Notes: a model not told the origin generated them from the letters alone. Counted from the first letter of the stretch, positions 1-64,000 are shown. The stretch is 64,000 nt of DNA from Candidatus Deferrimicrobiaceae bacterium (GCA_963792415.1 CAWBVY010000004.1:96001-160000), one strand, 5' to 3'. Numbers and translations are program-made.

Positions 1-826
1 CGTCCCAGTCGAGCGGCATGAACCGGAACGTCGGATCGACGATGGGGTTCACCACCGTGAGATCCAGGCCGTACCGATCGGCGATCGGCTCCCAGTACGC
101 GGTCGCGGAGCCGCCCAGCGGGTCGACGCCGATCCGGATGCCGGCCCCGCGGATCGCCTCGAGGTTGAGCACCGCGCCGAGGTCGGCGACGTAGGAGCCG
201 ACATAATCGTGAGAAACGGTCGTGCCCGCCGCAGCGGCACGCTCGAACGGAATCCTGCGGACCTCTTCGCGACCGGACCGCAGGATCGCGTTGGCGCGTT
301 CCTCGATCGCTCGGGTGACCCCCGCATCCGCCGGACCTCCGTGCGGGGGGTTGTACTTGAACCCGCCGTCCTCGGGAGGATTGTGGGACGGGGTGATCAC
401 GATCCCGTCGGCCAGGCCCTCCTTCCGTCCCCGGTTGTGGGAGAGGATGGCGTGGGAGATGACCGGCGTGGGGGTGCAGACCCCGTCACGGTCCACCATC
501 ACCGTGACGCCGTTCCCCGCCAGCACCTCGAGCGCGCTGCGGAACGCCGGCTCCGAGAGGGCGTGGGTGTCCACCCCGAGGAAGAGCGGGCCCGTCGCCC
601 CCCCCGACCCACGGCGCTCGCAGATCGCCTGTGTCACGGCGAGGATGTGGTCCTCGTTGAAGGAACGGGAGAAGGACGAACCGCGATGGCCGGACGTTCC
701 GAAGGAGACCCGCTGCGAAGGCTCGGACGGGTCGGGATGTTCGATGAAATAGGCAGCGACCAGCCGCGGAACGTTGACGAGGTTCCTGGAACCGGTCCTT
801 TTCCCTGCATTCGGGTGTCTCCCCAC
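1..826 (-). CDS. pgm: phosphoglucomutase (alpha-D-glucose phosphate-specific), runs off window start
   Basis: Manual translation (not in ORF track): GTG at 826 after AAGGAG; MGRHPNAGK...FGTSGHRGSS...GIRIGVDPLGG...DPTFRFMPLDWD. Confidence 0.93.
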   Translation of the reverse strand, partial: MGRHPNAGKRTGSRNLVNVPRLVAAYFIEHPDPSEPSQRVSFGTSGHRGSSFSRSFNEDHILAVTQAICERRGSGGATGPLFLGVDTHALSEPAFRSALEVLAGNGVTVMVDRDGVCTPTPVISHAILSHNRGRKEGLADGIVITPSHNPPEDGGFKYNPPHGGPADAGVTRAIEERANAILRSGREEVRRIPFERAAAAGTTVSHDYVGSYVADLGAVLNLEAIRGAGIRIGVDPLGGSATAYWEPIADRYGLDLTVVNPIVDPTFRFMPLDWD

Positions 827-969
827 GGCTCGCTCTCCTTAAGAAACGCGCTCGATGAGAACAGGGTACGACAGAACGGCGGCGCGCGCACGCCAGTATG
901 TTGTCGACACGTTCTCGTGGCATAATATCTGGTTCAACCAGAATCACCCGTACGGAGAGGGCGGCTGAC

Positions 970-3900
970 ATGACAGCGAAGAGGAAATCGTTTCGCATAA
1001 ACGCCTCCGGCGTCCCGAAACCGACCGGGCTGTACGACCCGAAGAACGACCACGACAGCTGCGGCGTCGGGTTCATCGCGCGCATCGACGGCGTGTCCCT
1101 GCACGCCGTCGTCGAGCAGGGGATCCGGATCCTGGTCAACCTGGAGCACCGCGGCGCCCTGGGGGGCGACAAGTCCACCGGCGACGGGGCCGGCCTCCTC
1201 CTCGAGGTCCCCGACACCTTCTTCCGCCAGGTGTGCCCGGGGGACGGACTCTACCTTCCCGCGCGGGGCGAGTACGCCGCGGGGATGGTCTTCCTCCCCA
1301 TGGACGAAGCGCTTGCCGAGCGGTGCTCCGGGGCTCTCGAACAGATCGCCAACGCGGAAGGGTGCCCGGTCCTCGGGTGGCGCGAGGTGCCGGTCGACCC
1401 ATCGTTCCTCGGGGATCTCTCCGGGTCCACCCGGCCCCGGATCCGCCAGCTGTTCCTCGGGCGCGGAACCCACGAGGAAGATGCCTTCGAGCGGAAGCTG
1501 TATGTCATCCGCCGCCTCGCCGAGAAGGAGGTCGCCTCCTGGGACAATGTCGACACCAGCCAGTTCTACATTTCCAGCCTCTCCAGCCGGACGATCGTCT
1601 ACAAGGGGCTCCTGACCGGATCCCAGCTCCCGCGGTTCTACCCGGACCTGAACAACGAGCTCTTCATGAGCCCGTACGCGGTGGTCCACCAGCGATACAG
1701 CACGAACACCCTCCCCACCTGGCACCTGGCGCACCCGTTCCGGTTCGCCGCCCACAACGGGGAGATCAACACGCTGCGGGGGAACATCAACCGGATGCGG
1801 GCGCGGGAGGCGATCCTCGCCTCGCCGCTGTTCGGCGACGACATCGCGAAGCTGCGCCCCGTCATCAACGAGACGGGGAGCGACTCCGCCATCTTCGACA
1901 ACGTCCTCGAGCTGCTCGTGATGTCGGGACGGTCGCTGCCGCACGCCGTGATGATGATGATCCCCGAGGCGTGGGGCCCCAAGTTCCAGATGAGCGAGGA
2001 CAAGCGGTCGTTCTACGAGTACCACTCCACCATCATGGAGCCGTGGGACGGGCCGGCGGCGATGGTCTTCTGCGACGGGCGATACCTCGGCGCCACCCTC
2101 GACCGGAACGGACTGCGTCCCGCGCGGTACACCGTGACACGCGACGGGATGATCGTCCTCGCCTCGGAGACCGGGGTGATGGACATCCCGGCCGGCCGGA
2201 TCGTCCGGCGCGGCCGACTTCAGCCCGGGAGGATGCTCCTCCTCGACCTGCAGCAGAAGCGGATCGTCCCCGACAACGAGATCAAGGCGGCCATCTCCCG
2301 CCAAAAACCGTACCGGAAGTGGGTCAAGGACAACAAGATCGAGCTGCGGGGGCTCTTCGTCCCTTCCGAGATCCCCGCCGAAGACCCGGAAACGCTGCGA
2401 CGCAAGCAGCACGCCTTCGGATACACCGAGGAGGAGATCCGGCTCATCATCACGCCGATGGCGTCCCGGGGGCAGGAGGCGATCGGCTCGATGGGGGACG
2501 ACGCCGCGCTGGCGGTCCTGTCGAACCGGCCGCAGTCGCTCTTCGCCTACTTCAAGCAGCTCTTCGCCCAGGTGACGAACCCCCCGATCGACCCGCTCCG
2601 CGAGGAACTGGTGATGTCGCTGAACGGCTTCGTCGGGAAGGAGCGGAACCTTCTGGACGAGACCCCGGAGCATTGCCGCATGCTCCGCCTCATCCAGCCG
2701 ATCCTCACTCCGGAGGACATGCTCCGGCTTCGCGGCTCGACCCATCCGGACCTCGTCGCAGCCGACCTCGACATGCTCTTCCCGGCGGGCGGGGACGGCA
2801 AGGCTCTCCAGACGTCGCTGGCCAGGCTCTTCGTCCAGGCCGACAAGGCGGTCCGGGGGGGAGCGACCCTTCTCATCCTGACCGACAGGAACATGAACGC
2901 CGGCAACGCGCCGATCCCGTCGCTGCTCGCCACCGCGGGGCTGCACCATCACCTGATCCGCAGGGGTCTGCGGACGCAGGCGTCGATCGTCGTGGAAAGC
3001 GGCGAGCCCCGGGAGGTCATCCACTTCGCGCTCCTCCTCGGGTACGGCGCCAACGCGATCTGCCCCAGCACGGCCCTCTCCACGATCCGCGAGCTCGCCG
3101 AGAGCGAATCGCTGGAGGCTCCGCTGCTTCCGGGGGAGGCGGTGGACAAGTACGTCACCTCGGTGAAGAAGGGGCTCCTCAAGACCTTCAGCCGGATGGG
3201 GATCTCCACCCTGCGCAGCTTCCTCGGCTCCCAGATCTTCGAGGCGGTGGGGCTCGGGAAGGGGGTGGTGGAGAAATTTTTCACCAACACCGCCTCCCGC
3301 ATCGCCGGGATCGGGCTTTCCGAGATCGCCGCGGAAACCGTGGCGCGGCACCGGCGCGGCTTCCCGGCCGACGGCCGCTGGCGGAACGCGGACAACCTTC
3401 TCGACGTGGGCGGCGTCTACCAGCTCCGGGTCGACGGCGAGCGCCACCTGTGGACCCCGGAGTCGGTCTACAAGCTCCAGAGCGCGACCCGCCTGGACGA
3501 CTACGGGGTCTACAAGGAGTACGCGGCGCTCATCAACGACCAGTCGCTCGCGCACGCCACGCTGCGCTCGTTGTTCCGCTTCCGCAAGGGAACCCCGGTT
3601 CCCCTCGACGAGGTGGAGCCGGTCGAGAAGATCCTGCCGCGCTTCGTCACCGCGGCGATGTCGTTCGGCTCCATCAGCAAGGAGACCCACGAGACGATCG
3701 CCATCGCGATGAACCGGATCGGCGGGCGGAGCAACTCCGGGGAGGGCGGGGAGGATCCCGATCGGAACATCCCGCTACCGAACGGGGACAGCATGCGGTC
3801 CCGGATCCGGCAGGTCGCCTCCGCGCGCTTCGGGGCGACGACCGAGTACCTGGTGAACGCCGACGAGCTGCAGATCAAGATGGCGCAGGGGGCCAAGCCC

Positions 3901-5562
3901 GGCGAAGGCGGGCAGCTTCCCGGCCACAAGGTAAGCCCCGAGATCGCCCGGATCCGCCACACGATGCCGTACGTGACGCTCATCTCGCCGCCGCCGCACC
4001 ACGACATCTACTCCATCGAGGACCTCGCGCAGCTCATCTACGACCTGAAATCGGTCAACCCGCGGGCGGACGTCTCCGTCAAGCTCGTCTCCGAGGTCGG
4101 CGTCGGCACGATCGCGGCGGGGGTCGCCAAGGCGAAAGCCGACCTCGTGCTCATCGCGGGGAGCGACGGCGGCACGGGCGCCTCGCCGCTCACATCCATC
4201 AAGCACACGGGCCTTCCGTGGGAGCTCGGGCTGGCCGAGACCCAGCAGGCGCTGATCTACAACCGGCTTCGGGACCGGATCCGGGTGCAGGTCGACGGGC
4301 AGCTGAAGACCGGCCGGGACCTCGCCATCGCGGCGCTGATGGGGGCCGAGGAGTTCGGGTTCGGTACCGCCGTGCTCGTGAGTCTCGGGTGCATCATGAT
4401 GCGGAAGTGCCACCTGAACACCTGCCCGGTGGGGGTGGCGACCCAGGACCCGGTCCTGCGCGCGCGGTTCGGCGGCGCGCCCGAGTACGTCGTGCGCTTC
4501 CTCCGCTTCGTTTCCGAGGAGCTGCGCGAATACATGGCGGAGCTCGGGTTCCGCACGCTCGACGAGATGGTGGGCCGGGTCGACCTGCTGGAGGTCCAGC
4601 CGGCGATCGAGCACTGGAAGGCCCAGGGGCTCGACTTCTCCGCCATGCTTCTGCCCCCCGACAACGGACAGAAGAGCCCGCGGCACCGCGTGCGTCCGCA
4701 GGAGCACGAGGTCGGAAAGGCCCTCGACCACGAGATCATGGCGCTCGCCCGGTGCGCCCTGGACCGGAAGGAGCCCGTTCGGATCGAGCTGCCGATCCGG
4801 AACGTCCACCGGTCGGTGGGCGCGGCGCTCTCCGGCGAGATCACCCGCCGCTACGGGGCCGCGGGACTGCCCGACGACACGATCCACCTCACCCTCCTGG
4901 GCTCCGCGGGCCAGAGCTTCGGGGCGTTCCTGGCCCCCGGCGTCACGATGCACGTGTACGGGGACGCCAACGACTACCTCGGCAAGGGGATGTCGGGGGG
5001 ACGGATCGTCGTGACCCCCCCGGAGGGAGCGACCTTCCTCCCGCACAATAACGTGATCGTCGGAAACGTCGTGCTCTACGGCGCCACGGGCGGCGAGGTT
5101 TACTTCCACGGGACCGCCGGGGAGCGGTTCGCGGTCCGCAACAGCGGCGGGAGCGCCGTCGTGGAAGGCGTCGGTGACCACGGGTGCGAATACATGACCG
5201 GCGGGGTCGTCGTGGTGCTGGGGCCGACCGGGGTCAACTTCGCCGCCGGGATGAGCGGGGGGCTCGCCTACGTCTACGACGAGACGGAGCTGTTCGACAC
5301 CCGCTGCAACCTCGACATGGTCGACGTGGAGAGCGTCTGGCAGGAGGAGGACGTGAAGCGCCTCCACGCCATGATCGAGAGCCACTTCCGGTACACGGGG
5401 AGCCAGCGGGCCGCGCAGATCCTCGAGAACTGGGAGTCCCGCCTCCCCCTGTTCGTCAAGATCATGCCGATCGAGTACCGGAAGTCGCTGGAGCGGATGC
5501 GCATGGAGGAGGAGATGAACACCGAGAGCGTCTCCGCCACCGAGGAGGTCTACCGTGGCTAA
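970..5562 (+). CDS. gltB: glutamate synthase large subunit
   Basis: CGVGF Ntn start, [41 protein letters not shown]; ATG 970 after GGAGAGG. Confidence 0.97.
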
Positions 5563-6985
5563 GCCGACCGGGTTCATGGAGCACGATCGGGAGGAACCGA
5601 TCCACCGGCCGGTGACCGAACGGGTCGGGGACTACCGCGAGATCGAGGAACTGCTCCCCGAGGAGGGGATCTACCGCCAGGCGGTGCGCTGCATGGATTG
5701 CGGGATCCCGTTCTGCCACTCCTACGGCTGCCCCGTGAAGAACCGGATCCCCGACTGGAACGAGATGGTCTACCGGAAGAACTGGCGGAAGGCGCTCGAC
5801 CTGCTGCACGCCACCTGCAACCTTCCGGAGATCACGGGCCGGGTATGTCCCGCCCCGTGCGAGGCCGCGTGCACCCTGGCGATCAACCTCCCCGCGGTCA
5901 CCATCCGCCACCTCGAGCTTCAGATCGTGGAGCACGGCTGGCGGGAGGAGTGGATCCGGCCGGAGCCGGCGGGGTTTTCGACCGGCAAGCGCGTGGCCGT
6001 CGTGGGATCCGGTCCCGCGGGGCTCCCCGCCGCCCAGCAGCTCGCGCGCAACGGCCACGAGGTGGTCGTCTTCGAGAAGGCGGACCGGATCGGGGGGCTT
6101 TTGCGGTACGGCATCCCCGACTTCAAACTCGAGAAGTGGGTCATCGACCGTCGGCTCGACCAGATGCGGGCCGAGGGGGTGGTCTTCGAAACGGGCGTCA
6201 ACGCGGGGGTGGACGTCTCCGCCGCGTACCTGCGCCGATCCTTCGACGCGATCGTCCTGGCCGCCGGGGCGACGTCGGCGCGCGACCTGCCCGTCCCCGG
6301 GAGGGACCTCAAGGGGGTCCACTTCGCGATGGAGTTCCTCACGCAGCAGAACCGGCGGAACGCCGGAGACACGATCCCCGAGGGGGAAGGGATCTCCGCG
6401 ACGGGGAAGCACGTGGTGGTGATCGGCGGGGGGGACACGGGATCGGACTGCATCGGCACCAGCCGCCGGCAGGGGGCCGCCTCGATCACCCAGATCGAGC
6501 TGCTGCCGATGCCTCCGGAGGAACGGCTCCCGACCAACCCGTGGCCCACGTGGCCGGTCGTCCTGCGGACCTCTTCTTCCCAGGAGGAAGGGTGCGAGCG
6601 GATGTGGAGCGTCCAGACGAAGGCGTTCCTCGGCGAAAAGGGAGCGGTCCGGAAGATTTCCTGCGTGGAACTGGATTGGACCGGGCCGGACGCCGCGGGG
6701 AGTCGTTCGTTCAAGGAGATCCCCGGCTCCGCGTTCGAGCTGCGGGCGGACCTCGTGCTCCTGGCGATGGGGTTCGTCCACGTGGAGCACGGCCCGCTGG
6801 TCCGGGACCTGGGCGTTGCGACGGACGGGCGGGGGAACCTGGTTTCCGACGGGAACTGCATGACGAACGTCCCCGGCGTCTTCGGGGCGGGGGACGCCGT
6901 CATCGGCGCCTCTCTCGTGGTGCGAGCGATCGACCTCGGCCGGCTGGCCGCGGCGGGGGCGGACCGGTACCTCGTCGGGCGCTGA
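5555..6985 (+). CDS. gltD: glutamate synthase small subunit
   Basis: [34 protein letters not shown]; overlaps gltB stop. Confidence 0.97.
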
Positions 6986-7063
6986 CCCGCGAAACGATCC
7001 GCTCCTTCCGGGAATCCCTTTTTTGAATTGGCGGACAATCAACCTGTCAAGAAGGAGGAACTT

Positions 7064-7660
7064 ATGCGTCGAAGGATGATTCTTGTGGCGGCGGTCCTGT
7101 GTCTCGTGGCGCCGGGACTTCTACATGCGGCCCCCTGGGAGTTCGACCCGGCCCACACCGGGGTCCAGTTCAAGGTACGTCACCTGATGATCTCCTCGGT
7201 GCGGGGGGAGTTCGAAAAAGTCACCGGGAAGATCGTGTACGACGAGGCGGACGTGACGAAATCGACGGCCGACATCACCATCGACGCGGCCTCGATCAAC
7301 ACGCGCGTGGCGAAACGCGACGAGCACCTGCGCAGCCCCGATTTCCTCGACGTGGCGAAGTACCCCGCGATCACCTTCAGGTCGAAGCGGGTCGAAAAGA
7401 CGGGGAACGGAGCACTGAAGATGACCGGAGACCTTACGATCCGGGGCGTGACGAAAGAGGTGGTCCTTGCCGTCGAGGGGCCCTCCCCGGAGATCAGGGA
7501 CCCGGAAGGCAACCTCCGCGTGGGCGGACAGGCGACCACGAAAATCCACCGGAAGGATTTCGGGCTGACGTGGAACAAGACGGTCGATGGGGGAGGGGTC
7601 GTCGTGGGCGACGAGGTGGAGATCACCATCGACGTGGAGATTTACAGGAAGCCGGCGTGA
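7064..7660 (+). CDS. YceI family periplasmic lipid/polyisoprenoid-binding protein
   Basis: Signal peptide, DPAHT..F.VRHL, SINT...RDEHLRSPDF, GDLTIRGVTK. Confidence 0.9.
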   Translation: MRRRMILVAAVLCLVAPGLLHAAPWEFDPAHTGVQFKVRHLMISSVRGEFEKVTGKIVYDEADVTKSTADITIDAASINTRVAKRDEHLRSPDFLDVAKYPAITFRSKRVEKTGNGALKMTGDLTIRGVTKEVVLAVEGPSPEIRDPEGNLRVGGQATTKIHRKDFGLTWNKTVDGGGVVVGDEVEITIDVEIYRKPA

Positions 7661-7770
7661 CGTGATGGTACGCTCCGAAGGAAGCGGTTGACGTCCCTGC
7701 CGCGTTGCAGGTATGTATGGTGAGTCCGGTTCAGGGATCCGGATTCAATCCATCCTTTCGGAGGGAACCG

Positions 7771-8694
7771 ATGCGCAAGACGATCTCCATTCCGCTCCTC
7801 GCGGCCCTGCTCTTCAGTGTCGCCGGCACCCCGGCGCTGGCGATCAACCAGCCACCGCTGAACCTCGGCCTGACCGATATCCTCGACGGCGCCCTACCGG
7901 GCCCCGGGACGTACCTGACGGAGTACATACAACCGTACAGCGCAAGCAAGATCAAGAAAGTGCTCGGGGGGGGCGACTTGGACGCAGGCGTGTCGAACAC
8001 GCTCGCCATGACCCAGTTCGTGCACGTTTACAAACACAAGGTGCTCGGGGGGAACCTCGGCGCGGACCTGCTCATCCCAGCGGTCACGATCAGCGCGGAC
8101 TCCCCGCTCACCACAAACCCCGGCTGGTTCGGGGACATCACGGTGGGCCCTTTCCTGCAGTGGTTCGACACGAAGCTCTTCGGCATGCCCTACTTTCAAA
8201 GGTTGGAACTGGACTTCTCCATCCCGACCGGGGAGTACGACAAGAAATACACCCTGAACCCGGGCAGCAACCACTGGGTCATCGAGCCGTACTACGCCTT
8301 CACCCTGTTCATGACGCCGAAACTTTCCACCTCATGGCGGATCCACTACACGTACAGTATGGAGAACGACGATGTTGAGCCCTCCCCGCTGAACAACTTT
8401 TCGACCCGTGTGACGCCGGGCCAGGCGTTCCACTTCAACTACTCCTTCGAGTACGAGTTCTTCAAGGACTTCCGGGGGGCGGTGGCAGGGTACTACCTGA
8501 AGCAGATCACGGAAGACGACACCGGCAACGGGACCTTGAGCAACTCCAAGGAACAGGTCTTCGCCGTCGGGCCGGCGGTCTCCTGGGCCGCGTCCCCGAA
8601 CTTCTTCCTGGGTCTGAAGACCCAGTGGGAGTCGTCCGCGGAAAACCGCCCCGAGGGGAACCGGACCACGTTCCGGATGACGTACAAGTTCTGA
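7771..8694 (+). CDS. SphA/MetA-pathway phenol degradation-like outer membrane beta-barrel channel
   Basis: Signal peptide, GDITVGP, PTGEYD..N.G.NHW, GYYLKQITED, C-terminal Phe. Confidence 0.75.
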   Translation: MRKTISIPLLAALLFSVAGTPALAINQPPLNLGLTDILDGALPGPGTYLTEYIQPYSASKIKKVLGGGDLDAGVSNTLAMTQFVHVYKHKVLGGNLGADLLIPAVTISADSPLTTNPGWFGDITVGPFLQWFDTKLFGMPYFQRLELDFSIPTGEYDKKYTLNPGSNHWVIEPYYAFTLFMTPKLSTSWRIHYTYSMENDDVEPSPLNNFSTRVTPGQAFHFNYSFEYEFFKDFRGAVAGYYLKQITEDDTGNGTLSNSKEQVFAVGPAVSWAASPNFFLGLKTQWESSAENRPEGNRTTFRMTYKF

Positions 8695-8701
8695 CAGCAC
8701 G

Positions 8702-9007
8702 GTGGCGGGCGGGGAGATCGACCTGCACGGCCTGACCGTCGCGGATTCCCTCACCCTCTTCACGGCACATTACAACGCGCGGCTGCGGGCGGGGGACACC
8801 GGCCCGATCCGCGTGATCCACGGCTACGGCTCCTCGGGCCGCGGCGGAGACTTGCGGGCGGCGCTCCGCGAGCTGCTCTCCCGCCACGCCGCCCGCCTCG
8901 AATTCGTTCCCGGCGAGACGTACTTCAACAATCCCGGCGTTACGGTCGTCTACCCGAAGCACCCGCTCCCGGCACCTTCCCGGAACCCCCGGGCGGGACG
9001 CCGCTAG
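8702..9007 (+). CDS. stand-alone Smr/MutS2 domain protein
   Basis: IDLHGLT, VIHGYG, NPGVTVV motifs. Confidence 0.85.
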   Translation: MAGGEIDLHGLTVADSLTLFTAHYNARLRAGDTGPIRVIHGYGSSGRGGDLRAALRELLSRHAARLEFVPGETYFNNPGVTVVYPKHPLPAPSRNPRAGRR

Positions 9008-9014
9008 CGCACCG

Positions 9015-9596
9015 TCACCGCTCCCCGGCCAGTCGTTTCAGCAGCCACGCCATGTTCCGCCCGAGGGTTCGCATCGTCGCCACCCCCTCCTCGTCCTTCT
9101 CCACATCGCCGATCTCCCGGCCGACACCGATGTTCCAGTAGCTCGACCCGGGGACGATCATCTCGCCGATGAGGAAGAAGTGGTTCATCGTGTCGAAGGC
9201 GTGGATCGCACCGGCGCGGCGCACCGCCACCACAGCCGCCCCGGCCTTCCGCCGGTACATGTTTCCGTTGGCCCGCCCGACCATCCCCGCGCGGTCGATC
9301 AGCGCCTTCATCTCCGCGGTGACGTCGGTGAAGTAGGTGGGAGATCCGAGCAAGATCCCGTCGGCGGCGTCGATCTTCTCGATGCAGTCGTTCGCCGCGT
9401 CGCCCTCCACCGCGCACCGGCGGTCCTTGTTCGTGAAACATTTGTAGCAGGCGGTGCACCCGCGGATCCTCTTTCCGGCCAGCTCCACGAGTTCGGTTTC
9501 GACCCCCTCCATCTCCAGTTCGGCGAACACATGCCGAAGGAGCAAGGTCGTGTTCCCACCCTTCCGGGCGCTTCCGTTGATCCCCACCACGCGCAT
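9015..9596 (-). CDS. iron-sulfur flavoprotein / flavodoxin-family FMN reductase
   Basis: GINGSARKGGNT, CTACYKC..C, GSPTYF. Confidence 0.9.
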   Translation of the reverse strand: MRVVGINGSARKGGNTTLLLRHVFAELEMEGVETELVELAGKRIRGCTACYKCFTNKDRRCAVEGDAANDCIEKIDAADGILLGSPTYFTDVTAEMKALIDRAGMVGRANGNMYRRKAGAAVVAVRRAGAIHAFDTMNHFFLIGEMIVPGSSYWNIGVGREIGDVEKDEEGVATMRTLGRNMAWLLKRLAGER

Positions 9597-9766
9597 CGGG
9601 ACTCCCCCCATCCGATATTCGGCGGCTCCCGGGACGGGACCGCCCCCGTGCGTAGTGTAGCGGAGAACGGAAAAATCTTCTCCTCCCGTTCCGATCGCCA
9701 CCTCCGGCAGACAATCCCGGGGCGAGGGTGATAAAATGCCCGGAAACACCCGGAGAGGGGATACGG

Positions 9767-10225
9767 ATGAATCGTCTCGGTACATGGATCGTCCTTTGCG
9801 TTTCGATCGTGGTGCTGGCGGCAGGTGGCGATGCGTTTGCGTTCGGGAATGCGGCGAGCGGTGGGAGCAAGGACGCGAAGAAGCAGGCCGCCTCCGAACC
9901 GATCCAGGTGGAAAAGGCGAAGGGAGCGGACGCCTATACCGTGTCCGAGACCTACGAGAATGCCGGCAAACTGGACAAGAAGAACGTCGTCGTCCGGGGG
10001 AAGGTCGTCAAAATCTCCAAAGGGATCATGGGAAAGAACTGGGTCCACCTTCGCGACGGCAGCGGGGATCCGGAAAAGGGAACGAACGACCTGGTGGTCA
10101 CCACGCAGGACGTTCCCAAGGTCGGGGACGTGGTGACGGCCAAGGGAACCCTCTCCAAGGACAAGGACCTCGGGTCGGGGTACAAGTACAAGGTGATCGT
10201 CGAAAAGGCGACCGTCAAACCTTAG
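9767..10225 (+). CDS. exported OB-fold protein
   Basis: Signal peptide; VRGKVVK..IMGKNWVHLRDGSG; DKDLGSGYKY. Confidence 0.75.
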   Translation: MNRLGTWIVLCVSIVVLAAGGDAFAFGNAASGGSKDAKKQAASEPIQVEKAKGADAYTVSETYENAGKLDKKNVVVRGKVVKISKGIMGKNWVHLRDGSGDPEKGTNDLVVTTQDVPKVGDVVTAKGTLSKDKDLGSGYKYKVIVEKATVKP

Positions 10226-10288
10226 CACCGCGTTTCATAAATTCGGTTGCACTCGAGGCCCGCTGCATCCGCCCCGGATCGGGGGAAG

Positions 10289-11443
10289 ATGAAATCGACA
10301 TCCTCGAGCATTCGTCCCTGCATCCGGATTTTCGCGGCCCTTGTCTCGGCTGCGGTTCTGTTCTTCGCAACCGGGAGTTCTCCGGCGGCCGATGCCCAGG
10401 GCGGTTCCGCGCCCACCGGAACGGACAACGTCGCGATCCCGGAGGCGCCCGCCGCAACGGACAACGTCCCGATTCCGGAGGCGCCCGCCGTAGCGGACAA
10501 CGTCGTGATTCTGGAAGTGCCCGTCCCAACGGACAACGGGTGGGTGGACCGATCCCATTCCTGGATCGAGACGGGCCTGTTCGACATGGTCGTCTGGTTC
10601 GACCGGTTCTTCGGCGACGAACGGATGAAGATCACGGAACGGCCCGAGTGGTTCCTGCGGTGGAAGACGGAGTTCCGGTGGGACCAGGAGGAGAACTTCA
10701 TCTTCCGCAGCTCGGTCCGGGCCTCCCTGCACCTCCCGAGGCTCAAGAAGCGGTGGCGGCTGGTCTTCACCAGTGAGAGCCGGGGCGATCCGACCGCCGT
10801 CATCCCGGAGGATCCCGGGAACCCGGGAGTGAACCCGGCAAGCCAGGTCCGGTCCAGCTCCACGGAACTGGTCTACAACATCTTCCAGACCCCGCGCTCC
10901 ACCCTCGACGCGGGGGCCGGGGTGCAGGTGAAGATCCCCCCCAACGCTTTTCTCCGGACCCGGTTCCAGCACGCGCGGCCCCTCGCGCCCGACACCCTCG
11001 GCCGGTTCACTGCGACCGCGTACTGGGACCACCGCGACGGTTTCGGCGAATCGAACCAGCTCGACCTCGAACGCTGGCTCGCCCCGCCCACCCTGCTCCG
11101 ATGGTCCAACTCCATGACCATCACGGAGACGGACCGATGGTGGACGTGGGGATCGGAGCTCTCCCTCCTCCACAAACTCTCCCCGAAAAGCGCGATCACC
11201 TTCGCCGGGGGCGCCTCGGGCTCCACGCACCCTTCGTGGGTCGCAACGGATTACCGGATCCTCGCCCGATACCGCAGGAGCATCTGGCGGAAATGGCTCT
11301 TCCTCGAGGGGGAGCCCGACATCCACTGGCCGAGGAAGGAGGACGGGAGTCGTAAGCCGTTGTGGGGCGCGACCTTGCGGGTGGAGGTCCTGTTCGCCGG
11401 AACCGAACCGGATCCGAAGGGCGGCGGAGGGAACAAGCCTTGA
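10289..11443 (+). CDS. putative outer membrane beta-barrel protein with N-terminal repeats
   Basis: Signal peptide, WFDRFFG motif, alternating beta-strand pattern. Confidence 0.6.
   Translation: MKSTSSSIRPCIRIFAALVSAAVLFFATGSSPAADAQGGSAPTGTDNVAIPEAPAATDNVPIPEAPAVADNVVILEVPVPTDNGWVDRSHSWIETGLFDMVVWFDRFFGDERMKITERPEWFLRWKTEFRWDQEENFIFRSSVRASLHLPRLKKRWRLVFTSESRGDPTAVIPEDPGNPGVNPASQVRSSSTELVYNIFQTPRSTLDAGAGVQVKIPPNAFLRTRFQHARPLAPDTLGRFTATAYWDHRDGFGESNQLDLERWLAPPTLLRWSNSMTITETDRWWTWGSELSLLHKLSPKSAITFAGGASGSTHPSWVATDYRILARYRRSIWRKWLFLEGEPDIHWPRKEDGSRKPLWGATLRVEVLFAGTEPDPKGGGGNKP
10421..10538 (+). repeat. in-frame 36-bp tandem repeat, about 3.3 copies (TDNVxIPEAPAx)
   Basis: (A/G)CGGACAACG units start at 10421, 10457, 10493, 10529. 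Confidence 0.85.
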
Positions 11444-11488
11444 CGCCGAGGGACCTGGTATGCGGAACCGGAGCGAGGCCCCCGGGAG

Positions 11489-12607
11489 TCAGACGCTTCC
11501 GGGACGATCCAGCCGCGCTTCCAGGATCCCCGCGGCGACGGGGATCACCAGGAGGACCGCCACGAGGGCGACCACCCCCCTCCACCCCGCACAGCGATAC
11601 GCCAGGCCGCTCGCCGTGATCCCCGCCGTCCCCCCCAGATAGTAGAAGAAGACGTACAGGGAGTTCCCCCTCCCGCGACTGGTCGACAGCTTCCGGTTCA
11701 ACGCTCCCACCGCGGCGATATGGACGATGAAAAAACCGGCACACACCCCGACAAGCGCCACGGCCACGGCCTCAACGAACGGGGCCAGCGTGAGGAGGAT
11801 GGAAGCGCCGAATACGGCCCCGCCGACCGCCATCGCGATCCCGTTTCCCAGCCGGTTCCCGAGCCGCCCCGCAAAGGGACCGATCGCGACGCCGACCAGG
11901 TAGGAAAGGTACAGCATTGTGATGAGGTGCGTGGGCAGCAGGAACGGCGGCCCGGCAAGGTGGAACGGCAGGTAGTTGAAAACGGAGGAGAAGGCCCCGA
12001 ACGACGCCGCGCCGACGGAAAAGATCCGCAACAGGTCGTGACGGGAGAGCAGCGCGGCGAACCCCGCCTCTTCCCCTCCGGCATCGGGGATCTTCTCCTC
12101 CCGCGGGAGCCATCGTCCCGCGTCGAGGGTCGCGAGGAGAAGAAAAGCGGAGGCGGTCACGAAGGCGTAGCGCCAGTGAAGGGGCGGATGGAGGAACCCC
12201 GCGAGCAATCTTCCCCCCAGCCCCCCGGCCACGGTGGCGGAGACGTACGCCCCCATCGCAACGTTCAGGCGCTCGGCGGGAAGGCGACGGACGAGATACA
12301 CCACGAGGCACGTGGTGAGCGACGGGACGAACACGCCCTGGAGAAACCTCCCGGCCACCAGGAGCGGAAAGCTGCTCGTGGCCGCGCAGAGGAAGCCGCA
12401 CAGGGAAGCGAGTGTCCCGCCGACGAGGATGATCGGCCTGGCGGGGAAGCGGTCCGCCAGCCGTCCGAACGGCAAGGTGGCCAGCGCGATCCCGAAGATC
12501 ACGGCGGATACCGTGAGGGACGCCTTCGCCGCGTCGACCCCAAACTCTTCCCGCAGGACCGGGAGCACGGGTTGGGTAAGGTAGATCGTCGAAAACGTCG
12601 CGGCCAC
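11489..12607 (-). CDS. MFS transporter (YnfM-like); true start probably a little upstream
   Basis: YLTQPVLP, GRLADRF, GRFLQG, YYLGG; hydrophobic frame continues upstream of the GTG without a canonical start. Confidence 0.85.
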   Translation of the reverse strand: MAATFSTIYLTQPVLPVLREEFGVDAAKASLTVSAVIFGIALATLPFGRLADRFPARPIILVGGTLASLCGFLCAATSSFPLLVAGRFLQGVFVPSLTTCLVVYLVRRLPAERLNVAMGAYVSATVAGGLGGRLLAGFLHPPLHWRYAFVTASAFLLLATLDAGRWLPREEKIPDAGGEEAGFAALLSRHDLLRIFSVGAASFGAFSSVFNYLPFHLAGPPFLLPTHLITMLYLSYLVGVAIGPFAGRLGNRLGNGIAMAVGGAVFGASILLTLAPFVEAVAVALVGVCAGFFIVHIAAVGALNRKLSTSRGRGNSLYVFFYYLGGTAGITASGLAYRCAGWRGVVALVAVLLVIPVAAGILEARLDRPGSV

Positions 12608-12684
12608 CAGGAGGAATACCCTCGCCTGGAGCGACGCCGACCCTGCCTCCCGGCCTGCGGATGAAACGGGAATCTTCCCCGGTG

Positions 12685-12891
12685 TTACGAGCGATACTTG
12701 AAGGAGATGTTCACCCGTGCCCGGTAGGCGACGACCTTATTCTTGTCGATCGCCATGTCCAATTTGACGACTTCCGCGACCCTGAGGTCCTCGAGGGACT
12801 TCCCGGCGGTCTCCACCGCGTTTTTCGCGGCTTCCTCCCACGATGTCTTGCTCGTGCCCACGATTTCGATGACTTTGTAAACGCTGTCCAT
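12685..12891 (-). CDS. dodecin family flavin-binding protein
   Basis: VYKVIEIVGTS..SWEEA..NAV, YRARVNISFKY. Confidence 0.9.
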   Translation of the reverse strand: MDSVYKVIEIVGTSKTSWEEAAKNAVETAGKSLEDLRVAEVVKLDMAIDKNKVVAYRARVNISFKYRS

Positions 12892-13072
12892 GGCTCCTCT
12901 CCTTCCCGGGCGGATTTTGCTCTCATCGGATCGATCAACCACGTTTCATGGTACCACTCTCCCTCTGGAGCCGCGCGCGCTTTCGTTCGCCCCCCTGGGG
13001 ATCACCGCGCGGGGAACCGTCGGGAAATCGACCGGTTCCCCCTTCCTGCCGGGAGGGAACTATGTATACTGT

Positions 13073-14697
13073 ATGCAAAATCGGAGATTCCTCGCAGAAA
13101 TGCCTTGGCGAAAAAGCATAGCAATGAAGATCATCCTGAGCGTCGTCGGGATGATCCTGATCGTGAACGGCGCCCTGGCGTACCTTTTTCTCGACATCCA
13201 GGGGGAAAACCTCAACCACGCGATCCACCGGAACGCCTCGCAGCTCAGCGAGACGATCAAGAAATCGATCCAGAACGACATGCTCGAGAACCGGAAGGAA
13301 GCCGCCTACAAGATCATGGAGACGATCGGAGGGCAGGAGGGGATCGAAAAAGTCCGCGTCTACAGCTCCGAGGGGAAGATCCTCTTCTCCAGCGGCAACC
13401 CGGGCGAGGTCGGCCAGATGGTCAACCAGAAGGCGGAAGCCTGCTTCGGGTGCCACGCGGAAGCCCGCCCGCTCGAGCGGCTGGAGACGTCCGGACGGAG
13501 CCGTGTTTTCTTTTCCGAGCACGGCGACGAGGCGGGCGGCACGAACCACCGCGTCCTCGGGATCATCAATCCGATGTACAACGAGGCTGGCTGCTCCTCC
13601 GCGGCGTGCCACGCCCACCCAATGTCGCTGAAGGTCCTGGGGGTGATCGACGTCACCATGGACCTGAGCGAGGTGGATAACCAGATGACCCTGGCGCGGC
13701 GCCAGGTCCTGGTCGTGAGCGTCGTCTCGCTGGTCGCCATCTGCATCATCGTCGCCCTCATCCTCCTCCACTTCATCGAAAAGCCGGTCAAGGAGTTCGT
13801 CCTCGGCACGAAGCGGATCTCCGGGGGGATCTCGACCATTTCATCAACGTCACGACGAACGACGAGATGGGGCACCTGGCGATGTCGTTCAACCAGATGA
13901 CCCTGGATCTTCAGAACGCGCAGAAGGAGATCCAGGAGGGGATCCGGAACCTGGAGCAGAAGGTGGAGGAGCGGACGCAGGAACTCAAGGCGACCCAGTC
14001 GCAGCTGCTGCATTCGGAGAAGCTTGCGGCCGTGGGGGCGCTGGCGGCGACCGTCGCGCACGAGATCAACAACCCGCTGACCGGCGTCTACACCTACATC
14101 CGGCTCATGGAGAGGAAGCTCGACCTGGGACAGCATGGGCCGGAGGATCTCTCGAGATACAAGGGGTTTCTCGACACGATGCGCAGGGAGGTCGAGCGGA
14201 CGACCGCCATCGTGCAGAACCTTCTCGACTTCACGCGGCCGAAGGACCCGCTCCGCAAGCCGATGAGCCTCGTCAAGGTGCTGGAGGAGTCCCTCGCCCT
14301 CGTCTCGAACAAGCTGAGCCTCAGTAACATCGCGGTGGTGAAGGTTCTGAACCCCCTACCGGATATCCAGGCCGACCCGGCGCACATGAAGCAAGTGTTG
14401 CTCAACCTCCTCATCAACGCCTGCGAAGCGATGGAAGAGGGGGGAACCTTGACGATCCGGTCCGATCACCACCCGGATGCGAACACCGTGACGATGAGCT
14501 TTCACGACACGGGGAACGGAATAGAGGAAAAGGACCTGGCGCGGATCTTCGACCCCTTCTTCTCCACGAAGAAGAAGGGGACCGGGCTGGGCCTCTCGGT
14601 CGTCAACGGCATCGTGACCCGCCACGGCGGCAAGGTGGAAATCGACAGCGCCCCCGGGAAGGGAACCGATTTCCGGGTGACCCTGCCCGTCGGGTAA
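13073..14697 (+). CDS. membrane sensor histidine kinase with periplasmic CxxCH/Cx4CH domain; frameshift at G6 run 13823-13828
   Basis: Two TM helices, CFGCH and CSSAACH; adding one G gives HAMP ISGGDLDH..DEMGHL; AHEINNP, N box, FDPFF, GTGLGL. Confidence 0.88.
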
Positions 14698-14712
14698 AGG
14701 AAAGCGGAGAAC

Positions 14713-15267
14713 ATCGGCAACGTCATCTACATCCGGCCTGTCGGGGCTGTGGAACACGGGATCCTCCAATGGCTGAGGAAAGAGATGGGTGACTGCCTCA
14801 TGGCGACCGTACGGACGCTTCCGGCGCTCCCCGTTCCACCCGAAAGCTTCGAGGCCCGCCGGAACCAGTACTATTCGACGAGGATTCTCAAGGAGATGCT
14901 CGGGGAGGTCCCGCAGGACGCGCTCAAGCTCCTGGGGGTGACGGACAAGGACCTGTGCATCCCGATCCTGACGTACGTCTTCGGGGAGGCGCAGGTGGGC
15001 GGGACGGCCGCCGTCGTTTCCCTCGCCCGGCTGCGACAGGAGCATTACGGGCTGACGCCGGACCGGCCGCTGCTCCTGGAGAGACTTCGCAAGGAAAGCC
15101 TCCACGAGCTGGGGCATACGTTCGGCCTCGTTCATTGCCCGTTGAGGGAATGCGTGATGTACCTTTCGAACACCGTGGTGGACGTGGACACCAGGGGGCG
15201 GGATTTCTGCATGGGTTGCCAGACGGTCGTGGCGTCAAAAAACACCGCGGCGGAGAGGCGGGGATGA
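14713..15267 (+). CDS. archaemetzincin-family Zn metalloprotease (first canonical start GTG 14749)
   Basis: RNQY, VFGEA, HELGHTFGLVHC..CVM, FC..C. Confidence 0.88.
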   Translation: MGNVIYIRPVGAVEHGILQWLRKEMGDCLMATVRTLPALPVPPESFEARRNQYYSTRILKEMLGEVPQDALKLLGVTDKDLCIPILTYVFGEAQVGGTAAVVSLARLRQEHYGLTPDRPLLLERLRKESLHELGHTFGLVHCPLRECVMYLSNTVVDVDTRGRDFCMGCQTVVASKNTAAERRG

Positions 15268-16631
15268 CGATGGAGAAGAAGGTCAACATCATGGTGGTGG
15301 ACGACGAGGAAATCGTCCGGGCTTCGCTGACCGGCTGGCTCGAGGAGGACGGGTATCACGTGGAGGCCGTGGAGAGCGGCAGGAAGGCGCTGGAACGCCT
15401 CCCCGAGAGGAGCTGGGACCTGATGCTCGTGGACCTGAAGATGCCCGGGATGGACGGAATCCAGCTGATGGACGAGGTCCACAAGACGGCGCCCGAGATG
15501 CTGGTCATCATCATGACGGCCTACGCGACGGTCGACACCGCCGTGAAGGCGATGAAGAAGGGGGCCTACGACTATTTCGTCAAACCGTTCAACCCCGACG
15601 ACATCTCCCTGACGATCCGGAAGATCGTGGACCATCACAAGCTCGTCCAGGAGAACCTGTTTCTGCGGAAGGAGCTCAAGAAGCAGTACAAGCTGAGGGA
15701 CATGATCAGCAAGAACGAGAAGATGCTGGAGATCTTCGACCTGGCGCGGACCGTGGCGAAGAGCAGCTCGACGGTCCTCATCCAGGGCGAGAGCGGGACG
15801 GGGAAGGAGCTTCTCGCGCGGGCGATCCACGACGAAAGTCCCAGGATGGACGCCCCGTTCATCTCGGTGTCCTGCGCTTCCCTCACGGAATCCCTGCTCG
15901 AGAGCGAGCTCTTCGGGCACGAAAAGGGGGCCTTCACCGGCGCCACCGTCCTGAACCGGGGGAAACTGGAGCTCGCCCAGGACGGGACCCTCTTCCTGGA
16001 CGAGATCGGGGACATCAGCCTGAAGCTGCAGATGGACCTCCTCCGCGTCCTCGAGCAGCGGGAGTTCCGGCGGGTCGGGGGGTCGGAACTGATCCCCATC
16101 AACTCGCGGATCATCGCCGCCACGAACCGGGACCTTTCGGCCGCGATCGCGGAGGAACGGTTCCGCGCCGATCTCTACTATCGCCTGAACGTCATCTCCA
16201 TCCACATCCCGCCGCTGCGGGAGAGGAGGGAGGATATCCCGCTCCTGATCGACCACTTCATCGAGAAATTCAACATCGAGATGGGGAAGGAGATCCGCGG
16301 GATCAGCGAAGGGGCCGTGAGAATCCTGATGGGCAACGATTGGCCGGGGAACGCGCGGGAACTTCGGAACGTCATCGAGAGGGCGGTGGTCGTCGCCAAG
16401 GGGAACATCGTCACCGAGTCCGACATCACCCTTCCGTCCACCGCTTCCGGCGCGAATCACCGGACGAAATCGCTCGAGGAGATCGAGAAGGCGCATATCC
16501 AGGTGGTCCTGAACGAGCACCAGTGGAACATCGTGCGATCCGCCCAGGCGCTCGGGATCGACCGGGTCACCCTCTACAACAAGATCAAGAAATTCGGCTT
16601 GAAGAAGGAAGGGGCGGCACCGAAGGGGTGA
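15264..16631 (+). CDS. sigma-54-dependent NtrC-family response regulator
   Basis: REC (VDDE, DLKMPGMDG), GESGTGKE, ELFGHEKGAFTGA, FRADLYYRLNV, Fis HTH. Confidence 0.95.
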   Translation: MTMEKKVNIMVVDDEEIVRASLTGWLEEDGYHVEAVESGRKALERLPERSWDLMLVDLKMPGMDGIQLMDEVHKTAPEMLVIIMTAYATVDTAVKAMKKGAYDYFVKPFNPDDISLTIRKIVDHHKLVQENLFLRKELKKQYKLRDMISKNEKMLEIFDLARTVAKSSSTVLIQGESGTGKELLARAIHDESPRMDAPFISVSCASLTESLLESELFGHEKGAFTGATVLNRGKLELAQDGTLFLDEIGDISLKLQMDLLRVLEQREFRRVGGSELIPINSRIIAATNRDLSAAIAEERFRADLYYRLNVISIHIPPLRERREDIPLLIDHFIEKFNIEMGKEIRGISEGAVRILMGNDWPGNARELRNVIERAVVVAKGNIVTESDITLPSTASGANHRTKSLEEIEKAHIQVVLNEHQWNIVRSAQALGIDRVTLYNKIKKFGLKKEGAAPKG

Positions 16632-16675
16632 GGAAAAACCCGATAGGCTGTTGAAATCCGCAACACGATAATCCG
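16604..16675 (+). repeat. 72-bp imperfect direct repeat, copy 1
   Basis: 62/72 identical by manual alignment to 21235-21306. Confidence 0.9.
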
Positions 16676-16695
16676 CAGCTGAAGGCCAAGGGACG

Positions 16696-18039
16696 TCATG
16701 CTCCGAGCAAGCGGTCGGGAAGCCACATCACGATGTCCGGGAACATCGCGAGCAGCATGATATAGATCGCCATGATGGCGATGAACGGCAATACCCCCCA
16801 CATGATTTCCCGGAACTTGATGTCCGGCGCGATTCCGTTGATGACGAACAGGTTCAGGCCGACGGGAGGGGTGATCAGCCCCATTTCCATATTGATCGTC
16901 ATCACGATGCCGAACCAGATCGGGTCGAACCCGTGAGCGAGAATTCCCGGCATGACCACCGGCGTCACCATCAGGATGATCGCCACCGGCGGCAGGAAAC
17001 ATCCCAGCACCAGCAGCAAAACGTTCACCCAGAAGAGGTAGGCCCACTTCGACATATGCAATCCGACAAGCCACTCCGTCGCGCTTTGGGAGATGTGAAG
17101 GTAGCTCATCACATAGGTGAAGAGGAAGGCCATGGCGATGATCATCATGATCATGCACGATTCCCGGGCGGTGCCCGCAAGAATCCCCTTGATGTCCTTC
17201 CACCGGTAGGTCCGGTACACGATCGCGACGAGCGCCATCGCCCCGAATGCGCCGACCGCCGCCACTTCCGACGGGGTCGCAAAGCCGCCGTACAGGGCCA
17301 CCATCACGACCAGGACCAGGATCAAAAACGGGAGCAGCCGCGGGAGGGTTTGCAGCCGCTCCCGCCACGTGAAGTTCTCTTCCCTGAGCATCTCTTTCGC
17401 CAGCTCGCCGCCCTGCCCCGCCTGCGCGCGCCGTTTTTCCCGCAGGAACGCGAGCACGACCCAGGCAGCGAACCAGGACGCGAGAAGGAATCCGGGGATG
17501 ACCCCCGCAAGAAACAGCTTCCCGATCGACTGCTCGACGATGATGCCGTAAATGATCAGGGTGATGCTGGGCGGAATGAGGATCCCGAGTGTCCCCCCGG
17601 CCGCGATCAGGCCGGATGCCAGTGCCGGCGAATACCCGCGCCTGCGCATCTCGGGAATGCCCATGCCGCCGATCGCCGCACAGGTGGCCGGACTGGAGCC
17701 GCACATGGCGGCGAAGATGGAACAGCCCGCCACGTTGGCGACGCCCAGGCCGCCCGGCAGCCGGTAAAACCAGCGGTGCATCGACTCGTACAGGTCGACG
17801 GCCGCGCGCGTCTTCCCGACCGCGGAACCCATGAAGATGAACAGGGGAATCGCCAGGAGCGTGAAGTTGTTCAGTTCGCCGTAAATCGTTTCGGCAATGA
17901 TCTGGATGTTGCTGGCGGGAAGGAAGAGAAACATGAACGTGACGGCGACTCCCCCGAGGGCAAACGCGATCGGAATGCCGCTGAGAAGCAGCAGCAGCGC
18001 GGAACCGATATAGAGAACTCCTATGGAAAAAACGTCCAT
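16696..18039 (-). CDS. dctM: TRAP transporter large permease
   Basis: LLAIPLFI, GSSPA, GILIPPSI, TPSE, GLITPPVGLNLF. Confidence 0.93.
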   Translation of the reverse strand: MDVFSIGVLYIGSALLLLLSGIPIAFALGGVAVTFMFLFLPASNIQIIAETIYGELNNFTLLAIPLFIFMGSAVGKTRAAVDLYESMHRWFYRLPGGLGVANVAGCSIFAAMCGSSPATCAAIGGMGIPEMRRRGYSPALASGLIAAGGTLGILIPPSITLIIYGIIVEQSIGKLFLAGVIPGFLLASWFAAWVVLAFLREKRRAQAGQGGELAKEMLREENFTWRERLQTLPRLLPFLILVLVVMVALYGGFATPSEVAAVGAFGAMALVAIVYRTYRWKDIKGILAGTARESCMIMMIIAMAFLFTYVMSYLHISQSATEWLVGLHMSKWAYLFWVNVLLLVLGCFLPPVAIILMVTPVVMPGILAHGFDPIWFGIVMTINMEMGLITPPVGLNLFVINGIAPDIKFREIMWGVLPFIAIMAIYIMLLAMFPDIVMWLPDRLLGA

Positions 18040-18040
18040 G

Positions 18041-18550
18041 CTACGCCTTTCGAACGGGAGGAGCGAGCAGGTCGTCAATGATCTGAACGACAAGCTGAAG
18101 GGTCAGCGTGGTCATCCCCAGCGACATGAAGAAGTAGGGGATCCAGAGCCTGGGCGCCCAAATGGAGTCGGTCACCCACCCTCCCTCCCAGGCCTCGAAG
18201 AAATAGCGCCACATGTAGAAGGAAATAAACGCGCAGAACCCGGCCGACAGGATGTCGGCGAGCAGGTGCCGCCACCAGTTCCACCGGGGCGACAGAAGGC
18301 TTTCCAGCACCTCGATCCCGACATGGGCGCGCCATTCCTGCGTAAACGCGGCGGCCATGAAGGTCGAGGCGATCAGCAAAAAGATGTTCAGCTCGAGGTG
18401 CCAGTCATGGGGCGCCCGGAAGAAATAGCGCGCCACGACCTCGAACGAGATCGCGACCGTGGATAAAACGATCAGAAGCGCACTCCCATAGCCCATGACG
18501 AGGTTGACCCGCCGCATCACGAGCTGGAATGGCCCCCAGGCTCGCCGCAT
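18041..18550 (-). CDS. dctQ: TRAP transporter small permease
   Basis: Four TM helices, VVARYFF, HVGIE; between dctP and dctM. Confidence 0.9.
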   Translation of the reverse strand: MRRAWGPFQLVMRRVNLVMGYGSALLIVLSTVAISFEVVARYFFRAPHDWHLELNIFLLIASTFMAAAFTQEWRAHVGIEVLESLLSPRWNWWRHLLADILSAGFCAFISFYMWRYFFEAWEGGWVTDSIWAPRLWIPYFFMSLGMTTLTLQLVVQIIDDLLAPPVRKA

Positions 18551-18566
18551 GTCGGTACCGCCGGAG

Positions 18567-19595
18567 CTACTTCACCGATACTGCCATGTCGATCAGGCGC
18601 TTCCCGTCCTTGACCTTATCGGCGAAATCCTTCCATGCGCTTTCCGCGGCAATCTTGCGCCACTTCGCGAACATCGCCTCGTCCATGTCGTGAACGGCAA
18701 CACCGGCCTTGGTGTACACGTCGGCCACCCGCTGGTCATCCTCCTTGGCGGATTTCACCGCGAACGCATCCAGGGAAGCGCCCACCTCCGTGACGATCTT
18801 CTGCTGTTCCGGGGTGAGACTGTCGTAGGTGGACTTCGCCATCAGGAGCGGCTCGAACATGTACCAGAAGGTCTTGTTCCGGGCCGTGGTCACGTGCTTT
18901 CCCACCTCGTAGAGCCGGTAGCTCACAAGAGAACCGCTGGAAGTCCAGAGTCCGTCGGCCACCCCGGAATGCAGGGCGCTGTAGGCTTCGTCCGACGGGA
19001 AGCTGACGATCGCGCCACCGGCCGCCTTGAGCATGATCTCGATCGACTTCCCGGCGCCTCGCAACTTCAGGCCTTTTATATCTTCCGGATTGAGAATCGG
19101 TTTGTCCCGGGAGACGTTGCCCCCCGCCTGCCATACCCACGTGATGATCTTGACGCCGTTCTCCTCCACGGCCTTCGTTAGCTCCTGCCCGATGGGAGCC
19201 GTCTTCCACCGCAACCCCTGCTCGTAGCTCGTGATGAGCGCCGGCATGAGCGTGATATTGGCGATCGGCAGTTTCCCGCCCTGGTACGCCAGCGGGAAAA
19301 CGGACATGTCGAGCGCACCCTTCGACATGGCATCGAATTGCAGTCTCGATTTCACCAGCGATCCGGCAGGGTAGATCTCGAACTTCAACGCGCCATTCGT
19401 GCGTTTCTCCACTTCCTGCGCGAACTTCCGCGCCAGGCGATCCCGGAAGTCCCCCTCATCCGCGGTGCCGCCGGGGAACTGATGGGAGATCTTGATGACG
19501 CGTGCATCCTGCGCGTGGGCCGGAGGCGAAGACGGGAAGAGGAACATCCCGGCCAGGATCAAAGGTAGTGCAAACCTCGTTATGCAAGTTTTCAT
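18567..19595 (-). CDS. dctP: TRAP substrate-binding protein
   Basis: Signal peptide, ISHQFP, EDIKGLKLR, Y.AL.SGVADG. Confidence 0.92.
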   Translation of the reverse strand: MKTCITRFALPLILAGMFLFPSSPPAHAQDARVIKISHQFPGGTADEGDFRDRLARKFAQEVEKRTNGALKFEIYPAGSLVKSRLQFDAMSKGALDMSVFPLAYQGGKLPIANITLMPALITSYEQGLRWKTAPIGQELTKAVEENGVKIITWVWQAGGNVSRDKPILNPEDIKGLKLRGAGKSIEIMLKAAGGAIVSFPSDEAYSALHSGVADGLWTSSGSLVSYRLYEVGKHVTTARNKTFWYMFEPLLMAKSTYDSLTPEQQKIVTEVGASLDAFAVKSAKEDDQRVADVYTKAGVAVHDMDEAMFAKWRKIAAESAWKDFADKVKDGKRLIDMAVSVK

Positions 19596-19869
19596 TTCAT
19601 CCCCTCCTTTTGTGGTGCTGGCCTGGCCAGCAGAACCTCAATTCATGCGGGTCAATCCATATTATTGTTCCCCCGCTGAAATGGGAGTAGCGCGAGGATT
19701 TCCGTTACCCCGTTCCGCCGCAGCAAAACGCCGTCTCTGAAAAGGTAATTCGGATTATCCCACAGAAGACGGCTTCTTTCCATCTTCCCGGTGAGAAATC
19801 CGTGCCATGCCGGCACGCGGCATCAAGGACCAGACCCCAACAGAAGGGTTTTCCCCCTATAATGGTGAC

Positions 19870-21216
19870 ATGGGATCGTTGGGCCTGCTTCATACGTTCT
19901 CGAAAACCGTCGGCAGCCTCCGGGACCGCTTCCTTCCGCCCAAGCCAGGGAGGCAGGACATTCTGCGGCTTGCGGAGGCGCTCCTCTCCGGACAGGGGGA
20001 GGCATCCGACGTGGCAGTGGCCAGGAACTTTCTGGCGGCATATGACGCCCTGACGGAAGAAAAAAAACTTTTCTTCCTTACGCTTCTCGATCAGCAATTC
20101 GGCCCGGATCAGGTGCGCCTGGAACGGGCCCTCACGAAGTTCCAGGGGCAGCCGACAGCCCAGGCCGCGCAGGAAATGCGCGAAGCGGCCGAGTCGCGGC
20201 GCGAGGTGCTCTTTCGGCGGATCAACCTTTCTCCCGGCGGAACGAGGGGGCTCCTGCAGATGCGTGAGGATGTCTTGCGCAACCTGCCCGCCGTCCCGGA
20301 GCTGGCCTCCGTTGACGCGGATTTCAAACACCTCTTCTCGTCATGGTTCAACCGCGGATTCCTGGTCCTGCGGCGGATCGACTGGACCACGCCGGCCAAC
20401 ATCCTGGAAAAGATCATCCGATACGAGGCGGTTCATGAGATTGCCAGCTGGGACGATCTTCGCAGGCGGCTGGAACCGACGGACCGGCGCTGTTTCGCCT
20501 TCTTCCATCCAACGATGCAGGACGAACCGCTGATCTTTCTCCAGGTTGCCTTGACATCGGAGGTTCCCGTGGCGATCGTCCCCTTGCTGGCCGACGAAAG
20601 AAATCCGATCCCCCCCGGCAAGGCGACATTCGCCGTTTTCTATTCCATCTCCAACTGCCAGGTGGGGCTGAAGGGGATCCCCCTGGGCGACTTTCTCATC
20701 AAGCAGGTGGTGGAGGACCTGAAACGGGAGTTCCCGTCCCTGAAGACCTTCATCACCCTGTCGCCGGTCCCCGGATTCCTGCGCTGGCTGGCGCAGGAAC
20801 GGGGCAAGGAGGCCTCGCAGTATGTCACGGGCGAGGACAAGGACGTGCTCGCCCTGCTCGACACGCCGGACTGGCACATGGAAGCGAACGCGGCCAACCT
20901 GCTGAAACCCAGGCTTCTATCCGCCGTCGCCGCCTACCTGCTGGCGGTCAAGACGGAATCAGGAAAGCCGATCGACCCGGTTGCGCGCTTTCATCTGGGC
21001 AACGGCGCACGCCTGGAGAGAATTCATTGGCTCAGCGATCTGACCCCCAAAGGGTTAACACAAGCCGCCGGGTTCATGGTCAATTACCTCTACGAGCCTG
21101 ACCGGATCGAACGGAACCAGGACTCCTTCGCCCTGCATGGCGAAATCGTCTCTTCCCACGCCGTGCGGAAATACCTGCGCTCCGATATCCAGAAACGTAT
21201 CCCCTCCCCTTCCTGA
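19870..21216 (+). CDS. malonyl-CoA decarboxylase (MatA-like)
   Basis: SWFNRGFL, YEAVHEI, FYSISNCQ.GL.G, TLSPVPGF, DPVARFHLGNGA, MVNYLY. Confidence 0.93.
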   Translation: MGSLGLLHTFSKTVGSLRDRFLPPKPGRQDILRLAEALLSGQGEASDVAVARNFLAAYDALTEEKKLFFLTLLDQQFGPDQVRLERALTKFQGQPTAQAAQEMREAAESRREVLFRRINLSPGGTRGLLQMREDVLRNLPAVPELASVDADFKHLFSSWFNRGFLVLRRIDWTTPANILEKIIRYEAVHEIASWDDLRRRLEPTDRRCFAFFHPTMQDEPLIFLQVALTSEVPVAIVPLLADERNPIPPGKATFAVFYSISNCQVGLKGIPLGDFLIKQVVEDLKREFPSLKTFITLSPVPGFLRWLAQERGKEASQYVTGEDKDVLALLDTPDWHMEANAANLLKPRLLSAVAAYLLAVKTESGKPIDPVARFHLGNGARLERIHWLSDLTPKGLTQAAGFMVNYLYEPDRIERNQDSFALHGEIVSSHAVRKYLRSDIQKRIPSPS

Positions 21217-21234
21217 AACGGCACCCGATGGCCT

Positions 21235-21306
21235 GAAGGAAGGGGCGGCGCCGAAGGGGTGATGATTAACTCAACAGGCTGCTGAATTCCGCAACACAAT
21301 AATCCG
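21235..21306 (+). repeat. 72-bp imperfect direct repeat, copy 2
   Basis: GAAGGAAGGGGCGGC.CCGAAGGGGTGA...TCCGCAACAC.ATAATCCG. Confidence 0.9.
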
Positions 21307-21360
21307 TAACAAATTCAACATGTAATCTTTCCCCGCCGGGAAGTGTAAAGAATATCAACA
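21280..21360. promoter_or_regulatory. candidate upstream activator sites for the sigma-54 activator
   Basis: TGCTG-N7-CAACA (21280-21296), TGTAA-N7-CAACA (21344-21360), extra CAACA 21316-21320; 100-180 bp upstream of the -24/-12 site. Confidence 0.5.
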
Positions 21361-21460
21361 ATTTCCGGTTTTCCGTCCCTTCCGCCTCCCCGCACACCTC
21401 AGGCCAATTACTCTTTTATTAACAGATGGATATACGGCGCATGCCGATCTGGACCGGAGC

Positions 21461-21475
21461 TGGCACAACCATTGC
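21461..21475 (+). promoter_or_regulatory. sigma-54 -24/-12 promoter
   Basis: TGGCAC-AACCA-TTGC matches consensus; AT-rich tract upstream. Confidence 0.88.
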
Positions 21476-21523
21476 GGTAGTGAGGTGCGCGGGAGGTCGT
21501 CCCCGCGGAAGGAGGTGGGAACG

Positions 21524-21604
21524 ATGGGGTACCTGGTGATCGGAATCGCGTACATCGTTCTGGCGGTCGTCGCGGTGGTGAAACCGCGGGCGGACCACGC
21601 ATGA
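21524..21604 (+). CDS. 26-aa single-pass membrane peptide MGYLVIGIAYIVLAVVAVVKPRADHA
   Basis: AAGGAGGTGG RBS, ATG..TGA, first ORF after the sigma-54 promoter. Confidence 0.6.
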   Translation: MGYLVIGIAYIVLAVVAVVKPRADHA

Positions 21605-21662
21605 AACGTTCCCGGGAGTCGAGCGGGTGAACCGGACCACCGAAAGGAAAAGGGGTGCGCAG

Positions 21663-22373
21663 ATGAAAGAGACGAGATGCCCTTTTCTGGAGACGAAAAC
21701 CGTGACGTTCTGCAAGGCGTTCCCGTCGAAGATGATCCCGGTGGACCGGCTGTACACCTCGGAGAGCCTCTGCACCACCTGCCACTTCGAGGAATGCTCC
21801 CTGTACAACGAGGTGGCCGGCGCCGGCAAGGGGATGGAGAATGTCCGGGGATTTCACCTAAAGTCGGGGTACTACTACCACCCCAAGCACCTGTGGGTCG
21901 CCCCGCACGACGGGGAAGAGGGCGAGGCCCGGGTGGGGATCGACGACTTTTCCGCCCGGCTGGTCGGCAGGGTCGACCGTGCGTCGGTGCCCGCGGTCGG
22001 CGTGGCGGTGAAGGAGAACCACGTCTGCTTCCTCCTCCACTCCGGTCCTCGGACCGCCCACCTGGTTTCGCCCGCCAACGGGGTCGTCAAGGCGGTGAAC
22101 CCGAAGGTGGCCGCGGATCCCTCCCTGCTCAACGACGATCCGTACGGCGAAGGGTGGATCTTCTCCCTGCAGCTCAAAGGGGACGCGGTGAAGGGGCTGT
22201 ACCACGAGACGGTCGCCCGGAAGTGGTACGAGAGCGAGGTCGAACGGCTGCAGCGGGTCTTCTCTTCCGACCTGGGGATGACGGCGACGGACGGCGGGGA
22301 GGCGCTCACGGACATCAGCGGCCGGTTGAACGACGCGCAATGGGGAAAGATCGTCAGCCAATTTCTGGGGTAA
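21663..22373 (+). CDS. GcvH-fold protein with N-terminal Cys-rich domain, no lipoyl Lys
   Basis: CPF..C..CTTCH..C, then YYHPKHLWV, VGIDDF, SPANG.V..VN, DPYGEGW. Confidence 0.85.
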   Translation: MKETRCPFLETKTVTFCKAFPSKMIPVDRLYTSESLCTTCHFEECSLYNEVAGAGKGMENVRGFHLKSGYYYHPKHLWVAPHDGEEGEARVGIDDFSARLVGRVDRASVPAVGVAVKENHVCFLLHSGPRTAHLVSPANGVVKAVNPKVAADPSLLNDDPYGEGWIFSLQLKGDAVKGLYHETVARKWYESEVERLQRVFSSDLGMTATDGGEALTDISGRLNDAQWGKIVSQFLG

Positions 22374-22389
22374 GAGCAGGAGGTGGGCC

Positions 22390-23064
22390 ATGGTAGTCCT
22401 TCTCGTCGTACTCACGGTTCTCGGATGTATCGCGGTGGACCTGGCCCTCAAGCGGAGGGAGAAGGCGGCGGCGGAAGCCCTTGCCGTCCGTGAGCCGGCC
22501 GCGCTGCTCCCTTCCCTGACGGCGCAGGAACTGCCCGGCGGCCTGTTCGTCCACAGCGGCCACACCTGGGCGAGGCTCGATGCCTCGGGCGCGGTGCAGG
22601 TGGGGCTGGACGGCTTCGCGCAGGGGATCCTGGGGAAGGTCGACCGGTTCGAGCTTCCCCCGGACGGGGCGACGCTGCGCCAGGGGGAGCCGGCGTTCGC
22701 CGCCCTCCAGTCGGGGAAACGGATCGAGTTCGTCTCCCCCGTCGACGGCGTCGTCTGCGCGGTGAACGAGGGGATCAACGCCGACCCGGCGGAGGCGCGG
22801 AAGGAGCCGTACGGGAAGGGGTGGGCGTTCCTGCTCCGGCCGTCCAACCTCTCCCGGGACCTGAAGAAGCTCCGGATCGGCGCGGAGGCCGCGGCGTGGC
22901 TGGAAAGGGAGGCGAAGAGCTTCACCGAGTTCCTCTCCCTGCACCGGGCGGTGCCCGTGGAAGTGGGGGCCACCCTGCAGGATGGAGGGATTCACGTCGA
23001 GGGAATCATGGAGAGCATGGACGGAGAGATTCTCCAGATCGCGATCCGGAAGTATTTCCGCTGA
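22390..23064 (+). CDS. membrane-anchored GcvH-fold protein
   Basis: N-terminal TM; HSGHTWA, VGLDGF, SPVDG, PYGKGW. Confidence 0.85.
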   Translation: MVVLLVVLTVLGCIAVDLALKRREKAAAEALAVREPAALLPSLTAQELPGGLFVHSGHTWARLDASGAVQVGLDGFAQGILGKVDRFELPPDGATLRQGEPAFAALQSGKRIEFVSPVDGVVCAVNEGINADPAEARKEPYGKGWAFLLRPSNLSRDLKKLRIGAEAAAWLEREAKSFTEFLSLHRAVPVEVGATLQDGGIHVEGIMESMDGEILQIAIRKYFR

Positions 23065-23091
23065 CGCCTCACACCACGGGAGGAAAGAGAG

Positions 23092-24009
23092 ATGACCATC
23101 AGCAGACGGAACTTCCTGAAGGCCGCGGGTGCGGCCGGCGGCGCCCTTCTCGGGGGGGGCGCCGCGTCGGCCCGCGCCGCGCAGGTCCCGCAGACCTCGG
23201 CGGGAGGCGTCGAGTTCGACGGGATGCTCATCGACACGACGAAGTGCATCGGCTGCCGCGCCTGCGAGGAGGCGTGCAACGAGGCGAACCATCTCCCCAA
23301 GCCGAGGGTCTCCTTCTCCACCGAGAGCGTGTTCGAGGAGACGCGGGACACGACCACCGGCGCCTTCACGGTCGTGAACCGGTTCCCAAACGAGAAGAAG
23401 CCGCAGGAGCCGATCTTCGTCCGGAAGGAGTGCATGCACTGCAACCAGCCGGCGTGCGCCTCCGCGTGCCTGTGCCGGGCGATGGAGAAGACCAGGGAAG
23501 CCGCGGTCATCTACCACAAGGACCGGTGCATGGGGTGCCGCTACTGCATGATCGCCTGCCCCTTCGACATCCCGAAGTTCGAGTACGACAGCCCCACGCC
23601 TTTCGTGTGGAAGTGCATCTTCTGCAACGAGCGGCAGATGCGGGGGGAGCCGCCCGCCTGCTCCGAGGTGTGCCCCACCGGCGCGACCCTCTTCGGGAAG
23701 AAGCGCGACCTGCTGGAGATCGCCCGGAGCCGGATCTACACGGAGCCGGACAAGTACGTCCACAGGATCTACGGGGAGCACGAGGTCGGCGGGACCGGAT
23801 GGCTCTTCCTGACGGGCGCTCCGCCGGAGAAGCTGGGCCTGCGGACCAACCTGGGGACGACCCCCTACCCCGAGCTCACCTCCGGGTTCCTGTACGGAGT
23901 GCCCCTGGTGTTCGTGCTCTGGCCGTCGCTCCTCATCGGGCTGAACTACCTCATCAAGGATACCAAGGTCGACGAAACGAAGGAGGCCTCCCATGGCGAA
24001 CAGGACTGA
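23092..24009 (+). CDS. Tat-exported 4x[4Fe-4S] protein, HybA/NrfC/HmcB-like
   Basis: SRRNFLK; CIGCRAC..C, CMHC..PAC..C, CMGCRYC..CPF, CIFC..C..CP; C-terminal TM. Confidence 0.9.
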   Translation: MTISRRNFLKAAGAAGGALLGGGAASARAAQVPQTSAGGVEFDGMLIDTTKCIGCRACEEACNEANHLPKPRVSFSTESVFEETRDTTTGAFTVVNRFPNEKKPQEPIFVRKECMHCNQPACASACLCRAMEKTREAAVIYHKDRCMGCRYCMIACPFDIPKFEYDSPTPFVWKCIFCNERQMRGEPPACSEVCPTGATLFGKKRDLLEIARSRIYTEPDKYVHRIYGEHEVGGTGWLFLTGAPPEKLGLRTNLGTTPYPELTSGFLYGVPLVFVLWPSLLIGLNYLIKDTKVDETKEASHGEQD

Positions 24010-25288
24010 CGCGGCGCCCGCGAGCGCCGAAGGCACCATGACCTTCCGGGAGGTGGCTCGGGAAACGATCCGGTTCGTCCTGAGCGAATTCAAACCGAAA
24101 GGGAAGATGCTGACGCCGTTCAACGTCATCACCGGGGGGATCATCCTCTCCGGCCTCGTGATGATCGCCATCCGGTTCGCCTACGGCCTGGGCGCCGTCT
24201 CCAACCTCTCCCAGAACTACCCGTGGGGGATCTGGATCGGCTTCGACGTGGTCACCGGCGTGGCCTTCGCCGGAGGCGCCTACGTCCTGACCTTCGTCGT
24301 CCACATCCTGAAGGTGAAGAAGTACGAGCCGATCGTCCGCGTGACCGTCCTCAACGGATTCCTCGCCTACGTCTTCTACGCCGGCGCGCTCCTGCTCGAC
24401 CTGGGGCGCCCCTGGAACGTCATCAACCCCATCATCGGGAACTCCTTCGGGTTGAGCTCCGTCCTCTTCCTGGTCGCCTGGCACTTCCTCCTCTACATGA
24501 TCTGCGAGTTCCTGGAGTTCTCCCCGGTCGTCGCGCAGTGGCTGAACTGGCCGAGGGCGCGCAGGATCCTGGAAGGGCTCACCACCGGCGCCGTCATCTT
24601 CGGGATCACCCTCTCGACGCTCCACCAGTCGGGCCTGGGGGCGCTCTTCCTCCTGGCCCCCTCGAAGATCCACCCGTTGTGGTACTCGGGGAACATCCCG
24701 GTGATGTTCTTCGTCTCCAGCGTCTTCGCGGGCCTTTCCATGGTCATGATCGAGAGCTTCTTCACGCAGAAGGCCTTCAAGGACCGGATCGGGCACGAGC
24801 TCCACGCGGCCCACGACAGCATCCTCCTCGGGCTGGGGAAGGGAGCCGTCGGCGCCCTCTTCGCCTACATCTTCCTCAAGCTCGTCGACTTCGTGCACTA
24901 CAAGCAGTGGGTCTACCTCGACACCCCGATGGGGTACTGGTACCTGTTCGAGATCGTCGGGTTCGTCCTCCTGCCGACCGCCCTCTTCCTCCAGGCGATC
25001 CGGCAGCGCAACCCGAAGCTCGTCCAGTTCACCGCGTTCCTCACGGCGATCGGGGTGATCCTGAACCGGCTCAACGTCTCCGTCATCGCGTTCAAGTGGT
25101 ACGAGGCCGTCCGGTACTACCCCTCCTTCATGGAGATCTGGGTGACGCTGGCGATCATCAGCATGGAACTCTGGGTCTTCCGGTGGGTGATCAACCGGAT
25201 GCCCGTGTTCGGAGAGGCGCATGAGGTGGTGGAGGAAAAAACCGCGGAAGACCTGGAGGTGGTCACATGGAAGGCACCAGCTTTATAG
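23993..25288 (+). CDS. NrfD/HybB/HmcC-like polytopic membrane subunit
   Basis: YPWGIWIGFDV, DLGRPW, LSTLHQSGLG, HPLWY, NRLN, YYPS. Confidence 0.9.
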   Translation: MANRTDAAPASAEGTMTFREVARETIRFVLSEFKPKGKMLTPFNVITGGIILSGLVMIAIRFAYGLGAVSNLSQNYPWGIWIGFDVVTGVAFAGGAYVLTFVVHILKVKKYEPIVRVTVLNGFLAYVFYAGALLLDLGRPWNVINPIIGNSFGLSSVLFLVAWHFLLYMICEFLEFSPVVAQWLNWPRARRILEGLTTGAVIFGITLSTLHQSGLGALFLLAPSKIHPLWYSGNIPVMFFVSSVFAGLSMVMIESFFTQKAFKDRIGHELHAAHDSILLGLGKGAVGALFAYIFLKLVDFVHYKQWVYLDTPMGYWYLFEIVGFVLLPTALFLQAIRQRNPKLVQFTAFLTAIGVILNRLNVSVIAFKWYEAVRYYPSFMEIWVTLAIISMELWVFRWVINRMPVFGEAHEVVEEKTAEDLEVVTWKAPAL

Positions 25289-25959
25289 ACATCTACGCCA
25301 CGAAGGGGATCGAGTACCTGATCGTCATCTCGTTCCTCGCGGCCTTCGTGCTCTTCTGCCGCTACATGTACCAGCCGCGCGAGGGGCAGGCGCGCGCGAG
25401 GATCGCCCCGGAGAGCGAGACCCGGTTCCGGATCCCCGAGGGGCTCTTCTACCACCAGGGGCACGGCTGGCTCCGGCCGGAGCCGGGCTCCATCGGCGTC
25501 GTCGGGCTGGACGACTTCGCCCGGAAGCTCGTCGGGAAGGTGGACGCCGTCGAGCTGCCCGCCGTGGGGTCCCGGCTGGCGCAGGGGGAGAAGGGGTGGA
25601 GCCTCGTGGTCGATTCCGACCGGATCCCGATGCTGTCGCCTGTGGCCGGCGAGGTGGTCGAGGTGAACGACGAGGTTCTCCGGTCCCCCGAGGTCCTGCG
25701 CCAGGACCCGTACGGCAAGGGGTGGCTGCTGAAGGTGAAATCTTCCAGGGTGGCGTCGAACACCCGGAACCTTCTCTCGGGAAAGCTGGCCAGGGCCTGG
25801 ATGGAAAACGCGCTCGACAATCTCCACCCGCTCCACGGCGAAACCATCGGCCCGGTCCTCCAGGACGGCGGTCTCCCCGTGGAGGGGATCGCGCGGATAC
25901 TGGGCGGCCCCGAATGGGTGGAGCTGGCGAAGACGCACCTGCTGACGGACGGGGAGTAA
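25267..25959 (+). CDS. membrane-anchored GcvH-fold protein, no lipoyl Lys
   Basis: DIYATKGIEYL + TM; YHQGHGW, VGLDDF, SPVAGEV..VN, DPYGKGW. Confidence 0.85.
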   Translation: MEGTSFIDIYATKGIEYLIVISFLAAFVLFCRYMYQPREGQARARIAPESETRFRIPEGLFYHQGHGWLRPEPGSIGVVGLDDFARKLVGKVDAVELPAVGSRLAQGEKGWSLVVDSDRIPMLSPVAGEVVEVNDEVLRSPEVLRQDPYGKGWLLKVKSSRVASNTRNLLSGKLARAWMENALDNLHPLHGETIGPVLQDGGLPVEGIARILGGPEWVELAKTHLLTDGE

Positions 25960-25968
25960 CGCGGACCC

Positions 25969-26007
25969 GGGGGACGCCCGCCGCGCATTGCGCGGCGGGC
26001 GTCCCCC
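25969..26007 (+). terminator. strong GC hairpin closing the sigma-54 operon
   Basis: GGGGGACGCCCGCCGCGC-ATT-GCGCGGCGGGCGTCCCCC; weak U tract. Confidence 0.6.
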
Positions 26008-26204
26008 GCTTTCCAAATCCGCCCTCCCGCCCTCCTGCCCGCGTCACGGATCACGCAGACCGCATGCCGGAGCATCGAACGTCCGCGCGAGGACGGGGAC
26101 CCCGCTCCGCTTTGACAGCCCGGCCACGGGCCGCTACTTTATGAAAGGAGGCGCATCCCGCCTGGTATCGCCTCTGATGACCGCAGACCACGCCGGAGGG
26201 GGAA

Positions 26205-27470
26205 ATGGCCTGGTGGCTTCTCCTGGCGGTCGGGTGGACCGTCGCCGCCGTCTGGGCGGGTTCCGCGGTCCTCACGATCCGCTTTCTCCGCGGGAACAGG
26301 CTCGCGGAAAGGGCCGGGGCGACGGCGGATCCGGCGGTTTGGCCCAAGGTCTCGGTGGTGGTTCCCGCGCGGGACGAGGCGGACCGGATCGAAGAGGCCC
26401 TGGGGTCGCTGGCGAACCTCGACTATCCGGCTTTCGAGGTGATCGCCGTGGACGACCGGTCGACGGACGGAACGGGTGCCATCATCGACCGCGTGGCGTC
26501 CGGGGATCCCCGGGTGCGGGCCCTGCACGTAGCCGAACTGCCCGAGGGGTGGCTGGGAAAGTGCCACGCGATGCAGGCGGGGGCGCGGCTGGCCGGAGGG
26601 GAGCTGCTCCTCTTCACCGACGGCGACGTCGTCTTCGCCCCGGACACCCTCCGTCTCGCGGTCCGCTTCCTCCTCGCGCGGAAACTCGACCATCTGGCCC
26701 TCCTGCCCGGCCTCGTCCGCGGCGGATACTGGGAGGACGCCGCGAAGAGCTACTTCGCGATGCTCTTCATCGTGGGGGTCAGGGCCTGGGCGGCCGGTTC
26801 GGCGTCGAAGGGCGCCTACGTCGGCATCGGGGCCTTCAACCTGCTCCGGCGGGCGGCGTACGAGGCGATCGGCGGTCACGAGGCCCTCCGCCTGGAAGTC
26901 ACCGACGACCTGATGCTCGGGAAGAGGGTCAAGCAGGCCGGGTTCCGGCAGGACGCCCTCACCGCCTCCGACCACCTGCGTCTCCGCTGGCAGAAGGGCG
27001 TCGGGGGATTCGTCCGGGGGCTCGAGAAGAACGGATTCGCCGCGCTCGGGTTTTCGCTCCCCTTTCTCCTCCTCGTCACGGCCCTCGTTTTCCTCTTTTA
27101 CGCGGTCCCCTACCTCGGGGTTCTCTCCCTCCGTGACGCCCGCGTCTCCGGGTACGCCCTTTCCGTACTCCTGATGCACGGGCTCTTCGGGTACTGCGCA
27201 TCGTTCGAGCGGAACGGGTGGCTCCTCGCCCCTGCACTCCCGGTCGCCGCCTTCCTCTACCTCTTCGCCATCTGGCGCTCGGCGGTCGTCACCCTCCGCC
27301 GCGGAGGCGTCCGGTGGAGGGAGACCTTCTACCCTCTCGAGCTCCTGAAGCGCGGACGGGGGCCGCTGAACCACTTCATGTACGCGTATACGGAAGCGGA
27401 AGGGAAACCGCTCAGCGAGGACCTGTACGGGTATAACCCGGGCTGCAAAATCACGTTCCGGGAATTTTGA
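26205..27470 (+). CDS. membrane GT2 glycosyltransferase (HpnB-like)
   Basis: VPARDE, DDRSTDGT, GWLGK, FTDGD, GGHE..TDD, WR..FY. Confidence 0.85.
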   Translation: MAWWLLLAVGWTVAAVWAGSAVLTIRFLRGNRLAERAGATADPAVWPKVSVVVPARDEADRIEEALGSLANLDYPAFEVIAVDDRSTDGTGAIIDRVASGDPRVRALHVAELPEGWLGKCHAMQAGARLAGGELLLFTDGDVVFAPDTLRLAVRFLLARKLDHLALLPGLVRGGYWEDAAKSYFAMLFIVGVRAWAAGSASKGAYVGIGAFNLLRRAAYEAIGGHEALRLEVTDDLMLGKRVKQAGFRQDALTASDHLRLRWQKGVGGFVRGLEKNGFAALGFSLPFLLLVTALVFLFYAVPYLGVLSLRDARVSGYALSVLLMHGLFGYCASFERNGWLLAPALPVAAFLYLFAIWRSAVVTLRRGGVRWRETFYPLELLKRGRGPLNHFMYAYTEAEGKPLSEDLYGYNPGCKITFREF

Positions 27471-27480
27471 CCGCCCCGAA

Positions 27481-27514
27481 AAATCCGGGCACCCCTCGGG
27501 GAGTGCCCGGATTT
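27481..27514. terminator. hairpin between convergent GT2 and katG
   Basis: AAATCCGGGCAC...GTGCCCGGATTT. Confidence 0.6.
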
Positions 27515-27649
27515 CATTCCTTGTTTTGCATTTTTCGCCCGTTTCGCCAATGCCGCCCGGACGGGGGTGCGCCGTCCGCTGGGACCGGCTGTTCGCTGAC
27601 CGTTTCTCTGCCGCCCTGTCAGAAGACCGCGAAGACGTTTCCGCTTCGA

Positions 27650-30404
<2,755 letters not shown>

Positions 30405-30581
30405 GGTTACTATTTAAGAATATATCCTATCTGATGTCAACCGTTTTTCCCAATCCTCCGGGGCAGGCCGTTGCAGACAGAAAGGAAATAATCCGGACAC
30501 CCGAAAAAGAATGCCCGGAACGGTATTGCTGTCTCCCCACCCGGGTGTCCCGTTCACGGCGGATTCCACCGCGGATCCCCC

Positions 30582-31725
30582 TCAATCAAGGGTCCTCCGA
30601 TAGAACTTCACCGCGATCGTCATGACGACGACGGTGAAAACCATCAGGGGCCACAGGTTCGGCCAGAGATCCCACCAGCCGTTTCCCTTGAGGAAGATGC
30701 CGCGGGTCAGCCGGTTGAAATAGGTCAGTGGCAGCAGGTTGCCGATGAACCGCGCCCAGGCCGGCATTCCCTGAAACGGGAACATGAACCCGGAAAGCAG
30801 GATGTTCGGCAGGAAGTAGAAAAAGGTCATCTGCATCGCCTGCAGCTGGTTCTTCGCCAGGGAGGACAGGGTGATCCCCACCGTCAGGTTGGCGGCCACG
30901 AAGAGCAGCGCGGCCACGTACAACATCACGACGCTCCCCGCGAAGGGAACCCGGAAGACAAGGCGGGCCGCCAGGATGATGATCGTTGCCTGGACCAGGC
31001 CGATGGCGACGTAGGGGATGATCTTGCCGGTCATCACTTCGAACGGTTTCACCGGCATGGCAGAGCAGGTTTTCCATCGTGCCGCGCTCGAGCTCCCGGG
31101 TGATGGCCAGCCCGGTCATCAGGACCATCGTCATGGTGAGGATGACGCCCATGAGGCCGGGGATGATGTTGTACTGGGTGATCCCTTCGGGGTTGTACAG
31201 GCGATGGACGCGGACTTCGAATGGCGCCTGCCCTCCCGCGAGGTAGGCGATGGGACCGGTCAGATCCTTGGCCGCGACGACCCGGGCGAGCTGGTCGACC
31301 GCCGCCAGAGCCATCCCGGTCGCCATCGGGTCCGTGGCGTCCGCCTCGACCAGCAGGGCGGGGCGTTCGCCGCGCAGCACCCCGCGGGTGAACCCGGCGG
31401 GAATGTTCAGGACGAACTGCACATCGCCGCGCGCCAGCGCCGCCCGGCCCGCCTCCTCGTCCGGCAGCTCGCCGACGATGTCGAAGTATCCGGAAGTCTT
31501 CATCGCGGCGAGAATCGTTCGGGTCATTTCGCTGTGATCCGCGGCGATGATCGCCGTGGGCATCTGCTTGGGGTCTGTGTTGATGGCGTACCCGAACAGC
31601 GCCAGCTGTACGATGGGTATGCCGACGATCATGGCGAAGGTGAGGCGGTCCCGCCGGAGCTGGCGAAATTCCTTGAGGACGATGCTCCACCACCTCGAAA
31701 GGGAAAGCCCGTCGAGACGACTCAT
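30582..31725 (-). CDS. ABC-2 permease (YbhR/YbhS-like), frameshift near 31062
   Basis: KEFRQLRRD..FGYAI..RELERGTMENLL|AMPVKPFE..GKIIPY; one extra base. Confidence 0.85.
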
Positions 31726-32657
31726 GTCCCGGGCCCGGATCCGGCGGCGGACGTTTTCATCTTGTAGATGAAGACGTCCTCGAGGCCCGTGTTCACCTTT
31801 TCCATGCGGAAGACAGTGCCGGCCGCCGCCGCGCGGAGGGTCCGTTCCAGCAGATCCGCGTCCCTCCCGCTCGCGTGGAGCATCTCCGCGAAAAGGACGG
31901 TCTGCTCCACCCCGGGCAGCTTCTGCAGCCTGTCGGAAAGGCCCGGGAGGTCCTCGCCGTAGACCGCCCACGTGGCCAACCCCTGGGCCGCGATCACCTC
32001 CCGCGACGTCCCCTGGGCCAGCAATCTCCCGTCGGAGATGTAGGCCAGTTTATGGCACCGCTCCGCTTCGTCCATGTAATGGGTGCTCACCAGCACGGAG
32101 ATGCCGGCGGCGGAAAGCCGCTGCAGCTCTTCCCAGAAGTCCCGCCGCGCCCCCGGGTCGACCCCCGCCGTCGGCTCGTCCAGGAGCAGCAGTTCCGGAT
32201 CGTGCAGGAGGCAGGCGGCCAGGGCCAGCCGCTGTTTCCAGCCGCCGGAAAGGGTCCCGGTCAGCTGGTTCGCCCTCTCCGTCAGGCCGAGCCCCGTAAG
32301 GGTCCGGTCCACCGCCTCGCGACGGTCGGGCATGCCGTACATGCGCGCCACGAAATCCAGGTTCTCGCGGATGGTCAGATCGTCCCAGTAGGAGAACTTC
32401 TGGGTCATGTAGCCGACACGTCGCTTGATCTGCGCGCTGTCGCTCCGGATGTCGTATCCCAGGCAGTTCCCGCTGCCGGAGTCGGGCCTGAGCAGGCCGC
32501 ACATCATGCGGATGGTGGTCGTTTTCCCGCTGCCGTTCGGGCCGAGGAACCCGAGGATCTCCCCGCGCCGCACCTGCAGGGAAACATCCTTCACGACGTG
32601 CTTGTCGCCGAAGCGCTTGTTCAGCCCACGGACGTCGATGGCGTATTCGTCGCTCAA
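31722..32657 (-). CDS. ABC transporter ATP-binding protein
   Basis: GPNGSGKT, LSGGWKQR, LLDEPT, STHY. Confidence 0.93.
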   Translation of the reverse strand: MSDEYAIDVRGLNKRFGDKHVVKDVSLQVRRGEILGFLGPNGSGKTTTIRMMCGLLRPDSGSGNCLGYDIRSDSAQIKRRVGYMTQKFSYWDDLTIRENLDFVARMYGMPDRREAVDRTLTGLGLTERANQLTGTLSGGWKQRLALAACLLHDPELLLLDEPTAGVDPGARRDFWEELQRLSAAGISVLVSTHYMDEAERCHKLAYISDGRLLAQGTSREVIAAQGLATWAVYGEDLPGLSDRLQKLPGVEQTVLFAEMLHASGRDADLLERTLRAAAAGTVFRMEKVNTGLEDVFIYKMKTSAAGSGPGT

Positions 32658-33691
32658 CGCATCCTTACCTCGACAGGCTGCCCGGGGTGGAGGTCGGGAG
32701 CCTTGTCCGCGGAAGGACGGGCCTCGATCATGTACACCAGCTTGGACCGGGTCTCGTTGCTGTAGATGATCGGGGGGGTATATTCCGATACCGTCGAGAT
32801 ATAGGTCACCTTCGCAGGAATCTCCGCCGGGCAGCCGTCGCAACGGAGGACGACGTCCTTCCCGACGGAGAGCGTGCCGACGACGGCTTCCGGCACGAAG
32901 AAACGCACCTTGATGTTTTCCGGCGGCAGGAGGCGCACCACCGGACTTCCGGCCTGCACCCATTCGCCTTCCCGGTACAGGATGTCGAATACCAGCGCCG
33001 GACCCGGGGCGGAGACCGCCTTCTGATGCAGCATCCAATCCGCCTGTTCCAGGGCTGCGCGGGCCGCGGCCACGTTGGCGGCCTGGGCCTTGATCTGTTC
33101 GTGCCGGGCCGACAGCCCCGCGACGTCGAGCTGGCTCCTCAGCTCCCGGATCCGCGCCGCGTCCGATGCGGCCCGGGCGCGCGTCTCGTCCAGCCGGGCC
33201 CTGGGAATCACCTCCGCCTTGTACAGGGCTTCATCACGGACCAGATCGGCGGAGGATCTCTTCTCCTCGGCGACCGCCTGCGCAAGCTGCGCCCGGATCA
33301 CGTCAAGCTCCTGCGGACGTTTGCCCGTGCGAAGGTCCTCGAGCTGGGCTTCCGCGGCGGAAAGCTGTTGCCTTGCCTGGCGTCGAGCGGCGGCTTCGTT
33401 TTCCGATTCGAGGGCGAACAGCGGCGTCCCGGCAGGGACCCGCTGTCCCTCGGTCACCAGCAGACGGTCCAGACGTCCCCCCACGGAGGACGCAACGTGG
33501 ACGAACTCCCCCTCGACATATCCCTGATAGGCGGGGGGCTGTTTCCCTGAGCAGCCAGTCAACGTCACCAACGCCGCCAACAATGGCAGGCACCTGTTTC
33601 CGATCCGGGATCTGGGAGCGGGATGCGTCAAGGTCACCTCCGGAGCTGCCGGCCTCTTCGGATCGCGGGGCTTGAATCCGTAACGGATCAT
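32654..33691 (-). CDS. HlyD-family membrane fusion lipoprotein (start uncertain)
   Basis: LTGC lipobox, GYVEGE, coiled coil, EYTPPIIY, PGQPV. Confidence 0.88.
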   Translation of the reverse strand: MIRYGFKPRDPKRPAAPEVTLTHPAPRSRIGNRCLPLLAALVTLTGCSGKQPPAYQGYVEGEFVHVASSVGGRLDRLLVTEGQRVPAGTPLFALESENEAAARRQARQQLSAAEAQLEDLRTGKRPQELDVIRAQLAQAVAEEKRSSADLVRDEALYKAEVIPRARLDETRARAASDAARIRELRSQLDVAGLSARHEQIKAQAANVAAARAALEQADWMLHQKAVSAPGPALVFDILYREGEWVQAGSPVVRLLPPENIKVRFFVPEAVVGTLSVGKDVVLRCDGCPAEIPAKVTYISTVSEYTPPIIYSNETRSKLVYMIEARPSADKAPDLHPGQPVEVRMR

Positions 33692-33755
33692 CGCCGACGG
33701 ATGGAACCACCGCGGGCGGATGGCACCGAGCCCCCCGAGGCTCGGTTCTTACCTG

Positions 33756-34406
33756 TCAGGGAGCCACTTTTCTTTTCGTCATCTCGCTGACGTTGTCGAT
33801 GACCGCTCTCAAATCCAGGTTCTCTTTTTCCAGCGCCGATATCCTGCCCTGCAGTTCGTCGATCAGCGCCTTGAGTTTTTCCCCCTGCTGCGCTTCCTGC
33901 CGGGCCGCGGACAGCTCCGTCTGAAGCCGGTCCTGTGCGGCGACCTTTTCCGCGATCACCTGCTGCTTCTGCTTCAGCTGGTCTTTCAGGGTGCGGACCT
34001 GGTTATCCAGCCCGGCGATCCGCCCTTGCAAATCGGCATTTTCCGCCTTAAGCTGCTTTCGCTCGTCCGCCACTTTTTCCGCTTCCGAGATCCTCGCGTT
34101 CAATCCGCTCATGGAAACCGTCATCCGGCTCATTTCCTGCGCGGAGTTATCCAGCTGGCCCTTCAAGGCCTGGTTCTCCGCTTTCATCGCCTCGGCTTCC
34201 CGCGCGTTGCCCTTCAACGCTTCGACCTGCGATGCCAGATCCTGGTTCCTCTTTTCGATCCGTTCCGCCGCATCGCCCACTTTCGCCACCAGTTCCCGCA
34301 GATCCGCCTTTTGGTCGTCCTTCGGTTTCCAGATCGTATAGCCGCCGAAGAGTCCCGCGAGGAAACCGATCACGACGAGTCCGATGACGATCTTTGCCGT
34401 TTTCAT
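33756..34406 (-). CDS. membrane-anchored coiled-coil hypothetical protein
   Basis: N-terminal TM then long heptad region; AAGGAGG RBS. Confidence 0.7.
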   Translation of the reverse strand: MKTAKIVIGLVVIGFLAGLFGGYTIWKPKDDQKADLRELVAKVGDAAERIEKRNQDLASQVEALKGNAREAEAMKAENQALKGQLDNSAQEMSRMTVSMSGLNARISEAEKVADERKQLKAENADLQGRIAGLDNQVRTLKDQLKQKQQVIAEKVAAQDRLQTELSAARQEAQQGEKLKALIDELQGRISALEKENLDLRAVIDNVSEMTKRKVAP

Positions 34407-34469
34407 GCGAAACCCTCCTTGGCGTACTGCGTCATTCCTGCCGGTTGGCGCAACGCGAGACGATCCGGG

Positions 34470-35924
34470 TTATTTGGGCTGGGGAACGCTCCCCGTGTAG
34501 AACGTCTCGCACTTCGACGGCTCCAACAGCTTCGCGAGCTGCCGGGTCTGCTCGAAAAGCCCCAGGATCGGCGCCGCCACGGACTGCAGCGCGTTCACCC
34601 TGTCCACCTTGGGGTTCCGGAACGGGCCGCTGATCTTCTGCCGGAGCGTCGCGCACCCCTTCGCGTCCAGTACCGCCACCGTGACGTCCAGGAACCGGTC
34701 GTTCACGATATCCAGCTTCCCCTTGAGGGCGATCCGATTCTTCCGCGTCGCGAAGGCGACGTCCTTCGTCTCGGCGATGCCGTTGTGCACCGTCCAGTCG
34801 GAGACCAGTTTCGTCACCCTGGTCTCCCCCGTTTGGGCGGCAGCCCCGTAGACGCCCCCGAAGCTGTACCCTTTCGTGGCCGCGGATCCCAGCGGGCCGG
34901 CCAGCAGAAAGGCGCCCATGTCCGCCAGGTTCAACTGCTTCGCCTGCTCCGCCTTCGACAGCACGGCGTCGATATCGACGCCCTGGACGGTCAGGCCCTC
35001 CCCCCACAGGGACACCTGCCCGCTCGCCGTCCGCTTCATCTCCTCTTTCCCACTCCCCTGGAAGGAGAGGTTCTCGGACAGCGTCAAGGGGCCGCTCAGG
35101 TATTTTTTGGCGGATACGGCGGCGAGCGATTCCTCCGCGCGGAAATTCGACACCGTGTATTTTACTTTCAGGTCGGGTTTCGCCTTCGACAGGTCGGCGC
35201 GGATCTCCCCTTCTCCCTTCCCGCCGAAGAGCTTCATGGTAAACGGGCGGACATCGAAAACCCCGCTGGCGGCCGTGACGTTCGCCTCCACGTCCGAGAC
35301 GGCAAGGTCCCGGGCCGTAATCGCCTTCACGCCCAAGGTTCCCGAGAACCGGATCCCTTTGACCAGCGGCACGCCGGTATTTTCCGGAAGGGAAAGGTCC
35401 TTCACGGAGAGGTTGATTCCCGAAATCTCCGTCTTTGCGCCATCCTTCCGGTCCAGGTAGACGAGTCGGCCGTCCCTCACGACGGCGTTTGCCACCGAAA
35501 GGGGGATTCCCGGACCCGCGGATTCTTTCCCGGCGGATTCCTTCACGACGGGCGGAGTCCAGGTGTTGAGTCTTCCGGCAGCGCTTTTTTCAAGATGGAT
35601 CACCGGCTTTTCGAGAATCAGATCCGTGACCTCCACCCGGCGGCTGAGCAGGGGGAGCAGCTTCACCCCCACCCGGAAGGTTTCCGCCGACACCAGGTCC
35701 GATCCGTGGTTCCGCAGCCGGATGTCGGAGAAGGAGACGCCCGCCGGGGGAAGAAACCTGAGACCTGCCTTCCCCTGGATCCGGAACTCCATCCCCAACG
35801 CGTCGGACACCGCGCTCTCGATCCGGGGCTTGTACGCGTTCGGATCGACGAGGAAGATGACCGCGATCCCGGCAAGGACAAGAAGCCCCGCCAAGGCTGC
35901 GAGGACGACGAGCGCCTTCTTCAT
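34470..35924 (-). CDS. AsmA family protein
   Basis: N-terminal TM, DPNAYKPRIE, VKLLPLL, ISGPF.NP. Confidence 0.85.
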   Translation of the reverse strand: MKKALVVLAALAGLLVLAGIAVIFLVDPNAYKPRIESAVSDALGMEFRIQGKAGLRFLPPAGVSFSDIRLRNHGSDLVSAETFRVGVKLLPLLSRRVEVTDLILEKPVIHLEKSAAGRLNTWTPPVVKESAGKESAGPGIPLSVANAVVRDGRLVYLDRKDGAKTEISGINLSVKDLSLPENTGVPLVKGIRFSGTLGVKAITARDLAVSDVEANVTAASGVFDVRPFTMKLFGGKGEGEIRADLSKAKPDLKVKYTVSNFRAEESLAAVSAKKYLSGPLTLSENLSFQGSGKEEMKRTASGQVSLWGEGLTVQGVDIDAVLSKAEQAKQLNLADMGAFLLAGPLGSAATKGYSFGGVYGAAAQTGETRVTKLVSDWTVHNGIAETKDVAFATRKNRIALKGKLDIVNDRFLDVTVAVLDAKGCATLRQKISGPFRNPKVDRVNALQSVAAPILGLFEQTRQLAKLLEPSKCETFYTGSVPQPK

Positions 35925-35962
35925 GGGGGGTTCACCTCCAGGCTGGAATCACGGGTGCTGTA

Positions 35963-36382
35963 TTGATCATGCCCCGGCCGGACGATCCGGTCAAACGGCA
36001 GGACGTGTTTCGACGGGATCCGGTCGGGCGAAAGGGAAGCGGCGCCTGCGGGCATATTGAGCGAGTTCGAGGAGACGATGGCGAAGGGGACCAACCCGTA
36101 AAAAAAAAGCACCTTCTCCGCAAAGCCATCGAGTGGCAAGATCTCCTGGAATCCGGAAGGATTGCCAGCCAGGCCGATATTGCTCGTCAGGAGGGAATCA
36201 CCCGTGGTCGGGTCACCCAGATAATGGGCATGCTGCGGCTAGCACCGAAGATCCGGGAGGAAATCCTGTCGATGCCTGCCGTTGTTCGTCGCCCCCCCTT
36301 AACAGAACGAGCGCTCCGCCCGATCGCAACCATCAACGACTATCACGGTCAGAATCAGGAATTCCACAAGCTCTTGGGCTAA
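35963..36382 (+). pseudogene. probable remnant of an HTH protein of the type found beside site-specific recombinases on integrative elements
   Basis: KAIEWQDLLESG..SQADIARQEGITRGRVTQIMGMLRLAP.I...IL; 5' part not protein-like. Confidence 0.5.
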
Positions 36383-36400
36383 GCATACCGTCTTTCCGTA

Positions 36401-36424
36401 TGGCGCCTAAGGCGGGATTTGAAC
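36401..36424 (-). repeat. tRNA 3'-end-like fragment, candidate att site
   Basis: Minus strand GTTCAAATCCCGCCTTAGGCGCCA; 17/24 match to tRNA-Asn 3' end, same orientation. Confidence 0.45.
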
Positions 36425-36575
36425 GCGAACGGGTTTCCCCACCACCTCCCGGATTCGAGGCCCGCAGCTCCATGCGGGACCTCCCGCATCGTTGTGCGGC
36501 TTGAGGATCCCGTCCCCCTTTTTCATCAGAGGCGACCATGCCGTGCCGCCCAGTGAAAAATCCAGAAACAGGCGG

Positions 36576-37343
36576 TCAGCCTGCGGGCTCCTCCTCTTCG
36601 CTCAGCGGCTTGTGCAGCTTCACCGGCTCGGCGGGACGCCGTGCGTGCATCCGGATGTTGAGCATCTCCACCGCCACCGAGAAGGCCATGGCGAAGTAGA
36701 TGTACCCCTTCGGGATATGGAAATTCAGCCCCTCGGCGATCAGGGCGACGCCCACCATGATCAGGAAGCTCAGGGCCAGTATCTTGATGGTGGGGTGACG
36801 GTCGACGAAATCGCCGATGGGCCCGGCGGCCAACATCATGATGCCCACCGCGATTACGATAGCGATCACCATGACCGGCACGTGCTCCGCCATGCCCACA
36901 GCCGTGATGACGGAATCCAGCGAGAAGACGATGTCGAGAAGGGCGATCTGCGTCAGGACCGCGCCCAGGGTGTCGGCTGTCCCGCCCGCGTCCCCGTGTT
37001 CCGGTTCCGGCCCCTCGAGGCTCTTGTGGATTTCGTGGACACTCTTCCACAACAGGAAAAGGCCCCCGCCGACCAGGATCAGGTCCCGCCCGGAGATGTC
37101 CATCCCGGCGATCGCGAACAACGGTTCCACCAGTCCCATGATCCAGGCCAGCGAAAGCAGCAGCAGGATGCGCATCCCCATCGCGAGTACCAGTCCGACC
37201 CGGCGCGCGAAATTGCGCTTCTCCCGCGGCAGGCGGCCGACGAGGATCGAAATGAAGATGATGTTGTCAATGCCGAGGACGATTTCCAGCGCCGTCAGGG
37301 TCGCCAGGGCGATCCATGCCTGCGGATCCGTAATCCAATGCAT
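36576..37343 (-). CDS. TerC family membrane protein
   Basis: LEIVLGIDN, GGLFLL.K, DIVFSLDSVITAVG, IPKGYIYFAM. Confidence 0.93.
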   Translation of the reverse strand: MHWITDPQAWIALATLTALEIVLGIDNIIFISILVGRLPREKRNFARRVGLVLAMGMRILLLLSLAWIMGLVEPLFAIAGMDISGRDLILVGGGLFLLWKSVHEIHKSLEGPEPEHGDAGGTADTLGAVLTQIALLDIVFSLDSVITAVGMAEHVPVMVIAIVIAVGIMMLAAGPIGDFVDRHPTIKILALSFLIMVGVALIAEGLNFHIPKGYIYFAMAFSVAVEMLNIRMHARRPAEPVKLHKPLSEEEEPAG

Positions 37344-37515
37344 CGGGGGAACCCACCTTTTTGTTGTTTTGTTAGTACCGAAGCGGTTGTGCACATTCGA
37401 ACTGGTGGAAGGCGACAAGTCAGATCCTCATAAATCCCCGAACGGGAGATTTGAGGCCTTCCTTCCCTTGGTGCCGCCAAAGTGGTACACTTTGAGCGGG
37501 AAGGAGGGATCCCCG

Positions 37516-37743
37516 ATGCCTGCAAGGAATCCGAGAGTGAACGTGGTGCTGGAGAAACCGCTCTACGAAGCGGTCGATCACCTGGCGAAGGAAGAAGGCG
37601 TTTCCCTTTCGACGGCGGTGCGAGACCTCGTCAAAGAAGCGATCGAGATCCGGGAGGACATCGATCTTGTCCGGTTTGCCGAGACGCGGGAGAAAACCCT
37701 GAGGCGTTCCCGGGCGCTCTCGCACAAGGACGTCTGGGGATAA
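37516..37743 (+). CDS. RHH/CopG-type antitoxin
   Basis: MPARNPRVNVVL..LA..EGVSLS..VRDL..LSHKDVWG; AAGGAGG RBS; abuts toxin. Confidence 0.8.
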   Translation: MPARNPRVNVVLEKPLYEAVDHLAKEEGVSLSTAVRDLVKEAIEIREDIDLVRFAETREKTLRRSRALSHKDVWG

Positions 37744-37744
37744 C

Positions 37745-38107
37745 GTGGCGTATACGGTCAAGTATCACCCCGACGTCAAGAACATCGATCTCCCACGGAT
37801 CAACGTGAAAATGCGGGAGCGCATCCGGAGGGCGATCGAGTCCCGCCTGATGACGGCGCCCCAGGAGTACGGACTTCCCCTTAGGAAAAGCCTGAGGGGG
37901 TATTGGAAGCTTCGGGTGGGAGATTACCGCGTCGTTTTCAAAGTCGAAGGCGAGATGGTTTACGTCCTCGGCATACGCCACCGGAAGAGCGTTCATGAGG
38001 ATGTGACGGGACGGATCAAGATAAAAAAACGGAGAGCGCGATCGGCACGCTCTCCGGAACTTTGCTGGCTCCCTGGGCAGGACTCGAACCTGCAACCTAG
38101 TGGTTAA
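37745..38107 (+). CDS. RelE/ParE family toxin
   Basis: GLPLR..L.GYWKLRVGDYRVVF..I.HR; C-terminus runs antisense into tRNA. Confidence 0.88.
   Translation: MAYTVKYHPDVKNIDLPRINVKMRERIRRAIESRLMTAPQEYGLPLRKSLRGYWKLRVGDYRVVFKVEGEMVYVLGIRHRKSVHEDVTGRIKIKKRRARSARSPELCWLPGQDSNLQPSG
38023..38056 (-). terminator. intrinsic terminator of tRNA-Asn
   Basis: CGGAGAGCG/CGCTCTCCG stem followed by T7 on minus strand. Confidence 0.7.
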
Positions 38108-38141
38108 CAGCCACCCGCTCTGCCGGTTGAGCTACCAGGGA
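38066..38141 (-). tRNA. tRNA-Asn (GTT)
   Basis: TCCCTGGTAGCTCAACCGGCAGAGCGGGTGGCTGTTAACCACTAGGTTGCAGGTTCGAGTCCTGCCCAGGGAGCCA; 76 nt with CCA. Confidence 0.97.
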
Positions 38142-38162
38142 ACGTGCTACGGCAGACCAGAA

Positions 38163-38191
38163 AATATAGTCCCGGCGGCGGGTTCCGTCAA
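38163..38191 (-). promoter_or_regulatory. sigma-70 promoter of tRNA-Asn
   Basis: TTGACG-N17-TATATT. Confidence 0.7.
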
Positions 38192-39180
38192 GCGGAACTG
38201 TTCGGGGCAAGCGCACCCTCCGGAGAGACTCCATTCGCGATCAGGCGGACCTCCCCCGTCTTGGCCTGCGTGGGAAGGTTCCGCCGGACCCATTCGTCGA
38301 ACCCGCCGTGGAGCACTCCCACCCGGTCGTACCCCCGCTTGATGAGGATCCGCGCCAGACTGGCGCTGGTGGCCTCGCCCGGTCAGGTGCAGTAGAAGAC
38401 CAGGTCGCGGTCCCGCGGGAGGTGCATGGCGTGCCGGTGGAACGACGCGGGCCGCAACCGCGCCGCGCCGGCGATCATCCGATCCGCGGCGTCGAAATCG
38501 TCGTCGCGCCGCAGGTCGATGACGAGGAGATCCTCCCCTTCGCGCATCCGCCGGTGCACCTCGTCCGGGTCGAACCGCTTGCCGCCGTACTTCTTCACCA
38601 GCCAGAACCGATACCCGATCCGCCAGGCGATCGTGGCGGCGAGACCGGCCAGCAGGAGCCACCCCATCATCCCCTGAACGCCGCGCGCCGTCTCGGCGAT
38701 CCGCTCCCCGAAGGCGAACCCCAGGGCGACGGCCGCACCCGCCCACAGGAGTGCGCCGGCGAGGTCCAGCAGGAGAAAAACGGATATCGGCACCGCGGAG
38801 ACCCCGGCCAGCGGCGGCATGATCGTGTTCACGCCCGGGAGGAACTTCGCGAAGAGGATCGTCGCCGCCATCCTGCGATGGAACCCGTCGACGGCCCGCT
38901 CCAGGCAGGCGTCGGGGTTGAACGAAACCCGGCAGAGGTGCGTAAGCACCCCTTTCCCCTTCCATCGGCCGACAAGGTACCAGATCGTATCCGCAAGGAG
39001 CGCCCCCGCGGCCGCCGCGACGAGAACCATCAGGAGCGCGGCGTGCCGGGTGGAGGCGTACGCCCCGGCGAGCATCAGCACGGGGAACGCCGGAACGGGC
39101 AACCCCGTATTTTCGAGAAACGTGAACAGGAAGACCGCGGTCACCCCGTACCGGGCGACGAGGCCCGTGAAGTCATCCAT
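38188..39180 (-). CDS. DedA/VTT-rhodanese fusion, probable selenoprotein (UGA at 38383-38385)
   Basis: DedA (LENTGLPVP, AKFLPG); rhodanese VIDLR...VFYCT-UGA-PGEATSA...LHGGFDEW; 64 more codons in frame. Confidence 0.85.
38350..38382 (-). promoter_or_regulatory. candidate bacterial SECIS hairpin
   Basis: UGA CCGGGCGAGGCCACCA GCGCCA-GUC-UGGCGC GG; G in apical loop 22 nt after UGA. Confidence 0.65.
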
Positions 39181-39284
39181 CGATTACCTCCCCTCCGCCT
39201 TTTCCCCCCGGAGGACCGGGCAAGTGGAACCAAATCCCATCCCCGTCTTGGGATGCCGCCGCGACAGGGAAGGATACCGGACCA

Positions 39285-39596
39285 TCACCACCAGCGCCAC
39301 ATGGCGATGACCAGCAGCACGGCGAACACGAGGAAGAGGTTGAGGGAAGTCATGAAGTAGAACGCCTTCAGGTGCGGCGGCTTCCCCTCGGGCGTTCCTT
39401 TCCCCACGAGCTTTCCGACAACGGGGAGTTGCCGGACCGGGTCCTCGCCGTGAGGGGCAAGCTTGAGCATCCCGTGGGAGGCGGCGCACTCCTTCCCGGT
39501 CCGCCGCGCGAACTCTTCGGTGGCCAGGCCCCGGGCCGGGAACAGGAGCAACCCGAAGAGCAGGGCCGTCCCGGCGAAGATCGTAAGTCACCGCAA
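39285..39596 (-). pseudogene. internally deleted heme c / cytochrome b5-like membrane protein remnant
   Basis: Stop at codon 3; signal peptide; ATEEFARRTGKECAASH (degenerate CxxCH) fused directly to LKLAPHGE..LPVVGKL and a C-terminal TM. Confidence 0.5.
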
Positions 39597-39622
39597 TGGA
39601 CGGAAAGGAGCGGCCCCTCCGG

Positions 39623-40630
39623 TCATTTCTTCGCACGGTCCAGGAGGGAGAATCCGAAGAGGGCCCAGAAGTAGTCTCTCCTCGTTCCCGCCGAACCGCT
39701 TTTTCCCCCCGCCATGTTCTCGGCCGCCAGTTGCCCCTGCCGGATGGCGCTGCGCCATCCGAAGTTGATCCGGCTCGTTCCGCTGGCCTTGTCCGTGAAT
39801 TCCGCGCAGTCGCCCGCCGCGTATACGTCGGGGAGGCTCGTCCGCAGGAATTCGTCCACCACGATCCCGGTCCGCACCCCCACGCCGCTCCCCGCCAGAA
39901 AGCCGACGAAGGGAATACGCTCCGTGCGACAACGACCAGGGAACAGGGGATCTCTTCGCCGCTGCGCGTTGCGGACCAGCAGTGATGCGGCGCCCGTCTC
40001 CCGGACCTCGACGATATCGTCCCCGTCCTTGATCCGCGTCCCCCGGTTCCGCACGTCGTCCAGGATGCTCGCCTCGAGCTCGCCGGCGATCGGGTAGCCG
40101 TATCTCGGCGTGTCCGGCTTGATCCATACGACTTCCTTCTTCGCTTTCCGCAGCGCCCGGCACGCCTTCGATCGCCAGGTAACCAGGGCCGTACACCACC
40201 GCGGCGCCCGGTGCGGCCCGCCCGCTCCTTGATGGCGATGGCGTCTTTCCAGGAATCGAACGATCCGGATCATGGGGCTATCCATCTTCAACGCCGACGG
40301 CACCTCCGGCTTCCCTCCGGTGGCGACGAGAAGGACGTCGTACCTTCTCGCGTCGCCGTCCGAGAAGTCCACCATCTTGTCCTCCACGTCCAGCCGGACG
40401 GCCGACGCCCGTCAACCATCCGGACACTTTTTCCCGCCAGGTCCCGCCCTTGCGGATCGAGGATCGGCTCGCCGTGGCGTCCCCGAGGATCAGGTCCGGC
40501 AGGAGCGGTCGCAGGTACGGGGCCTCCGTCTCCTCGGTCACGATGATGATCTCTCGTCGGACCTCGCCTTCCTGATGGTTTTCGCCGCTGCGATCCCCGC
40601 GGGGCCGCCTCCCAGGATCAGATACCGCAT
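39623..40630 (-). pseudogene. FAD/NAD(P)H oxidoreductase (NirB/rubredoxin reductase-like), multiple frameshifts
   Basis: MRYLILGGGPAG, PYLRPLL, YDVLLVATGG, VYAAGDCAE, GQLAAENMAG lie in different frames. Confidence 0.8.
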
Positions 40631-40675
40631 CGCGCACCTCCGTGCCGCGCCAGGCATCCCCGGCGCATCCTTCGG

Positions 40676-41332
40676 TTAATGCCCGTGGGGCGCCACCGGC
40701 TCCGGGTGCGGGACGGCGTGGCCATCATGCCCCCCTCCCTCTCCCGTCCCGTGGGCGATCGGCGTTGTCGCGTCGGCGTAAAGCCGTTCGACGAAGTGCA
40801 GGTACGGGACGTACGCCGCAACGTATGCCCGCCCCGCCTCGACGCTCTCCCCTGCGTGGGCTTTCTTCTCCCTCGCCGCCACGAAGTACTTGTGGATCCC
40901 GTCGTGGACCTTCCCGTCGATGAGCTTCACCAGCTCTTGCGGGTTGCCCGTTTCCAGCGCCTTGTCGGCCGCGGGGATCGCGGGGCCCGGGTCGAGGCCC
41001 GCGGGCTTCAGCCCCGAGTACGGCGCCCCCTCCCCGGCCCGGTGGACCCGCACGAGCGTCTCGAAGAAGTACGTATCGGCCAGTTCCCTCTCCTTCTCCC
41101 CCTTGCTTCTCACGGCCACCGCGAGATCAAACGCCTTCCGGATCTCCGCCTCCTTGTCCGCCGCCACCCAGGGAAGGACGATCTTGACGTCCCCCTTGGC
41201 GAGCGCCTTCCGGGCAAGATTCACGACCGGGCCGTCCAGCGTGTCGCAGTGCGCCAGGGCGTTCCCCGCCGTCGCCAGCACCAGGAGGATGACCGCCGCC
41301 GTCATGCTGCCGAGGATTCTCCTGAGTTTCAT
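40676..41332 (-). CDS. exported DUF6448-like protein, N-terminal HCD and His-rich tail
   Basis: ALA|HCDTLDGPVV, FFETLVRVHRAGEGAPY.GLKPAG, GR.YV.AYV. Confidence 0.8.
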   Translation of the reverse strand: MKLRRILGSMTAAVILLVLATAGNALAHCDTLDGPVVNLARKALAKGDVKIVLPWVAADKEAEIRKAFDLAVAVRSKGEKERELADTYFFETLVRVHRAGEGAPYSGLKPAGLDPGPAIPAADKALETGNPQELVKLIDGKVHDGIHKYFVAAREKKAHAGESVEAGRAYVAAYVPYLHFVERLYADATTPIAHGTGEGGGHDGHAVPHPEPVAPHGH

Positions 41333-41420
41333 CGTTCCCTCCACCCCCCTCCTGTCTTCGGTCGGTCCGTCCGTAGGGGGTTTTCTGGCTCCAGCATCCC
41401 CCACGTCCCCCCTCGCCGCC

Positions 41421-41434
41421 TTGATCTACATCAA
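41421..41434. promoter_or_regulatory. FNR/DNR-type binding site
   Basis: Perfect TTGAT-CTAC-ATCAA about 90 bp upstream of the DUF6448 start. Confidence 0.75.
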
Positions 41435-41498
41435 CGCGTATCAATTTGGAGGATCGGGGGGGCTCCCGCAAGCGTCGCGGCACGTTTCCGGGTCATAT

Positions 41499-42566
41499 TC
41501 AGATCCACCGCTTCCGCCGGAAGTAGTACAGCATCCCGCCCGCAACGGCCGCCATCAGGAGCAGCAGCGCGGGGTAGCCGTACGCCCAGCCCAGCTCCGG
41601 CATGTTGTACGGCGACGCGTTCCTGTCGAAATTCATCCCGTAGACCCCCGCGATGAAGGTCAGGGGGATGAAGATGGTCGCCATGACGGTGAGCACCTTC
41701 ATGATCTCGTTCATCCGGTTCGACACCGCCGACATGTATTCGTCCACCAGCCCGGACGCCATTTCCCGAAACGTCTCCACCATGTCCATCAACTGGATCG
41801 TGTGGTCGTAGCAGTCCCGGAAGAACACCTTGGTCCCGGGGCGGATCAGGGCGTGCTCCTCGATCAGCAGCAGGTTCAACGCGTCCCGGGCGGGCCAGAC
41901 GGCGTGGCGCACCGCCATCAACTCCCGCTTCAGGCGCCGGATGGCGAGGAACGTCTCCGGCACGGGGGAGACGAGCACCCGCTCCTCCATCTCCTCCACC
42001 TCGTCGCCCAGACGCTCCAGCGTCGGGAAGAAGGCGTCGAGCACCGAGTCGCATAGCGAGTACAGGAGGTAATCGGCCCCCTCCGAACGGATCCGGCCCT
42101 TCCCCTGCCGCAGGCGCTCCCGGATCGGTTCGAACGCGTCGCCCGGGCGCTCCTGGAAGGAGACGACCACCCGGTCCGCGAGTAAAAACGCCATCTGTTC
42201 GGGAAGTTCCGGGAACCGGATCTCGGACAGCACGACCAGGAGGTGGTCGCCGTACCACTCCACCTTGGGGCGCTGCGGGACGTTCAGCACGTCCTCGAGC
42301 GCCAGGGAGTGGATCCGGAAGCGGTCGCCGATCGCCTGGACCACGGAGGGATCCGACAGGCCGCAGACGTCGAGCCACAGCACCCCTCCCTCCGGCGGGG
42401 ACAGGGAGGAGACCTCGGAGGGGGAAATCGTCCGCTCCTCGTACCGGTTCGCGTCGTACAGGAACACCGTGATCCGGACCGGCGCGTCCCCCGCCTCGGC
42501 GTGCGCAGCGAGCGTCCCGGGCTGCGTTCCCGGCAGGTGGTACCGCTTCCTCCGCTTTCTCGCCAT
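41499..42566 (-). CDS. corA: magnesium/cobalt transporter
   Basis: LALEDV..QRPKVE, MNEIMKVLT, YGMNF, MPEL. Confidence 0.95.
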   Translation of the reverse strand: MARKRRKRYHLPGTQPGTLAAHAEAGDAPVRITVFLYDANRYEERTISPSEVSSLSPPEGGVLWLDVCGLSDPSVVQAIGDRFRIHSLALEDVLNVPQRPKVEWYGDHLLVVLSEIRFPELPEQMAFLLADRVVVSFQERPGDAFEPIRERLRQGKGRIRSEGADYLLYSLCDSVLDAFFPTLERLGDEVEEMEERVLVSPVPETFLAIRRLKRELMAVRHAVWPARDALNLLLIEEHALIRPGTKVFFRDCYDHTIQLMDMVETFREMASGLVDEYMSAVSNRMNEIMKVLTVMATIFIPLTFIAGVYGMNFDRNASPYNMPELGWAYGYPALLLLMAAVAGGMLYYFRRKRWI

Positions 42567-42730
42567 CGGTCGCCTCCCGGGGGCCGGCATGCGATCGGAT
42601 CCGGCCCCGCTCCCATTTATACCAGACCGCCACGGGAGCACCAAGGCACGGCACCTCCTTGTCGCCCCTCCCTTCGACGTGGAATAATGGTCCGACACGA
42701 CAGGAAAGCCGCCGGGCGGAGGGAACCCCC

Positions 42731-43978
42731 ATGAAACAGCGGAACCACGGAGCGCTCGCCGCCGCGCTCGTTCTGTTCTGCCTGCTCGCCGTCGCCGTCT
42801 ACAGCTGCGCCGTCAACCCGGTCACCGGACGGTCCGAGCTCGCCATCGTCTCTTTCTCGGAGGAGGAAGAGGCGGCGCTGGGCGCGAAGGCGTTCACTCC
42901 CGCCGTCCAGCAGCAGGGCGGATTCTTCCGGGACCGGGAGCTGGAGGAGTACGTGCAGGGCGTGGGGATGCGACTGGCCCGGGTCTCCCACCGCCCGAAC
43001 CTCAACTACCGGTACCGCGTGCTCAACTCCTCCGTTCCCAACGCCTTCGCCCTCCCCGGCGGCTACATCGTCATCAACCGGGGGCTCCTCGTGGGGCTGG
43101 AAAACGAGGCCGAGATGGCGGCGGTCCTGGGCCATGAGACGGCTCACGTAACGGCGAAGCATTCGCTGGCGGGCTACCAGCGGGCGATTGCGTCAAACGT
43201 GCTCGTCGCCGGCGTCGTCCTCGCCACGGGCGGGACCACGGGGGTTCAGGAGATCTCCGGGATCACCGCGTCCCTGATCGAAAACGGATTCTCCCGGGAC
43301 CAGGAGCGCGAGGCGGACTGGCTCGGAATCGACTACATGGTCAAGGCCGGGTACAGCCCGGAAGGGGCCGTACAGCTGCAGGAATACTTCTACCGGCAGC
43401 TGGAGGGAGGGAAGAATCCGATGTGGGCCGAGGGCCTCTTCCGGACCCACCCGTTCTCGAAGGAGCGGCTCGACAACGCCCGCGCGCGGATCGCGGAACG
43501 GTACCCCGACACCGTGAAGAACCCGAACTACACCCTCAACGGGACGGTCTTCCTCCAGAAGACGGCCCGCCTGCGGGAAGCGCAGAAGGCGTACGACGTC
43601 TCCGACCAGGGGGACAAGCTGCTCAAGGCGAAGCGGTACGACGAGGCGCTGGCGAAGTACCTGGAGGCGGCGCGGATGGAGCCGGGCCAGGCGCCGTTCC
43701 ACTCCTCGGCGGGGAGTGTCTACATGATCCGGAAGAACGACACCGCCGCGGAAGGGGAGCTGCGGAAGGCGATTGAACTCGACGGGGATCTTTTCGAGCC
43801 GCGCTACCTGATGGGAGCCCTGCGCTACGGAAAGCGGGAGTACCGGGCCGCGATCCCGGAACTCGAACGGAGCATGGAGCTGTACCCGACGAAGCAGGCG
43901 GCGGCGATGCTGTCGAAGTCGTACGGGGCCGTGGGAGACGCGGTCAACGAGAAAAAGTACGCCGACATGGCCCGGTAG
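42731..43978 (+). CDS. M48 family metalloprotease lipoprotein with TPR (BepA-like)
   Basis: CAVNPVTG, NAFALPGG, HETAH, FSRDQE.EAD, THP. Confidence 0.9.
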   Translation: MKQRNHGALAAALVLFCLLAVAVYSCAVNPVTGRSELAIVSFSEEEEAALGAKAFTPAVQQQGGFFRDRELEEYVQGVGMRLARVSHRPNLNYRYRVLNSSVPNAFALPGGYIVINRGLLVGLENEAEMAAVLGHETAHVTAKHSLAGYQRAIASNVLVAGVVLATGGTTGVQEISGITASLIENGFSRDQEREADWLGIDYMVKAGYSPEGAVQLQEYFYRQLEGGKNPMWAEGLFRTHPFSKERLDNARARIAERYPDTVKNPNYTLNGTVFLQKTARLREAQKAYDVSDQGDKLLKAKRYDEALAKYLEAARMEPGQAPFHSSAGSVYMIRKNDTAAEGELRKAIELDGDLFEPRYLMGALRYGKREYRAAIPELERSMELYPTKQAAAMLSKSYGAVGDAVNEKKYADMAR

Positions 43979-44031
43979 GGGGACCCGGTCGGATATAATG
44001 ATCCGTTTACCCCCCGTCGAAAGGACATCCT

Positions 44032-45138
44032 TTGGCCAGGGAAGAGTTCCTCCCGAAGTGGATCGCATGGGAAGTGACCGGCCGGTGCAATCTGAACTGC
44101 ATCCATTGCCGCGCCTCTTCCTCGATGACGTCCCACGACTCGGATTTTTCGCTCGCAGAGGCGAAACAGTTGATCGACGACATCGCGGAGATCTCCAAGC
44201 CGGTCCTGGTTCTCTCCGGCGGGGAGCCGCTTCTGCGGAAGGACCTCTTCGAGATCGCGAAGTACGGGACGGAGAAGGGGTTCCGGATGTGCATCGCCAC
44301 GAACGGCGTGCTCGTCACGGACGAGGTCGTGGGAAGGATGAAGGCGTCGGGGATCCGGATCTGCTCCCTGTCGCTGGACGGCTCCACCGCGGCGGTCCAC
44401 GACGACTTCCGCAAGCAGCCGGGGGCGTTCGAGGCGACGCTGCGGGCGGCGGAGATCTTCAACCGGAACGGGATGCAGTTCATCGTCAACTCCTCCTTCA
44501 CCAAGAGGAACCAGAACGACATCGCGGCCACCTGCAAGCTGGCGAAGTCGATCGGCGCCCACGCGTGGTACATGTTCATGATCGTCCCCACGGGCCGGGG
44601 GGAGGCGATCATGAGCGAGCTGATCAGCAAGGAGGATTACGAGGAGATCCTGGAGTGGCACTACCAGATGGAGAAGCAGGAGACGGAGATGCTCGTGCGG
44701 CCCACCTGCGCGCCGCACTACTACCGTGTGCGTCTGCAGAAGATGAAGGAGGAAGGGGAGAAATTCCAGCCCCGGTCCCTCACGTTCTCCACCGGCGGCG
44801 GCAAGGGGTGCATCTGCGCACAGTCGATCTGCTTCATCGACTCGAAGGGGAACGTCCAGCCGTGCTCGTATTTCCCCGTGGTGGCCGGGAACGTGAAGCA
44901 GCGGAAGTTCGGGGAGATCTGGCACAAATCGGAGCTGTTCGAGTCGCTGCGCGCCTTCGAGAAGTACAAGGGGCGGTGCGGCGAGTGCGAATACATCAAC
45001 GTCTGCGGTGGCTGCCGGGCGCGGGCCGACGCGGTCCTCGAGGACTATCTCGAGGAGGAGCCGTTCTGCAACTACGTCCCGATCAAGACCCGCAAGCGCC
45101 TGGCCGAGGCGGTCCAGGCGGGAAAACCGACGAAATAA
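44032..45138 (+). CDS. ahbD: radical SAM/SPASM protein, AhbD-like coproheme decarboxylase
   Basis: [49 protein letters not shown]; first gene of hem cluster. Confidence 0.78.
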
Positions 45139-45155
45139 CCGAATCCGAGGTCGAG

Positions 45156-46190
45156 ATGACGGAGTACCGATTCCTGAAGGCGTGCCGGCGCGAGCCGGTC
45201 GACGTCACCCCCGTGTGGATCATGCGGCAGGCGGGCCGCTACCTCCCCGAGTACCAGAAGATCCGCGGGAACAATTCCTTCCTGACGATGTGCAAGACCC
45301 CGGAGCTGGCCGCCCAGGTCACGCTCCAGCCGGTCGCGCGGCTGGGCGTCGACGCGGCGATCCTCTTCTCCGACATCCTCATCCCCGTCGAGGCGATGGG
45401 GGTGCCGCTCGAGTTCCACGACGGGAAGGGGCCACAGCTCGGAAAGGCGATCCGGGGACAGAAGGACGTGGATTCCCTCTCCGTGCCCGACCCCGCGGAG
45501 AAGGTTCCCTTCGTGATGGAGGCGATCCGCATCCTGCGAAAGGAGCTCGACGGGAAGGTGCCGCTGATCGGCTTCTCGGGCGCTCCGTTCACGCTCGCCT
45601 CCTATATCGTCGAGGGGGGGACCTCGAAGAACTTCATCCAGCTGAAGAAGCTGATGTACCAGGCGCCGGAGGTGTACCGGTCCCTCATGAGCAAGATCGC
45701 GAAGACGGTGATCCTGTACCTCAACGCCCAGATCGCCGCCGGCGCGCAGGCGGTTCAGATCTTCGACACGTGGGCGGGGGTGCTCACCCCGGGGGACTAC
45801 GAGGAGTACGCCCTCCCCTACACCCGCCAGGTCGTCGCCGGCTTGAACCGGAGGGGGGTCCCCGTGATCCACTTCGCGAACGACTGCGCCACGCTGCTCA
45901 CCGCCATCCGGACGCTCGCCGTGGACGTCGTGGCCGTGGACTGGCGGATCCCGCTCGACGTGGCGGCGATGGTCGTCGGTCCGGACAAGGCGCTGCAGGG
46001 GAACATGGACCCGACGATGCTCTTCCTCCCGCCGGAGAAGATCGACGATTGCGTGCGGGACATCCTGCGGCGCGGCGAGAAGGCGTCCTCCCACATCTTC
46101 AATCTCGGGCACGGGATCCTTCCTCCCACCAATCCGGAACACGCGGTCGCGATGGTGGAGGCGGTGCACCGCCTCGGAAGGAAGGTTTGA
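45156..46190 (+). CDS. hemE: uroporphyrinogen decarboxylase
   Basis: PVWIMRQAGRYLPEY, AILFSDIL, FNLGHG. Confidence 0.96.
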   Translation: MTEYRFLKACRREPVDVTPVWIMRQAGRYLPEYQKIRGNNSFLTMCKTPELAAQVTLQPVARLGVDAAILFSDILIPVEAMGVPLEFHDGKGPQLGKAIRGQKDVDSLSVPDPAEKVPFVMEAIRILRKELDGKVPLIGFSGAPFTLASYIVEGGTSKNFIQLKKLMYQAPEVYRSLMSKIAKTVILYLNAQIAAGAQAVQIFDTWAGVLTPGDYEEYALPYTRQVVAGLNRRGVPVIHFANDCATLLTAIRTLAVDVVAVDWRIPLDVAAMVVGPDKALQGNMDPTMLFLPPEKIDDCVRDILRRGEKASSHIFNLGHGILPPTNPEHAVAMVEAVHRLGRKV

Positions 46191-47185
46191 GCGGCGCGTC
46201 CGGGATAGACCCGCGTGTGTCCGCCGAGGGACCTCTCACAGGCGTCGTCCTGCTCAACATGGGAGGTCCCGACTCGCTGAACGCCGTCCGGCCCTTCCTC
46301 GCGCGGCTCTTCTCCGACAAGGAACTGATCCGGCTGCCAGCGGCGGCGATCACGCAGCCGCTCTTCGCCTGGATCGTGTCGGGTCTTCGTGCCCGGAAGG
46401 TACGCCGGTATTACGAGGAGATCGGCGGAGGGTCGCCCATCGCCACGATCACCGAACTCCAGCGGTTCGCCCTCGAGGGTGCGCTGCGCGCGACGGGGGG
46501 ACGCTTCAAGGTGTACACGGGGATGCGGTACTGGCACCCCCTCGCGAAGCACGCGGCCCTCGAAATGAAGGAGGACGCCGTCGCCCGGGCGATCGCCCTC
46601 CCCCTCTACCCGCACTTCTGCTCCGCCACCACGGGATCGAGTTTTTCCGACCTGCGCCGCTGGATGAAGTGGGCGGGGTGCTCCTGTCCGTTGACGGAGA
46701 TCCGCTCCTATCCGGATCACCCGAAGTACGTGGCCGCGCTCGCGGAGACGATTTCCGCCGTGATCCGGGGTGCCGACCGCGGCGGCATGTATCTTCTTTT
46801 CAGCGCCCACGGGGTTCCGCAGGCGCTGATCGACGGGGGGGATCCGTACCGGGAGGAGACGGCGCGCACCGTCGCGGCGGTGATGCGAGCCTTCCCCGGC
46901 CTGCCGCACGGAATCTCGTACCAGAGCAAGGTGGGTCCGACGGCGTGGCTCCCCCCCGACACGGTCGACGAGGTGACGCGACTCGCGCAGGAGGGGGTGA
47001 GGACGCTGGTCGTCGTCCCGGTGAGCTTCGTGTCGGAGCACATCGAAACGCTTCACGAGCTGGACGTGCGCCTGGCCGCCCACGCACGGCAATCCGGTAT
47101 ACAATCGTTCCTGCGGGCCCCCGCGCTGAACGACGCGCCGCTGTTCATCTCCGCGTTGAAAGACCTCGCACTGGGAGCAGTCTGA
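46187..47185 (+). CDS. hemH: ferrochelatase
   Basis: LLNMGGP, MRYWHP, FSAHG, FVSEHIETL.ELD. Confidence 0.94.
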   Translation: MSGASGIDPRVSAEGPLTGVVLLNMGGPDSLNAVRPFLARLFSDKELIRLPAAAITQPLFAWIVSGLRARKVRRYYEEIGGGSPIATITELQRFALEGALRATGGRFKVYTGMRYWHPLAKHAALEMKEDAVARAIALPLYPHFCSATTGSSFSDLRRWMKWAGCSCPLTEIRSYPDHPKYVAALAETISAVIRGADRGGMYLLFSAHGVPQALIDGGDPYREETARTVAAVMRAFPGLPHGISYQSKVGPTAWLPPDTVDEVTRLAQEGVRTLVVVPVSFVSEHIETLHELDVRLAAHARQSGIQSFLRAPALNDAPLFISALKDLALGAV

Positions 47186-48582
47186 TGCCTCGGATAGTGA
47201 TCATCGGAGCCGGCCTTTCCGGAATGGCAACGGCCCATTATCTCGTGAAGTCCCTTTCCGACGCGGGGAAGGAGGCCGAGATCCTTCTCCTGGAGGCCGA
47301 TTCGGTCCCGGGCGGGAAGATGCGCACGATCCGCCAGGACGGCTTCTCCATGGAGTGGGGGCCGAACGGCTTCCTCACGAACAAGCCGCACGGCATGGAG
47401 CTCGTGAAGGAACTCCGCATCGGAGGCCGCCTGGCCCGCTCCTCGGACCTCGCCCGCAAGCGGTTCATCCTCTCCGGCGGGAAGCTGCACCGCCTTCCCG
47501 AGACGCCGCCGGCGTTCTTCAAGTCGCGGCTGCTCTCCTTTCCCGGCCGTCTGCGGATCCTGTGGGAACCGTTCGCTTCGGGCCCGCCCACGGACGTCGA
47601 CGAGTCGCTCGGGGAGTTCGCGAGGCGGCGGCTCGGCCCCGAGGCCCTGGAGAAGCTGATCGACCCGATGGTCACCGGCATCTTCGCCGGCGACCCGGAC
47701 AAGATGTCGCTGCGCTCCTGCTTCCCCATGATTCACGACCTGGAGAGGAAGTACGGGGGGCTCGTGCGCGGGATGCTCGGCGTGCGGAAGGAGCGGGCAA
47801 AAGAGGGCGTGAAGGGAGAGATGTCCGCGGGCCCGGGCGGCGTGCTGATGTCGTTCGACCACGGGGTGCAGGCGCTGACCGACACCCTCGCCGGGGGGCT
47901 CTCGGAAGGGTTGCACCTGAACGTGGCCGTGGACCGGATCGAGCGGCGCGGAGAGGCGTACGTCCTTTCGATGTCCGCGGACGGGAGGCGGGAGGAGATG
48001 GCGGCGAACGTGGTGGTGATCGCCGCGCCGGCGTACGTGGCGGCCGGGATGGTCTCCCCGCTCGACGAGGGACTGTCGGAGCTCCTCGCCGGGATCCCCT
48101 ATTCGCCGATCACCGTGGCGGCGCTCGGATACCGGAAGGCCACGATGGGCAATCCCCTCGACGGGTTCGGCTTCCTCATCCCGCGGGGAGAGAAACGGAA
48201 GATCCTGGGAGCGCTGTGGGACTCGAGCGTCTTCCCGAACCGGGCGCCGGAGGGGAACGCGCTGCTGCGCGTGATGGTGGGGGGGGTGCGTGCGCCTGCG
48301 CTCGCGGCGCTGCCCGAGGCGGAACTGCTCGCAATCGCCCGGAAGGAGTTGCAGGAGATCCTGGGGATCTCCGCCGAGCCGGTCCTCGCAAAGACGTTCT
48401 TCCACGACCGGGGGATCCCGCAATATCTCGTCGGCCACGGGAAGCGGCTGGAGCTTCTCTTCGGGCGGCTGGCGGGACTTCCGGGCCTGCACCTCAACAG
48501 CAACGCGTACCGGGGAATCGCCCTCAACGACTGCGTCCGGGAGTCGCGCGCGACCGCCGAGCGGATCGCGAAGTCCCTATAG
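47185..48582 (+). CDS. hemY: HemY-type (co)protoporphyrinogen oxidase
   Basis: GAGLSG, EWGPNGF, GFGFL.P, IPQY.VGH. Confidence 0.9.
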   Translation: MPRIVIIGAGLSGMATAHYLVKSLSDAGKEAEILLLEADSVPGGKMRTIRQDGFSMEWGPNGFLTNKPHGMELVKELRIGGRLARSSDLARKRFILSGGKLHRLPETPPAFFKSRLLSFPGRLRILWEPFASGPPTDVDESLGEFARRRLGPEALEKLIDPMVTGIFAGDPDKMSLRSCFPMIHDLERKYGGLVRGMLGVRKERAKEGVKGEMSAGPGGVLMSFDHGVQALTDTLAGGLSEGLHLNVAVDRIERRGEAYVLSMSADGRREEMAANVVVIAAPAYVAAGMVSPLDEGLSELLAGIPYSPITVAALGYRKATMGNPLDGFGFLIPRGEKRKILGALWDSSVFPNRAPEGNALLRVMVGGVRAPALAALPEAELLAIARKELQEILGISAEPVLAKTFFHDRGIPQYLVGHGKRLELLFGRLAGLPGLHLNSNAYRGIALNDCVRESRATAERIAKSL

Positions 48583-48656
48583 CCATCCTTCGCGCCTCGC
48601 GCTACGGAGGGCTCACGCCTTCCGCCGTATATTAAGTCCCATTTCGACCGGAGCCG

Positions 48657-49514
48657 TTACCTTTTCTGTGTGTCTCCCACCCCGATAAACGGCACGGCCC
48701 CGGCACCGGTAACCTGCGGGAGGATCCCGTTCCATTTCTCTATCGCCTTGAGATTGGCCTCAATCTTTCTAAGCTCAATAAGGTCCGATGAAATATTCGC
48801 TTTCTGCAGCCTCAAGGATTCAGCCTCTGCCCTGGCCGCGGTGATCGTCTGCTCCGCCTCTATCTTTATCCTGTCGAGGTCTCTCTTTGCCTTCAGTGCG
48901 AGCTGTTCCGCCGTCTGCTTCGACTCAATGGCTTCCATGAATATCTTTGAGAAGCTGAAACCCACGATGGAGAATGCATCAACGGCGATGTTGTGCTCCA
49001 ATAGCCTTTCAGTAAGAGCCAGTTTCATCGCATCGCTCACCGCCGGCCTTTTTGTAATAAGCTCTTCCGCCGTATACTTGGCGGTCACTGCCTTTACCAC
49101 CTCCTGCACCGCGGGGTCTATGATTCGCTCTTTAAATTGTATGCCGATGGACTGATAGACGATATTCGCCTTCTCCGGAATTATATGATAGTTGATCGCA
49201 ACCGTAGAGCTGACATCCTGAAGGTCGGACGAGGCGGCCGCAGCATCTACCTGTGCCTTCTGCACCTTGACGTCCACAGGGATAACTTTCTGCATTATCG
49301 GTATCCTGATATGCAACCCTTCATCGAGCACGTCCTTCTGGACAGCGCCAAAATTAAGGACGATCCCTCTCTCACCTGCCCCGATCTGAACCCAGGGATT
49401 CAATAATAGAAACGCTATTACGATTGCCACAATAACCAGCAGCGACCTCTTCGGGCCTCTCGTCATTGCAGCCTTCATCGCATCCCTGGCACTGCTGAGA
49501 TCTCTTGGGTCCAT
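48657..49514 (-). CDS. prohibitin/SPFH (band 7) family protein
   Basis: TM, GERGIV..FG, SSDLQ.V, AIE.KQ.AEQ, IEKWNG.LP; visibly lower GC. Confidence 0.9.
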   Translation of the reverse strand: MDPRDLSSARDAMKAAMTRGPKRSLLVIVAIVIAFLLLNPWVQIGAGERGIVLNFGAVQKDVLDEGLHIRIPIMQKVIPVDVKVQKAQVDAAAASSDLQDVSSTVAINYHIIPEKANIVYQSIGIQFKERIIDPAVQEVVKAVTAKYTAEELITKRPAVSDAMKLALTERLLEHNIAVDAFSIVGFSFSKIFMEAIESKQTAEQLALKAKRDLDRIKIEAEQTITAARAEAESLRLQKANISSDLIELRKIEANLKAIEKWNGILPQVTGAGAVPFIGVGDTQKR

Positions 49515-49796
49515 TATTTTCACTCCCTTCTTGTCTTTTTTTCACTGCTCGGACAGGCATCACCGGCACAACGTGAATGATGGAGTGCATCCCCGCCAGC
49601 GCGGAAGGCTATAGAAAGAAAGTGGGTATTGGTGCTGAAGTCGGACGCGCCTTCGTTGTGCTGTGTGAACGGTGACCAACGAGGCGATGCTACCATAACC
49701 GGCCCGTGCTGTCCAACGGGTCCTCTGCTATCCTGTTGGGGCCGGAACGGCGCCGTCGCATTCCAGGGGCGCAACGGTTTCCGGCAGGGGGGTACC

Positions 49797-51053
49797 GTGG
49801 GGCACATCCGCAACGGGAACGGGGTGTACGTACGGCTGCAGAAGCGGCTGGACCGGTTCCCCATCGGCGCGCCGCCGGCCGCGGCGCTCTACGAGATCCT
49901 GAAACGCCTCTACACCGAGGAGGAGGCGGAGGTCGCCTCCCGGATGCCGATCCGGTTCACGGACCTGGCCGGCATCGCCCGGCGCACGGGGAAATCGCCT
50001 GAAGCCTTGCGCCCGATCCTCCACCGGATGGCGGACAAGGGGCTGGTGATGGACTTCGAGCACCGGGGGAAGTTCTCCTACATCCTCTCCCCCACCGTCA
50101 TCGGCTTCTTCGAGTTCGCCTTCATGCGGGTTCGAAGCGATTTGCCGCAGAAGGAGATCGCGGAGCACATGGTGAGGTACGCCCACGACGAGCCCGACTT
50201 CGCACGCGCCGTCTTCGCGGGAAAAACGCAGGTGGGGCGGACGCTCATCCACGAAGACGCGGTCGACCCGGCGGACCTGACGCAGATCCTCGACCACGAA
50301 CGGGCGACCCACATCGTGAGGGAGGCGAAAGCCTGGGCGGTATCCCTCTGCTACTGCCGCCACATCCAGGAGCACGAGGGGAAGGCGTGCGCGAAGCCGA
50401 TGGAGGTGTGCACCACGTTGAACTCCGCGGCGGACTACGTGGTCCGGCACGGGCTGGGGCGCAGGATATCGAAGGAGGAGGCGCTGGACGTCTTCGCCCG
50501 GACCCGGGCGGAGGGGCTCGTCCACATCGGGGACAACGTGAAGCGCCGTCCGGCGTACGTCTGCCACTGCTGCGGATGCTGCTGCGCCATGCTCTCCGCG
50601 ATCAACCGCTTCAAGATGTTCGACGCGGTCGTCACCTCGCCCTTCGAGGCGACGGTGGATCCGGAAAAATGCAACGGGTGCGGGCTGTGTGCGAAGAAGT
50701 GCCCCGTGTCGGCCATCCGGATCGAGGGAGAGGGAAAAGAGAAGAAGGCGGCCCTGTCCCCCGAGGTGTGCCTTGGCTGCGGGGTCTGCAAGCCGGCATG
50801 CGCGCGGGGTTCGCTCTCGATGGCGGCTCGGAAGGAACGGGTGATGGTACCGGAGACCGCCTGGCAGCGCGCGGTGGTGATGGCGATCGAGCGGGGGAAG
50901 TTCCAGAACCTCCTGTTCGACGACTTCGACCGGCTCGACCACGCCGCCCTGCGCGCGGTGACGCGGATCGTCGTCGGCCTCCCCCCGGTACAGAAAGCGC
51001 TGCTGTCGCAGCAGGTGCAGTCGCGCTTCTTCCGGGCGATCGCGGGGCGATGA
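49797..51053 (+). CDS. 4Fe-4S binding protein (HTH-like N-terminus + ferredoxin dicluster)
   Basis: CYCRH, CHCCGCCC, CNGCGLC..CP, CLGCGVC..C. Confidence 0.85.
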   Translation: MGHIRNGNGVYVRLQKRLDRFPIGAPPAAALYEILKRLYTEEEAEVASRMPIRFTDLAGIARRTGKSPEALRPILHRMADKGLVMDFEHRGKFSYILSPTVIGFFEFAFMRVRSDLPQKEIAEHMVRYAHDEPDFARAVFAGKTQVGRTLIHEDAVDPADLTQILDHERATHIVREAKAWAVSLCYCRHIQEHEGKACAKPMEVCTTLNSAADYVVRHGLGRRISKEEALDVFARTRAEGLVHIGDNVKRRPAYVCHCCGCCCAMLSAINRFKMFDAVVTSPFEATVDPEKCNGCGLCAKKCPVSAIRIEGEGKEKKAALSPEVCLGCGVCKPACARGSLSMAARKERVMVPETAWQRAVVMAIERGKFQNLLFDDFDRLDHAALRAVTRIVVGLPPVQKALLSQQVQSRFFRAIAGR

Positions 51054-51102
51054 AGAGGCACCGCCGGAGGGCTCGATCTTTCAGGAAGAACCAGGAGGAA
51101 CG

Positions 51103-51807
51103 ATGAAGATGGACGAGTTCGGCGGCGGTGAAACGTGGCGCGTCTTCCGGATCATGAGCGAATTCGTGGACGGGTTCGAGACGCTCAAGGACCTGGGCCC
51201 GGCCGTCACGATCTTCGGCAGCGCCCGGACGAAGAGGGACGAAGGGTCGTACAAGACCACCGTCAAAGTCTCGGAAATGCTCGCGCGGCAAGGGTTCGCC
51301 GTCATCTCCGGGGGCGGCCCGGGAATCATGGAGGCGGCAAACCGGGGAGCGCGGATGGGGAAGGGCGTCTCCGTGGGACTCAACATCCAGCTCCCCGAGG
51401 AACAGAAACCGAACCGGTATCAGAACAAGTCGCTCACCTTCCGGCACTTTTTCGCCCGCAAGGTGATGTTCGTGAAATACGCATCCGGGTACATCATCAT
51501 GCCGGGGGGATTCGGGACGCTGGACGAGTTCTTCGAGTCGCTGACCCTCATCCAGACGGGAAAGATCCGGCGATTCCCCGTCGTGCTGATGGGGCGGAAA
51601 TATTGGGAGGGGCTGATCCGCTGGATGGAGCAGACGCTGATCGAAGAGGGGACGATCTCCCCGGGCGACATGAACCTGTTCTACCTGACGGATCGCCCGG
51701 AAGATGCGGTGGAGCACATCGTCAAGTTCCACCGTGATTCGATCCGGCCCGCCGGGGAGCGGAGGAAGCGGAGCCCGCTGCCGTTCCCGGCGTCGCAAAA
51801 CGAATAG
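51103..51807 (+). CDS. LOG family nucleotide phosphoribohydrolase
   Basis: FGSAR, GGGPGIMEA, PGGFGTLDE. Confidence 0.92.
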   Translation: MKMDEFGGGETWRVFRIMSEFVDGFETLKDLGPAVTIFGSARTKRDEGSYKTTVKVSEMLARQGFAVISGGGPGIMEAANRGARMGKGVSVGLNIQLPEEQKPNRYQNKSLTFRHFFARKVMFVKYASGYIIMPGGFGTLDEFFESLTLIQTGKIRRFPVVLMGRKYWEGLIRWMEQTLIEEGTISPGDMNLFYLTDRPEDAVEHIVKFHRDSIRPAGERRKRSPLPFPASQNE

Positions 51808-51815
51808 CGGGGGGG

Positions 51816-52001
51816 GAACGCGGGATCCCCTGCGAGGAGGGCGACATCGGGCAGCGGCCGGAGGCGGTCGAGATCGTGATGAAACACAACGACGGGATGC
51901 GGAAGGTCCCCAACCTCGACGTCGAGGGTACCATCGTCTCCGGGGACGGTTTCAACGCCGCCCGGTTCGAGAGGGACCTGCGGGCAGCCGTCGCCCTCTG
52001 A
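51816..52001 (+). pseudogene. C-terminal remnant of a glutaredoxin/mycoredoxin-like gene
   Basis: Manual translation ERGIPCEEGDIGQRPEAVEIVMKHNDGMRKVPNLDVEG..; no CxxC N-terminus. Confidence 0.55.
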
Positions 52002-52003
52002 CC

Positions 52004-52794
52004 TCAGAGCAGGAACCGGAGGACTTCCCGGTTGAAGTCGGCGGCGGTCTCCGCGAAGAGGCGGTGGGGGGCGCCGGGCAGCACGACCAGTGTCGCTCCG
52101 GGGATCCTTCCCGCGAGCCGAAGGGAATTCTCCCAATTCACGAGGCGGTCCGCGTCCCCCGTGATGACGAGCGTCCTCGCCCGGATCTTCCCGAGCCGCG
52201 ACGACGCGTCGTGGGTCACCGCGGCGGCGAGTTGCGCCTGGTACCCCTCCGGCGGCGTCGGGTGTTCCAGGCGTCTCCGGACGAACCCCTCGATCTCTTC
52301 GGGCCGCTCGCGGATGCACACGTCGGAATAGAGGAACGGGAGCATCCCCCGCAACTCCGCTTCCGGGTCCTCCCCCTTCGAAAGGGCGAACGCCGCCATC
52401 GCCTCCGGGGACGGCCGGAGCGAGAGTTCCCCCCCGGCCCGGTGCACCCCAGCACCAAGCCGTCCACCCGGTCCGGATGCCGCAGTGAAACCTCCTGCGC
52501 GATCATCCCCCCCAGGGAAACACCGAGAACGTGGGCCCGCGGGATGCCGAGAGCCCCCAGCAGCGCCGCCGCGTCGTCCGCCATCTGCGCCGTCGTGTAC
52601 GGCCCGGGCGGCACGTCGGTCCTCCCGGTTCCCCGGTTGTCGAAGACGAGCATCCGGAAACGCGCTTCGAACGCGGGGATCTGGTGGAGCCACTCGAGGT
52701 GATCGCTCCCCAGCCCGTTGATCAGCAGCAGCGGGAATCCGTCTCCGTGCTCCTCGTAATACATCCGGAACCCGGGGGCGTCGGTGTACGGCAT
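52004..52794 (-). CDS. alpha/beta hydrolase, frameshift at C7 run 52429-52435
   Basis: FDNRGTG, GVSLGG nucleophile elbow in one frame; G..D.LV and H in the next; one base missing. Confidence 0.85.
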
Positions 52795-52959
52795 CGCGTG
52801 TGTCCCTCCCCGCTCGCTATTATAGACCCGACGGGGACAGTGCCAGGGTGGGAACGGCATACGTGCGGACGACGGGGCGGTTTCCCATCTTTCGGAAAAC
52901 ACAAGGGACCGAAGGCCCGCAGGGATGCACCTCGCGGGCCTTCGGCACGTCCGGCGGTA

Positions 52960-53355
52960 CTACGCGGCCTTGTTCATATTCTTGCGGACATGGTCACAGG
53001 CCGCAAGGACCTCCTTGTGGAACTTGTCGTAGTTGATCTGCATTCCGTTGATGTAGGTGCTCCACCCTGCCGTCGACTTCGCGTAGTGCACCGCATCCTC
53101 GATCTCCGCGTCGGTGGCCCCGTTCAGCTTCGCCAGTTCCGTGTGGTACACGGAGCAGTACCGGCACTTGGTGACCGCCGAGATGGCGACACCGATCAGC
53201 TCCCGGTATTTGTTCGGGATCGGCCCCTCCTCGATCTGCACCCGTTTGAACAGTTCCCATTCGAGACGGAGAGACGAATCCGGCACGAGTTTGAAGAAGC
53301 TGGGAACCAGGCCGAACATCCCCTCGATCTCCTTGTAAACCTCTTTCCGGCTCAT
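52960..53355 (-). CDS. carboxymuconolactone decarboxylase/AhpD-like protein
   Basis: ELIGVAIS...CRYC..H...GAT..EI. Confidence 0.85.
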   Translation of the reverse strand: MSRKEVYKEIEGMFGLVPSFFKLVPDSSLRLEWELFKRVQIEEGPIPNKYRELIGVAISAVTKCRYCSVYHTELAKLNGATDAEIEDAVHYAKSTAGWSTYINGMQINYDKFHKEVLAACDHVRKNMNKAA

Positions 53356-53509
53356 ACCGCACCTCCTTGCGTATCCTGGGATTGCTTGGATGGTTGCCGT
53401 CCTTTATTGATAATATTGTCTCGCAATAGCCGCAGTTTTGAACCATCCCCTGGTGTTTTCCGCCGGCCCCGGGGCCAGTGGCAAGGGTGCGGGCCTATAA
53501 TGAAAGCCG

Positions 53510-55166
53510 ATGGACGCCTTTCTCCTCAAACAGGTGATCGCGGAGTTCTCGGCGGAGATTCCCGGAGCGCTGGTCTCGAAGGTCCACCAGCCGGGGGAGA
53601 AGGAGATCGTCCTCGAATTGTGGGGGCGGGGGGAGAAGCGGCTGCTCTTGTCCGCCGACCCGGAACTGTGCCGGATCCACCTCACGACGCGCAGGACACC
53701 GAACCCGCCGTCGCCGCCCCGCTTCTGCCAGTTCCTCAGGAAGCACCTGGAGGGGATGCGGATCGCGGGGTTTTCCGTCGGCCCGTTCGATCGTTCCGTG
53801 CGGATCGACTTCGTCTCCGGGCGCCCGGATGCGGAGCACGAGAAGACCTCCCTCCACGCCGAACTGTTCGGCCGCCACGCCAACCTGATCTACGTGGACG
53901 GCGACGGGACGATCCTCGAACCGCTGCGCACGGTGTCCGACGAGGAGAGCCGGGTCCGGGAGGTGGTCCCCGGGATCCCGTACCGCCCGTTGCCCAGGCC
54001 CGCGCGCGTCTTCCTGCCCGAGGTGACGCGGGACGATGCCGCCCGGATCTTTGGAGGCGGGTGGGCGGGGATCCCGAAAGCGCTGCAGGAAAACGTCGCC
54101 GGCCTTGGGCGGGAAGTCGCGCACGACGCTGCGACGCGGGGACAGGAAAGCCCCGATGCGCTGCACGAAGTCCTGCGCGACCTCGTCCGACGGTACGAGG
54201 AGAGCGACTTCTCCCCCGGGATCGGGACACTCGCCGGCGGGAAGCGGCGGATCCTTCCCTTTCCCTGCCCTGCAGCGGGTTTCGTCGAGTTTCTCCCCTT
54301 TCCCACCGCCAACGCGGCGGCGGACGCCTACTACGCGGAAATCGCGCAGGCGCGGGAAATCGCCATCCTCCGGCAGCAGGTCAAATCCCGGATCGCCGCG
54401 CTCCTGAAGAAGGAGCGCCACAAGCTGGAAAACGTGGGGGGGGACGAGGAACGGCTCGTCGAGGCGCTGCAGGGGACCATGCGCGGAGAGACGCTGAAGG
54501 AGAACCTCGGGGCACTGAAGAAGGGGATGGATTCCTTCCGGAACATCCCGCTCGATCCCGCGAAGACCCCCGTGGAGAACATGAACCGGTACTTCCGCCT
54601 CGCCCGGAAGGCGAAGGGAGCGACGGAGATTGTCCGGAAGCGAAAGCGCGAAGTCGCAGAATCCGTCTACTACCTCGAGTCGCTCGAGGACCAGCTCGAG
54701 GCCTCGCGGACGCGGGACGACGTGATCGGCGTGCGGCAGGAGCTCTCCTCCTCCTTCCCCTCGAGGGTGAGACCGGTCCGCAAAAATGAGAAGTGCGCGG
54801 AAGGACACTCCCCGGCCCGTCATCCCGCAGGTGGAGAAGCTTGAGTTTCGTGGCTACGCGATCCTGGTGGGGCGCAACAACGTCGGGAACGACAAGATCG
54901 TGAAGGAGCTCTCCGCCCCCGACGACCTGTGGCTGCACGCGCAGGGGATCCCGGGAAGCCATGTGCTGGTGAAGCGCCCCGCCGGAAAGGAGGTTCCCCG
55001 CGAAGTGATCGAGGAAGCGGCGCGATTGGCGGTTCTCCACAGCAAGGCGAAGGGGTCGCGCAACGTCCCGGTCTTCCTCGCGGAGGCCCGCCACGTCTCC
55101 AAGTTCAAGGGGGCCAAACCCGGACTGGTCCGGATCGCGAAACATACCACCGTCTCGGTGCGTTGA
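53510..55166 (+). CDS. NFACT/Rqc2 (RqcH-like) protein, frameshift near 54780
   Basis: FCQFLRKHL, ELFGRHAN, LDP..TP.EN..YF; NFACT-R (VGRNN..ND, WLHA..IPGSHV) in next frame. Confidence 0.85.
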
Positions 55167-55262
55167 GCATTTTCAAGCACCCGTTCCATTTCTTACGACC
55201 CAGGATCGAACCCGCGGGCGAATTTGCACCCTGTGGAAAACTTTGGGGAAGGACACCGTAAT

Positions 55263-55296
55263 AAAAAACCCCCGGCGGGATGCCCGCCGGGGGTTT
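55263..55296. terminator. intrinsic terminator after csp
   Basis: AAAAAACCCCCGGCGGG-ATG-CCCGCCGGGGGTTT. Confidence 0.8.
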
Positions 55297-55336
55297 GCTG
55301 ATTCCCGGGTTCTTCACCCGGGGTCGTCAGGCGTGA

Positions 55337-55540
55337 TCAGGCCTTGCTGACGTTCGACGCCTGAGGCCCCTTGGGACCCTGGGTGATCTCGAACTGGACC
55401 TTGTCGCCCTCCGCGAGGCTCTTGAAGCCCTCGGACTTGATGGCGCTGAAGTGAACGAACACATCCGGCCCACCGTTCTCTTGGCTGATGAATCCGAACC
55501 CCTTTGCGTCATTGAACCACTTCACTGTACCTGTTTCCAA
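55337..55540 (-). CDS. cold-shock protein
   Basis: [22 protein letters not shown]; TTG start. Confidence 0.95.
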
Positions 55541-55682
55541 AACAGTCCCCCAAAAAAATGTTCTTGCTCAACCCAGGCAACAAGGCCCAAATCGACCAGA
55601 ACCATTACACTACCACAATCCGTACGACAATAGATACAACAATTATTTATGGCAACCTGAACCGCGCGACTCGAATTCCCCC

Positions 55683-57302
55683 CTATTCGTTCGATCGGTT
55701 CGTGATCGGCATCCGGCGATCCTTCCCCAGGGCGCGGGGGGTGATCTTGACGCCGGGCGGGGCCTGGCGGCGCTTGTACTCGCTCCGGTCCACCAGCGTC
55801 ACGACGCGCCGCACGACATCTTCCGGGTACCCCGCCGCCACCATCTCCGTCACGCCCTTGTCCCCCTCCACGTACATCTTCAGGATCGGATCGAGGAGAT
55901 CGTACTCGGGAAGGGAGTCGGAGTCCTTCTGGTCGGGCCGAAGCTCCGCCGAGGGGGGCTTGGTCAGAACCCGGGCCGGGATCACGTCCCGCCCGCGGCT
56001 TTCGTTATACCGGCGGGACACGCGGTACACCATCGTCTTGAAGACGTCCTTGATGACCGCGAAGCCGCCGGCCATGTCGCCGTAGAGCGTCGCGTACCCC
56101 ACGCTCATCTCGCTCTTGTTCCCGGTCGTCAGCACGATCTCCCCGAACTTGTTGGAGAGGGCCATCAGGATCGTCCCGCGGATGCGCGCCTGGAGATTTT
56201 CCTCCGTCGTATCCTCCGCCCGGCCCGCGAACGGCTCCGCCAGGGTCCGCCCGAACGCCTCGAACGCGTCGCCGATCGAGAGGTCGAGGCACCGGATGCC
56301 GAGATTCGACGCCAGCGCGTGCGCGTCCTCCACGCTTTCCGGCGAGGTGAAGGGGGACGACAGCGTCACTCCGAGCACCCGGGAGGGACCGAGCGCCTCG
56401 GCCGCCACCGCCGCCACCAGCGAGGAATCGATCCCCCCGGACAACCCGATGATCGCACCGGGGAACCGGTTCTTCTCCACGTAATCGCGGGTCCCCAGGA
56501 CGAGCGCCCGGAAGATCTCCTCCTCGATCGGCGGGATCGGCGCCACAGGCCCGCCCTCGGACGATCCCCCGATCTCGCACAGCAGCAGTTCCTCGGAAAA
56601 CATCGCCGCCCGCGCGATCACCCCGCCCCTCGCCGCGACCACCATGCTCCCGCCGTCGAAGACCAGCTCGTCCTGGCCCCCCACAAGGTTGCAGTACGCC
56701 ACGGGAAGGCCCGTCCGCCGCGCGTGCTCGGCCACGAGGTCCCGCCGCTCCTCCCACTTCCCCGCGTGGTACGGCGACGCCGAGATGTTGAGGATCAGGT
56801 CCGCCCCCTCCCTCGCCTCCCGACCCACCGGCCCCCGGCGCACCCAGATGTCCTCGCAGATCGTGATCCCTGCGCGGGCGTCGCCCACCGGAAAAATCAT
56901 CGGCTCCGTCCCCCGGCGGAAGTAGCGCATCTCGTCGAAGACGCCGTAGTTGGGAAGGTGCATCTTCCGGTAGACGCCCAGCGCGTGCCCGTCCGCCGCC
57001 ACGCCGGCGGCGTTGCACACCCGCCCCCTGCCGTCCCGATCGACGAATCCGGCCACGACCGTCACGCCGCGGGAACTTCCCGCCACCTCCCGCCACGCCG
57101 CGAGGTTTTCCTCCACGAAGGAAGCACGCAGCAGCAGATCCTCCGGCGGGTAGCCGGGGAGGACCATCTCGGGAAAGACGACCAGGTTCGCCCCCGCCTC
57201 CCGGGCGCGGCCGCAGGCGGAAAGGACCTTCCGGACGTTTCCCGCGATGTCCCCGACGGTGGCGTTGACCTGTGCGAGGGCGAGGCGCAGCGGCTTTCCC
57301 AT
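55683..57302 (-). CDS. nadE: glutamine-dependent NAD+ synthetase
   Basis: FPE, ICEDIW, LSGGIDS, TGNKSE, PPSAEL. Confidence 0.95.
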   Translation of the reverse strand: MGKPLRLALAQVNATVGDIAGNVRKVLSACGRAREAGANLVVFPEMVLPGYPPEDLLLRASFVEENLAAWREVAGSSRGVTVVAGFVDRDGRGRVCNAAGVAADGHALGVYRKMHLPNYGVFDEMRYFRRGTEPMIFPVGDARAGITICEDIWVRRGPVGREAREGADLILNISASPYHAGKWEERRDLVAEHARRTGLPVAYCNLVGGQDELVFDGGSMVVAARGGVIARAAMFSEELLLCEIGGSSEGGPVAPIPPIEEEIFRALVLGTRDYVEKNRFPGAIIGLSGGIDSSLVAAVAAEALGPSRVLGVTLSSPFTSPESVEDAHALASNLGIRCLDLSIGDAFEAFGRTLAEPFAGRAEDTTEENLQARIRGTILMALSNKFGEIVLTTGNKSEMSVGYATLYGDMAGGFAVIKDVFKTMVYRVSRRYNESRGRDVIPARVLTKPPSAELRPDQKDSDSLPEYDLLDPILKMYVEGDKGVTEMVAAGYPEDVVRRVVTLVDRSEYKRRQAPPGVKITPRALGKDRRMPITNRSNE

Positions 57303-57371
57303 ACCGCCATTCTCTTCGAAAGCGGCCCAAGGGGGAAGCCCCGGATCGCCTGTGGTAAAATTCCCTCTTCC

Positions 57372-58547
57372 ATGTCCTCTCCCTCCACCCGCCTCTACAG
57401 TCGCGACTACGTCCTGCTGAACGCGGTGAATTTCCTCTACTCCCTGTACTCCGTGATCTTCATCTTCCTCCCCGCGTACATGTACCGCCTTGGAATCCGC
57501 GAGGGGGCGATCGGCGTGCTGATGGCGACGGGGGCGCTCGTGTCGGTCGCCCTGAAGCCCGGGCTCGGGATGGTGGTAGGGCGTGGGGCACGGCGGACCT
57601 TCCTGTCGCTCGGAGCGTTCCTGGCCGCCGCGTCGACGGTGCCGTGGCTCTTCGTGACCGCTCCGGGGGCGCACCTGTTCCTCATCCGCGTGGCGCAGGG
57701 GGCGTCCTTCTCCATATTCACCGCCGCGTCGTACGCCTACATCGCCGCCTCCGCGCCGCCTGCGCGCCGCGCGGAGGCGCTGGGGATCTTCGGGCTCTCC
57801 TTCTTCCTCCCCGTGTCGGTGGGCGGGTGGATCGGGGAGTGGGTGATCGGCCGGGCCGGGTTCCCGGGCCTGTTCGCGGCGGGGATCGGGGTCGCCTTCC
57901 TGGCCGCCCTCTTCCCGCTCGGGATGCGCGAGCCGGCTGCGCGGGAACACCCGTCGATCGGCTCCCTGAAGGTCTTCCTCTCCCGGACCTTCCTCCTGCC
58001 CAACACGGCGGGGTACCTCTTCGGGGTGGCGTACGGGGTGATCTTCACCTTCCTCCCCGTCTACCTCGTCGTGCGGGGATCGGGGTCCATCGGGGCGTTC
58101 GTGTTCTTCTATGCCCTGGCGGTCATCGGGACGCGGACACTCGGGCGAAAAATGCTCGACCGGCTGCCGCGGGAGTGGGTCTCCCTGTGCGCCCTGCTCC
58201 TGATGGGCGCGGGGAATCTCCTGATTCCCGCGTTTCCCGGCAAGGTGGGGATCGTCCTGGTGGGCGCGGCGGCGGGGGCGGGACACGGTCTTCTCTTTCC
58301 CGCCCTGTCGGCCCTGGTGCTCGACCGGGTTGGGGGGGGCTCGATGGCAATGGCGATGGCGATGTTCACCGCCGCCTTCGACATGGGGCTCGTCACCGGC
58401 GCGGCCGCCTTCGGCTTCGTGGCCGAACGGTTCGGGTACGAAGCGATGTTCATCACGGCCGCCGCAGTGGTGGGCTCGGGAACCGCCGCCTTCTTCGTCC
58501 TGGACCCCGCGTTCAGGAGAGCAGCGCGTCCCGGACCCGCGCCATGA
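57372..58547 (+). CDS. MFS transporter
   Basis: About 12 hydrophobic segments, RVAQG, P.RR.EALG. Confidence 0.85.
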   Translation: MSSPSTRLYSRDYVLLNAVNFLYSLYSVIFIFLPAYMYRLGIREGAIGVLMATGALVSVALKPGLGMVVGRGARRTFLSLGAFLAAASTVPWLFVTAPGAHLFLIRVAQGASFSIFTAASYAYIAASAPPARRAEALGIFGLSFFLPVSVGGWIGEWVIGRAGFPGLFAAGIGVAFLAALFPLGMREPAAREHPSIGSLKVFLSRTFLLPNTAGYLFGVAYGVIFTFLPVYLVVRGSGSIGAFVFFYALAVIGTRTLGRKMLDRLPREWVSLCALLLMGAGNLLIPAFPGKVGIVLVGAAAGAGHGLLFPALSALVLDRVGGGSMAMAMAMFTAAFDMGLVTGAAAFGFVAERFGYEAMFITAAAVVGSGTAAFFVLDPAFRRAARPGPAP

Positions 58548-59217
58548 GCTCCGGGACGTCGCCCTCCGTCTTCCCCTCCGTCGGGATCGGGTCGAACAGC
58601 TCGACCACGACGTGTCCGGGGCGGACGCGCAGCGAGCCCGGGGGGACGATTTCGTGGCTCCCCGACACGCGGACCGGGACGATCGGAAGCCCCGACTGAA
58701 GCGCGATGTGGAAGCCGCCTTTCTTCAGCGGCTGCAGCTTCCCGTCTTTGCTGCGCGTCCCTTCGACGTAGATGAGGACGGAGTTGTTCCCCGCGAGCGC
58801 CCCCGCCGCGTTCGAAAGCGCGGTTCTCGACTGCATCGCGTTTCGCCGGTCCACCATGATCTGCCCCAGGGACAGGAGCACCCACCCGAAGACCGGGATC
58901 TTCGAGAGCTCCTTCTTGAAGACCCAGTGGAGCGGGTGCGGGATCGATACCGCCAGCGCGAGGGAGTCGACGTGGCTCGCGTGGTTCGACATGAAGACGT
59001 ACGGGGCGCTCCGGTCCACGCGGGAGACGCCGCGCGTCTCGACGGTGACGCCCAAGACCGGCAGGAGAATCCTTGAGTAGCTCTTCGTCACCCAGCGGAA
59101 AACCCTCCCCTTTCGGCTCTGGCCCGGGACGAGCAGGCCGACGACGATCGCCGGCAGCCCGACAACCAGGGTGGCCAGTCCGATGGCCACCATCTGGAAT
59201 ACCGTGCGAACCGTCAC
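58513..59217 (-). CDS. plsC: 1-acyl-sn-glycerol-3-phosphate acyltransferase
   Basis: NHASHVD, EGTRS, IVPV. Confidence 0.88.
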   Translation of the reverse strand: MTVRTVFQMVAIGLATLVVGLPAIVVGLLVPGQSRKGRVFRWVTKSYSRILLPVLGVTVETRGVSRVDRSAPYVFMSNHASHVDSLALAVSIPHPLHWVFKKELSKIPVFGWVLLSLGQIMVDRRNAMQSRTALSNAAGALAGNNSVLIYVEGTRSKDGKLQPLKKGGFHIALQSGLPIVPVRVSGSHEIVPPGSLRVRPGHVVVELFDPIPTEGKTEGDVPELMARVRDALLS

Positions 59218-59389
59218 GCGACGCACCCTTTTCCCCTTCGGCGGAGCCGCCGCAGGAGGGGGGGCGCCCCACCACGAGCTTCGCGTCGGTGGGGTACCCC
59301 CACTGCAGGAAGAACGGGGGGCACAACCGAGGGGTGAGTCCCGGAGGCGCACCACCTTCCGGGATCGCTCTTTGGATTCGTTGCCATAT

Positions 59390-60088
59390 TTATGAGACGC
59401 GGCACTTCGTGTTCCGCGCGCCTTCCGGGCACACCGTCAGGAGCGGGCATTCCGCGCAGAGCGGGTTGCGGGGGCGGCAAACTTCCCGCCCGAGGCGGAT
59501 GAGGTTGAGGTGCAGCGGCCCATGGTCCCCGGATTCCACGTGCGGCTCGAGGGAGAGGGCGGCCTTCGCGAGGTCCGCCGCGCCTGGGACCAGCCCGAGA
59601 CGCTTCGTCACCCGCAGGACGTGGGTGTCCACGGGGAAGGCGGGCATGCCGAACGAGAACAGGAGCAGGATGTTCGCCGTCTTCACCCCCACCCCGGGGA
59701 AGGAGGTGAGGTACTCCCTCGCATCGGGAAGCGGCATCCCCCGAAGGAAGTCGAGGGAGTAGGCGCCCCGCTCTTCCCGGATCCGCGCCAGCGCGCCGAG
59801 GATCGCCTTCGCCTTCGCCTTTGCGAGCCCACCCACCCGGATCGCCTCCTCGAGCTCCGGTGCCGGCGCGTCCGCAAGCGCGGGGAGCGTGGGGAACCGT
59901 TCCACCAGGAGGTCGTAGGCGCGGTCGCGGTTGGCGTCGGTGGTGTTCTGCGAGAGGATCGTCAGGACGAGGTTGCGGACCGGCTCGGTCTCGTGGACGC
60001 AGATTTCCGGCCGGCCGAACCGGCCGGCGAGCATGCCGGAGACCTTCCGAAGACGCGCGGAAAGCCCGCGGACCGCCCCCGCCATCAT
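59390..60088 (-). CDS. nth: endonuclease III family HhH-GPD glycosylase
   Basis: ILSQNT, PGVGVKTA, VDTHV, Cx6CxxCx5C. Confidence 0.85.
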   Translation of the reverse strand: MMAGAVRGLSARLRKVSGMLAGRFGRPEICVHETEPVRNLVLTILSQNTTDANRDRAYDLLVERFPTLPALADAPAPELEEAIRVGGLAKAKAKAILGALARIREERGAYSLDFLRGMPLPDAREYLTSFPGVGVKTANILLLFSFGMPAFPVDTHVLRVTKRLGLVPGAADLAKAALSLEPHVESGDHGPLHLNLIRLGREVCRPRNPLCAECPLLTVCPEGARNTKCRVS

Positions 60089-60348
60089 GCGCCCCCTTCT
60101 TCGGGAAGAGAACGGACGACCCGCAGCCCCTCGGGCGTCAGGCGCACCGCGGGCTGCAGCTCCCAATACTCGATCAATCCTTTCGCGCGCAGCGCGGCCA
60201 CCGCCTCGGAGATCTCCCACCGCTCCAGCCCCGCCTCCTCGTCCAGCCCTTTCACGGCCGGCGCGGCGCCGGGCCCGATCTCGCGATAGAACGCGAGCAG
60301 GCAAAGGAGGAGCTTCCGCTCGCCGTCGGACAGGTGCGCATCGCTCAC
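60085..60348 (-). CDS. hypothetical winged-helix-like protein
   Basis: 4-bp overlaps with both neighbours; VRLTPEG. Confidence 0.6.
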   Translation of the reverse strand: MSDAHLSDGERKLLLCLLAFYREIGPGAAPAVKGLDEEAGLERWEISEAVAALRAKGLIEYWELQPAVRLTPEGLRVVRSLPEEGGA

Positions 60349-60653
60349 TGCGCTTTTGCCGTGGGCGGAGGGGTCAATTTTTCGACGGTTTTCCTGAGAT
60401 CGCCGGCCTCGGCCTCGAGCTCCCGGATCCGCTTCGCCGCCGCCGAGGCTTCCGACCTGCGGCGGAAGGACCCGGGAAGCCCTGCGAGCCAGCCCCCCAG
60501 CACGCCGGCCCCGAAGCCGGCGACGATCAGTACCAGCAGCGAGGTGTCCCCGCGGAACTGCATGAACTTGACCGTGATGATGCCGGGGTTCTGCACGGCG
60601 AAGGCCGCCACGAGTGCGAGCAGTGCGATGAGCACGATCATGGAAAACTTCAT
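60345..60653 (-). CDS. LapA family (DUF1049) membrane protein
   Basis: FAVQN..I..F, second TM, coiled coil. Confidence 0.85.
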   Translation of the reverse strand: MKFSMIVLIALLALVAAFAVQNPGIITVKFMQFRGDTSLLVLIVAGFGAGVLGGWLAGLPGSFRRRSEASAAAKRIRELEAEAGDLRKTVEKLTPPPTAKAQ

Positions 60654-60680
60654 GGATTTCCCCCTTTCATCCTTGAGATT

Positions 60681-61754
60681 TCACCCCTTCCGCCCCGCTG
60701 TCGCATTTTTCCCGTCCCGTTCGGGGCTGTGAAGGTCGGCGATCATCCCCTTCACGCGGGCGCACGTGTCGGGACCCGGGCACTCGACCTCGCACGGGTC
60801 GATGTGGGTCACCACGTGGGCGTTCCCCAGGATCTCCCGGATCTCCATCTCGAGGTGGTCCGCCACCCGGTGGGCCTGCTCCAGCGAATGCTCGCGGCAC
60901 ACCACCACGTGGAAATCGACCTGCTTCTCGGACCCGGAGCGCCGCGTCCGCAGATCGTGCCAGTCCACCACCATCGGCCGGTGGGCCTCGATGATCGCCG
61001 TGACCCGCGCCACCGTCTCCGGGGGGAGCTGGTGGTCCATCAGGTCCTGCACCGCGCCTTTCAGCAGCGGCACGGCGGCGGAAACGATGTAGACGCCCAC
61101 CACCAGGGCGACCCCCGGGTCCAGCCACTTCCACCCCGTGAACCTGTACAGCACGAGGGAGAAGAGGATACCGCCCCCGGAGTAGACGTCCGTCCGGAAG
61201 TGGAGGGCGTCGGCGGCAAGGGCCGTGGATCCCGTGGTCTCTCCCCCCTTTCGGATCCGCTCGGAGATGAACCAGGAGGCGACCACGGAGAAGACCATGA
61301 CGAGGATCCCCACGTCGAGCCCGATCCCCTCGGGGGCTCTTCCCACGCGCAGGCGCCGGATCGCCTCCAAAACCACTCCCGCCCCGGTGAGAGCGATCAC
61401 CATCCCCTGGAAAAGGGTGGAAAGCGTCTCCACCTTTCCGTGGCCGTACGGGTGGCTCTCGTCGGCGGGATCCATCGCCTTCCGGATCGACAGGAGGTTG
61501 ACCGACGACATGAAGATGTCCGCCACGTTGTCGAGGGCCGACGCGAGGACGCCGAGTGAGCCGGAGACGATCCCCACGGCGAACTTGAGGAGGCAGAGGG
61601 TGACGGCGCTCCCGAGGGAGAAACGGGCCGTCCGCAGGCGGAGCCGGCGGTTCTCCGGGGTACCGGCCGTGGTTTCCGGCAAGAGGGCGTGCGTCCTTTC
61701 CCCGGACGCGGCAGCGCCCGGCGAGTGGATACAGGGAATGGGACCCCGTTTCAT
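60681..61754 (-). CDS. cation diffusion facilitator (FieF-like), start uncertain
   Basis: PAD.SHPYGHGK.E, ADALH..D, AHRVAD, THIDP. Confidence 0.9.
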   Translation of the reverse strand: MKRGPIPCIHSPGAAASGERTHALLPETTAGTPENRRLRLRTARFSLGSAVTLCLLKFAVGIVSGSLGVLASALDNVADIFMSSVNLLSIRKAMDPADESHPYGHGKVETLSTLFQGMVIALTGAGVVLEAIRRLRVGRAPEGIGLDVGILVMVFSVVASWFISERIRKGGETTGSTALAADALHFRTDVYSGGGILFSLVLYRFTGWKWLDPGVALVVGVYIVSAAVPLLKGAVQDLMDHQLPPETVARVTAIIEAHRPMVVDWHDLRTRRSGSEKQVDFHVVVCREHSLEQAHRVADHLEMEIREILGNAHVVTHIDPCEVECPGPDTCARVKGMIADLHSPERDGKNATAGRKG

Positions 61755-61837
61755 GTGGTTGAAAGGATAGCACATCACGCCGGGTCCCATGCGCCGCGCC
61801 GGCCGGGGCCTGCGCGGCCCCGTGGTACAATCAAAAA

Positions 61838-62476
61838 ATGCTGCAGGTCACGGAATTCTTCGCCAGCGTCCAGGGGGAGACCTCGTATTCGGGGTACCCG
61901 TTCGCCTTCGTGCGGCTCACCGGGTGCAACCTCCGGTGCAGGTACTGCGACACCACGTACGCCTACGACGGGGGGGAGGCGTTCCCGCTCGAAGAGGTCG
62001 TCTCCCGGGTCACCGCCTTCGGGCTGACCCGCGCGTGCGTCACCGGGGGGGAGCCGCTGCTCCAGGAGGAGGCGTCCACCCTGGTCGCCGCGCTGCTCGA
62101 CCGCGGGCAGGAGGTGCTCGTGGAAACGAACGGCACCCTCCCCCTTTCCGGGCTCGACCCCCGGGCGGTGAAGATCATGGACGTGAAGTGCCCTTCCTCC
62201 GGCGAGGACCGGAAGATGCTGTGGGAGAACTTCCTCCACCTGACGGAGCGGGACGAGGTGAAGTTCGTCATCGCCTCCGAGGAGGATTACCGGTACGCGA
62301 AGGAAGTGGCGGCGCGGTACCGCCGCGAAAGGAAATGGGGCGTCCTCCTTTCTCCCGCGTTCGGGGTCCTCGCGCCCGAGCGACTCGCCGGGTGGATGGT
62401 CGGGGACGCCCTCGACGCCCGGCTCCAGCTGCAGCTCCACAAAGTCGTCTGGGGACCGGACCGGAGAGGGGTTTGA
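61838..62476 (+). CDS. queE: 7-carboxy-7-deazaguanine synthase
   Basis: SVQGE, GCNLRCRYCDT, TGGEP, QLHK. Confidence 0.93.
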   Translation: MLQVTEFFASVQGETSYSGYPFAFVRLTGCNLRCRYCDTTYAYDGGEAFPLEEVVSRVTAFGLTRACVTGGEPLLQEEASTLVAALLDRGQEVLVETNGTLPLSGLDPRAVKIMDVKCPSSGEDRKMLWENFLHLTERDEVKFVIASEEDYRYAKEVAARYRRERKWGVLLSPAFGVLAPERLAGWMVGDALDARLQLQLHKVVWGPDRRGV

Positions 62477-62480
62477 GGAG

Positions 62481-63197
62481 ATGACGTCGGGCGGAAAACC
62501 GATCGGGATCGCGCTGGTCAGCGGCGGGATGGACAGTCTGGTGATGGCCGAGTTCTGCACGCGGGAGTCGGACCTCGCCCTGCTCCACGTCAACTACGGG
62601 CAGCGCACCGAGAGGAAGGAGCTCCTCTGCTTCCACGCCGTCGCGGAGCACCTGAAGGTCCCCGTCTCCCGGCGCCTCGTCGCGGACATCGGGTACCTGA
62701 AGCGGATCGGGGGGAGCGCCCTGACCGACGGCGGGATCGACGTACCCAGCGCGGACCTCGGGCGGGAGGGGGTCCCCGTCACGTACGTCCCGTTCCGGAA
62801 CGCGCACCTGGTCGCGATCGCGGTCTCTTGGGCCGAGGTGATCGGCGCGAAGAGCATCTACATCGGCGCCGTGGCCGCCGACTCCTCGGGCTACCCGGAC
62901 TGCCGCCCGGAATTCTACGAGGCGATGAACGAAACGATCCGGCGGGGGACGAAGGCCGGGAGCGGCATCGTCGTGAAGGCCCCCTTCGTCCACCTGTTGA
63001 AGAAGGACATCGTCCTGATGGGAAAATCGATGGGAGTACCCTTCGAGCAATCGTGGTCGTGCTACCGGGAGGGAGAGAAGGCGTGCGGGGTCTGCGATTC
63101 ATGCGCGCTCCGGCTGCGCGCCTTCGCCGAGGCCGGGGTCACCGACCCCCTTCCGTACGAAACCCGGCCCGACTACCGCCATGATTCCCCCGCGTAA
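62481..63197 (+). CDS. queC: 7-cyano-7-deazaguanine synthase
   Basis: SGGMDS, YVPFRN, YPDCR, CGVCDSC. Confidence 0.95.
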   Translation: MTSGGKPIGIALVSGGMDSLVMAEFCTRESDLALLHVNYGQRTERKELLCFHAVAEHLKVPVSRRLVADIGYLKRIGGSALTDGGIDVPSADLGREGVPVTYVPFRNAHLVAIAVSWAEVIGAKSIYIGAVAADSSGYPDCRPEFYEAMNETIRRGTKAGSGIVVKAPFVHLLKKDIVLMGKSMGVPFEQSWSCYREGEKACGVCDSCALRLRAFAEAGVTDPLPYETRPDYRHDSPA

Positions 63198-63236
63198 CCG
63201 CCAGGAACGAAATCGTACCGTGTGCCCCTTTCCCTG

Positions 63237-63265
63237 TTGACAGGAGGGGCGTACGCAACTACAGT
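63237..63265 (+). promoter_or_regulatory. sigma-70 promoter
   Basis: TTGACA-N17-TACAGT. Confidence 0.65.
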
Positions 63266-63341
63266 CTTAGTCCCAAAACCCCCCGAACGGGACGGATGAA
63301 TCTTTTCCGGCGCCCGTCCGTCCTAGATAGCAGGAGAGAAG

Positions 63342-63548
63342 ATGGCGAATTTCTACGAAAACAACGGCGATCGCAACGTCCCCTGGGAAGACGCGGGGGG
63401 GTTCAACACCCATCTGCTGACCGAGTTGCGCAACGCGATGCTCTCCGTGGAAGACGGCGGGAAGCCGGCGGGTCCCGTGCAGGCCGTGGTGGCCGAATGG
63501 ATCAAGCGGCTGCCCGCCTTCGATTTCCCCGACGACGAAATCGGCTGA
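63342..63548 (+). CDS. 68-aa acidic hypothetical protein
   Basis: AGGAG RBS and promoter upstream. Confidence 0.55.
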   Translation: MANFYENNGDRNVPWEDAGGFNTHLLTELRNAMLSVEDGGKPAGPVQAVVAEWIKRLPAFDFPDDEIG

Positions 63549-63551
63549 CGC

Positions 63552-64000
63552 CTAGGGCAGTCCCAGCAGCTCCAGGTACACCTTCCGGATCCTGTCCGTT
63601 TCCTTCCGGTACCTTTCCAGCCGTTCCGTCTCCAGCCACTGCGGGTCGAAGCTGTCGATCGAAGCGTCGTGCGCCAGCCGCAACCGGACGTCCAGGGACC
63701 GGAGGAAGCGATACCCTTCGTCCAGCACCCTGTACTGGTCGAGCGTGACGATCCCCGCGCGCTGCAGCTCGTAGAGCGCCTTCAGGGTTCCGCGCGCCCG
63801 CAACGCGGGGCGCGCCCCTCCATGGAGGAGCTGCAGGTACTGCGCCGCGAACTCCACGTCCACCACACCCCCCCGCCCCACCTTCAGGTTCAGGCGGTTC
63901 CCACGCTCCCGGCCCAGCTCCTGCTCCATCCGCATCCGCAGGCGGTGGATCTCCTCCGCCGCGTTCGGCGGCAGGCCCCGATCGTAGATGAATCCCCGGA
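63552..64000 (-). CDS. glnE: glutamine synthetase adenylyltransferase, 3' end
   Basis: MR.RME.E, NLKVGRGGVVDVEF.AQYLQL, Y.FLR. Confidence 0.88.
   Translation of the reverse strand, partial: RGFIYDRGLPPNAAEEIHRLRMRMEQELGRERGNRLNLKVGRGGVVDVEFAAQYLQLLHGGARPALRARGTLKALYELQRAGIVTLDQYRVLDEGYRFLRSLDVRLRLAHDASIDSFDPQWLETERLERYRKETDRIRKVYLELLGLP

Follow-up and report, generated by a model that had tools for sequence, protein, structure and literature searches.

A predicted sigma-54 operon of a Candidatus Deferrimicrobiaceae bacterium combines an Hmc/Nhc-like FeS/NrfD pair with GcvH-fold proteins devoid of the lipoyl lysine

What role can three proteins with the GcvH fold, none of them retaining the lipoyl lysine, play in an operon that encodes a membrane redox pair? 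This question is raised by a gene cluster found in a 64,000-nucleotide stretch of the genome of a Candidatus Deferrimicrobiaceae bacterium (contig C4, positions 96001-160000; hereafter the window, from whose first nucleotide all coordinates are counted). The operon (21461-26007, + strand) is composed of a sigma-54 site, a micropeptide gene, the genes of two GcvH-fold proteins (H1 and H2), an FeS protein and an NrfD-type protein, a third GcvH-fold gene (H3) and a hairpin; all frames are open, and neighbouring genes are separated by no more than 28 nt where they do not overlap. The ORFs and families of the original prediction (three PF01597 proteins, a Tat-exported 4x[4Fe-4S] protein, an NrfD-type protein, a micropeptide and a hairpin) were all recovered. 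The operon was thus correctly recognized, but not the full extent of the unit, since a kinase, an M54 peptidase and an NtrC-type activator encoded at 13100-16631, the 4.6-kb insertion between them and the operon, and a second copy of the module had been overlooked.

The sigma-54 type -24/-12 element (TGGCAC-N5-TTGC, TGGCACAACCATTGCG; 21461-21476, + strand) is the sole match in the window, a count that is in itself without significance, as 0.83 matches are expected in the window at no more than one mismatch. Its position is conserved in related loci, which bears out the consensus promoter proposed earlier. Within 974 kb of these loci the motif has 21 matches on the + strand vs. 2 on the - strand, and 14 of the matches fall no more than 400 nt upstream of a module gene. 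The second copy of the module carries its own sigma-54 promoter motif, and no sigma-70-like site was found in the region 21000-26300. The features of a sigma-54 operon are therefore present, i.e., a GG-N10-GC element with TGGCAC and TTGC and a gene of an enhancer-binding protein nearby. A profile search of the genome bar 72 kb gave no match for rpoN (PF04552, PF04963); PF04552 is present in all five relatives (5/5).

The micropeptide (21524-21604, + strand) has a single transmembrane (TM) helix. With translation most likely beginning at the ATG of position 21524, preceded by a GGAGG ribosome site, it would be 26 aa long. Of the 13 related loci with the gene order H1-H2-FeS-NrfD-H3, 12 keep it, against none of the 10 loci of other gene order. 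At the other end, after the last gene, lies the predicted closing hairpin (25969-26007, + strand), a GC-rich structure (-54.2 kcal/mol, z -6.7) whose stem is a perfect 19 bp; a T-run is lacking, and a terminator scan made no call there.

The first gene of the redox pair (23092-24009, + strand) encodes a Tat-exported, tail-anchored, HmcB/HybA-like protein with 16 Cys in four cluster motifs, as read from the translation (TIGR01409, 25.2 bits, cut-off 16.7; Fer4_11, 62.5 bits, cut-off 26.2). The second (23993-25288, + strand), which overlaps both neighbours, encodes an HmcC/HybB-like membrane subunit (PF03916, 47.8 bits, cut-off 25.8) with 65% mean column identity over 26 loci. The gathering score, the four Cys motifs and the twin-arginine signal together place the pair in the NrfD family with a Tat-exported 4Fe-4S partner; lists of quinone-site residues for NrfD-like subunits are available (PMC8076601). 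As predicted, the window (C4:96001-160000) holds no match to PF00384, PF00374, PF03099 or PF01571 and no multihaem cytochrome ORF, judged by the lack of any ORF with at least two CxxCH motifs.

Alignment to PF01597 (cut-off 22.2 bits), proposed at the outset, gave a match for each of the three GcvH-like proteins: (i) H1 (21663-22373, start 21627 or 21663, + strand; 71.7 bits), soluble and with an N-terminal Cys domain, (ii) H2 (22390-23064, + strand; 67.6 bits) and (iii) H3 (25267-25959, + strand; 75.4 bits), the latter two with an N-terminal TM helix. Together with these matches, the AlphaFold2 (AF2) model of H3 (pLDDT 83.7), whose best Foldseek match is Thermus GcvH (1onl_A, TM 0.91), substantiates the H-protein fold. 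H3 is the universal member of the GcvH-like family (158 cluster representatives, E <= 1e-30); its N-terminus carries a conserved ATKGxEY motif, at the membrane edge, and a TM helix, and a disordered linker follows. The invariant residues of H1 are C6, C17, C37, C45, D210, G211 and G212, so the Cys-rich N-terminus described earlier stands with four invariant Cys, but not with all six found in this copy. The AF2 model of H1 has a pLDDT of 77.1 overall and below 50 in the Cys domain, and the metal site of H1 is therefore a candidate only.

At the lipoyl position, where the genome's own Lys-bearing GcvH has K, the residue is P in H1, G in H2 and S in H3, with a Lys one place further on in H2, just as had been read originally; K occupies this position in only 4 of 157 related GcvH-like ORFs. 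All three proteins share a C-terminal extension of about 60 aa that bears a DGG motif, which lies 24-32 residues ahead of the C-terminus and not, as had been claimed, at the end. Could the H-fold proteins still be carriers of another kind, with lipoate attached to the shifted Lys in H2, a Cys persulfide, or a C-terminal Gly-Gly exposed by cleavage at the DGG? The tether formed by the disordered linker resembles that of swinging lipoyl domains, K stands at the canonical place in the H1-type proteins of two related loci (L049 and L050), the DGG, which lies in a low-confidence loop of the AF2 modelling, is kept in 140 of 154 cases, and a protease is co-conserved. We nevertheless regard a carrier function as very unlikely: across the family, neither Lys nor Cys is conserved at the hairpin tip or next to it, the tail behind the DGG is conserved as well and forms a confident helix in the model, among the commonest neighbour clusters we noticed no conserved gene for an E1-like protein, a ligase or sulfur transfer, and the sole PF03099 gene of the genome is far away from the locus.

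The positive-inside rule predicts a cytoplasmic H domain in 85 of 95 cases (in H2, the K/R count is 0 before the TM helix and 5 after it), which fits the cytoplasmic-face placement suggested previously. Cytoplasmic chaperones of the NarJ/DmsD/HybE type are common in operons for Tat-exported redox proteins, and H1-H3, all predicted to be cytoplasmic, might accordingly be assembly or proofreading factors and not stable subunits, serving the exported FeS protein and the NrfD subunit in the loading of Fe-S clusters, the quality control of Tat export or membrane insertion; the four-Cys domain of H1 could then hold a cluster. Such a role appears rather unlikely, as each of two or three paralogues has been retained across phyla, two with a conserved TM helix of their own, and the ATKGxEY motif sits at the membrane edge. 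Moreover, the 22-nt overlap of the NrfD gene with H3 is of the kind expected for stoichiometric partners, and no likeness to known chaperone families was found.

The survey of gene neighbourhoods that the original prediction called for covered 29 well-flanked loci (at least 3 kb on both sides). A membrane-anchored GcvH-like gene adjoins the same FeS/NrfD pair in 28 of them, which represent at least six phyla. The hosts are Deferrimicrobia-type bacteria, Anaeromyxobacter and other Myxococcota, Acidobacteriota, Gemmatimonadota, Bacteroidota/Ignavibacteria, Calditrichaceae, Desulfarculales and Desulfobulbaceae; the gene set is found in many anaerobe-rich bacterial phyla. This recurrence bears on another explanation, namely that the locus is a product of chance or assembly and the three genes are decayed, functionless GcvH copies. 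The assembly does consist of 11 contigs, with a near-identical, rearranged second copy on contig C6, and the kinase gene is frameshifted. Yet all operon frames are open, contigs of other runs show both arrangements again, the association was found in 28 of 29 independent loci, and the family has 158 cluster representatives, so that this explanation is contradicted and hardly tenable.

The same survey qualifies the claim that the module has no catalytic subunit, which is true of the window and of most loci, but not of all, as a multihaem cytochrome adjoins the module (within 4 kb) in 8/29 loci, in several phyla inside the same operon. The presence of a cytochrome subunit in every homologous locus, named beforehand as an argument against an adaptor, was not found, none being encoded within 4 kb in 21/29. 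Because of the eight loci with adjoining cytochromes, the module of the present genome probably works with periplasmic cytochromes encoded elsewhere.

Three upstream genes, parted from the operon in this window by a 4.6-kb insertion, belong to the conserved set. The first encodes a sensor histidine kinase (13100-14697, + strand) with two TM helices, a periplasmic domain bearing a single CxxCH motif (CFGCH), a HAMP domain, HisKA (52 bits) and HATPase_c (97 bits). In the assembly it is split over two frames (12890-13900 and 13867-14697); its G-run is one base shorter than that of its counterpart in the related locus L010 (75-86% identical), and an extra G behind 13822 is present in contigs of three runs. 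Homologues of the sensor domain occur in 44 of 79 loci (and in 26 of the 29 well-flanked ones), with a single CxxCH in 46 of 47 matches. The second gene encodes an M54 archaemetzincin-type zinc peptidase (14749-15267, + strand; start codon uncertain, 14749, 14785 or 14800), assigned by its PF07998 score (89.4 bits, cut-off 24.4) and its HExxHxxGxxH plus Cys signature (HELGHTFGLVHC), and matching PDB 2x7m_A with E 1.7e-26. HExGHxxGxxHC is retained in 42 of 44 M54 matches. The peptidase co-occurs with the module in 25/29 well-flanked loci, its gene often directly beside a GcvH-like gene; in the phylum sample, there are 39 genomes where an M54 match and an H3 match share a contig at a distance of no more than about 7 kb. 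The third gene encodes an NtrC-type response regulator (15264-16631, + strand; 92% identical to that of L010) with a receiver (Response_reg, 110.3 bits), a sigma-54 AAA+ domain (Sigma54_activat, 230.7 bits) and a Fis-type HTH (HTH_8, 49.9 bits). A sigma-54 AAA+ gene lies within 6 kb of the module in 28/29 well-flanked loci.

The near-invariant company of kinase, M54 peptidase and sigma-54 activator, the position of the M54 genes and the 21 of 29 loci without a catalytic or cytochrome gene could also mean that the whole set is a sensing device and not a respiratory enzyme, with the FeS/NrfD pair as a reader of the quinone pool or of the periplasmic redox state and the tethered H-fold proteins as relays to archaemetzincin, kinase and regulator. 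We consider this unlikely: an operon behind a sigma-54 promoter is the usual layout of a regulated target, multihaem cytochromes within the same operons in several phyla fit electron flow, and a four-cluster FeS protein would be costly for a sensor.

The reading that we prefer, and to which we assign about an even chance, is that of an electron-transfer module of the Hmc/Nhc type, linked to quinone and controlled through sigma-54 in response to redox state, whose GcvH-fold subunits are free of lipoate and lie on the cytoplasmic side. The kinase, through its haem c-type CxxCH domain, would sense the periplasmic redox state and activate the operon through sigma-54, and the FeS/NrfD pair would shuttle electrons between the quinone pool and periplasmic carriers, probably c-type cytochromes, whose genes would lie at other sites of this genome and adjoin the module in some phyla. 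The N-terminal helix would anchor H2 and H3 in the membrane and leave their flexible linker and H-fold domain on the cytoplasmic side, while H1 would be soluble and its four Cys may hold a metal centre. All three may act as non-catalytic subunits at the cytoplasmic face of NrfD, as adaptors or regulators, and the archaemetzincin conserved alongside them may have them as partners or substrates. Their role is conjectural, because NrfD subunits are devoid of cofactors, a haem-b subunit is missing from the operon and no electron path to the cytoplasmic proteins can be seen. Further points against this reading are the absence of any gene for a periplasmic partner from the window, the 21/29 loci devoid of a cytochrome within 4 kb, the rpoN search of the genome bar 72 kb, which gave no match, the frameshift of the kinase gene in the assembly, and the Hmc and Hyb model scores, all under their cut-offs. 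The lipoate-independent H-fold adaptor of a membrane redox complex, as originally envisaged, is thus partly supported.

An improbable but consequential extension is that the H-fold proteins are the physiological archaemetzincin partners or substrates, the protease docking on or cutting the DGG loop and thereby coupling the state of the FeS/NrfD pair to the kinase/sigma-54 circuit. We know of no physiological substrate or gene context for the archaemetzincin family; if the extension is true, M54 proteases would gain their first physiological context, and the whole would represent a redox-controlled membrane device of a new kind.

Compared with GcvH, H1-H3 have the same fold and PF01597 signature motifs, but they lack the lipoyl lysine, add a TM helix or Cys domain N-terminally and the DGG-bearing extension C-terminally, and score 58.7, 58.9 and 78.7 bits against the GcvH models (TIGR00527/NF002270), under the cut-off of 115.85. 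GcvH works with T and P proteins, whereas no GcvT (PF01571) match was found in the genome bar 72 kb. LbpA, the sHdr lipoate-binding protein (PMC6067878), has a lipoylated lysine and is linked to sHdr genes; H1-H3 have no such lysine and their operon no sHdr genes. HybA/HybB of Escherichia coli hydrogenase 2 share the two-protein architecture with its tail-anchored FeS protein and are the second-best models for the pair, under their cut-offs (NF008134, 233.7 vs. 263; NF008133, 239.9 vs. 450), but a search for the hydrogenase partner ([NiFe] large subunit, PF00374) found no match in this genome, rated 100% complete. The best NCBIfam models are HmcB and HmcC, also under their equivalog cut-offs (NF045715, 352.9 vs. 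420; NF045714, 388.1 vs. 550), and the Hmc and Nhc systems of Desulfovibrio (HmcB/HmcC, NhcB/NhcC) have the same combination of a Tat-exported 4x[4Fe-4S] protein and an NrfD-type subunit. These complexes include a multihaem cytochrome, HmcA or NhcA, and Hmc also has the haem-b HmcE and the HdrD-like HmcF, which face the cytoplasm. In the loci compared here, a multihaem cytochrome reminiscent of HmcA/NhcA adjoins the pair in some phyla, though not in this window, and in place of HmcE-like and HmcF-like genes the operon has GcvH-fold proteins. FeS, NrfD and multihaem proteins have been described as "quinol-oxidising modules" in Ca. Deferrimicrobium borealis and Melioribacter roseus (PMC9386147); Ca. 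D. borealis is of the same lineage, and the concept of a CISM-type anchor module without a molybdoenzyme is shared, but the passages on these modules make no mention of GcvH-like genes, with "glycine cleavage" appearing once in the article, in another context. A literature search retrieved no description of the present gene set or of the accessory set borne by the FeS/NrfD module. As for the archaemetzincins of known structure (PDB 2x7m and 3zvs), the M54 peptidase keeps their HExxHxxGxxH/Cys signature, but differs in being tied to a kinase, a sigma-54 regulator and a GcvH-like/NrfD module.

The gene set placed at 21461-26007 by the original prediction was recovered on the plus strand with ORF calls and family models. 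It comprises (i) a hydrophobic micropeptide of 26 aa (ATG at 21524, plus strand, with GGAGG in front of the start), (ii) the GcvH-fold proteins H1 (21663-22373, plus) and H2 (22390-23064, plus), (iii) a 4x[4Fe-4S] protein with a Tat signal (FeS; 23092-24009, plus), (iv) an NrfD-family protein (23993-25288, plus) and (v) a third GcvH-fold protein, H3 (25267-25959, plus). The genes overlap or are spaced by at most 28 nt, and a perfect 19-bp hairpin with no T-run (25969-26007; -54.2 kcal/mol, z -6.7), not called by the terminator scan, lies 3' of the operon. H1, H2 and H3 match the Pfam GCV_H model with 71.7, 67.6 and 75.4 bits (cut-off 22.2) and stay far under the cut-off of the NCBIfam GcvH model (58.7, 58.9 and 78.7 bits; cut-off 115.85). 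The FeS protein is best described by the HmcB model (352.9 bits, versus 233.7 for HybA) and the NrfD protein by HmcC (388.1 bits, versus 239.9 for HybB), all of these scores being under the curated cut-offs. Downstream of the operon lies a gene for a catalase-peroxidase (KatG-like ORF of 757 aa; 27650-29923, minus strand). L010, the closest related locus, also has a KatG-like gene downstream of its module (PF00141, 242 bits; 92% nucleotide identity to C4:123558-125860).

The three GcvH-fold proteins had been proposed to lack the lipoyl lysine, and alignment to the Lys-bearing GcvH of the same genome, which carries ESQKTVVELSSP, bears this out: the position is occupied by P, G and S in H1, H2 and H3, respectively, and the lysine of H2 falls one place after the lipoyl column, as had been described. 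Of the 157 GcvH-like ORFs collected at 79 related loci (some truncated at contig ends, three gapped at the lipoyl column), only 4 have K at the canonical column; in some groups the next column often has a lysine, without its being conserved. The AF2 model of H3 (pLDDT 83.7) superposes on solved H proteins (Foldseek; best 1onl_A, TM 0.91 over the target, 35% identity), and, with the lipoyl lysine lost, it follows that the fold has been kept and the cofactor site has not. This fold may resemble the barrel-sandwich domains of Rnf/Nqr subunits; a Foldseek match of H3 to RnfC (8rbm_C; E 0.16, probability 0.35) was not significant. The eight PF01597 matches of the genome are the Lys-bearing GcvH (C4:657984-658343), a small GcvH-like gene whose product has Thr instead of the lipoyl lysine (C10:53453-53806), the three in the window and three on contig C6. 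GcvT (PF01571) has no match in the readable bases of the genome, despite the Lys-bearing GcvH. Public sources label proteins of the H1-H3 types "glycine cleavage system H protein", a name that misleads metabolic reconstructions.

H1, H2 and H3 are each extended at the C-terminus by about 60 aa. The original prediction gave the three proteins a common xxDGG extension; the extension is indeed shared, but it continues beyond DGG, which is thus not the C-terminal end. In the alignment and AF2 models the invariant DGG lies in a low-confidence loop between two helices of the extension, and it lies within the last 75 residues in 140 of the 154 proteins with a complete 3' end. In H3-type proteins a nearly invariant ATKGxEY marks the start of the only TM helix, and a disordered linker comes next. 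A TM-like segment was found in 95 of 108 H2/H3-type proteins, and K/R residues are more numerous after the helix than before it in 85 of these 95, equal in 7 and fewer in 3, a distribution from which we infer that the H domain is cytoplasmic. The N-terminal domain of H1-type proteins contains four invariant cysteines (C6, C17, C37 and C45), occurs twice in a second group of loci and folds with pLDDT below 50 (AF2). It was matched by no Pfam or NCBIfam model, and a protein-atlas search with it gave no usable match. For six distant GcvH-like proteins, Pfam and NCBIfam searches at loose thresholds returned GcvH models only, leaving the Cys domains and the DGG extension uncovered. H3-type proteins of Gemmatimonadota (L072 9983-11236; L063, L066 and L069; P0176) carry two tandem GcvH domains behind one TM helix, have no DGG and are encoded ahead of an 8-haem cytochrome gene; H3 matches three stretches of one 1391-aa cluster representative.

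A scan of one genome per species yielded 336 H3 relatives, of which 79 loci were kept. According to their record titles these come from Deferrimicrobium/Deferrimicrobiaceae, Anaeromyxobacter and other Myxococcota, Acidobacteriota (Solibacter, Bryobacteraceae), Gemmatimonadota, Bacteroidota/Ignavibacteria, Calditrichaceae, Desulfarculales, Desulfobulbaceae and others. An FeS and/or NrfD gene adjoins the H gene in 69 of the 79; nine of the other ten end at a contig edge beside the gene, and L061 is a true stand-alone copy, the only one with full flanks, whose neighbours (cyclase, transferases, nuclease) offered no lead. In the well-flanked set (29 loci flanked on each side by 3 kb or more) both FeS and NrfD are present in 28, and the number of H genes is one in 10 loci, two in 7 and three in 12, so that the minimal unit consists of an H3-type, an FeS and an NrfD protein. 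Gene order varies among these loci; 12 of the 13 loci that share the gene order of the window retain the micropeptide, and none of the 10 with the other order does. In Bryobacteraceae/Solibacter loci (L073-L088) the start of the FeS protein lies some 40 residues further on and the twin-arginine signal is missing, with the C-terminal anchor kept, which would mean either export with an unknown partner or a cytoplasm-facing module. In all-against-all ORF clustering, the three largest clusters, merged by out-of-frame ORFs of GC-rich DNA, were left unused, and clusters 4 and 5, apparently antisense reading frames of the regulator gene, were dropped. H3 matches 158 of 1.84 billion cluster representatives at E <= 1e-30 and 2154 at E <= 1e-10, the latter including ordinary GcvH. 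Within the phylum sample 70 of 201 genomes match at E <= 1e-20 (ordinary GcvH-level matches included), and H3 has a match in each of the four further genomes of the family. The system is real and widespread.

The absence of catalytic partners from the window was also reproduced: no ORF there has two or more CxxCH motifs, the molybdoenzymes of the genome are located elsewhere, and no [NiFe] hydrogenase large subunit was found in the genome, whose completeness is rated 100% and of which 72 kb are unreadable. One alternative, that homologous loci always include a cytochrome subunit that had simply been lost here, is not borne out. A multihaem cytochrome lies within 4 kb in only 8 of the 29 well-flanked loci, and such cytochromes are thus frequent, not obligatory, neighbours of the module. 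Where they occur, their place differs: one group of loci has a 4-haem protein directly after NrfD and a 13-haem protein upstream, and Gemmatimonadota have an 8-haem protein after H3. In a Solibacteraceae locus (L082 4779-7046) a multihaem cytochrome c (11 CxxCH) is fused to a cytochrome b561-type domain directly upstream of the H3-type gene. In the sections seen of a genome analysis of a Deferrimicrobium relative, modules of FeS, NrfD and multihaem proteins are described as quinol-oxidising units, and GcvH-like genes are not mentioned (PMC9386147).

Directly upstream of the operon, L010 encodes a histidine kinase, a small gene product and an NtrC-type regulator, whose orthologues are found in the window at 13100-16631. 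In the kinase, two TM segments and a periplasmic domain with a single CxxCH accompany HAMP, HisKA and HATPase domains; the small gene encodes an M54 archaemetzincin (PF07998, 89.4 bits; PDB 2x7m_A, E 1.7e-26); and the regulator consists of receiver, sigma-54 AAA+ and HTH_8 domains. Of the 29 well-flanked loci, 28 have a sigma-54 AAA+ gene no more than 6 kb away, 25 have the M54 peptidase and 26, as read from the table of matches, have the kinase sensor domain (present in 44 of all 79 loci). One CxxCH is present in 46 of 47 matches to the sensor domain; a PDB sequence search with this domain gave nothing usable (best E 0.22). M54 was found in 76 of the 201 genomes of the phylum sample, and in 39 genomes (the one under study included) a tabulated M54 match lies within about 7 kb of an H3 match on the same contig, often directly adjoining it. 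A possible link between DGG loss and missing M54 and kinase in five Gemmatimonadota loci was set aside, because the five are relatives of one another and the upstream side of three is truncated. The kinase of the window is split over two frames at 13822-13830 because its G-run has one G fewer than in L010. The extra G near 13822 is present, and the frameshift absent, in contigs of three sequencing runs (X15, X17 and X1), and the frameshift reflects either a mistake of the assembly or a pseudogene peculiar to the strain.

The -24/-12 promoter proposed for the operon (TGGCACAACCATTGCG, 21461-21476) is the sole match in the window; this count is not significant by itself, and it is the position that supports the site. 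In the related loci (974 kb, module oriented to the plus strand) the strict pattern matched 21 times on the plus and 2 times on the minus strand, 14 of these matches lying upstream of a module gene and no more than 400 nt from its start as called. No sigma-70-like sites were found in 21000-26300. The genome contains more than 20 sigma-54 activator-like matches. For rpoN (Sigma54_DBD, Sigma54_CBD) there was no match in its readable bases, i.e., all but 72 kb of C6; the gene is present in all five close relatives. Contigs of three RNA libraries map to the operon, some of them without any difference; RNA libraries can contain DNA, and this coverage was not counted as expression. Nor was the pattern of run X16, which covers the operon and not 19058-21292 upstream, because an uncovered stretch proves nothing.

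Besides local REARRANGEMENTS, a second copy was observed, at C6:283039-288055 (L009 7039-12055), where the operon genes are rearranged. With nucleotide identities to the window of 99.9%, 99.3% and 94.6%, this copy has the micropeptide, H1, H2 and H3 genes contiguous on one strand and the FeS-NrfD pair divergent, 440 bp upstream; the H2-H3 junction retains 71 bp of the NrfD 3' end. Its own -24/-12 match (TGGCATGGCTGATGCT) differs from that of the window and is equally far from the micropeptide gene. Kinase, M54 and regulator genes are missing beside this copy, and inverted Sel1-repeat genes are located on the flanks. The junction of the C6 form, 23066/23067 joined to 25196/25246, also appears in contigs from two RNA-library runs, and this arrangement is therefore not private to the genome assembly. 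Compared with L010, the window has a 4.6-kb insertion between regulator and operon (16664-21301), which contains TRAP dctPQM-like genes (minus strand) and a malonyl-CoA decarboxylase gene (PF05292, 339 bits) and is flanked by a 72-bp direct repeat (16604-16675 and 21235-21306, 86% identity). One DNA-run contig joins 16664 to 21301, representing the insertion-free form.

In the reading that best combines these parts and signals, the haem-type kinase would sense redox conditions of the periplasm, the regulator would switch on the sigma-54 promoter, the FeS/NrfD pair would pass electrons between quinone and periplasmic carriers, and the H-fold proteins would serve as lipoate-free adaptor or regulatory subunits on the cytoplasmic side. 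We give this scheme as a whole about an even chance of being correct. NrfD subunits have no cofactor and the operon is devoid of a haem-b subunit; since no electron route to the H proteins was seen, they are not proposed as redox carriers. Complex prediction for NrfD and H3 (26-row alignment each, no controls; score 0.01, mark 0.32) is evidence neither way. The boldest reading that the sequences allow is that the archaemetzincin and the H proteins would be related as peptidase and substrate or as partners, as the constant co-occurrence and the invariant exposed DGG loop may suggest.

The literature found, mostly abstracts, with passages of PMC8076601 and PMC9386147, contains no account of GcvH together with NrfD, HybA, Hmc, sigma-54 or membrane anchoring, and links archaemetzincin neither to GcvH-like proteins nor to NrfD/HybA/Hmc modules. 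Every part of the system belongs to a known family, and the combination, like the lipoate-free, membrane-tethered H fold, appears to be undescribed. The constant presence of the haem-type kinase, the sigma-54 activator and the archaemetzincin defines a testable regulatory circuit and offers a candidate partner for archaemetzincin, a family whose function is, to our knowledge, open. FeS/NrfD modules join the quinone pool to many anaerobic respirations, and we know of few cases in which their partners on the cytoplasmic face have been identified. Here, six or more phyla that are common in soils and sediments have an H-protein-fold family without lipoate tied to a module of this kind; if its members are true subunits, the GcvH fold would serve a membrane complex independently of lipoate, a use absent from the literature found.
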